Shown here: positions 1 to 32,288 of the stretch, piece by piece
Position numbering within the stretch: position 1 is the first letter of the stretch
How the letters are laid out: every line of letters starts with the position of its first letter
NCBI GenBank assembly: GCA_030673425.1
Contig: DAOVJB010000001.1
Location: 1-32,288, forward strand
Source of the DNA: Elusimicrobiota bacterium
Lineage (GTDB): Bacteria; CAYTYR01; UBA6262; DAOVJB01
DNA length: 32,288 nucleotides
Direction of reading: 5' to 3'
The notes under the pieces: model-generated
Told to the model about the DNA's origin: nothing
What the model saw: the letters and a program-made list of their open reading frames with translations, nothing else
Databases searched by the model: none
Translations under genes and position numbers: made by a program

Positions 1-2
1 CT

Positions 3-182
3 TACACTGTCATAAAAGGTGATTGTTTATGGAACATAGCCAAGAAACCAGAGATTTACGATAATCCTTTAGAATGGCCAAGGATATACAAAGCCAACCA
101 GGATAAAATAAAAGACTCTGATTTGATATTTCCAGGACAAATATTTGTTATTCCAAGAGATATTTTAACTGAAGTAAAATAA
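3..182 (+). CDS. LysM domain protein, C-terminal fragment (5' end outside window)
   Basis: Frame 3 is open from the window edge to TAA at 180-182. Translation YTVIKGDCLWNIAKKPEIYDNPLEWPRIYKANQDKIKDSDLIFPGQIFVIPR fits the LysM/YgaU-type pattern (YTV-KGD-LW-IA ... PGQ-x-x-IP). Confidence 0.7.
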   Translation, partial: YTVIKGDCLWNIAKKPEIYDNPLEWPRIYKANQDKIKDSDLIFPGQIFVIPRDILTEVK

Positions 183-204
183 TATATGATATAAGGAGTC
201 TATA

Positions 205-792
205 ATGAAGAAATCAATCCTACTGTTCAGTCTGTTATTAGTAGTATTGATATTAAATCCTCTTTATTTAAGAGCAGAGGTAAAGAATGAAATATCGATA
301 ACAGCAGTGGAAGTTAAAAACTCAACTGCTACTATTACCATAAATAACTGTTTGAAGATTGAAGACATTCAACTTGTTTATGATGAAGAAAGTAAGAATT
401 ATCTTAAGTTTCCTGAATATATTGATAAAGATGCCAAAACTGTCCCTTATGTAACAGTATTAAATGATGAAGCAAAAAATATAATTGAAGAGGCTGTATA
501 TAATAACAAACCTTCAGATAAGGTAATAAAGAGTATAAATTATAAAATCGCTGATATTACTCTATACGAAGATGAAAAAAGTAATATTAAAGCTTTAGCA
601 ATTGTAGTATTTAACGAGGCTATTTCTGTTGAGGTAAGGGTATTAGAAACAGAAGGTAAATTATGGGTTATGTGGCCAATGAGAAAAGACAAAGAAACTA
701 ATCAATGGGTAAAACAGATAGAGGTTACCAAGAAACCTATAAGAGATATGATAGAAAAAATAATTATTAAGAAATATAAGAAATTAATATAA
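205..792 (+). CDS. Secreted hypothetical protein with two SpoVG-like repeats
   Basis: RBS AAGGAG lies upstream. The N-terminus MKKSILLFSLLLVVLILNPLYLRA|EV looks like a Sec signal peptide. The second half (YKIADITLYEDEKSNIKALAIVVFNEAISVEVRVLETEGKLWVMWPMRKDKETNQWVKQIEVTKKPIRDMIEKIIIKKY) resembles the SpoVG fold pattern (ITDVRL..KA.ASV.F...F.V.D.RV..G..GLFVAMPS.K...G...D...P....R..I...I). The first half (ISITAVEVKNSTATITINNCLKIEDIQLV...) is a weaker copy. Confidence 0.5.
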   Translation: MKKSILLFSLLLVVLILNPLYLRAEVKNEISITAVEVKNSTATITINNCLKIEDIQLVYDEESKNYLKFPEYIDKDAKTVPYVTVLNDEAKNIIEEAVYNNKPSDKVIKSINYKIADITLYEDEKSNIKALAIVVFNEAISVEVRVLETEGKLWVMWPMRKDKETNQWVKQIEVTKKPIRDMIEKIIIKKYKKLI

Positions 793-820
793 AATATAAC
801 TCTTTAAAAAAACAATCTTT

Positions 821-857
821 AATCTGCTGATATTTAGGTATTAGCAGATTTTATTTT
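821..857 (+). terminator. Rho-independent terminator after the SpoVG-like gene
   Basis: 10-bp stem aatctgctga / ttagcagatt (821-830 with 841-850, one G-U pair), 10-nt loop, then ttatttt. Confidence 0.6.
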
Positions 858-1002
858 ATCAAATATAGACAACTTATGGTAAAATGGTAATAGTAAACTG
901 AAAATATGTTAAAAACTGTTAGGAGCTAAAAATATATTTGCGATATAACGAATATTATGATATAAAAAAACAAAGCGGTAAATACAGATTACAGGGGGAT
1001 TC

Positions 1003-1404
1003 GTGCTTAAACGCTTTCAGATATCTACTGAGTTACAGACAGAACTTATAGACATTACCTCAAATATCGAGAAGCTAATAAAGGATAGTAAGGTAACAGA
1101 AGGTATCTGTTCTGTTTTCGTGCCACATACCACAGCAGGTATCGTGATAAACGAGAATGCTGATCCTTCGGTTAAAAGAGACTTTTTAGTTGAGTTGAAT
1201 AAAATGGTTCCTGACAGGGAATACTATACCCATGCCGAGGGTAATTCCTCCGCTCATATTAAGACTAATCTGGTCGGCTCTTCAGAAACAATATTTATTG
1301 AAGACGGTAGGTTACTATTAGGGACATGGCAGGGGATATTTTTTTGTGAGTTTGACGGACCCCGCACCAGAAGCGTCTGGGTAAAGATTGTAAAAGAAAA
1401 GTAA
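1003..1404 (+). CDS. yjbQ: YjbQ/UPF0047 family protein (secondary thiamine-phosphate synthase-like)
   Basis: GTG start preceded by AGGGGGA. Translation ...ITSNIEKLIKDSKVTEGICSVFVPHTTAGIVINENADPSVKRDF...HIKTNLVGSSETIFIEDGRLLLGTWQGIFFCEFDGPRTR is typical of the YjbQ family. Confidence 0.85.
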   Translation: MLKRFQISTELQTELIDITSNIEKLIKDSKVTEGICSVFVPHTTAGIVINENADPSVKRDFLVELNKMVPDREYYTHAEGNSSAHIKTNLVGSSETIFIEDGRLLLGTWQGIFFCEFDGPRTRSVWVKIVKEK

Positions 1405-1422
1405 TAAGTTTCGGAGTTTACC

Positions 1423-2304
1423 ATGCAGTTAAAATACATAGAACCTGTAATTAATGTTGCCTTGAAAGAAGACGAAGTCTTAAATGATATAACTACAAGA
1501 TCAATTATCCAGGGTAAAATTAAGGTTAAAAGTAGAATTATTGTTAAAGAAAACGGCATAGTCTGCGGTCTCGATGTAGCAAGAGAAGTTTTTAATATTA
1601 TAGAGAGAAAATGCAGGATAAATAAGAAAGATAAAGTAAAATTTATCCTAAAAGTTAAGGATAAAGATAAAGTAAAGAAGAACCAGATAATAGCAGAAGT
1701 TTACGGTTTAGCCGGAACAATATTAGCCGCCGAAAGAGTGGCTTTGAACTTCTTGCAGAGATTATCAGGTATTGCCAGTTTTACCAATAAATATGTAAGA
1801 TTAATAAAACCCTATAATGTGAAAATTTATGACACAAGAAAAACAACCCCCGGGCTGAGGTATTTAGAGAAATATGCTGTAAGATGCGGTGGCGGATATA
1901 ACCACAGAATGAATTTAAGAGATATGGTGCTGATTAAAGATAATCACCTTAAGGTATTAAGCGACAAATTACTGCTTGCGGATGTTATAAAAAAAATAAG
2001 AAAAAAAATACCAAGAAAAATACAGATTGAGGTAGAAACAGAAAACCTTGGGCAGATAAGGGAAGCATTGGATGCCCAAGCGGATGTTATTATGCTTGAT
2101 AACATGAATATAAAGAGATTAGAAGAAGCACTCAATCTCATAAAGGCGATGAGATATAACGACAAACCTCTTGTTGAGGTATCCGGCGGGGTAAATTTAA
2201 GTAATATAAAAACAATAGCCGCCTTAGGTGTAGATAGAATATCAATAGGCGCTTTAACCCATTCTTCGCAGGCTCTTGATATTAGTTTGGAAATAACAGG
2301 GTGA
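1423..2304 (+). CDS. nadC: Nicotinate-nucleotide diphosphorylase (carboxylating), quinolinate phosphoribosyltransferase
   Basis: Family hallmarks present: AERVALNFLQRLSGIA, DTRKTTPGLR, YAVRCGGGYNHR, LIKDNH, IEVE, IMLDNM, SGG. Confidence 0.95.
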   Translation: MQLKYIEPVINVALKEDEVLNDITTRSIIQGKIKVKSRIIVKENGIVCGLDVAREVFNIIERKCRINKKDKVKFILKVKDKDKVKKNQIIAEVYGLAGTILAAERVALNFLQRLSGIASFTNKYVRLIKPYNVKIYDTRKTTPGLRYLEKYAVRCGGGYNHRMNLRDMVLIKDNHLKVLSDKLLLADVIKKIRKKIPRKIQIEVETENLGQIREALDAQADVIMLDNMNIKRLEEALNLIKAMRYNDKPLVEVSGGVNLSNIKTIAALGVDRISIGALTHSSQALDISLEITG

Positions 2305-3302
2305 CAATGAAGGTAACCGGGAAAATATTACAGATTCTCAAGGGTAACATGGATAAATTTGTTTCCGGGGAACAGCTGGGAATAAAATTTAAGATTTCCC
2401 GTACAGCTATATGGAAAAGTATACAGAGACTTAGGGCTAAAGGTTACAGAATCACAGCTCATAAGAAAGAAGGATATAAATTAATAAGCGTTCCTGATTT
2501 CCTGTTGCCTCAGGAAATCCAGGATGGGTTAAAAACGAAGTTTATCGGCAAAAATATCTATTATTTCAGAAAAATACCTTCGACCAATGAGCACGCAAAG
2601 AAGCTCGCTATGAAAGGTATAGAAGAAGGTACGGTAGTAATAGCCGAAAGACAAACAAGAGGCAAGGGCCGTTTGGGACGTCACTGGGCATCCCCCGCAG
2701 GCGGTATATGGCTTTCTGTTATTTTGCGACCTAAATTCACACCCCAGGATGCCCCGATAATTACAATGGCAGCGACATTGGCTGTTGCAAGAGCAATAGA
2801 GGAAGTAACGGAAATTAATGCTAAGATAAAGTGGCCTAATGACGTAGTTATAGAAGTAAAGAAAAAAAGCCAAACAAAAAAGCCACAGGTTAAAAAAGTC
2901 TGTGGTATATTAACAGAAATGGCTGCGGAGATAGCCAGAATTAACTATGTTATAGTAGGAATAGGAATTAATGTTAACAACAAGATACCCAGGGACTTAA
3001 GGAGTATCGCTTGTGGCTTGAATGAACAGCAGTATGATATTAACCGTTCCCTGCTGGCTAAAAGATTATTGGAGAAACTGGAATATTATTATTGTTTAAT
3101 GCTTGAGAAGAGGTCAGCTCATATCATAAAAGAATGCAGAAAGCTATCGGTAATTCTGGGTGAGATGGTAAAAGTCCGCTTCCCTGATAGAATAATTACC
3201 GGCAGGGCCATAAATATAAATGACAAAGGTTCGTTAATATTGAAGTTAAAAAATAATACCAGACAGGAAATAATTGCTGGAGATATAAGTCTTAGGAGGT
3301 AA
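2301..3302 (+). CDS. birA: Bifunctional biotin--[acetyl-CoA-carboxylase] ligase / biotin operon repressor BirA
   Basis: N-terminal winged HTH (SGEQLGIKFKISRTAIWKSIQRLRAKGY). Biotin-binding loop GKGRLGRHWASPAGG. KWPND motif. GTG 2301 overlaps the nadC stop; ATG 2307 is an alternative start. Confidence 0.93.
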   Translation: MTMKVTGKILQILKGNMDKFVSGEQLGIKFKISRTAIWKSIQRLRAKGYRITAHKKEGYKLISVPDFLLPQEIQDGLKTKFIGKNIYYFRKIPSTNEHAKKLAMKGIEEGTVVIAERQTRGKGRLGRHWASPAGGIWLSVILRPKFTPQDAPIITMAATLAVARAIEEVTEINAKIKWPNDVVIEVKKKSQTKKPQVKKVCGILTEMAAEIARINYVIVGIGINVNNKIPRDLRSIACGLNEQQYDINRSLLAKRLLEKLEYYYCLMLEKRSAHIIKECRKLSVILGEMVKVRFPDRIITGRAININDKGSLILKLKNNTRQEIIAGDISLRR

Positions 3303-3309
3303 TATAAAT

Positions 3310-3909
3310 ATGAAATTGTTACGAACTATAGGAATTACAGCGGTTTTATTATTTTTATCAGTAAACTTGAATGCGGAAACATCTAAACTTAAACAGGAGG
3401 CTTTTTCTATGCCAGAAGATCCGGTGATAATCATGAAAACAAACGAGGGAGCAATAGAAATAAAACTTTTCCCCAAAGTTGCTCCAAAAGCTTGTGAAAA
3501 CTTTATCCGTCTTGCCCAGAAAGGTTATTATGACGGAATAATTTTTCACAGGGTTATTAAAAATTTTATGATTCAGGGTGGAGATCCTACAGGCACTGGC
3601 AGGGGGGGAACAAGTATATGGGGGGAACCTTTTGAGGATGAGGTATCAAAGGATGTTAAATTTGACAAACCCGGGTTGCTTGCTATGGCTAATGCAGGGC
3701 CTGGTACTAACGGCAGCCAGTTTTTTATAACCACAATCAAAACCCCGTGGCTCAATATGCGACACACAATATTTGGTGAAGTCATTAAAGGTTATGAGAT
3801 AGTACAGAAAATTGAAAATGTAAAAAAGGGACCCGGTGATAGACCGATAGAAGAACAGAAAATACTCAAGATGTACTTAAAGAAATCAGAAAAGAAAAAA
3901 GGCAAATGA
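3310..3909 (+). CDS. Peptidyl-prolyl cis-trans isomerase, cyclophilin type, with signal peptide (periplasmic)
   Basis: Signal peptide MKLLRTIGITAVLLFLSVNLNA|E. Cyclophilin motifs FHRVIKNFMIQGGDPTGTG, GLLAMANAGPGTNGSQFFIT, HTIFGEV. Confidence 0.93.
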   Translation: MKLLRTIGITAVLLFLSVNLNAETSKLKQEAFSMPEDPVIIMKTNEGAIEIKLFPKVAPKACENFIRLAQKGYYDGIIFHRVIKNFMIQGGDPTGTGRGGTSIWGEPFEDEVSKDVKFDKPGLLAMANAGPGTNGSQFFITTIKTPWLNMRHTIFGEVIKGYEIVQKIENVKKGPGDRPIEEQKILKMYLKKSEKKKGK

Positions 3910-3924
3910 TAAGGAGATTTTAAG

Positions 3925-5298
3925 ATGCGAAAAATAATAGCAGAGCGAAGAGGATTAAAACGGATAAAAATAGATTTACCCATTAGGTATTGTTATCATG
4001 ATATTATGGGGCCAGCAGCTTCTAGAGAAGCAACTGCACTCGATATAAGCTCAGGTGGGATTTCATTTAAGGTAGGGGAGACTTTTTCACTTTCTACCAT
4101 ATTGAAAGTTGAGGTAGACCTTCCTGCATTTCCAAAGCCGGTTGAGATTTTGGTAAAAGTCGTAAGAGTGGAACAAACTGATAAAGAAAATAATTTTATT
4201 GTAGGAACTACTATTACACGTATTAACGAGCAAGACAAACAAAAGATAACTATCTATTTTGAACAAGCTGACATTCTTGAATTATTTCAGGCAACAGTAG
4301 ATGCCCTAGCCTCTGATTTGCATTTATCTGTAAACCATCCTCCCATATTGCGTGTCGGAGGAGAGTTGCAGCCTATACGTAATAAAGGAGTATATAATTC
4401 AATGGATTTAAAACGCATTATTTATAGTATTATGACTGAAGAGCAAATAAAGTTTTTTGAAGAAAACCTGGAATTAGATTTCTCCTATTCTGTTTCTCCT
4501 ATTATTCGTTTTCGTGTTAATGTGCATTTACAAAGAGGTAATGTAGAAGCAGCTTTTAGAAGAATTGAGGCACGAATTAAAACTATACAGGAGCTCGGCT
4601 TACCAACGGTAGTGGCTGACTTGGCAAGAAAAAGAAGAGGAATAGTCCTTTTGACAGGAGCTACCGGCAGTGGGAAAACCACGACCATGACAGCTATGGT
4701 TGACTTAATTAATTCTGAAAGGGAATGTTTAATTATAACTCTGGAGGACCCAATTGAGTATGTTCACGTATATAAGAAGAGTATAATTAAGCAAAGAGAG
4801 ATTGGTATGGATACTAAATCATTTGCTACTGCACTAAGGCATGCGATGCGTCAGGATCCGGACGTTATTGTAGTAGGAGAAATTCGTGATTTAGAAACAA
4901 TCTCTACAGCTTTAGCAGCGGCAGAAACAGGCCATCTTATTATAGCGACTTTGCCTTCCTACGATGCTGCTCAATCTATTAGCCATATTGTACATATGTT
5001 CCCTGCACAGCAACAGAGACAGATCAGATTACAACTAGCTGATACTCTACAGGGTATCGTTAACCAGGTTTTGTTACCACGAGCAGACAATCCCTTTGAA
5101 CGCGTAGTAGCTACTGAAACCTTGATTACAACGTCAGCGGTGCGTAATATTATCCGTGAACAAAGATTAGAACAATTACCTTACATTATTCAAACAGGTT
5201 CGCAGTTTGGCATGCATACTATGCAGAATTCATTAGAAAGATTACATAATAAAGGAATAATAACTAAAGAATCAATGATGAAGCGTTCCAAGAGTTAA
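3925..5298 (+). CDS. pilT: PilZ domain-fused type IV pilus twitching-motility (retraction) ATPase PilT
   Basis: aa 1-~110 form a PilZ domain with RxxxR (R9-GLK-R13) and DxSxxG (D40-ISSGG). aa ~115-457 form a full PilT: ASDLHL N-domain, Walker A GATGSGKTT, Asp box ITLEDPIEY, Walker B DPDVIVVGEIRD, His box TGHLIIATLPS, C-terminal AVRNIIRE. Confidence 0.9.
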   Translation: MRKIIAERRGLKRIKIDLPIRYCYHDIMGPAASREATALDISSGGISFKVGETFSLSTILKVEVDLPAFPKPVEILVKVVRVEQTDKENNFIVGTTITRINEQDKQKITIYFEQADILELFQATVDALASDLHLSVNHPPILRVGGELQPIRNKGVYNSMDLKRIIYSIMTEEQIKFFEENLELDFSYSVSPIIRFRVNVHLQRGNVEAAFRRIEARIKTIQELGLPTVVADLARKRRGIVLLTGATGSGKTTTMTAMVDLINSERECLIITLEDPIEYVHVYKKSIIKQREIGMDTKSFATALRHAMRQDPDVIVVGEIRDLETISTALAAAETGHLIIATLPSYDAAQSISHIVHMFPAQQQRQIRLQLADTLQGIVNQVLLPRADNPFERVVATETLITTSAVRNIIREQRLEQLPYIIQTGSQFGMHTMQNSLERLHNKGIITKESMMKRSKS

Positions 5299-5334
5299 CA
5301 GGCACAAATTTTTATCTAAAAGGAGAGTATAGAT

Positions 5335-6615
5335 ATGAAACAAAAAGATAAAAAAGTACTTTTGATAGACGATTCTATTTTTGCGCATACTGTTGTGAAG
5401 GATTTATTTGATGGGCATGAATTTGACCTGGTTGCTGCTGCAATAGACGGTGAAAAGGGGGTAGAATTATTTAAGGAAACAAAACCCGATGTTGTTCTTC
5501 TTGACATTGTTCTTCCCGGAAAGCAGGGGGATGAGATTTTAGAGGATATATTAAAGATTAACTCGGACGCCAAAATTATAATGGTCAGTTCTTTGGCTAC
5601 TGAAAACAAGATATTGAAATGCCTCAGAAAAGGAGCCAAGAACTTTGTTCCTAAGCCTTTCGAAAAGCAAGAGCTGATTAACGCAATAGAAGAAGTAACT
5701 AAAACAGGAGCGGTATCATATTCAGTGGTATCTGTATTAAAAGATGCAAACATCGGCGGTAAGTTCTTCGGTCAATATCTTCTGGCTAAAAATAAAATCA
5801 CCTCCCAAGAGTTGGAGGCTGCCCTTAAATATCAAAAAGAAAAGAATTTGACTCTTGAGACTATTTGCAAGAGGGAAGGGTTGCTTAATGAAGATGAGGC
5901 CAAGCAGGTTCATAATGTGCAGAAGGAATTTCCGGATAAGAGCTTTGCAGAAATCGTTGTAGAGAAAAACTTTTTGGACCAGGAAACATTAGAGGATGTC
6001 ATAAAGGAGCAGAAGAAAAATCAGGTTTATTTAGGTCAGGCTCTGGTGGGTGTCGGGGCAGTGTCTCAAGAAGAGATAAATCAGGAACTTAAAAATTATA
6101 AAGAAGAACAGGACAGGATTGAGGGAGAAATAGTCTATAACCTCTACAAGCTTGAGGATAAGGATGCAGTTAAAATATTTGTGAGCTTTACCGTAAATGC
6201 GATTAAGCTATTTGAGCAGATGCTCGGGATTCCTGTTAAGATGAACAGGTGTGTACCTTTAGCCGATTCATTTGAGACCAGGGAATACCTGATTGAACAG
6301 AAGGCGCACGGGGCGCTCAAGACATCTTTTCTTTTTAATTTTTCCAAAGAGATGGCCAGGTGTATATCTTCTGTTTTATTTTCAAAAGAGGTTACTAATG
6401 TAGATACCTATGGTATTGATGCATTAAAGGAGTTCCTGAATATAGTCAGCGGGAATTGTTGTTCCAAATTGAGTAATATCGGGGTGAATATCGAGATGAA
6501 AGCTCCTGAGCTATGGGTGGAAGGAACTTATCCGAAAAAAGGGAAGTTTACCTATGTTTCTCTGATCTCATCCGGGGGAGATTTTGAGATTTTGATGAAA
6601 CTGGATAAAGTATAG
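5335..6615 (+). CDS. Response regulator: REC + four MshEN/T2SSE_N-like 24-aa repeats + CheX/CheC-like C-terminal domain
   Basis: REC hallmarks: D12/D13, D57 in VVLLDIVLPG, S85/S86, K107 in PKPF. aa 144-255 carry four repeats fitting (R)LGxxLLxxGLLxxxxLxxxLxxQ in two pairs, each pair separated by 5 aa. aa ~275-426 resemble CheX (VKIFVSFTVNAIKLFEQMLG..., DALKEFLNIVSGNCCSKLSNIGVNIEMKAPE). Confidence 0.75.
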   Translation: MKQKDKKVLLIDDSIFAHTVVKDLFDGHEFDLVAAAIDGEKGVELFKETKPDVVLLDIVLPGKQGDEILEDILKINSDAKIIMVSSLATENKILKCLRKGAKNFVPKPFEKQELINAIEEVTKTGAVSYSVVSVLKDANIGGKFFGQYLLAKNKITSQELEAALKYQKEKNLTLETICKREGLLNEDEAKQVHNVQKEFPDKSFAEIVVEKNFLDQETLEDVIKEQKKNQVYLGQALVGVGAVSQEEINQELKNYKEEQDRIEGEIVYNLYKLEDKDAVKIFVSFTVNAIKLFEQMLGIPVKMNRCVPLADSFETREYLIEQKAHGALKTSFLFNFSKEMARCISSVLFSKEVTNVDTYGIDALKEFLNIVSGNCCSKLSNIGVNIEMKAPELWVEGTYPKKGKFTYVSLISSGGDFEILMKLDKV

Positions 6616-6661
6616 GGTAGAGGAAGAGGAAATAACACAGAAAATAAAAGGCGGAATAAAA

Positions 6662-7156
6662 ATGGCTAATTTTTCTTTTGATGTTGTATCTGAGGTGGAC
6701 TTACAGGAAGTTGATAATGCGGTTAATCAGGCAAAAAAAGAACTGCTTCAGAGATATGATTTTAAGAACTCCAAGTGCTCCATTGATTTTAACAGAAATG
6801 AAAAAAAGATAACTTTGATCGGAGACGATGACTTTAAACTCCGTGCTGTTAAAGATGTTTTAGCCACAAAAATGGTTAAAAGGGGTGTTAAACTTAAAGC
6901 TCTCCTGTTTAGAGAACCTCAGAAAGCATTTGAAGGGTCTTTGAGGCAACTTGTTGATATATCCGTAGGTATTGATAAGGAAAAAGCTAAGGAACTGGTT
7001 AAGATTATAAAAAAACTGAGATTAAAGGTGCAGGCTAGTATAGAAGGAGAAAAATTAAGAGTTTCTAGTCCTAAAAAAGATGACCTACAAGTAGTTATTG
7101 CGCATCTAAAAAGCATTGATTTTCCGTTAGCTCTTAGTTTTCGTAATTATAGATGA
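6662..7156 (+). CDS. yajQ: YajQ family (UPF0234) nucleotide / cyclic-di-GMP-binding protein
   Basis: Characteristic N-terminus MANFSFDVVSEVDLQEVDNAVNQAKKELLQRYDFKNS and a length of 164 aa. Confidence 0.9.
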   Translation: MANFSFDVVSEVDLQEVDNAVNQAKKELLQRYDFKNSKCSIDFNRNEKKITLIGDDDFKLRAVKDVLATKMVKRGVKLKALLFREPQKAFEGSLRQLVDISVGIDKEKAKELVKIIKKLRLKVQASIEGEKLRVSSPKKDDLQVVIAHLKSIDFPLALSFRNYR

Positions 7157-13677: not shown

Positions 13678-15162
13678 ATGATGAGCGAAAAAGATGACTT
13701 GATTTTACAGCGCAAGCAGAAGCTTAAAGAATTGTACAGCGACGGTATAAATCCGTATCCTAATAAATATAGATATACTCATACCGCTTTAGATATAGTA
13801 ACCGAATTCTCTTCTCTGGCCGAAGGGGAAGAGAGTGAGAATACCGTCAGAATAGCTGGTAGGATAATAACCACCAGAAATATGGGGAAGGCAAGTTTTT
13901 CGCATATCAAGACAGAATCTGATAACATCCAGATTTATATGCGTAAGGATATGGTAGGCGATGAGAAATATAAGGTATATAAAAAATTAGATATAGGTGA
14001 TTTTATCGGGGTAGAGGGGAATGTTTTCAGGACAAAGACAGGTGAATTAACCGTCAAAGTACGGGATTTTGTAATTCTTGCTAAGTCTCTCAGACCTTTA
14101 CCTGAAAAATGGCACGGGTTAAAGGATATAGAAACAAGATACCGTCAGAGGTATGTTGATTTAATTGTCAATCAGAATGTAAGGGAAGTATTTATCACCC
14201 GTAGCAAGATAATAAAAACACTGAGGGAGTTTCTTGACAACGCGGGTTTCCTTGAGGTTGAAACTCCGATGATGCAGTCGGTTGCAGGTGGAGCGACAGC
14301 ACGCCCTTTTGTTACGCACCACAAGGCATTGGGGATGGATTTGTTTTTACGCATTGCTCCTGAGCTTTACTTAAAAAGGCTTGTTATAGGCGGACTGGAA
14401 AAGGTTTATGAAATTAACCGTAATTTCAGGAACGAAGGCATATCGAAGAAACATAATCCCGAGTTTACTATGTTAGAACTGTATCAGGTATATATAGATT
14501 ATGAGGATGTGATGGCTTTGTGTGAGGAGATGTTAACCTATACCGCCCAGAAGGTACTGGGGACTTTGCAGCTTAAATACCAGGATAAATATATTGATTT
14601 ATCATCCCCGTGGCAGAGAATAAGTCTCTATGATGCAATAAAAAAATATACTGGTCTTGATTTCGGAGAGATTAAGAACGTAAAAGAAGCTAAAAAAGCA
14701 GCAGAGACTCTGAACGTAAAAATTGAAGATAATTATAAACGCGGTAAGATTATGAACCGTATTTTCGAGGAACTTGTGGAACCAAAGCTGATTTTACCCA
14801 CTTTTATAATTGATTATCCCGTGGATGTTTCTCCTCTTGCAAAGAGTAAAGCCAGTGTTCCTGATATGGTTGAGCGTTTTGAACTCTATATAGGGGGGCA
14901 GGAGATAGCAAACGCTTACTCAGAATTAAATGATCCGCTGGAACAGGAGAAAAGGTTAAACGCCCAGCTTAAAGAGAGAAAAGAAGGTGATGAAGAGGCA
15001 CAGATGCTGGATGAAGATTACCTCAGGGCAATGGAATACGGTATGCCCCCATGCGGAGGATTAGGTATAGGAATCGACAGGCTTGTTATGATACTTACTG
15101 ATTCAGCTACTATTAGAGATGTAATTCTATTCCCGCAGCTAAGAAAGGAAGTGAAGCAGTAA
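13678..15162 (+). CDS. lysS: Lysine--tRNA ligase (class II)
   Basis: OB-fold anticodon-binding N-domain. Class II motifs FLEVETPMMQ, FRNEGIS..HNPEFTMLE, GMPPCGGLGIGIDRLVM. ATG 13678 or 13681. Confidence 0.97.
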   Translation: MMSEKDDLILQRKQKLKELYSDGINPYPNKYRYTHTALDIVTEFSSLAEGEESENTVRIAGRIITTRNMGKASFSHIKTESDNIQIYMRKDMVGDEKYKVYKKLDIGDFIGVEGNVFRTKTGELTVKVRDFVILAKSLRPLPEKWHGLKDIETRYRQRYVDLIVNQNVREVFITRSKIIKTLREFLDNAGFLEVETPMMQSVAGGATARPFVTHHKALGMDLFLRIAPELYLKRLVIGGLEKVYEINRNFRNEGISKKHNPEFTMLELYQVYIDYEDVMALCEEMLTYTAQKVLGTLQLKYQDKYIDLSSPWQRISLYDAIKKYTGLDFGEIKNVKEAKKAAETLNVKIEDNYKRGKIMNRIFEELVEPKLILPTFIIDYPVDVSPLAKSKASVPDMVERFELYIGGQEIANAYSELNDPLEQEKRLNAQLKERKEGDEEAQMLDEDYLRAMEYGMPPCGGLGIGIDRLVMILTDSATIRDVILFPQLRKEVKQ

Positions 15163-15188
15163 AGTAGACAGAAACTGCTCAAATCGTT

Positions 15189-16406
15189 ATGCGTTACGAA
15201 CTATTCATAAGTTTGAGATATTTGAGGGCTAAACGTAAGCAGGTTCTTTTATCCATTATTACGTTCATTTCCATCGGAGGGGTTGCTTTAGGGGTTACCG
15301 CGTTACTTGTAACTTTATCGGTGATGAACGGTTTTAAGAGTGACCTTACAAACAAAATTTTGGGAACATATGCTCATATAGTTGTTCTGCACCAGACAGG
15401 TCAGGGATTAAGCAATTATACTGGTGTTCAGAAAGAAATAGAAAATATCCCCCATATTATTGCTTCTGCCCCTTTTGTTTACGGCCAGATTATGCTAAAA
15501 GCAGGAGACAATGTTGCGGGTGCAGTAGTTAAGGGAATAAACCCTGAAGCTGAAAGTAAAATAACAGATTTAAGAAGGAATATAACAGCAGGAAATTTAG
15601 ATACGCTTAATGGTTCAAAAAGCATTATTTTAGGAAGCGAGTTAGCAAGGAATCTCGGTGTGGTGTTAAATGAGGAGGTATTTCTCATTTCTCCAATGGG
15701 GGTTGTTTCTGCTTTCGGATTTATACCGAGGATGGAGAAGTTTACTGTAGGAGGGATATTTAACTCCGGGATGTATGACTATGATAGCAACCTGTCTTAT
15801 GTTTCTTTGCAATCAGCCCGGGATTTTTTTAACTTAGGTGAAAAAATTACAGGCATTGCGGTAAAGACGGATAATCCTTACAGGGCGCAGGAAGTTTCTT
15901 TGAATATGCAGGAGGAGCTTGGTTTCCCCTACTGGGTGCGCAGCTGGATGGTAACTAACCGTAATTTGTTTTCCGCCCTGAGGCTGGAAAAGATCACAAT
16001 GTTTATTATCCTTGTCCTTATAATCCTGGTTGCTGCCTTTAATATAGTGGCTACCTTGATGATGATGACTATGGAGAAGACCAAGGATATAGGCATATTA
16101 AAAGCAATGGGTGCAACCAGAAAGAATATAACAAGAATTTTTATATTTGAAGGTTTAATAATAGGTGTTATAGGAACCGTTCTCGGCTGTATCGGAGGGT
16201 TTGCAATTTCAAAGCTCCTTGATGTATATCAGTTTATAAACATTCCTTCTGATGTTTATTATCTTGATAGATTACCGGTCGAGATGCAATTGGGTGATTT
16301 CCTGATCGTTGCAATCTCAGCTATAGCGATAAGCCTTCTGGCTACGATTTATCCTTCTTATAAAGCGGGAAAATTAGACCCTTGTGAAGCAATAAGATGT
16401 GAGTGA
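15189..16406 (+). CDS. Lipoprotein-releasing system permease, LolC/LolE family (FtsX-like)
   Basis: N-terminus MRYELFISLRYLRAKRKQ..., a MacB-like periplasmic domain, and a C-terminal FtsX domain (LKAMGATRKNITRIF...). It lies directly upstream of lolD with a 4-nt overlap. Confidence 0.9.
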   Translation: MRYELFISLRYLRAKRKQVLLSIITFISIGGVALGVTALLVTLSVMNGFKSDLTNKILGTYAHIVVLHQTGQGLSNYTGVQKEIENIPHIIASAPFVYGQIMLKAGDNVAGAVVKGINPEAESKITDLRRNITAGNLDTLNGSKSIILGSELARNLGVVLNEEVFLISPMGVVSAFGFIPRMEKFTVGGIFNSGMYDYDSNLSYVSLQSARDFFNLGEKITGIAVKTDNPYRAQEVSLNMQEELGFPYWVRSWMVTNRNLFSALRLEKITMFIILVLIILVAAFNIVATLMMMTMEKTKDIGILKAMGATRKNITRIFIFEGLIIGVIGTVLGCIGGFAISKLLDVYQFINIPSDVYYLDRLPVEMQLGDFLIVAISAIAISLLATIYPSYKAGKLDPCEAIRCE

Positions 16407-17098
16407 GTATATATATGGATAACAGAAATCTTATAACAGCTAGAAATTTGGATAAGAGCTATTTTAATAATAACAGAGAACTTCATGTCCTAAAAGAGGT
16501 AAATTTAGAAATTAAACACGGGGAAATTTTAGCTATTGTCGGGCCAAGTGGTGCGGGCAAGAGTACGCTTTTACATATTTTAGGGGCGTTGGACCGTCCT
16601 ACGCAGGGAGAAGTTCATTTTGAAGATAAGGATATCAGCCGGTTAAATGATAATGAACTCTCTTATTTGCGCAATAGGAATATAGGTTTTGTTTTTCAGT
16701 TTCACCATCTGTTGCCTGAGTTTACGGCAGTTGAGAATGTATCTATTCCGGGTTTTATGTATCTAAATAGTAGCGGGATAGAAGAAGTTAAAGATAAAGC
16801 AATGAATGTTCTGCGGCAGGTAGGGTTAGGAGATAGAATGAATCACAGACCTTCTGAGCTATCAGGTGGGGAGCAACAGAGACTTGCTGTAGCAAGGGCT
16901 TTAATAAATGACCCACAGATAATCTTAGCTGATGAGCCGACAGGCAACTTGGATTGGAAGAACAGCGAGGTTGTTCATAACATCCTATGGGAGCTTAACA
17001 GGAATAAAAAACAGACTCTGGTTATTGTTACTCATAATGAGGAACTGGCCGGAAGAGCATCGAGAATTATTCATTTAGTAGACGGAAGAATTGTTTAA
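16403..17098 (+). CDS. lolD: Lipoprotein-releasing system ATP-binding protein LolD
   Basis: Walker A GPSGAGKST, signature LSGGEQQR, Walker B ILADEPTGNLD, FVFQFHHLLPEFTA. GTG 16403 overlaps the permease stop; ATG 16415 is an alternative start. Confidence 0.9.
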   Translation: MSIYMDNRNLITARNLDKSYFNNNRELHVLKEVNLEIKHGEILAIVGPSGAGKSTLLHILGALDRPTQGEVHFEDKDISRLNDNELSYLRNRNIGFVFQFHHLLPEFTAVENVSIPGFMYLNSSGIEEVKDKAMNVLRQVGLGDRMNHRPSELSGGEQQRLAVARALINDPQIILADEPTGNLDWKNSEVVHNILWELNRNKKQTLVIVTHNEELAGRASRIIHLVDGRIV

Positions 17099-17125
17099 GG
17101 ATAGATTAAGAAGGGAGAACTCAGT

Positions 17126-17659
17126 ATGTTGTGTAATATCTGTCATAAAAAAGAGGCAGTAATTCATTTTACGGAAATAATAGATAACCAGATAACAAAA
17201 TTGCATCTGTGTGAGGAATGTGCCAAGACTAAAGGATTGCAGTTTCCTTTTGGAAAACCACTTTTTTCTATGGCTGATTTATTGGCAGGTTTAAGCAATT
17301 TTGATACATATTCTTTGGAACAAAAAGCCAAGGTAAAGTGTCCAAATTGTGGGGTTACATATAACGATTTCAAGAGGAACGGTAAATTGGGCTGCAGCGA
17401 ATGTTATAGTTGCTTTAAGGCTGAACTCAAGCCTATTCTTAAAAGAATCCACGGAGGAATTTCTCACCTGGGTAAAGCTCCTGTAGCCAGAGGTAAAAAA
17501 ACTACACGCAGGAAGAAAAAAACAACAGGCCCTCCATCTGTTGACATCCAGATAAATCAACTGCATACAGAATTGCAAGAAGCAGTTAAAAATGAAGAAT
17601 ATGAAAAAGCAGCTGTGATTAGAGACAAAATAAAAGAATTAAAAAGGAGTAGTGTATGA
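17126..17659 (+). CDS. mcsA: McsA-like protein (four CxxC zinc-finger motifs + UVR domain), activator of protein arginine kinase
   Basis: CNIC...CEEC and CPNC...CSEC motifs. C-terminal UVR motif LQEAVKNEEYEKAAVIRDKIKELK. 4-nt overlap with mcsB. Confidence 0.85.
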   Translation: MLCNICHKKEAVIHFTEIIDNQITKLHLCEECAKTKGLQFPFGKPLFSMADLLAGLSNFDTYSLEQKAKVKCPNCGVTYNDFKRNGKLGCSECYSCFKAELKPILKRIHGGISHLGKAPVARGKKTTRRKKKTTGPPSVDIQINQLHTELQEAVKNEEYEKAAVIRDKIKELKRSSV

Positions 17660-18702
17660 AGCTGAAATATATGCTTGAGGAAAAAAGCGGATGGCTTACA
17701 GGGGAAGGTCCTTCCCTTGAGGTTGTAATATCAAGCAGGATAAGATTAGCCAGGAATCTTTCAGAATATCTTTTTCCGAACAAGTCCCAGGAAGACCAAC
17801 AGAAACAAGTTTTTAAGTTAATAACTGAGGCTGTAAAAAAGAGCAATTATTTTAAGAATGCGGCTATTTTAAGGTTAAATGATCTGGAAAAGGTGGACAG
17901 GCAACTTTTAATGGAAAGGCACCTTGTGAGTTTTGAGCATGCCCGTGGGAAAGGTGAAAGGGGGATAATTATAGGTGATAAGGAAATAATAAGCATCATG
18001 ATCAATGAGGAAGACCACCTGCGCATACAGGCATTACAGCCTGGTTTCCAGCTGTCAGAGGTATGGGATTTTATCACCCGGATTGACGATGAACTGTCAA
18101 AATATCTTGATTATGCTTTTAGTGAGGAATGGGGTTATCTCACATCATGTCCCACTAATACAGGAACAGGGATACGTGCATCAGTCTTAATACATCTTCC
18201 GGGATTAGTTATTACGGGTGAGATAAATAAAGTATTAGAGGCTTTGTCAAAATTAGGACTGGCGGCACGGGGACTTTACGGGGAAGGGACAAGGGTTATG
18301 GGAGATTTCTTCCAGATTTCTAACCAGGTTACATTATGTCAGACCGAAGAAAATATTATAGATAATATAGAACGTGTGGTAAAGCAGATTATAGGTTATG
18401 AATTAAAGGCACGGGAGATGTTGAAAAAGGATACCATGGAAGAAAACTATGATAGAGTTTACCGTGCTTACGGAATCTTGAAAAATGCCCGTACTATTAG
18501 TTTTGTAGAAGCAATGGAATTGTTATCTAAGGTAAGATTAGGAGTAGATATAGGAATTGATTTGGGTGTCGATATAGGTATTCTTAATGAGCTTATGATT
18601 TTTACTCAGCCGGCACACCTGCAGGAATCCTCAGGAAAGATATTAGACCCTCACGAAAGGGATATACTGAGGGCAAAGTTTATCAGGGAAAAATTGAGTT
18701 AA
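17656..18702 (+). CDS. mcsB: Protein arginine kinase McsB (ATP:guanido phosphotransferase)
   Basis: ISSRIRLARN, NEEDHLRIQ, GYLTSCPTNTGTGIRASVLIHLPG, LYGEG are phosphagen-kinase-type catalytic motifs. Confidence 0.92.
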   Translation: MKLKYMLEEKSGWLTGEGPSLEVVISSRIRLARNLSEYLFPNKSQEDQQKQVFKLITEAVKKSNYFKNAAILRLNDLEKVDRQLLMERHLVSFEHARGKGERGIIIGDKEIISIMINEEDHLRIQALQPGFQLSEVWDFITRIDDELSKYLDYAFSEEWGYLTSCPTNTGTGIRASVLIHLPGLVITGEINKVLEALSKLGLAARGLYGEGTRVMGDFFQISNQVTLCQTEENIIDNIERVVKQIIGYELKAREMLKKDTMEENYDRVYRAYGILKNARTISFVEAMELLSKVRLGVDIGIDLGVDIGILNELMIFTQPAHLQESSGKILDPHERDILRAKFIREKLS

Positions 18703-18729
18703 AGAAAGTTATATAGGAGGAGATTTAAG

Positions 18730-21195
18730 ATGTTTAATCGTTTTACTGAGAGGGCACAAAAGGTTATTCTCTTGGCCCAGGAAGAGGCTAAGAAATTAAA
18801 TCATGATTATTTAGGTACGGAACACCTGCTTTTAGGATTGGTTGCTTTGGGTGAAGGTGTTGCTGCAGTTGCTTTGAATAATTTAGGTATAGATTTAAGA
18901 AAATTACGCCAGGAAGTGGAAAAAGCTATCGGGATAGGAGAGAACATATTGCTTCTCGGAGAAATCCCGTTTACTCCCCGGGCCAAAAAAGTGTTGGAAC
19001 TATCGGTAGAGGAAGCCCAGGATATGGGACATAATTATGTAGGTACAGAGCATATCCTGTTAGGGTTAATAAGGGAAGGGGAGGGAGTAGCAGCTAGGGT
19101 TTTGAGTTCATTAGGGATAAATTTAGAAAAACTTAAAGCAGAAATTGTAAATATATTAGGTGAAATCGGAGCTGCCCCTCAGGATGAGGGTCCGTCTAAA
19201 CCCAGGCATAGAACGAAGTCAAATAGTCCTACACTCGATTCTTTCGGTAGGGATTTGACCGTTCTTGCTCAGGAGTCCAGGCTTGATCCTGTAATTGGAC
19301 GTGAATCAGAGATTGAGAGAGTCATTCAGATTCTTTGCAGGAGAACAAAGAATAATCCTGCCTTAATCGGTGAGCCCGGTGTGGGAAAAACAGCTATTGT
19401 GGAAGGATTGGCACAGAAGATTGCTAGTAATAACGTACCTGAGATTTTGTTAAATAAAAGAGTGTTGACTCTTGATTTAGCCGGTGTAGTAGCAGGAACG
19501 AAATACAGAGGAGAATTTGAACAGCGCTTGAAACTTATCGTTGAAGAGATTCGTCGTGCGAGAAACAGTATAATTCTTTTTATTGATGAACTACATACCG
19601 TGGTTGGAGCCGGAGCGGCTGAAGGAGCCATTGATGCATCTAATATGTTAAAACCTGCCCTTGCACGTGGAGAACTGCAGTGTATAGGAGCTACAACATT
19701 AAATGAGTATAAAAAATATATTGAACATGATGCGGCTTTAGAGAGGAGATTTCAATCGGTTATGGTGGACCCTGCTACTGTTGAGGAAACAAAGGCGATA
19801 TTAAAAGGCCTCCGGGATAAGTATGAGGCCCACCATAGGGTCAGAATTACTGATAAAGCCATTGATGCTGCCGCAGAGTTGTCCAACAGATATATTGCTG
19901 ACAGATTCCTTCCGGATAAGGCTATTGATTGTATTGATGAGGCAGGAGCCCGGATAAGGTTAAAAAGTACCATGTTGCCTCCTGATATCAAGAATTTAGA
20001 GAATGAGATTGAACAGACAGACGAAGAAAAGAAAGCAGCAACGGCTACGCAGGAATTTGAAAAGGCTGCTAAACTCAGGGATAAAGAAAAAGAGTTAAAA
20101 ACAAAATTAGAGAAAATAAAAGATGAGTGGGAGCAGAAAAAAACTCAGAAAGAACCTGTTGTTACGGAGGAAGATATTGCTTATGTTGTTTCTAAGTGGA
20201 CAGGAGTTCCTGTTGAAAAACTTACAGAAAAAGAATCGGATAAATTACTCAGGATGGAGGATTACCTGCATAAAAGAGTAATCGGGCAGGATGCGGCCAT
20301 AAAGGTCGTTTCTCAGGCCGTGCGTCGTTCACGTACGGGATTAAAAGATCCGAAAAGGCCTATTGGTTCATTTATATTTTTGGGACCTACCGGCGTGGGT
20401 AAGACAGAGTTAGCCAGGACTCTGGCAGAGTTCTTATTCGGTAATGAAGAAGCTATGATTCGTATTGATATGAGTGAATATATGGAGAAATTTGCGGTTT
20501 CACGTTTAATTGGTGCTCCTCCGGGATATGTTGGTTATGAAGAAGGCGGGCAATTAACAGAACAGGTAAGGCGCAGGCCATACTCCGTGATACTTTTAGA
20601 TGAAATTGAAAAAGCACATTCTGATGTATTTAATATTCTGCTTCAGGTTATGGATGACGGGCAGCTTAGTGATAACCTTGGTCATACTGTAAGTTTCAGG
20701 AATACCGTTATAATCATGACCGCTAATATTGGTGCAAGGGAGATAAAAAATGGCAGGGCACTGGGCTTTCAGGCCAGCGAAGACACAGATAAAACCTATA
20801 GTCAAATGAAAGACATTGTTCTTGAGCAAATGAAAAAAACATTTAATCCTGAATTTCTTAATCGTATTGATGAAATAGTTGTTTTTCATGCTTTGTCTAA
20901 AGATGATATGAGAAAAATTGTTGATTTGATGTTAAATAATGTCATTACAAGACTCAAAGAACAAAATGTTGTTTTAGATGTTTCTAAACTCGCACGAGAG
21001 TTCCTTTTAGAGAAGGGATATGACCCTGCTTTTGGTGCACGGCCACTCAGAAGAGCTATCCAGAAATATTTAGAAGACGCTCTTGCTTCTGAAATGTTAT
21101 CCAAGCAATTTTCAAAAGGAAAAGTTATTTATATTGAATTAGCAGAAGATAAGGAGAAGCTCGTTTTTAAGGAAAAAGTCGCACAGCAAAATTAA
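18730..21195 (+). CDS. clpC: ATP-dependent Clp protease ATP-binding subunit ClpC
   Basis: Two Clp_N repeats. AAA-1 Walker A GEPGVGKT and Walker B FIDELH. Middle UVR motif [18 protein letters not shown]-2 GPTGVGKTE and [10 protein letters not shown]-terminal [10 protein letters not shown]. Confidence 0.95.
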
Positions 21196-21332
21196 TATGT
21201 CCTGACAACCTACTTTTATTTCCTTCCGGTTTATGGCCTTAAACATTACTCTAAAATGTGAATATTGGTTGGGAGTATCTTAGTTATTATTATTTCTGTC
21301 ATAGGCTAGTATATATCACAAGGATTGTTTCT

Positions 21333-24300
21333 ATGCGTAAGAGGAAGAGGATAATTACAATATCGGTAATATTGATTTGTCTCCTAGTAGGTACCTATTT
21401 AGCTATGAGGTCAGGCATATTCGCTGAACAGTTTAAAGGGGTAGCTGTTAGGGAATTGGAAAAATTGTTCTCAAGAAAAGTACATATCAGACATATTGAT
21501 ACTAATTTCTTCAACCGTATCAACTTGAGAGGTGTAAGGATCGCTAAAGGGTCTGATTTTACCAAAGGGGATCTACTCACTATAGATAAGGTATCCATCC
21601 ACTTAAATCTTTTGAACTTTATTAACAAGAAACCAAAGTTAGTGGATGCTATTAAAAGTATCACCCTCGTTAAGCCAGCTTTTGAACTTAGCAATAAGGA
21701 AGGTAATTGGAACATAAGTTTACCTTTGGCCTCAGGTCCGGAAGAATCTCTCAGGTTAAAGGTTTTTATTTACCGGGGGCAGGTATCAGTAGAGGATGTA
21801 TCAGGCGGTCCGTTTGATAAGTTAAAATTGCGTTCATTAAAAGGGCTGATTGATTTATCGCTTCCGGCAAAGAAGCATATTCAGTTTACGACAAAAACCA
21901 GCTTAAGTAAAAAAGACAAAGTTTCTTTGAATATCGATTTTCTAGGTGATAATTTTGAGGCAGATCTGATTTTAGAAAAAGGTAATCTGTCTAATTATTC
22001 AAAATTGATAAAATTTTCTATCAGTAAATATAATTTGACTGAGGGTTTATTTGACGGAAATGTTTCCCTGGTCGGAAATATGCAGAATTTTAACAATATT
22101 GTCTATAAGGGGAAATTGAATATTAAAGAAGCAACCGTTCAGATTGAAGATGTAAAAGAAGATATATCCGATATTAAAGCGGAACTGGTGCTGGAAAACG
22201 GAATGATCTCTTCGAATAAAATTACCGCAAAACTCGGTAAATATCCTTTTACACTAAGAGGCAATGTTCTTGGATTTGAGTCTGATATTTCTTTGGATTT
22301 AGAATTAGATTTTCCAGATGCCGAGTATGACTTGCTTACAGAACTGGCAGATTCTATCGCATCAATCGGGGAAATATATACACTGGGACAGGGTAGTTTT
22401 GATTGCCGTGTTAAAGGACCCCTGGATGACCTGAGTGTAGACGGCCGGGTTAAAATAATAAAAGGAGAGGTGTTAAAAGAAAAGGTTTCGGACCTTACGG
22501 CTAAATTCCAGTATCAAAATAAATTATTCAGTTTACTTAGTTTATCAACAGGATTTTATAAAGGGCGGATGTCTGTTAGTGGAACAGTAGGCGTAAGCAA
22601 AAAGCCTGCTGTGCTTAATTTTGATTTGAGGGCTGAGAATGTGGATTTACCTGGCTACTTAAGATTAGCCGAGAATCAAAAAGATGTTAAAGGTCGGGCT
22701 ACATTGATTGGAAAAGTAACCGGTAATGTATTCGCGCCTTTATTACAAGCAAAGGTGACCTCGAACAGTTTATATTTAATGAAATATGAGATTCCTATTC
22801 TGGAGGGTAAGCTTAAATATCATAAGGATGAACTTCTTATAAACACCTATACAACCGATCGAAAATACAAGGTTGATACAACACTATATTTAAGGAAGGA
22901 TTCAATTTCAGTAAAGGAATTTAGTGTCTCCTGGGATAAGAGTATGCTCAATATAGAGGGTGTGATTGACCTTAAAAATAAAAACATGGATTTAGATATT
23001 AAAACTTCAGGGCTTAAAGCAGAGGATTTTCCTCCTGTTAAGAAGTATTATAAAGATTTAACCGGTGAGTTTTCTTTCAGCGGTAAGTTGAAAGGGAAAT
23101 TAGATGACTTGGCAGTAAGTGGTAAAATTTTATCAGAAGATTTATTGCTTGCCAAAAAGAAGGTCAGTTTATTTGCTGATTTTACATTTAGCGGAAAAGC
23201 ATTAGACATTGCCTCACTAGAAATAAATAAGGCTTATAAAGCTAAGGGAAAAATTATTTTTAGCGATATGCCAGATTCTCCTTATCTTGATGTTGATATT
23301 TCTGTAGAGGACGGCCAGCTTTATATATTGGGTGTTTTATGCAGGATAGGAAAGGCGAGTGATGAAAATATTAAAGGCATAATAGACGGCAATCTGAGAT
23401 TAAAAGGGCCATTTAGGGATTTAACAGGTGGCGGAGAAATTAAACTTCAGAAAACTACTGTTTGGGACAGGAGGATAGAAAATTTACATTCCTCTTTCGC
23501 TATTTATAACAACAAGTTGGATATTGCCAAATTTATTCTCCAGCAGAACGGGGGTAAAATAAAAGGTACGGCACAGTTTGGAATTAAGGCAGATTCTATT
23601 AATGAGTTTAACTTAGATTTAGATTTAGAAGAATTTATGTTTGAGGAAATATTGTTTGCCGGTGACTTAAACGTGAAGGGAACATTAGGTTACGGCGACA
23701 AAAAAGAAGCCAAGGCCATACTACTTACATCGGGCTTGAAAATAAATAACCAGCCGCAGGAAATAAAAGCAAGACTGACATATGAAGATAAAATCCTTTA
23801 TATTTCACCTGTGAGCTCAAAGGATAATTATACGTTTACTGGAGATATTAATTTTAAGCAGGAACCTGAGATGGATGTCAAGTTGAATATAAAAAACGTC
23901 TCTGTTGGGCATTTATTGAGGTTAGTTAAAGTTTCCGGGGTAGATGAATTTACAGGGAACCTGAACGGATATGTAAGGTTTAAGGGTAGCTTGAGAAATC
24001 CTGAATTGATAGGAAATGTAGATATCAATAAAGGCAACTTAAGAAATTTTGAGTTTGATAAACTGAAGGTCCTTTTATTATTCAAAGATAACATCCTTTT
24101 TCTTAAAGAAGTAAAGGGAACATCAAAGAAAGGCAAATTTTTAGTCAGAGGTAATATTAATTTTGATAAGGCTGAACAGCAGTTAGATTTAGCGATAGAA
24201 ATGGAGGATATGGAATTAAAATCTTTAAGCAATGCTTATTTACCGCGGCTGAAGGAACCTGTTGATGCCCGTCTTAATGGTGCGTTCAAGGTTACAGGCA

Positions 24301-26519
24301 ATTTTGTCCTTCCTGTTGTTGAAGGCAATCTAATATTTACTGACTTTAGGTTTAATAAATATAGGGTTGCTTCTATTACTACCGATTTTTCCTTTAAGGA
24401 CAAGACATTTAAGATTCTGAGGTTAAGAGCGGAGGAATCAGGAGGTGTATTGAAGATTTCAGAAGGCAGCGGTATAGAGTTGATTTCCGACGGTGTTTTT
24501 TCCTTTGATTTACTTGTTGACCTGAGGAATATTAATCTGGCGGGGCTGTCTCTATTCGGGGGGGTATACTTAAAAGGGAAAATAGACTCTACCGGATCAG
24601 ATACTCGGATTCTTGTCGATATTATAACTGATGGTCTGTGGATGAACGAGCATAAATTTGATAAATCAAAGCTTAAAGTATCTTACTCATCAGGTGAGCT
24701 AGAATTTTTGCCTGTTCCTAAAAACCACACTCAACTAATAGGGAAAATTAATTTCAAAGAGAAAGGAGTTTATTATTTCAAGGACATTTATGTCTTAAAA
24801 AATAACAGAAAGATTCTTATTGCCCAGGGATATATAAAGGAGAAAGACAGGATTGATTTAACAATGAAGACCGAAAACTTTGATGCGGGGGTAATAGCTG
24901 GACTAATCGGAATAAAAGTTCCGGTTGATGGAATGACTTCATTGGATTTGAAAATCTCAGGAACACAGGATAGCCCTTACCTTACGGGTAATATAGGTAT
25001 TGCGAAAGGGGGCTTTGGAAAGTTTAAGTTCGATAATTTAAGTATCGTTGCCACAGCCATGGACGGGGTTATTAACATAAAGAGGTTAAGCATTGATTTA
25101 TCAAAAGATAAGCTGAATATCGTTGGTAAAGGAGAAATACCTTTTGCTTTCACTAAAGAGGCTAAGCAAAAGATTAAAGGTCAGCAGATAAATTTGAGTC
25201 TGGATATTTTTAGAAGCAACCTGAGTATTTTAACTGATTTATCCAGTAAAATCAGAAAGGCTTCCGGGGAAATAGATGCAAAATTAGATGTGAAAGGAAC
25301 AATTGATGATCCTTTAGTGAATGGGTATATAAAACTACGGCAAGGTAAAATTACGGCTAAAGAGGTTATTAAAAAGGCTACCGATGTTGAAATAGATATT
25401 ATAATCGTAAAAAATAAAATAACGATTAACAAATTAAGTGGAAAGATTGGAGATGGATACTTAAATATAGCAGGAAATGTCAGGATAGAGAATTATTCGT
25501 TAAAAGAATTTGACGTAGAATTGGCCACATCTCGGAATGTGGGCATAAACTTGAGTATTATGGGTTTTATCCCCAAAGGTAAGCCTAAAATGAGAGTTCA
25601 TATTTACGGAAATGAGAAAATTCATTATCTTGATGGTGAAATAGAACTTGTAAATACGCATTTTACATATCCTCCACAGAAAACCAATGGGGGTGGGGGA
25701 AAGGATATTTTTGAGATAGACTTTTTTAAGAACGCCATCTGGAATTTAGAAATCCGTGCCGGAGATAATACCTGGTATGAGAATAATCTGGTAACAGCAA
25801 ATATAACAGGAGGTCTTGAGTTTAAGGGCAGGGAGGAAAATTTCAGGGTAACAGGTACGGTAGAAGCACTTAAAGGGGACGTGGAATATATGGGAGTGGA
25901 GTTTAAGATTCTGCATGCCGTGTTAGCATTTCATGATAATGTTGCTTATTTAGAAGGCAAGGGCGAAACAAAAAAGGAAGATGATATTATTACGTTAGTT
26001 ATAGAGAAGACCAGGTTAAAAGATATAAAGCCTAAATTCTATTCCCAGCAGAATCCCGAAATGAGTCAGGAGAAAGTTATAGGTTTGTTGATTTATGGAA
26101 AAGATTTTAGCGATCCGCAGCAGGATGCATTATATAAAGAAGATTTGAACAAATTCTTGCTTAGAGAGATGTTTAAGTTAGTGGATGCTAACCTGAGTAG
26201 CAGGTTTATACGTCCTATTCTAAAAGACGTTGGTTTAGATGAATTGGTTGATGTGGTGAAAGTAAAAACCATGATTGTTGAAAAGAGCACTTCTCCTGAA
26301 GAATCCATATTAGAAGGTTCGCAGCTTACTTTTGGTAAATATTTCACCAACAGAGTATACGTAAGCTATACGACGCTTTTTAAGGCGGGTTTAGCTAATA
26401 AATTAGAATTAAAACACAGGGTGGAGTTGGAATACAGGATACAGGGCAGTAAGTTCTTGAAAATGAGAATGGACAGCGAAGAGAAATTCATGGGTATTGA
26501 GAATCAGATTCGTTTTTAA
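21333..26519 (+). CDS. tamB: Translocation and assembly module protein TamB-like (AsmA-like/DUF490 giant envelope protein)
   Basis: ATG 21333 gives MRKRKRIITISVILICLLVGTYLAM, a basic stretch plus a single N-terminal TM anchor. A long repetitive beta-rich body follows. The C-terminal DUF490-like end is GKYFTNRVYVSYTT...LELEYRIQGSKFLKMRMDSEEKFMGIENQIRF. The ORF track starts at GTG 21258, but those 25 extra codons look non-coding. Confidence 0.85.
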   Translation: MRKRKRIITISVILICLLVGTYLAMRSGIFAEQFKGVAVRELEKLFSRKVHIRHIDTNFFNRINLRGVRIAKGSDFTKGDLLTIDKVSIHLNLLNFINKKPKLVDAIKSITLVKPAFELSNKEGNWNISLPLASGPEESLRLKVFIYRGQVSVEDVSGGPFDKLKLRSLKGLIDLSLPAKKHIQFTTKTSLSKKDKVSLNIDFLGDNFEADLILEKGNLSNYSKLIKFSISKYNLTEGLFDGNVSLVGNMQNFNNIVYKGKLNIKEATVQIEDVKEDISDIKAELVLENGMISSNKITAKLGKYPFTLRGNVLGFESDISLDLELDFPDAEYDLLTELADSIASIGEIYTLGQGSFDCRVKGPLDDLSVDGRVKIIKGEVLKEKVSDLTAKFQYQNKLFSLLSLSTGFYKGRMSVSGTVGVSKKPAVLNFDLRAENVDLPGYLRLAENQKDVKGRATLIGKVTGNVFAPLLQAKVTSNSLYLMKYEIPILEGKLKYHKDELLINTYTTDRKYKVDTTLYLRKDSISVKEFSVSWDKSMLNIEGVIDLKNKNMDLDIKTSGLKAEDFPPVKKYYKDLTGEFSFSGKLKGKLDDLAVSGKILSEDLLLAKKKVSLFADFTFSGKALDIASLEINKAYKAKGKIIFSDMPDSPYLDVDISVEDGQLYILGVLCRIGKASDENIKGIIDGNLRLKGPFRDLTGGGEIKLQKTTVWDRRIENLHSSFAIYNNKLDIAKFILQQNGGKIKGTAQFGIKADSINEFNLDLDLEEFMFEEILFAGDLNVKGTLGYGDKKEAKAILLTSGLKINNQPQEIKARLTYEDKILYISPVSSKDNYTFTGDINFKQEPEMDVKLNIKNVSVGHLLRLVKVSGVDEFTGNLNGYVRFKGSLRNPELIGNVDINKGNLRNFEFDKLKVLLLFKDNILFLKEVKGTSKKGKFLVRGNINFDKAEQQLDLAIEMEDMELKSLSNAYLPRLKEPVDARLNGAFKVTGNFVLPVVEGNLIFTDFRFNKYRVASITTDFSFKDKTFKILRLRAEESGGVLKISEGSGIELISDGVFSFDLLVDLRNINLAGLSLFGGVYLKGKIDSTGSDTRILVDIITDGLWMNEHKFDKSKLKVSYSSGELEFLPVPKNHTQLIGKINFKEKGVYYFKDIYVLKNNRKILIAQGYIKEKDRIDLTMKTENFDAGVIAGLIGIKVPVDGMTSLDLKISGTQDSPYLTGNIGIAKGGFGKFKFDNLSIVATAMDGVINIKRLSIDLSKDKLNIVGKGEIPFAFTKEAKQKIKGQQINLSLDIFRSNLSILTDLSSKIRKASGEIDAKLDVKGTIDDPLVNGYIKLRQGKITAKEVIKKATDVEIDIIIVKNKITINKLSGKIGDGYLNIAGNVRIENYSLKEFDVELATSRNVGINLSIMGFIPKGKPKMRVHIYGNEKIHYLDGEIELVNTHFTYPPQKTNGGGGKDIFEIDFFKNAIWNLEIRAGDNTWYENNLVTANITGGLEFKGREENFRVTGTVEALKGDVEYMGVEFKILHAVLAFHDNVAYLEGKGETKKEDDIITLVIEKTRLKDIKPKFYSQQNPEMSQEKVIGLLIYGKDFSDPQQDALYKEDLNKFLLREMFKLVDANLSSRFIRPILKDVGLDELVDVVKVKTMIVEKSTSPEESILEGSQLTFGKYFTNRVYVSYTTLFKAGLANKLELKHRVELEYRIQGSKFLKMRMDSEEKFMGIENQIRF

Positions 26520-26530
26520 GACCCGTGACC

Positions 26531-26564
26531 CCTGACCCCCGCCACTAAAGATTTGGCGGGCAGG
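26531..26564 (+). terminator. GC-rich stem-loop downstream of tamB (candidate terminator or RNA-stability element; no U-tract)
   Basis: CCUG-(ACC bulge)-CCCGCCA / UGGCGGG-CAGG makes 11 bp in total around a 9-nt loop. It starts 12 nt after the tamB stop and is followed by CUUGACCCG rather than a U run. Confidence 0.4.
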
Positions 26565-26597
26565 CTTGACCCGAGCGATGAGTTACGAAGAAATTGG

Positions 26598-26626
26598 TTG
26601 GTAAAACAATTTTTTTGTGGTACAAT
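26598..26626 (+). promoter_or_regulatory. Candidate extended -10 promoter of the rpsF-ssb-rpsR-rplI cluster
   Basis: TTGGTA (26598-26603), a 17-nt spacer, then TGgTACAAT (-10 at 26621-26626), ~36 nt upstream of the rpsF GTG. Confidence 0.45.
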
Positions 26627-26662
26627 AAATAAAAATTTGCTTTTTAAGGGAGGTGTAAAGGA

Positions 26663-27016
26663 GTGAGTACCTATGAAACTATTGTTGTTTTTAAGACTAA
26701 ATTATCCGGTGAAGAAATAGACAAAGCAACTTCTAAAATAGAAGAAATAATTACATCTGGCAATGGTAGAGTTATCTCAATAGATAAATGGGGTATAAAA
26801 AAGTTGCAAAGTGATGTTAAGAAGCAGAAAGAAGGATTTTATGTATATATTAAGTTTGACGGACCCGGTGATTTAGTCTCAACTCTTGCTAAAAGCTATC
26901 GGGTAACTGACACCATTGTTAAGTTCTTGACTACAAGAGTAGAGCAAAAGAAAGAACCCAAACCTGACAAGGTTCAGGTACCTAAAAATACTCAGGAAAC
27001 TTCTTCAGGTAACTGA
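26663..27016 (+). CDS. rpsF: 30S ribosomal protein S6
   Basis: GTG start after AAGGGAGGTG. YETIVVFKTKLSGEE... and WGIKKL fit the S6 pattern, as does the conserved rpsF-ssb-rpsR-rplI order. Confidence 0.95.
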   Translation: MSTYETIVVFKTKLSGEEIDKATSKIEEIITSGNGRVISIDKWGIKKLQSDVKKQKEGFYVYIKFDGPGDLVSTLAKSYRVTDTIVKFLTTRVEQKKEPKPDKVQVPKNTQETSSGN

Positions 27017-27044
27017 GTGATAATATACCAGGGAGGCGATAAAA

Positions 27045-27470
27045 GTGGTAAGTGAGAATAAAGTATTAATAATAGGTAATCTAACCAGGGATCCTGAATT
27101 GCGCTACACACCCAACGGACAGGCTGTAGCGGGGTTCACAGTAGCTGTAAATAGGCGGTACAAGAATAACATGACAGGTGAGACAGTTGAAAAAACAGAT
27201 TTTATTCCTGTCGAGGTTTGGAGAAAGCAGGCTGAAAGTTGCAAGCAATATTTAGCCAAAGGAAGTTCTGTCTATGTTGAAGGTAGGCTGCAGACTGATT
27301 CTTGGGAGACGGAGGATGGGTCGAAACGAAGCAAACTGAAAGTTGTTGCTCAAAGGGTTCAATTTCTAAATAGGCCGGGAAGAAGCAAGACTGAGAGTGA
27401 AAAAGTAGCCGTAAGTTCTGAGGAATTTGAACCTGATTCAGCTGGAACGAATGAGGATGTACCATTTTAG
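27045..27470 (+). CDS. ssb: Single-stranded DNA-binding protein
   Basis: GTG start after AGGGAGG. OB fold NKVLIIGNLTRDPELRYTPNGQAVAGFTVAVNR. Acidic C-terminal tip NEDVPF. Confidence 0.95.
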   Translation: MVSENKVLIIGNLTRDPELRYTPNGQAVAGFTVAVNRRYKNNMTGETVEKTDFIPVEVWRKQAESCKQYLAKGSSVYVEGRLQTDSWETEDGSKRSKLKVVAQRVQFLNRPGRSKTESEKVAVSSEEFEPDSAGTNEDVPF

Positions 27471-27508
27471 ACCTGATATTAAGAATAAACTTTAACAGGG
27501 GGTAATTA

Positions 27509-27769
27509 ATGGAGAATAAACCAAGGTATAAATTCAGGAAGAAGAGAGGATTTTCCAGGGGTGCATTTAGAAAAAAAGTCTGCCGTTTTTGCACTAATAA
27601 AATAGCTATAGACTATAAAAAAATAGATATGTTGAAGAGTTTTACCACTGAAAGGGGAAAAATTATTCCCCGTCGTATTACCGGAAACTGTGCTCTTCAT
27701 CAAAGGCGTTTAGCTATTGCTATTAAAAGGGCAAGAGAAATAGGTTTGTTATCGATTACAGGTGTATGA
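27509..27769 (+). CDS. rpsR: 30S ribosomal protein S18
   Basis: CRFC...[48 protein letters not shown] is the canonical S18 core. Confidence 0.95.
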
Positions 27770-27810
27770 ACAGTTGTGCGGAATTAATTATCAGGTTGGA
27801 GGAGTCTAAA

Positions 27811-28275
27811 GTGAAGATAATTCTTAAAGAGGATGTAAAAAATTTAGGTAGACAGGGTGATACAATACAGGTTGCTATAGGTTATGCCAGGAATTACCTG
27901 TTTCCGCGTAATTTAGCAATAGAGGCTAGCGATGAAAATTTGAAAGGCCTTGAGCAGGAAAATAGATTAAAGGTAAAAAAACAAGAAAAAGTAATAAAAG
28001 AAGCTCAGAAGCTGGCAACAAAGATTGAAAAAATATCATGCACGATTCTGGTAAAAGTTGGCGAGACAGAGAAGATGTTCGGGCAGGTTAATGCTAATGA
28101 TATTGCTGATTCCTTAGCATCTAAGGATGTTGAGATAGATAAGAAAATGATTCTTCTCCAAGAGCCTATACGGGAATTAGGGGTTTATACTGTGCCTGTG
28201 AAGCTCTATACAGATGAAAGTCAGCCGGATAAAAAAGTAATAGCCAAATTGAAAGTCTGGGTTGTAAAAGAGTAA
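27811..28275 (+). CDS. rplI: 50S ribosomal protein L9
   Basis: GTG 27811 follows GGAGGAG and gives MKIILKEDVKNLGRQGDTIQVAIGYARNYLFPRNLA, the canonical L9 N-terminus. The track's ATG 27766 adds 15 atypical residues and overlaps rpsR. Confidence 0.93.
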   Translation: MKIILKEDVKNLGRQGDTIQVAIGYARNYLFPRNLAIEASDENLKGLEQENRLKVKKQEKVIKEAQKLATKIEKISCTILVKVGETEKMFGQVNANDIADSLASKDVEIDKKMILLQEPIRELGVYTVPVKLYTDESQPDKKVIAKLKVWVVKE

Positions 28276-28297
28276 AATTGTATTTTGGGAGTTAGTT

Positions 28298-29635
28298 ATG
28301 GTTGATGTAGTTGAAAAAGTCCCTCCTCAAAATTTAGAAGCAGAAAAAGCTGCTTTAGGTGCTATGCTTGTAGAAAAAGAAGCTATAATCGATGCTATAG
28401 AAGTTATAGAAGCAAAACACTTTTACAAAGAAATCCATCAGAAGATTTTTGAGGTTATAGTGGGTTTGTTCGATAAAAATGAACCTGTAGATATAACCAC
28501 TCTCTCGGAGGAGCTGAAAAAGAAAAAATTACTAAAAAGTATAGGCGGGGCTGCGTATTTAACAAGCCTGATTGATAGTGTTCCCACCGCTGCCAATATA
28601 GACTATTATGCAAAAATTATCAGGGAGAAAAGCATTCTCAGGTCTTTAATAAACGTATCTACTGATATCTTACATGAAACTTATATGGCTGAAGAAGATG
28701 CGGATACGATGTTAGATAAGGCTGAGCAGAAGATCTTTGACCTGTCGGAGAATAAGATTTCCAAGGGATTTATTCCTATAAAAGATATGATTCATGACAG
28801 TATTGATTTAATTGACCAATTATACCAGAAAAAAGAACATGTTACCGGGCTTGCTACAGGTTTTAGGGATTTTGACACACAGACTGCTGGTTTACATCCG
28901 TCAAACCTGGTCATTATTGCCGGGGCCACATCCATGGGAAAAACCAGTTTTTGCCTTAATGTTGCTGCTCATGTAGGCCTTGAGGAAAAAAAGCCCGTTG
29001 CAATTTTTAGTTTAGAAATGTCACGTGAAGAATTATTATTGCGTATGTTATGTTCTGAGGCGAGAATAGGTCTTCATAAAGTAAGGACAGGGTTCTTAGG
29101 GAAGAATGATTTTACCTATTTAACCAATGCTGCTTCACGTTTATCCGAAGCACCTATATATGTTGATGATAGTACTCCTCTATCGGTTTTAGAGATGAAA
29201 GCTAAGGCCAGGCGCCTTAAATCAGAGAGGGGTCTGAGTTTGATAATTATTGATTATTTACAATTAGTTCATTCTCGTGGAAAAACAGAAAACAGGCAGC
29301 AGGAGATAGCAGAAATTTCAAGATCTTTGAAAGGTTTATCAAAAGAGTTGAAAGTACCGGTTATAGCGCTTTCACAGCTGTCCAGGCAGGTAGAAAAGAG
29401 GAAGGATTACAGACCTCAGCTTTCAGACCTAAGGGAATCAGGTGCTATTGAGCAGGATGCGGATTTGGTAGCCTTCATTTTTAGGGAAGAGTATTATGAA
29501 AGAGAAAAACCAGACGTTGAAGGAATCGCTGATATTATTATTGCTAAACAGAGGAGTGGTCCTACAGGAACTATTAAGATGGCGTTCATTAAGGAGTATA
29601 CACGTTTTGATAACTTAGCTAAGACAAGAGAATAA
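28298..29635 (+). CDS. dnaB: Replicative DNA helicase DnaB
   Basis: PPQNLEAEKAALGAML N-terminus, Walker A GATSMGKTSF, IIIDYLQL, SRSLKGLSKELKVPVIALSQLSR, IAKQRSGPTG. No intein-sized insertion. Confidence 0.96.
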   Translation: MVDVVEKVPPQNLEAEKAALGAMLVEKEAIIDAIEVIEAKHFYKEIHQKIFEVIVGLFDKNEPVDITTLSEELKKKKLLKSIGGAAYLTSLIDSVPTAANIDYYAKIIREKSILRSLINVSTDILHETYMAEEDADTMLDKAEQKIFDLSENKISKGFIPIKDMIHDSIDLIDQLYQKKEHVTGLATGFRDFDTQTAGLHPSNLVIIAGATSMGKTSFCLNVAAHVGLEEKKPVAIFSLEMSREELLLRMLCSEARIGLHKVRTGFLGKNDFTYLTNAASRLSEAPIYVDDSTPLSVLEMKAKARRLKSERGLSLIIIDYLQLVHSRGKTENRQQEIAEISRSLKGLSKELKVPVIALSQLSRQVEKRKDYRPQLSDLRESGAIEQDADLVAFIFREEYYEREKPDVEGIADIIIAKQRSGPTGTIKMAFIKEYTRFDNLAKTRE

Positions 29636-29650
29636 AAAGACGGAGGAAAA

Positions 29651-30808
29651 ATGAGTTTTTACAGACCTACCTGGGCAGAGGTTGATTTAGGGGCCCTTGA
29701 TTATAATATAACTCAGATAAATAAAAAAATAAATAATAATGCTAAAATTTTGGCGATGGTAAAAGCTGATGCATACGGGCACGGAGCGGAAGAGGTTGTA
29801 AAAACCTTACTTAAACAAAAATCTAACAGTCAGGCATCTATATCCATGCTTGGTGTAGCTTTGATTGAAGAAGGAATTCAATTACGTCAGGCAGGCTTTG
29901 GTGATATTCCCATTTTAATTTTAGGAAGCATATATCCTTTTGAGAATTTTTCTCAGGTTGTTGAATATGACCTGACGCCTACAATTTGTAGTTTGGAGTC
30001 CGCACAGTTTCTTTCTAAGATAGCCAGGGCTTCCGATAAGAAAGTTAAGGTTCATATAGAAATAGACACAGGTATGGGAAGAATCGGAATTTCTTCAGGT
30101 AGTGCTTTCTCACTCATAGAGAAAGTTTTAGAGTTGGAATATCTTGAGATAGAAGGTATTTACACACATTTTGCAGCGGCGGATAGCGAGCCTGATTTCA
30201 CTGAAAAACAGATAGATGATTTTAACAAGATACTTAAAAGGCTTGATAAAGCAGATATCAATATACCTCTTGTGCATATGGCTAATAGTGCGGCCATGTT
30301 GAAATATAAAACGTCACATTTCAATTTAGTCCGTCCGGGATTGGCTATGTATGGATTACTTCCTTTTCCGACGGCCTTGAAGTATATTAACTTAAAACCG
30401 GTCTTTAAGCTGAAAACAAAGGTGGTTTATCTGAAGAAAGTTCCCATACGCACAAGCATAAGTTATGGAAGAACATTTATAACAAAAAGAGACTCGATGA
30501 TTGCTACTATTCCTGTCGGCTATGCTGATGGCTATAACCGCCTGCTTTCCAGTAAAGGGGAGGTTTTAATTCAAGGGAAAAGAGCTCCTGTAATCGGGCG
30601 GGTCTGTATGGATATGTGTATGGTGGATGTGACTGATATCTCCAGGGTAAAAATAGGCGATGAAGTTGTATTGATAGGACAGCAGGGCAAGGAGACTATT
30701 TTAGTTGAGGAAATAGCTGATAAATTAGGGACCATTTCTTATGAAGTAGTCTCTATGATAACAAAACGTGTCCACAGAATATACATAAATAGTAATCAAG
30801 GGAAGTAA
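29651..30808 (+). CDS. alr: Alanine racemase
   Basis: PLP-lysine motif MVKADAYGHG. THFAAAD, GYADGY, VCMDM motifs. Confidence 0.95.
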   Translation: MSFYRPTWAEVDLGALDYNITQINKKINNNAKILAMVKADAYGHGAEEVVKTLLKQKSNSQASISMLGVALIEEGIQLRQAGFGDIPILILGSIYPFENFSQVVEYDLTPTICSLESAQFLSKIARASDKKVKVHIEIDTGMGRIGISSGSAFSLIEKVLELEYLEIEGIYTHFAAADSEPDFTEKQIDDFNKILKRLDKADINIPLVHMANSAAMLKYKTSHFNLVRPGLAMYGLLPFPTALKYINLKPVFKLKTKVVYLKKVPIRTSISYGRTFITKRDSMIATIPVGYADGYNRLLSSKGEVLIQGKRAPVIGRVCMDMCMVDVTDISRVKIGDEVVLIGQQGKETILVEEIADKLGTISYEVVSMITKRVHRIYINSNQGK

Positions 30809-30810
30809 CA

Positions 30811-31653
30811 ATGGATCTAAATAATCTCAACAAAAAAATAGATCTTAAAAAAGAATTAAAAACCCCTGCGAAAGTTATTCCATTTATAGGTAGGAAAATT
30901 GCTGTCTTCGGCCAGCATATGGGAAGGTTAGCCATTTTATTTCACCAGATTATTAAGTGGATGTTTACCAAACCCATAGAATTTAAGAATATCTATCATC
31001 AGATGGTTGAAATCGGAGTAAATTCATTACCTGTAACCTCTCTTACCGCATTATTTACAGGTATGGTATTAGCTTTGCAGACAGGAAGTGCGTCTAAGAA
31101 TATACTTAATGAACCTCTTTATGTTGGTACAGCCGTAGCTTTTTCTATGGTTAAGGAATTGGGTCCGGTCTTGACCTCTATTGTAATCTCCGGAAGGGTA
31201 GGTGCATCCATAGCCGCAGAGTTGGGAACGATGAAGGTTACAGAGCAAATAGATGCATTGCATACGCTTGGAACAAATCCGGTTAAATATTTAGTCGTTC
31301 CCCGCTTTATATCATGTATGATTATGCTTCCTATTCTAGCTTTATATGCTGATATTATAGGGATTATGGGAGGTTTTGTAGTAAGCGTTTATAAATTGGG
31401 AGTACCTTCTTCTGTTTATTACCATGACATAATTGATTTTATGGGTATGGATGATGTTTTTCACGGTTTTATTAAATGTTTTTTCTTCGCTTTTATTATT
31501 ATTATGGTTAGTTGTTATAAGGGATTTTCCACAGAGGGCGGTGCGGAAGGAGTAGGAAAGTCTACCACTCAGACTGTTGTAATTTCCATGGTTCTGATCC
31601 TGGTTTCAGATTATTTTATAACAGCAGTGTTACAGATGATAGGTATTGGATAA
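30811..31653 (+). CDS. mlaE: Phospholipid/lipid ABC transporter permease MlaE (YrbE family)
   Basis: QMVEIGVNSLPVTSLTALFTGMVLALQTG, ELGPVLTSIVISGRVGASIAAELGTMKVTEQIDAL, and adjacency to an MlaF-like ATPase. Confidence 0.9.
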   Translation: MDLNNLNKKIDLKKELKTPAKVIPFIGRKIAVFGQHMGRLAILFHQIIKWMFTKPIEFKNIYHQMVEIGVNSLPVTSLTALFTGMVLALQTGSASKNILNEPLYVGTAVAFSMVKELGPVLTSIVISGRVGASIAAELGTMKVTEQIDALHTLGTNPVKYLVVPRFISCMIMLPILALYADIIGIMGGFVVSVYKLGVPSSVYYHDIIDFMGMDDVFHGFIKCFFFAFIIIMVSCYKGFSTEGGAEGVGKSTTQTVVISMVLILVSDYFITAVLQMIGIG

Positions 31654-31669
31654 AAATTTAAGGGATTTT

Positions 31670-32288
31670 ATGATTAAAATAATAGATTTACATAAAAGTT
31701 TCGGGGAACATAAGGTTCTAAGTGGGATTAATCTCCAGATAAAAGATGGCGAAACAATAGTTATTATAGGGAGGAGTGGCGAGGGTAAGAGTGTATTGTT
31801 AAAGCATATCGTTGGGTTGCTCAAACCTGATAAAGGATCAGTACAGATAAACGGAGAGGACATAACCAGGATGGATGAAAAGCATCTATCGGAGGTACAA
31901 AAAAGATTCGGTATGCTTTTCCAAAGTGCAGCTCTTTTTGATTCTTTGACAGTAAGGGATAATGTTGGTTTTGGACTACGTAACAATTCTCATGTAACAA
32001 AAGACCAGATAGACAAAGTGGTGGAAGAGAAATTATCTTTGGTAGGACTTGAAGGTATAGAAAATCTAAAACCCGCAGATTTATCAGGTGGCATGAAAAA
32101 ACGAGTGGGGTTAGCAAGAGCTATTGCTGCTAATCCTGACTTTATATTATATGATGAACCCACAACAGGGATTGACCCTATTATGGGTGATATAATTAAT
32201 GATTTAATTCTAGACCTGAAGGCTAAGCTAAAGATTACATCTATTGCTGTAACCCATGATATGGTCAGTGCTTATAAGATTGCTGATA
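31670..32288 (+). CDS. mlaF: ABC transporter ATP-binding protein MlaF-like, N-terminal part (3' end outside window)
   Basis: Not in the ORF track because no stop is reached. ATG 31670 after AAGGGA gives MIKIIDLHKSFGEHKVLSGINLQIKDGETIVIIGRSGEGKSVLLKHI (Walker A), LSGGMKKRVGLARA (signature) and ILYDEPTTGIDP (Walker B). Confidence 0.88.
   Translation, partial: MIKIIDLHKSFGEHKVLSGINLQIKDGETIVIIGRSGEGKSVLLKHIVGLLKPDKGSVQINGEDITRMDEKHLSEVQKRFGMLFQSAALFDSLTVRDNVGFGLRNNSHVTKDQIDKVVEEKLSLVGLEGIENLKPADLSGGMKKRVGLARAIAANPDFILYDEPTTGIDPIMGDIINDLILDLKAKLKITSIAVTHDMVSAYKIAD

Follow-up and report, generated by a model that had tools for sequence, protein, structure and literature searches.

A PilZ-PilT fusion with a histidine-to-proline exchange in the His box, a member of a widespread family of putative c-di-GMP-responsive pilus ATPases

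The window analyzed here, the whole stretch of 32,288 nucleotides from contig DAOVJB010000001.1 of an Elusimicrobiota bacterium, carries a gene in which a canonical PilZ domain, a putative c-di-GMP receptor, is fused to a PilT-family ATPase core whose His box has proline (Pro-344) in place of its second histidine. Sequence comparison places the protein in a PilZ-PilT family that is large and spans many taxa; the fusion is not singular. Loss of the second His-box histidine is common across this family, and the His-to-Pro exchange is a conserved trait of a clade, not an error. We regard it as somewhat probable that the protein is a paralogue of the hexameric PilT motors which responds to c-di-GMP through its N-terminal PilZ domain and has a retuned or lowered ATP turnover. 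The features are listed in Table 1.

Table 1. Features of the PilZ-PilT fusion gene and its surroundings; positions refer to the window and residues to the encoded protein
Feature	Position	Strand	Details	Basis
Shine-Dalgarno-like AAGGAG	3911..3916	+	AGGAG at 3912-3916; 8 nt upstream of ATG	sequence reading
PilZ-PilT fusion gene	3925..5298	+	457 aa plus stop	ORF list, translation
PilZ domain	3946..4263	+	residues ~8-113	Pfam PF07238, AF2 model, Foldseek
RxxxR motif	3949..3963	+	R9-G-L-K-R13, R8 just before	sequence reading
[D/N]hSxxG motif	4042..4059	+	D40-I41-S42-S43-G44-G45	sequence reading
PilT N-terminal (PAS-like) domain	4267..4578	+	residues ~115-218	TIGR01420 start, AF2 secondary structure
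PilT C-terminal RecA-like ATPase domain	4579..5295	+	residues ~219-457	PF00437, Foldseek
Walker A	4657..4683	+	GATGSGKTT (K251)	sequence reading
Asp box	4738..4761	+	TLEDPIEY (E274, E278)	sequence reading
Walker B	4855..4881	+	DPDVIVVGE; E319 = PaPilT E204, predicted catalytic	sequence reading, alignment
His box	4927..4959	+	TGHLIIATLPS; first His H337 present, second = Pro-344	alignment, sequence reading
CCT codon, Pro-344	4954..4956	+	position of the gamma-phosphate-coordinating His (PaPilT H229)	sequence reading, alignment
PilT-type 'AIRNLIRE' motif	5137..5160	+	AVRNIIRE, residues 405-412	sequence reading
REC-CheX gene	5335..6615	+	426 aa; REC, helical middle region, CheX/CheC-like domain	Pfam
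Minor-pilin-like operon	9299-13333	-	prepilin-like genes, 4 kb downstream of fusion gene	

In the ORF list and its translation the reading frame opens with ATG at 3925 and closes with a stop codon at 5296-5298. This start is supported by the Shine-Dalgarno-like sequence that precedes it, and only with this start is the RxxxR motif included in the protein. Full-length homologues with 47-99% identity are known. Every coordinate given in an earlier, sequence-only reading of the same DNA was correct, and the residues that it named (R9, R13, D40, S42, G45, H337 and P344) were all found as given.

The N-terminal region matches the Pfam PilZ profile PF07238 over residues 30-109 (33.8 bits, cut-off 22.5, E = 4.5e-8). 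The two motifs by which PilZ domains contact c-di-GMP, R9xxxR13 and D40-I-S-S-G-G45, the latter in the [D/N]hSxxG definition of Galperin and Chou, are intact, as the sequence-only reading had claimed. Conservation of R9, R13 and S42 across the fusions is 90% or more in each case, and both motifs are kept in 42 of the 66 fusions sampled. The second motif is degenerate (E-I-S-x-E-N) in the sister clade nearest to that of the window protein (P0051-P0081), so c-di-GMP binding is not expected to be universal in the family. In the AF2 model (pLDDT 86.8), the domain is predicted as a six-stranded beta-barrel (strands 14-24, 34-41, 46-50, 59-64, 73-84 and 91-100) with a C-terminal helix from 102 to ~113-117. 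A Foldseek comparison of this predicted fold with the PDB gave a PilZ-domain entry for each of the 48 best matches, and in most of these structures c-di-GMP is bound. Among solved PilZ proteins the family profile matched MotI/YpfA best (E = 3.4e-8); BcsA and Alg44, which like MotI bind c-di-GMP, were also matched, as were non-binding PilZ structures annotated as 'type IV fimbriae assembly protein'. In the profile and the fold comparison alike, the solved protein nearest to the window PilZ domain is MotI. No match to MshEN/T2SSE_N (PF05157), the domain characterized by a 24-residue c-di-GMP-binding motif, was detected in the fusion protein with Pfam at E up to 0.1.

By homology and predicted fold, residues 115-457 form a PilT-family member, an atypical variant rather than a canonical PilT. 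NCBIfam TIGR01420 (PilT/PilU) matches residues 117-456 with 418.3 bits (cut-off 319.1), and Pfam PF00437 (T2SSE) matches residues 194-393 with 133.8 bits. The AF2 model has a two-domain PilT fold (pLDDT 87.7) that superposes on Geobacter PilT4 (6ojy/6ojx) with Foldseek TMt 0.91-0.94 and rmsd 1.3-1.7 A, and the core is 48% identical to this protein. The claim that a complete PilT follows the PilZ domain is thus borne out by the TIGR01420 score and by the PilT4-like fold (TM 0.93). Invariant columns in the PilT N-terminal domain include R195 and R212. The AIRNLIRE-type motif, a mark of PilT as opposed to PilU, is present as AVRNIIRE. Curated cut-offs ruled out a PilU, PilB, GspE or DotB identity; the protein scores far below the cut-offs of the DotB, TraJ, GspE, PilB and ComGA profiles (113 bits against 676 for PilB, TIGR02538). 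In the AF2 model the C-terminal helix of the PilZ domain, starting at 102, runs almost directly into the first PilT helix (115-126), with pLDDT 77-89 around the junction, which points to a tight coupling between sensor and motor.

Codon CCT at 4954-4956 encodes proline, as the sequence-only reading had stated, and alignment with solved PilT proteins puts P344 at the second histidine of the His box: 'aetghliiatlPs' in the HMMER alignment stands opposite 'aetghlcfatlHt' of Geobacter PilT4 and 'aetghlvfgtlHt' of Aquifex PilT. Residues K136, E204, H222 and H229 of P. aeruginosa PilT (PaPilT) correspond to K251, E319, H337 and P344 by a constant offset of 115. Of the two histidines that define the PilT His box, the fusion protein therefore has only H337. 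The two computational outcomes that could have overturned the sequence-only reading, Pro-344 lying outside the His box and a PilZ profile score below threshold, were not found. An independent, near-identical contig (P0001/L001) carries Pro-344 too, and so do homologue P0002, with 89% identity, and ~20 more distant homologues (47-54% identity). Pro-344 therefore is no assembly error; it is fixed in homologues down to ~47% identity. Histidine occupies the second His-box position in 30/66 sampled fusions, proline in 21/66 and another residue in 15/66. Each of the 91 sampled tandem PilTs had at least one canonical His box, and the second histidine was kept by 8 of the 11 short sequences; among non-fused and tandem PilTs it was always kept, except in two or three short sequences with proline. 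Because the proline is recurrent and confined almost entirely to the fusions, we consider it a trait of the clade and not an error. The window protein and 16 others, 17 of the 21 Pro-variants, retain K251, E274, E278, E319 and H337, and the catalytic core thus appears to be under selection. Many remote members of the fusion family also lack Walker B or the first histidine, which suggests a drift to non-catalytic roles. Residues 211-215, after the arginine finger, read FRRIE instead of the canonical FRxIP, and position 215 covaries with position 344, glutamate or aspartate at 215 accompanying loss of His344.

An exhaustive profile search recovered the same PilZ-PilT architecture in ~50 clusters at 50% identity. 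Omnitrophota contribute the main part; further clusters come from MAGs whose labels include Zixibacteria, Terriglobales and Ignavibacteria. A scan of GTDB species representatives with the window protein as single query found no close relative, and a profile-based scan of the same set found diverged fusions and no member of the window's own clade. Neither the literature on PilZ-PilT fusions nor surveys of PilZ domain architectures, searched among papers accessible without subscription, describe this architecture.

Housekeeping genes surround the fusion gene, an orphan in this window; of the other homologue loci examined, a single one departs from this picture. These loci have no conserved neighborhood or partner gene, and contexts vary by clade. 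The downstream gene encodes a REC-CheX protein (Pfam: REC 79.6 bits, CheX 30.8, CheC 27.8); it follows after a gap of 36 nt and has its own AGGAG. No terminator-like site was found on the + strand between the two genes, in promoter and terminator scans that performed at chance level and are undecisive for operon structure; the genes are possibly co-transcribed. The adjacency is absent from the examined loci of diverged homologues. The middle region of the REC-CheX protein was considered as an MshEN/T2SSE_N-like module, and this was rejected: it had no significant Pfam match, and DUF4388 appeared only below threshold. In the P0054/P0055 clade a 205-aa gene, unrelated to the REC-CheX gene, is translationally coupled to the fusion. 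Genes pilB, pilC and pilM-Q were not found within the 32-kb window, where the minor-pilin-like operon is the sole sign of a pilus machine. In one homologue locus (L004) the fusion lies 4 kb from a canonical pilB(MshEN)-pilT-pilC cluster, which indicates that fusions can be extra paralogues. Since the gene is an orphan in nearly all loci examined, we infer a link to any particular pilus machine from homology only.

The window protein shares 43-49% identity over the whole PilT core with Geobacter PilT4, Aquifex PilT (2ewv) and P. aeruginosa PilT (3jvu), and has the Walker A, Asp box, Walker B Glu, first His and AIRNLIRE-type motif in common with them. The two-domain fold is common to it and PilT4 (6ojx, 6ojy, 5zfq), the main type IVa pilus retraction ATPase. 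It differs from the solved PilTs in an extra N-terminal PilZ domain of ~113 residues, in the proline at the H229 position and in FRRIE for FRxIP. MshE and PilB are also hexameric PilT-like secretion ATPases of type IV filament systems with a c-di-GMP receptor N-terminal to an N2-like domain, and c-di-GMP regulation of such ATPases is established (Roelofs 2015; Wang 2016). However, their sensor is the helical MshEN domain and they are of the extension type, whereas the window protein has a PilZ beta-barrel, is of the PilT retraction type and is not a member of the MshEN family. In the PilZ-FimX-PilB system of Xanthomonas and Pseudomonas a PilZ-fold protein physically couples c-di-GMP signaling to a pilus ATPase, as would be the case in the window fusion. 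There, however, FimX is the sensor, and the PilZ protein, devoid of the binding motifs, works in trans on the extension ATPase PilB; the window PilZ has intact motifs and stands in cis to PilT. YcgR and MotI/DgrA are canonical c-di-GMP-binding PilZ proteins with a direct action on a motor for motility, comparable to what is proposed here: once c-di-GMP is bound, they brake the flagellar motor or disengage it. They are separate proteins docking on the flagellar stator or rotor, whereas the window PilZ shares one polypeptide with a pilus ATPase. The PilZ-DnaK chaperones of Myxococcus xanthus (PMC10313047) are a further case of PilZ fused to an ATPase, but their ATPase family (Hsp70) and their biological process are unrelated to those of the window protein.

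The interpretation given in the sequence-only reading is partly supported: its structural claims hold, and its proposal that c-di-GMP would directly control retraction and that ATPase coupling may be altered fits the anatomy of the protein and the published phenotypes of PaPilT H229A. In P. aeruginosa this mutant, which still folds, lost twitching, kept phage sensitivity and showed decreased ATPase activity in vitro. The histidine is absent from the same position in both proteins; H229A, however, is an engineered alanine in a canonical PilT, while the window protein has a natural, fixed proline together with co-varying changes (E215 and others). With proline instead of alanine, the analogy may understate or overstate the effect. 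In the mechanism we propose, c-di-GMP would bind the site formed by R8-R9xxxR13 and D40xS42xxG45, and binding would alter the packing of the N-terminal domain on the neighboring ATPase domain, or the engagement of the hexamer with the pilus platform, so that the activity of the PilT paralogue would track c-di-GMP levels. Pro-344 would take away the histidine that coordinates the gamma-phosphate of ATP and, as in H229A, lower or retune turnover without abolishing nucleotide binding. Rather than serving as the principal high-force engine of retraction, the protein would then be a slow motor or modulator under regulation.

Two roles are conceivable for such a protein, a retraction motor under regulation and a regulator that works as a brake, and the clade-level loss of the second histidine opens the latter as an alternative to a main retraction motor. 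A crippled PilT paralogue might act as a c-di-GMP-dependent brake or clutch, occupying the PilC/PilM platform or co-assembling with PilT or PilB, so that retraction or extension is blocked or slowed at high c-di-GMP, a counterpart of YcgR/MotI on the flagellar motor. We hold this reading to be possible and rather unlikely. In its favor, the gamma-phosphate-coordinating histidine is gone and PaPilT H229A cannot power twitching; the second histidine is lost in 36/66 PilZ fusions, against the canonical His box found in every tandem PilT sampled and the histidine kept in most short sequences; remoter fusions have lost Walker B or the first histidine as well; locus L004 has the fusion beside a canonical pilB-pilT-pilC cluster; and the nearest solved relative of the PilZ domain, MotI, is a flagellar clutch. 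On the other hand, strict conservation of the other catalytic residues in the window protein and 16 Pro-variants argues that hydrolysis is still selected for, and H229A keeps partial function and ATPase activity. It is similarly tentative, and in our view doubtful, that the proline and other non-histidine fusions are dedicated c-di-GMP-gated pilus brakes, low-turnover proteins that, when loaded with c-di-GMP, dock on PilC/PilM or join PilT hexamers and stall retraction. If such a class exists, the covariation of E/D215 with the missing His344 would be the signature of an active site rebuilt at the interface between subunits, and the second messenger would act directly on the retraction side, as it does through YcgR and MotI on flagella.

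It is improbable that the PilZ domain is a c-di-GMP-independent interaction or localization module, like PilZ of Xanthomonas and Pseudomonas, with the fusion merely tethering a PilT paralogue to a partner. PilZ domains that do not bind c-di-GMP are documented to regulate type IV pili by protein contacts, the [D/N]hSxxG motif is degenerate in the sister clade, and non-binding structures are also matched by the family profile; against this, the window protein has both motifs, with the hydrophobic I41 and an additional arginine, R8, before RxxxR, the majority of sampled fusions have both, and nucleotide is bound in the PilZ domains that match best in structure. The orphan position outside pil operons would also suit an ATPase of another type IV filament-like or secretion machine, or of a non-pilus process, for which 'retraction' would be a misnomer, and PilT-like ATPases do power further systems, DotB and TraJ being weaker profile matches. 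This is still less probable, since the protein clears the PilT/PilU cut-off by a wide margin, stays well short of those of DotB, TraJ, GspE and PilB, has the PilT-type AVRNIIRE and has prepilin-like genes close by in the window; canonical pilT genes, moreover, are often unlinked from pil operons. An unusual residue, taken alone, could point to a chimeric assembly or to a decaying pilT copy with a random His-to-Pro mutation. This explanation, of negligible probability, was rejected given the uninterrupted ORF, the strong ribosome-binding site and the identical architecture and proline shared by numerous independent assemblies (47-99% identity), and the high-confidence fold predictions for both domains also speak against it.

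For the switch of the type IV pilus between extension and retraction, second-messenger input is documented on the extension side only, at MshE/PilB through MshEN and at PilB through FimX-PilZ. A widespread natural fusion of a canonical c-di-GMP receptor domain with a retraction-type ATPase is 'Rosetta-stone' evidence that the second messenger can be wired straight to PilT as well, and offers a soluble single-polypeptide system in which this wiring can be tested. The fixed His-to-Pro exchange, with the rest of the core kept, may be seen as an evolutionary experiment on the tuning of turnover, or on the origin of regulators, in PilT-like motors. The PilZ-PilT family, concentrated in uncultivated lineages such as Omnitrophota and Elusimicrobiota-like bacteria, may let c-di-GMP act directly on pilus retraction.

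The analyses showed a covalent fusion of a PilZ domain, whose c-di-GMP-contact motifs are intact, with a PilT-family ATPase core that lacks one catalytic histidine and is otherwise intact. The start of the fusion, which is required for the RxxxR motif, is well supported because the ATG follows a ribosome-binding site at a distance of 8 nt and the preceding cyclophilin gene ends at 3909; homologues use an equivalent start position. A script check of the sequence confirmed the ATPase motifs in the table, and R9, R13, D40, S42, G45, H337 and P344 (codon CCT, 4954-4956) stand as the sequence-only reading had them.

Features of the window, of the PilZ-PilT protein (residues) and of homologue loci (L numbers are contigs)
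Feature	Position	Strand	Remarks
PilZ-PilT fusion ORF	3925-5298	+	457 aa, from ORF list and translation
AAGGAG ribosome-binding site	3911-3916	+	
Walker A GATGSGKTT	residues 245-253		
Asp box TLEDPIEY	residues 272-279		
Walker B DPDVIVVGE	residues 311-319		
His box TGHLIIATLPS	residues 335-345		
AVRNIIRE	residues 405-412		
REC-CheX/CheC gene	5335-6615	+	receiver domain fused to CheX/CheC-like phosphatase domain, directly downstream of fusion
YajQ/DUF520-family protein	6662-7156	+	200 bits; two genes downstream of fusion
Minor-pilin-like operon, three genes	9299-13333	-	products of 742, 176 and 402 aa
McsA-like, McsB-like and clpC genes	17126-21195	+	
About 205-aa gene after fusion	L002 9392-10009; L006 7110-7730		P0054/P0055 clade
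Stand-alone PilZ and GAF-HD genes	L003 12896-14792		

The N-terminal PilZ domain with both motifs, proposed from sequence, was borne out by Pfam, a family profile, the predicted fold and the motif definitions. Pfam PilZ (PF07238) scored 33.8 bits (gathering score 22.5, E 4.5e-8), and a profile of 36 fusion-family N termini, run against solved proteins, matched the PilZ protein MotI/YpfA (E 3e-8), then PilZ, BcsA, Alg44 and PA0012. Modelled separately, residues 1-118 form six strands and a C-terminal helix (pLDDT 86.8), and the best 48 Foldseek matches in the PDB were all PilZ-domain entries, the majority solved with c-di-GMP. The motifs agree with the refined definitions RxxxR and [D/N]hSxxG, where h is I41. 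An additional arginine, R8, directly precedes RxxxR, a configuration associated with dimeric c-di-GMP binding (PP4397 versus VCA0042); the engineered VCA0042 L135R structure is present among the Foldseek matches.

The PilT core behind this domain was likewise recovered. NCBIfam TIGR01420 (PilT/PilU) matches residues 117-456 with 418 bits (cut-off 319), Pfam T2SSE scores 133.8 bits, and the full-length AlphaFold2 model (pLDDT 87.7) fits PilT4, which in Geobacter is the main retraction ATPase (target TM-scores 0.91-0.94, rmsd 1.3-1.7 A). The top PDB sequence matches were Geobacter PilT4, Aquifex PilT, Thermus PilT2 and P. aeruginosa PilT (E 1e-86 to 1e-98). The identities PilB, GspE, DotB, TraJ and ComGA were rejected, with scores far under each family's own cut-off. 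One residue separates the PilZ C-terminal helix (102-113) from the first PilT helix (115-126) in the full-length model, so that the modelled sensor and motor are closely coupled.

HMMER aligned P344 exactly with the second histidine of 'TGHL....TLHT' in PilT4 and Aquifex PilT, and a constant offset of 115 relates K136, E204, H222 and H229 of P. aeruginosa PilT to K251, E319, H337 and P344; the claim that a proline replaces this histidine is correct. Profile and fold place the protein in the PilT family, where it is filed as a variant because the signature second His-box histidine is missing. Pro-344 is expected to impair or retune hydrolysis, with nucleotide binding not lost. The canonical 'FRxIP' after the invariant R212 becomes 'FRRIE' (residues 211-215, nt 4555-4569), and position 215 is among those that differ systematically between the Pro and His groups. 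Sequences with an acidic residue 215 comprise 24 without and 1 with His at 344, those with a non-acidic one 15 without and 37 with it (Fisher p ~1e-8, ignoring phylogeny), and acidic 215 and loss of His344 co-occur in several subclades.

The first homology search gave about 28 full-length PilZ-PilT proteins (450-472 aa, 47-54% identity), one homologue at 89% and, from an independent contig, one copy at 99%. When a profile of PilZ plus the PilT N-domain was run exhaustively against 1.84 billion representatives, about 50 clusters (50% identity) were matched across both domains. Across the GTDB species genomes scanned, fusions are mostly in Candidatus Omnitrophota; other carriers are MAGs under the labels Zixibacteria, Terriglobales, Ignavibacteria, Patescibacteria group and Gammaproteobacteria. 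In the alignment of 66 fusions residue 344 is His in 30, Pro in 21 and another residue (S, N, Q, E, K, G, C, V or T) in 15; sequences without the PilZ part keep His in 8/11 and have Pro in 3/11 (P0088, P0215 and one short fragment). A rough neighbour-joining tree groups the window protein with P0002, its 89% homologue, adjoining the Pro-only clade P0051-P0081, both close to canonical single-domain PilTs, with more Pro/Ser lineages elsewhere. Pro-344 is therefore a clade trait and the window protein a family member.

The best-scoring non-fusion matches were tandem PilT-PilT proteins of about 715-775 aa (among P0004-P0101) from Lentisphaerota, Myxococcota-like and other MAGs. All 91 sampled have at least one canonical His box, and 89 have only one by a crude regular expression, which suggests that one ATPase half is degenerate.

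We rate it somewhat better than an even chance that the window protein is a c-di-GMP-responsive PilT paralogue with retuned turnover. Binding of c-di-GMP at the N-terminal loop and barrel would shift PilZ with respect to the PilT N-terminal domain; this would change ATP turnover, hexamer conformation or platform docking, because in PilT-like hexamers the packing of the N-terminal domain on the neighbouring ATPase domain sets open and closed interfaces. Pro-344 would weaken gamma-phosphate coordination. A stronger version, a brake or clutch pseudo-motor, is appreciably less probable. Walker B or the first His is additionally lost in some remote fusions; K251, E274, E278, E319 and H337 are retained in 17/21 Pro variants, the window protein among them, and hydrolysis probably still matters, because the rest of the catalytic site is conserved beside Pro-344.

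It is improbable that PilZ is a c-di-GMP-independent adaptor. RxxxR is found in 63/66 fusions, [D/N]xSxxG in 45/66 and both in 42/66; the second motif is degenerate (E-I-S-x-E-N) in the sister clade P0051-P0081, so only 8 Pro variants, the window protein included, retain the two motifs. Lower still we place a fusion ATPase serving a different machine. In the other examined homologue loci the fusion is an orphan amid unrelated genes, except at L004, where pilB(MshEN)-pilT-pilC lies 4 kb away and the fusion is thus able to coexist with canonical PilT; pilB, pilC and pilM-Q are absent from the window. An artefact is scarcely credible: the joining of PilZ to the PilT core and Pro-344 are both conserved over deep divergence.

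Two homologue loci have further neighbours. In the Pro-variant sister clade P0054/P0055, a conserved gene for a protein of about 205 aa starts within about 3 nt of the fusion stop and is followed by maf; its product has no Pfam match, is unrelated to the REC-CheX protein of the window and may be a clade-specific partner. At L003, a PVC-group MAG whose PilZ-PilT retains His, genes for a free-standing PilZ protein and a GAF-HD (HD-GYP-like) protein lie about 3.5 kb downstream of the fusion, which hints at a local c-di-GMP module.

The window (G+C ~37%) is a housekeeping stretch with SpoVG, QPRTase, BirA, cyclophilin, the fusion, the REC-CheX/CheC response regulator, YajQ/DUF520, a DinG-like helicase, LysRS, a MacB-like ABC exporter (FtsX-type permease plus ATPase), McsA/McsB-ClpC, TamB, S6-SSB-L9, DnaB, Alr and MlaE. 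Co-transcription of the fusion with its + strand neighbours is plausible, because gaps are 15 nt (cyclophilin to fusion) and 36 nt (fusion to REC-CheX) and no + strand terminator-like site was found between these genes. REC-CheX was not seen next to PilZ-PilT in the examined loci of diverged homologues. Its helical middle region of about 170 aa has repeats such as FGQYLLAKNKITSQELEAALKYQ, which resemble the 'LGxxLLxxGxIxxxxLxxAL' repeats of T2SSE_N/DUF4388-type domains; Pfam gave DUF4388 alone there, below threshold. YajQ-family proteins reportedly bind c-di-GMP in Xanthomonas, and this gene string may hold two putative c-di-GMP receptors, PilZ-PilT and YajQ.

The genes at 4 kb from the fusion look like a minor-pilin or giant-pseudopilin operon, judging from N termini: the first two products have prepilin-type signal/N-methylation-like starts (KKGFTLIEIAF..., KKGMNYIELLV...) and the third a PilX-like hydrophobic one (EEGFALILVFF...). 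The largest has a borderline N_methyl match and also CarboxypepD_reg domains. The McsA-like (UVR motif), McsB-like (arginine kinase, ATP:guanido phosphotransferase) and clpC genes form a protein-arginine-phosphorylation quality-control operon, best known from Firmicutes, in an Elusimicrobiota-like genome. The named relatives nearest to ClpC (~70% identity) belong to Elusimicrobiota MAGs; its 83-85% matches are unclassified 'bacterium' MAGs.

With a predicted c-di-GMP sensor placed N-terminal to a PilT-like hexameric motor, the window protein may work like the MshEN-bearing extension ATPases, but it lies outside that group because sensor fold and ATPase subfamily both differ. YcgR and MotI also bring a canonical PilZ to a motility motor; unlike theirs, this PilZ is fused in cis. 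Searches of the openly searchable literature turned up no account of a PilZ-PilT fusion. Public databases already list these fusions with PF07238 plus PF00437, generically named 'PilT/PilU family type 4a pilus ATPase'. The original finding as a whole is real and correctly described, and the PilZ-PilT fusion with a His-box proline is an uncharacterised variation on known proteins, moderately surprising to specialists. With it, second-messenger control of pilus retraction could be approached directly by experiment.

Follow-up and report, generated by a model that had tools for sequence, protein, structure and literature searches.

The gene at positions 5335..6615 of the window, the whole stretch of 32,288 nucleotides that was analysed, encodes a response regulator in which a CheY-like receiver (REC) domain is followed by two MshEN_N modules and a CheX-type phosphatase domain. 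The phospho-acceptor and catalytic residues are intact, REC and CheX genes are linked across the family, and the modules carry substitutions specific to the clade of the window protein. Judging by sequence comparison and gene context, the protein appears to unite the product of a cheY-like gene with the sensor-equipped CheX dedicated to it; the two-gene pair fused in this way is widespread and was catalogued in 2016, and predicted c-di-GMP-contact residues have changed in this clade. The best explanation, to which we assign a probability of about one half, is that the protein is a self-resetting receiver or a phosphate sink, in which CheX would dephosphorylate the partner REC under gating by the helical modules.

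Domain architecture

The features discussed below are as follows.

3925..5298, upstream of 5335..6615: PilZ-PilT fusion gene (profile matches)
5335..6615, plus strand: whole gene of the REC-(MshEN_N)2-CheX response regulator, 426 aa plus stop codon (ORF list and translation)
5356..5691, plus strand: CheY-like REC domain, aa 8-119 (PF00072)
nt 5503-5505, plus strand: phospho-acceptor D57, within the CheY-like receiver
5692..5763, plus strand: linker, aa 120-143, predicted flexible (pLDDT <50 at aa 128-143 in the full-length model)
5764..5922, plus strand: MshEN_N module 1, aa 144-196 (NF053729, 40.8 bits alone; fold match 5htl_B)
nt 5764-5835, plus strand: half-motif 1 of module 1, FFGQYLLAKNKITSQELEAALKYQ, aa 144-167
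5836-5850, plus strand: spacer KEKNL between half-motifs 1 and 2, aa 168-172
5851-5922, plus strand: half-motif 2 of module 1, TLETICKREGLLNEDEAKQVHNVQ, aa 173-196
5941..6099, plus strand: MshEN_N module 2, aa 203-255 (NF053729, 36.7 bits alone)
nt 5941-6012, plus strand: half-motif 3 of module 2, SFAEIVVEKNFLDQETLEDVIKEQ, aa 203-226
6013-6027, plus strand: spacer KKNQV between half-motifs 3 and 4, aa 227-231
6028-6099, plus strand: half-motif 4 of module 2, YLGQALVGVGAVSQEEINQELKNY, aa 232-255
6160..6603, plus strand: CheX-type phosphatase domain, aa ~276-423 (PF13690, PF04509, phmmer, Foldseek)
6418..6441, plus strand: catalytic motif D362-A-L-K-E366-F-L-N369 (D/S-x3-E-x2-N), aligned to the EXXN motif of Thermotoga maritima CheX
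nt 6505-6507, plus strand: P391 of the CheX motif, kept across the family

The first-pass annotation had called the N-terminal part a standard REC domain with D57 as acceptor, and this assignment stands: PF00072 matches aa 8-119 with 79.6 bits (E 2.4e-22; curated cut-off 30.2), and the active-site residues D12, D13, D57, S85 and K107 are all invariant in 17 full-length homologues. Apart from the near-identical copy P0001, the whole gene has 16 further full-length homologues with 39-75% identity. The AlphaFold model of this domain has the (beta/alpha)5 fold and is matched by Foldseek to T. maritima CheY (4iga/4qyw) with TM 0.94-0.95 and an rmsd of 1.2 A. A search of PDB sequences with the whole protein returned REC matches only; with REC removed, PilF and CheX appear. 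The full-length model has a pTM of 0.58 and a disordered linker between REC and the modules, so that no reliable interdomain geometry can be drawn from it.

The four 24-residue repeats at aa 144-255 (nt 5764-6099) and their spacers, KEKNL and KKNQV, lie where they had been described, and their MshEN-like periodicity is more than chance. The 24+5+24 architecture of 53 residues occurs twice, at aa 144-196 and 203-255, and the curated NCBIfam model NF053729 ('cyclic di-GMP-binding domain, MshE-related'; 53 positions, cut-off 38 bits) matches the whole protein with 64.3 bits in two stretches, aa 145-196 corresponding without gaps to model positions 2-53. Scanned alone, module 1 scores above the cut-off (40.8 bits, E 1.4e-10) and module 2 marginally below it (36.7 bits, E 2.6e-9). 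The repeat structure is better supported by this profile than by BLASTP of module 1 against module 2, which aligns just half-motif 1 with half-motif 4 (E 0.004).

Because REC and CheX dominated the Foldseek search of the whole model, the middle region was modelled separately (pLDDT 90.5), giving eight helices in two four-helix bundles; in the full-length AlphaFold model, the helices span aa 145-151, 157-170, 174-180 and 186-198 in module 1, and aa 204-210, 216-228, 233-239 and 245-270 in module 2. [quoted passage not shown] The Foldseek E-values of 2.4-3.2 are not significant themselves, so that the structural support comes from rank, probability and rmsd. The best PDB sequence match of the region is PilF (E 5.9e-6; search with REC removed). 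The scan with PF05157 (T2SSE_N), also suggested, found no match in the window protein at E<=1, as expected because this model leaves out the N-terminal four-helix bundle with the binding site (Wang et al. 2016, supplement) and the protein has no T2SSE_N1 subdomain; PF05157 was accordingly rejected as a test of MshEN identity. Weak Pfam matches of the middle region to FumaraseC_C and DUF4388 fall below the cut-offs and were not used.

The C-terminus, for which a CheX/CheC-like fold had been proposed, scores above the Pfam cut-offs for both PF13690 (30.8 bits, cut-off 27) and PF04509 (27.8 bits, cut-off 22), and its sequence matches T. maritima CheX (1squ/1xko) with E 5e-4 in phmmer. The AlphaFold model aligns with T. 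maritima CheX 1squ_B with TM 0.81 and an rmsd of 2.6 A over 152 columns, and the CheX alpha/beta fold is recovered with TM 0.79-0.82 to 1squ, 1xko, 3hm4 and 6vpw (Foldseek). Of the refuting outcomes that had been named, the two open to computation, a middle region that matches no MshEN profile and a C-terminus that does not model as CheX/CheC, were both not observed. D362, E366, N369 and P391 are present in a single copy, the E and N aligning with EXXN of T. maritima CheX, the catalytic motif of CheC/CheX (PMC12799141). The complete set, D362-x3-E366-x2-N369...P391, is invariant in 20/20 N-terminal REC fusions, and the 147 other representatives of the family retain the individual residues at about 92-97% (E, 142; N, 141; P, 135). 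An adaptor role of the protein, with a CheX-like domain that binds without catalysis, is very improbable: the Pfam scores, only modestly above their cut-offs, would allow for such a role, but the motif, invariant in the clade and nearly so in the wider family, and the good fold match to CheX argue against it.

The family and its receiver partners

With a profile of aa 138-426 and a threshold of E<=1e-30, the search yielded 320 clusters (50% identity), whose alignments span profile positions ~3-282; most of the clusters are ~280-295 aa long and lack REC. The same core, tandem MshEN_N followed by CheX, was listed as '(MshEN_N)2 - CheX' for Geobacter lovleyi Glov_2742 (ACD96455) by Wang et al. 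2016 (Nat Commun 7:12481, Supplementary Table 4, Fig. 3c), and Supplementary Table 4 also lists 'REC - MshEN_N - UNK' (Bd2402 of Bdellovibrio bacteriovorus). Glov_2742-type proteins have ~285 aa and no REC, and aa 138-426 of the window protein align with them end to end. The first-pass annotation could not match the domain combination to any characterised protein, and our literature search likewise found no characterised MshEN_N-CheX protein and no functional or biochemical study of any member; the core of the combination, however, was already on record and belongs to a large family. The combination is therefore less novel than had been assumed, the REC fusion together with the changed contact residues being a variation on this core.

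The gene-context sample comprised 83 non-redundant loci, with 68 stand-alone genes, 11 REC-core fusions and 4 core-REC fusions. A single-domain REC gene adjoins 57 of the 68 stand-alone genes (84%), in 45 cases immediately upstream on the same strand and in 12 downstream; in two stand-alone relatives that align throughout with aa 138-426 (P0021 and P0022), for example, the REC gene encodes 128 aa and lies 10 nt upstream. In one locus (L017), the order is MCP-PBP-MCP-CheR-CheB-CheY(131 aa)-(MshEN_N)2CheX, and at least 13 loci have an MCP gene no more than 3 kb away. The clade-B paralogues are followed by a PAS-histidine kinase, a single REC and a REC-HD-GYP. The window REC is closer to the partner RECs than to other RECs of the same loci (median 73.7 vs 33.8 bits, Mann-Whitney p 5.5e-13). 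Since single-domain REC genes so regularly adjoin the stand-alone members, the window protein is best read as a fusion of the two, and the recurrence of fusions in both orders identifies the receiver as the partner of the phosphatase. REC partnership (adjacent gene or fusion) is a criterion derived in the present analysis rather than a published one; adjacency and fusion show partnership, and are compatible with REC being either the substrate of CheX or its regulator.

Enzymatic response regulators commonly work by phosphorylation-relieved autoinhibition, and this mode of action speaks for the second option, in which phosphorylation of D57 would relieve autoinhibition, as in CheB, and CheX would target a different response regulator, possibly one of the PilG/PilH kind that governs the type IV pilus machinery, whose genes are close by. 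The gene comes directly after PilZ-PilT, as had been pointed out, pilin-like genes lie at 9299-13333, and the clade-B loci hold extra REC proteins that are potential targets. We nevertheless regard this option as less likely than not. The stand-alone partner is a separate CheY-sized protein, positioned like cheY relative to cheZ or cheX, so that a role of REC as substrate fits better; the window contains no PilG/PilH-like gene; and the two relatives whose gene context can be read (75% and 64% identical) both lack the linkage to PilT. They keep the upstream YjbQ-QRPTase-BirA-PPIase synteny without PilT before the gene: in the 75%-identical relative, the PPIase directly precedes the regulator and no YajQ is found within about 5 kb downstream, and in the 64%-identical one, YajQ lies three genes downstream. 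The adjacency to PilZ-PilT hence holds in the window and is not kept in the relatives, and a conserved c-di-GMP operon of PilZ-PilT, response regulator and YajQ was rejected for the same reason. Promoter and terminator scans around the gene gave no excess over shuffled controls and do not define an operon.

Contact residues of the c-di-GMP site

None of the half-motifs 1-4 has Arg or Lys at position 1 (F, T, S, Y), Gly at position 3 is lacking in half-motifs 2 and 3 (G, E, A, G), and Gln at position 24 in half-motif 4 (Q, Q, Q, Y). The relaxed search motif of Wang et al. is satisfied by 0/4 half-motifs, which match it at 8, 6, 8 and 10 of 11 positions. The main substitutions are thus R->T and G->E in half-motif 2, R->S and G->A in half-motif 3, and Q->Y in half-motif 4. 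The first-pass annotation had already recorded that the leading Arg is absent from all four repeats and that Gly at position 10 occurs in repeats 2 and 4 only, and its caution over ligand binding proves justified.

The changes in the inner half-motifs mark the clade rather than the family. The first half-motif, K-F-F-G-Q-(Y/F)-L, and the fourth, (Y/F)-(I/L)-G-E-A-L-V, are common to the window protein and the Glov_2742 type, whereas half-motifs 2 and 3 both begin with K-L-G in the latter and with T-L-E and S-F-A, respectively, in the former. In the 20 N-terminal REC fusions examined, two of which fall beyond the clade or on its border, position 1 of half-motif 2 is S/T in 17 and position 3 is Glu in 18, and the basic residue is gone from half-motif 3; the other representatives show K/R/P at position 1 of half-motif 2 and Gly at position 3 (132/147). 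The canonical K/R-h-G is kept in an independent N-terminal REC fusion (P0070), in the C-terminal REC fusions and in a histidine-kinase fusion.

Other positions of the modules are strictly conserved. Residues F144, F145, G146, Q167, E175 and Q196 of module 1 are invariant in the clade, as are K168 and N171, and so are Q226, G234, G241 and L252 of module 2. Conservation of at least 90% is found at 13/24 positions homologous to ligand contacts compared to 7/68 other positions (Fisher p 3e-5). Experiments on PilF GSPII-A (PMC12002112) showed that binding is abolished by Ser at position 1 of motif II and by a residue other than Gln at position 24, and is weakened 10-30 fold when Ala replaces Gly at position 3; this precedent argues against canonical c-di-GMP binding by the window modules, and the invariant Q167, Q196 and Q226 argue the opposite. 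For the stand-alone relatives with canonical K/R-h-G...Q inner half-motifs, the gating ligand is probably c-di-GMP. The ligand site has been remodelled in the clade of the window protein, so that its response to c-di-GMP is probably weaker or different, or has disappeared; the odds that its modules still bind some nucleotide are roughly even.

The modules could, alternatively, be ligand-blind relics, serving as a rigid spacer or a dimerisation element after phosphorylation replaced the nucleotide upon REC fusion. The loss of the basic residue and Gly from the inner half-motifs is clade-specific, the other fusions named above keep K/R-h-G, and positions 1-3 of half-motif 3 are drifting (top-residue frequencies 0.33-0.61), all of which is compatible with this scenario. 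Yet the position-24 Gln contacts the ligand and has no obvious structural role, and three such Gln residues, together with E175, N171 and K168, are invariant, which suggests that the module surface is still in use and makes ligand-blind relics a doubtful proposition.

An improbable variant is that the modules were re-tooled and not lost: the two bundles may share one ligand between them, or recognise another nucleotide, and this ligand would set the lifetime of the phosphate on the tethered CheY. If true, a self-resetting receiver would here contain an MshEN fold with a novel way of binding or a novel specificity. In such an arrangement, a guanine half-site would persist in each module under strong conservation, namely half-motif 1 (F144-F145-G146...Q167) in module 1 and half-motif 4 (Y232-x-G234...Y255) in module 2; the invariant Glu E175 takes the place of Gly in half-motif 2. 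A GEMM-I 'GGC' variant riboswitch is encoded nearby; it would fit an unusual nucleotide signal in this host.

Possible mode of action and comparison with known systems

In the self-resetting receiver or phosphate sink that we favour, a histidine kinase from outside the window would phosphorylate D57 of REC, CheX would place E366 and N369 in the receiver active site and hydrolyse the acyl-phosphate, and the two helical modules would set the ease of phosphatase access to the receiver. The most likely substrate would be the fused REC, in cis or across a CheX-type dimer, and the outcome a short-lived, self-resetting receiver or a phosphate sink draining its kinase. We infer the phosphatase activity, the substrate role of REC, and the gating by the modules and its ligand; a search of the 32-kb window revealed no kinase, CheA, CheW or MCP gene.

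The protein might instead be a dual-input integrator, a reading near to that of the first-pass annotation, in which the modules still bind c-di-GMP usefully, and c-di-GMP and REC phosphorylation jointly set the activity of CheX. There is a tangible chance of this, although it falls short of even. The NF053729 score over the cut-off, the fold match to c-di-GMP-bound MshE and PilF, the invariance of Q167, Q196, Q226, G146 and G234, and the enrichment of ligand-contact positions among the conserved columns are all in line with c-di-GMP as an input, as is the wealth of c-di-GMP elements in the window (PilZ-PilT, YajQ and a GEMM-I-type riboswitch). Furthermore, Bd2402, which resembles the window protein in being a response regulator with an internal MshEN_N and a first half-motif F-L-G rather than R-L-G, has been reported to bind c-di-GMP tightly (Wang et al. 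2016); by its published description, Bd2402 differs in that a single module is annotated, whose second half-motif starts with the canonical R-I-G, and in that its C-terminal domain is listed as UNK. On the opposite side are the failure of all four half-motifs to match the relaxed motif and the finding that substitutions like those of half-motifs 2-4 abolish or weaken binding in PilF GSPII-A and XpsE.

The MshE N-terminal domain (5HTL) and PilF GSPII-B/C of Thermus thermophilus share the 24+5+24 architecture and the four-helix bundle with the window protein; both halves of those domains carry R, G and Q at positions 1, 3 and 24, respectively, whereas key contacts are substituted in the window protein, in a manner that resembles the non-binding PilF GSPII-A. 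MshE and PilF, in addition, contain the T2SSE_N1 subdomain and regulate secretion and pilus ATPases. The CheX phosphatases (T. maritima 1XKO/1SQU; the CheX-CheY3 complex 3HZH of Borrelia burgdorferi) have the same fold (TM ~0.8) and a single EXXN site, and the window REC resembles CheY and CheY3; classical CheX, however, is a stand-alone protein of ~150 aa without a sensor or receiver domain that functions in flagellar chemotaxis, whereas the window is devoid of flagellar and che genes.

What is known of cross-talk between c-di-GMP and chemotaxis mainly concerns PilZ proteins that act in trans (for example YcgR, MapZ and PlzC). The family described here would connect the two directly, as a CheY-P phosphatase that carries its own c-di-GMP sensor modules and is encoded beside its CheY in many phyla. 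The clade of the window protein also offers a natural experiment on which MshEN_N residues ligand binding requires, with canonical relatives as controls. A functional analogue is the PlzC-CheX pair of Vibrio cholerae, in which PlzC, a c-di-GMP receptor, modulates the activity of CheX on CheY-3, with a motility effect that is separable from c-di-GMP binding (PMC12799141); in that case, the receptor is a separate PilZ protein in trans, with neither MshEN_N nor a fusion.

Domain architecture and fold of the receiver-CheX fusion

The window protein joins a receiver (REC) domain, two MshEN_N modules and a CheX-like domain:

5335-6615, plus strand: REC-(MshEN_N)2-CheX gene (ORF translation, 426 aa)
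aa 8-119: receiver domain (Pfam PF00072, E 2.4e-22)
nt 5764-6099: four 24-residue repeats with 5-residue spacers
aa 325-394: CheX match (PF13690, 30.8 bits, cut-off 27)
aa 325-394: CheC-like match (PF04509, 27.8 bits, cut-off 22)

The receiver, the four repeats (at identical coordinates) and the CheX/CheC-like C-terminus had all been proposed in the first-pass annotation, and all three are borne out. As defined by Wang et al. 2016 (PMC5013675), MshEN consists of two copies of the motif RLGxx(L/V/I)(L/V/I)xxG(L/V/I)(L/V/I)xxxxLxxxLxxQ, separated by five residues. NF053729, the curated NCBIfam model 'cyclic di-GMP-binding domain, MshE-related' (53 positions, cut-off 38 bits), scores 64.3 bits over the whole protein in two stretches, with aa 145-196 covering model positions 2-53; taken alone, module 1 (half-motifs 1 and 2, aa 144-196) scores 40.8 bits and module 2 (half-motifs 3 and 4, aa 203-255) 36.7 bits. 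Judged by sequence profiles, the four-repeat pattern is not due to chance. PF05157, which had been suggested as a check, finds no match in a Pfam scan of the protein; this model omits the N-terminal ligand-binding four-helix bundle (Wang et al. 2016 supplement).

The full-length AlphaFold2 model, built from 19 sequences (mean pLDDT 77.7, pTM 0.58), consists of a REC fold, a disordered linker (aa 128-143), a region of eight helices arranged as four short-long pairs (aa 145-270) and an alpha/beta domain. Foldseek matches the REC to CheY (4iga, TM 0.95) and the alpha/beta domain to Thermotoga maritima CheX (1squ_B, TM 0.81, rmsd 2.6 A, 152 columns). When aa 138-262 are modelled separately (pLDDT 90.5), the best PDB matches are the N-domain of Vibrio cholerae MshE in complex with c-di-GMP (5htl_B, probability 0.97, with an rmsd of 0.9 A across 57 columns) and Thermus thermophilus PilF GSPII-B (8pdk, 9glg); the Foldseek E-values, 2.4-3.2 for this short, helical query, are non-significant. 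In sequence, PilF (6f8l, E 5.9e-6) ranks first among PDB matches outside the REC, ahead of T. maritima CheX (E 5e-4).

A catalogued family and its receiver partners

Combinations of MshEN with REC and with CheX have been noted previously, and '(MshEN_N)2 - CheX' is listed in Supplementary Table 4 of the same study for Geobacter lovleyi Glov_2742, in Deltaproteobacteria and Firmicutes, along with 'REC - MshEN_N - UNK' (Bd2402) (Wang et al. 2016, PMC5013675). The printed sequence of Glov_2742 (KFFGQFLV...KLGEMAV.../...KLGDLLV...LYIGEALVKVGALT...) plainly belongs to the family of the window protein. Our literature search found no paper characterising any (MshEN_N)2-CheX family member, and the core architecture is therefore catalogued yet unstudied. 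The triple REC-(MshEN_N)2-CheX form is absent from that listing (PMC5013675). The novelty claimed for the domain combination nevertheless has to be toned down: the window protein is a fused, diverged variant of a catalogued, uncharacterised family.

A search of 1.84 billion cluster representatives with a profile of the core (aa 138-426) retrieved 6857 proteins at E<=1e-3, of which 320 reach E<=1e-30. The best 150 matches are mostly 278-295 aa long, with the first half-motif at the very start. An N-terminal REC is found in a few members (P0002, P0008, P0057, P0070, P0143) and a C-terminal REC in P0084, P0087, P0123 and P0153; P0116 carries a C-terminal PAS-histidine kinase. Among reference genomes, the family occurs in Geomonas silvestris and in MAGs labelled, among others, Elusimicrobia, Desulfobacterota/Deltaproteobacteria, Binatia, Nitrospirota, Planctomycetota, Sericytochromatia and Spirochaetia. 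Aligned with the window protein, the database copy P0001 (ENA contig, 32,431 bp) is identical except for two residues, read as S78P and A136V; the window thus seems to be closely related to this contig, as a variant of it.

ORFs were called in every fetched locus and searched with REC and core profiles. Among the 83 non-redundant loci, 68 contain a stand-alone core gene, 11 a REC-core fusion of the window type and 4 a core-REC fusion. Of the 68 stand-alone genes, 57 (84%) have a single-domain REC gene as their direct neighbour, 45 of them upstream on the same strand and 12 downstream; in the loci of P0021 and P0022, a 128-aa REC gene ends 10 nt ahead of the core gene. At least 13 loci have an MCP gene no more than 3 kb away. 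In an uncultured deltaproteobacterial genome (L017, 22-6855), the stand-alone gene ends a chemosensory cluster, in the order MCP, periplasmic binding protein, MCP, CheR, CheB, 131-aa CheY-like REC, (MshEN_N)2-CheX. The window REC is closer to the partner RECs (median 73.7 bits) than to other RECs of the same loci (33.8; Mann-Whitney p 5.5e-13), a gap that may partly reflect general likeness among CheY-like receivers. Together, the adjacency, the fusions and the REC similarity show the window gene to be a fused form of a conserved cheY-like/sensor-cheX pair. The adjacency is of the same kind as that of cheY and cheZ in Escherichia coli, where the genes of an enzyme and its substrate are neighbours.

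Active sites, ligand surface and a proposed mechanism

In 17 full-length homologues (39-100% identical, 425-438 aa, metagenomic throughout), the receiver residues D12, D13, D57, S85 and K107 and the CheX-domain residues D362, E366, N369 and P391 are all kept. E366 and N369 align in HMMER with the EXXN residues of T. maritima CheX, the catalytic motif common to CheC and CheX (PMC12799141); among more distant representatives, the motif residues are retained in 142 (E), 141 (N) and 135 (P) of 147. Because these residues are kept, both the receiver and the phosphatase look functional.

In the stand-alone family, the inner half-motifs are canonical by sequence: position 1 is K/R/P in 109/147 and position 3 Gly in 132/147 for half-motif 2, and the respective values for half-motif 3 are 73/147 (R/K) and 130/147. 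Position 1 of the outer half-motifs is aromatic (F in 128/147 for half-motif 1, Y/F in 90/147 for half-motif 4), and half-motif 4 ends in F, Y or H in place of Gln. Bd2402 starts with F-L-G and is reported to bind c-di-GMP tightly (Wang et al. 2016, PMC5013675), so the first half-motif may well accept an aromatic residue at its position 1.

In the window's clade, half-motif 2 reads (S/T)-L-E, and half-motif 3 no longer has the basic residue and in many cases lacks the Gly as well. The Glu occurs in 18/20 N-terminal REC fusions, a set that includes two members at the margin of the clade or beyond it. K/R-h-G persists in the C-terminal REC fusions, in the kinase fusion and in P0070, an independent fusion with an N-terminal REC, so the changes are specific to a single lineage. 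Half-motifs 1-4 of the window protein match the relaxed motif of Wang et al. at 8, 6, 8 and 10 of 11 positions. In PilF GSPII-A, binding is abolished with Ser instead of the motif-II Arg and prevented by non-Gln residues at position 24, and it drops 10-30 fold when the position-3 Gly is replaced by Ala (PMC12002112); XpsE has lost binding through changes such as R38G, G40L, L54H and L58C (PMC5013675). By analogy, canonical c-di-GMP binding is predicted to be weak or absent in the window protein, and the earlier caution about ligand binding was well placed.

A main alternative is that c-di-GMP binding is kept and the protein is a dual-input integrator; another is that the modules are ligand-blind spacers. 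In the 18-member clade of the window protein, with identity down to 40%, 13/24 positions homologous to ligand contacts are at least 90% conserved vs 7/68 others (Fisher p 3e-5), and F144, F145, G146, Q167, E175, Q196, Q226 and G234 are invariant. The ligand surface thus appears to be still under selection, contrary to simple decay.

The analysis shows which domains are present, that the catalytic residues are intact, that the REC and core genes are linked and that the substitutions are specific to the clade; from this we infer an enzymatic activity, a substrate, a gate and a ligand. A kinase encoded elsewhere would phosphorylate D57, and the CheX domain would hydrolyse the phosphate of its partner receiver, here the fused REC, in cis or across a dimer. 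The protein would then act as a receiver that resets quickly or as a phosphate sink, with access of the phosphatase to the receiver gated by the two intervening bundles. The gate ligand in canonical relatives is most likely c-di-GMP, with the response probably altered, weakened or lost in the window's clade. The main alternative regarding the substrate is that the REC is an allosteric switch and the phosphatase acts on another regulator. The main gain concerns the family as a whole, which is a widespread and testable candidate for a c-di-GMP-gated CheY-P phosphatase; for the MshEN_N binding site, the window's clade amounts to a series of natural mutants.

Genomic context and c-di-GMP-related elements

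The gene belongs to a long co-directional array (SpoVG-like, YjbQ, QRPTase, BirA, PPIase, PilZ-PilT, the 5335-6615 gene, YajQ, DinG-like helicase). Other features of the window are:

205-792, plus strand: 195-aa SpoVG-domain protein (PF04026, C-terminal, E 1e-13)
3925-5298, plus strand: PilZ-PilT fusion, PilT/PilU retraction ATPase (TIGR01420, 418 bits)
6662-7156, plus strand: YajQ/DUF520-family protein (NCBIfam 'YajQ family cyclic di-GMP-binding protein', 188.8 bits)
9299-13333, minus strand: three prepilin-type genes (prepilin-type N-termini, e.g. MFCLKNNKKGFTLIEIAF...)
13401-13516, minus strand: GEMM-I-type riboswitch aptamer (Rfam RF03167 c-di-GMP-I-GGC, 67.8 bits, gathering score 59, E 3e-14)
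17126-21195, plus strand: McsA-like (UVR motif), McsB-like (ATP:guanido phosphotransferase) and ClpC-like trio
21258-26519, plus strand: 1753-aa AsmA/TamB-family protein

The window is rich in c-di-GMP-related elements, namely PilZ-PilT, YajQ and the riboswitch. The position directly after PilZ-PilT, pointed out in the first-pass annotation, is real, with gaps of 36 nt from PilT and 46 nt to YajQ, but is not conserved: the 75%-identical relative keeps YjbQ-QRPTase-BirA-PPIase, with the regulator next to PPIase and YajQ missing from the ~5 kb downstream; in the 64%-identical relative, PilT is absent and YajQ is the third gene downstream. The clustering with PilZ-PilT is therefore local and weak evidence of shared function. 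Promoter and terminator scans around the gene were uninformative, not above shuffled controls.

The contexts differ again in two clades, B and C, that are more distant. Clade C genes lie between DksA-RmuC and a zinc-ribbon gene. Clade B genes have downstream neighbours encoding a PAS-HisKA-HATPase kinase, a single-domain REC and a REC-HD-GYP protein of the c-di-GMP phosphodiesterase type (L004 9349-12318; L085 4398-7372), an arrangement suggestive of a phosphorelay and c-di-GMP circuit serving the family. P0002 (clade A) and P0017 (clade B) are paralogues, as both come from one MAG; the two paralogues of GCA_043821115.1 (L001, L004) share 75% and 41% identity with the window protein and have unlike genomic contexts.

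The N-terminal PilZ domain of PilZ-PilT has R9-x3-R13 and D40-x-S42-x2-G45 intact. Proteins of this architecture (~456-472 aa), 47-54% identical, are found in no fewer than 20 metagenomic clusters and therefore form a family rather than an isolated case. The stop of the YajQ gene, immediately downstream of 5335-6615, overlaps the start of the DinG-like helicase gene (7153-9195). The pilin-like operon on the minus strand (11105-13333, 10520-11050, 9299-10507) has the riboswitch immediately upstream of it; we know of no firmly established ligand assignment for the 'GGC' GEMM-I variant. The 742-aa prepilin-type protein has an N_methyl motif and CarboxypepD_reg repeats, and the 176-aa and 402-aa proteins have no Pfam match. 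The SpoVG-domain protein has a hydrophobic signal-like N-terminal segment, a combination unusual for SpoVG. The McsA/McsB/ClpC-like trio is typical of protein-arginine-phosphorylation quality control, and the remaining window encodes housekeeping functions (LysRS, LolCE-like ABC, S6-SSB-L9, DnaB, alanine racemase, MlaE).
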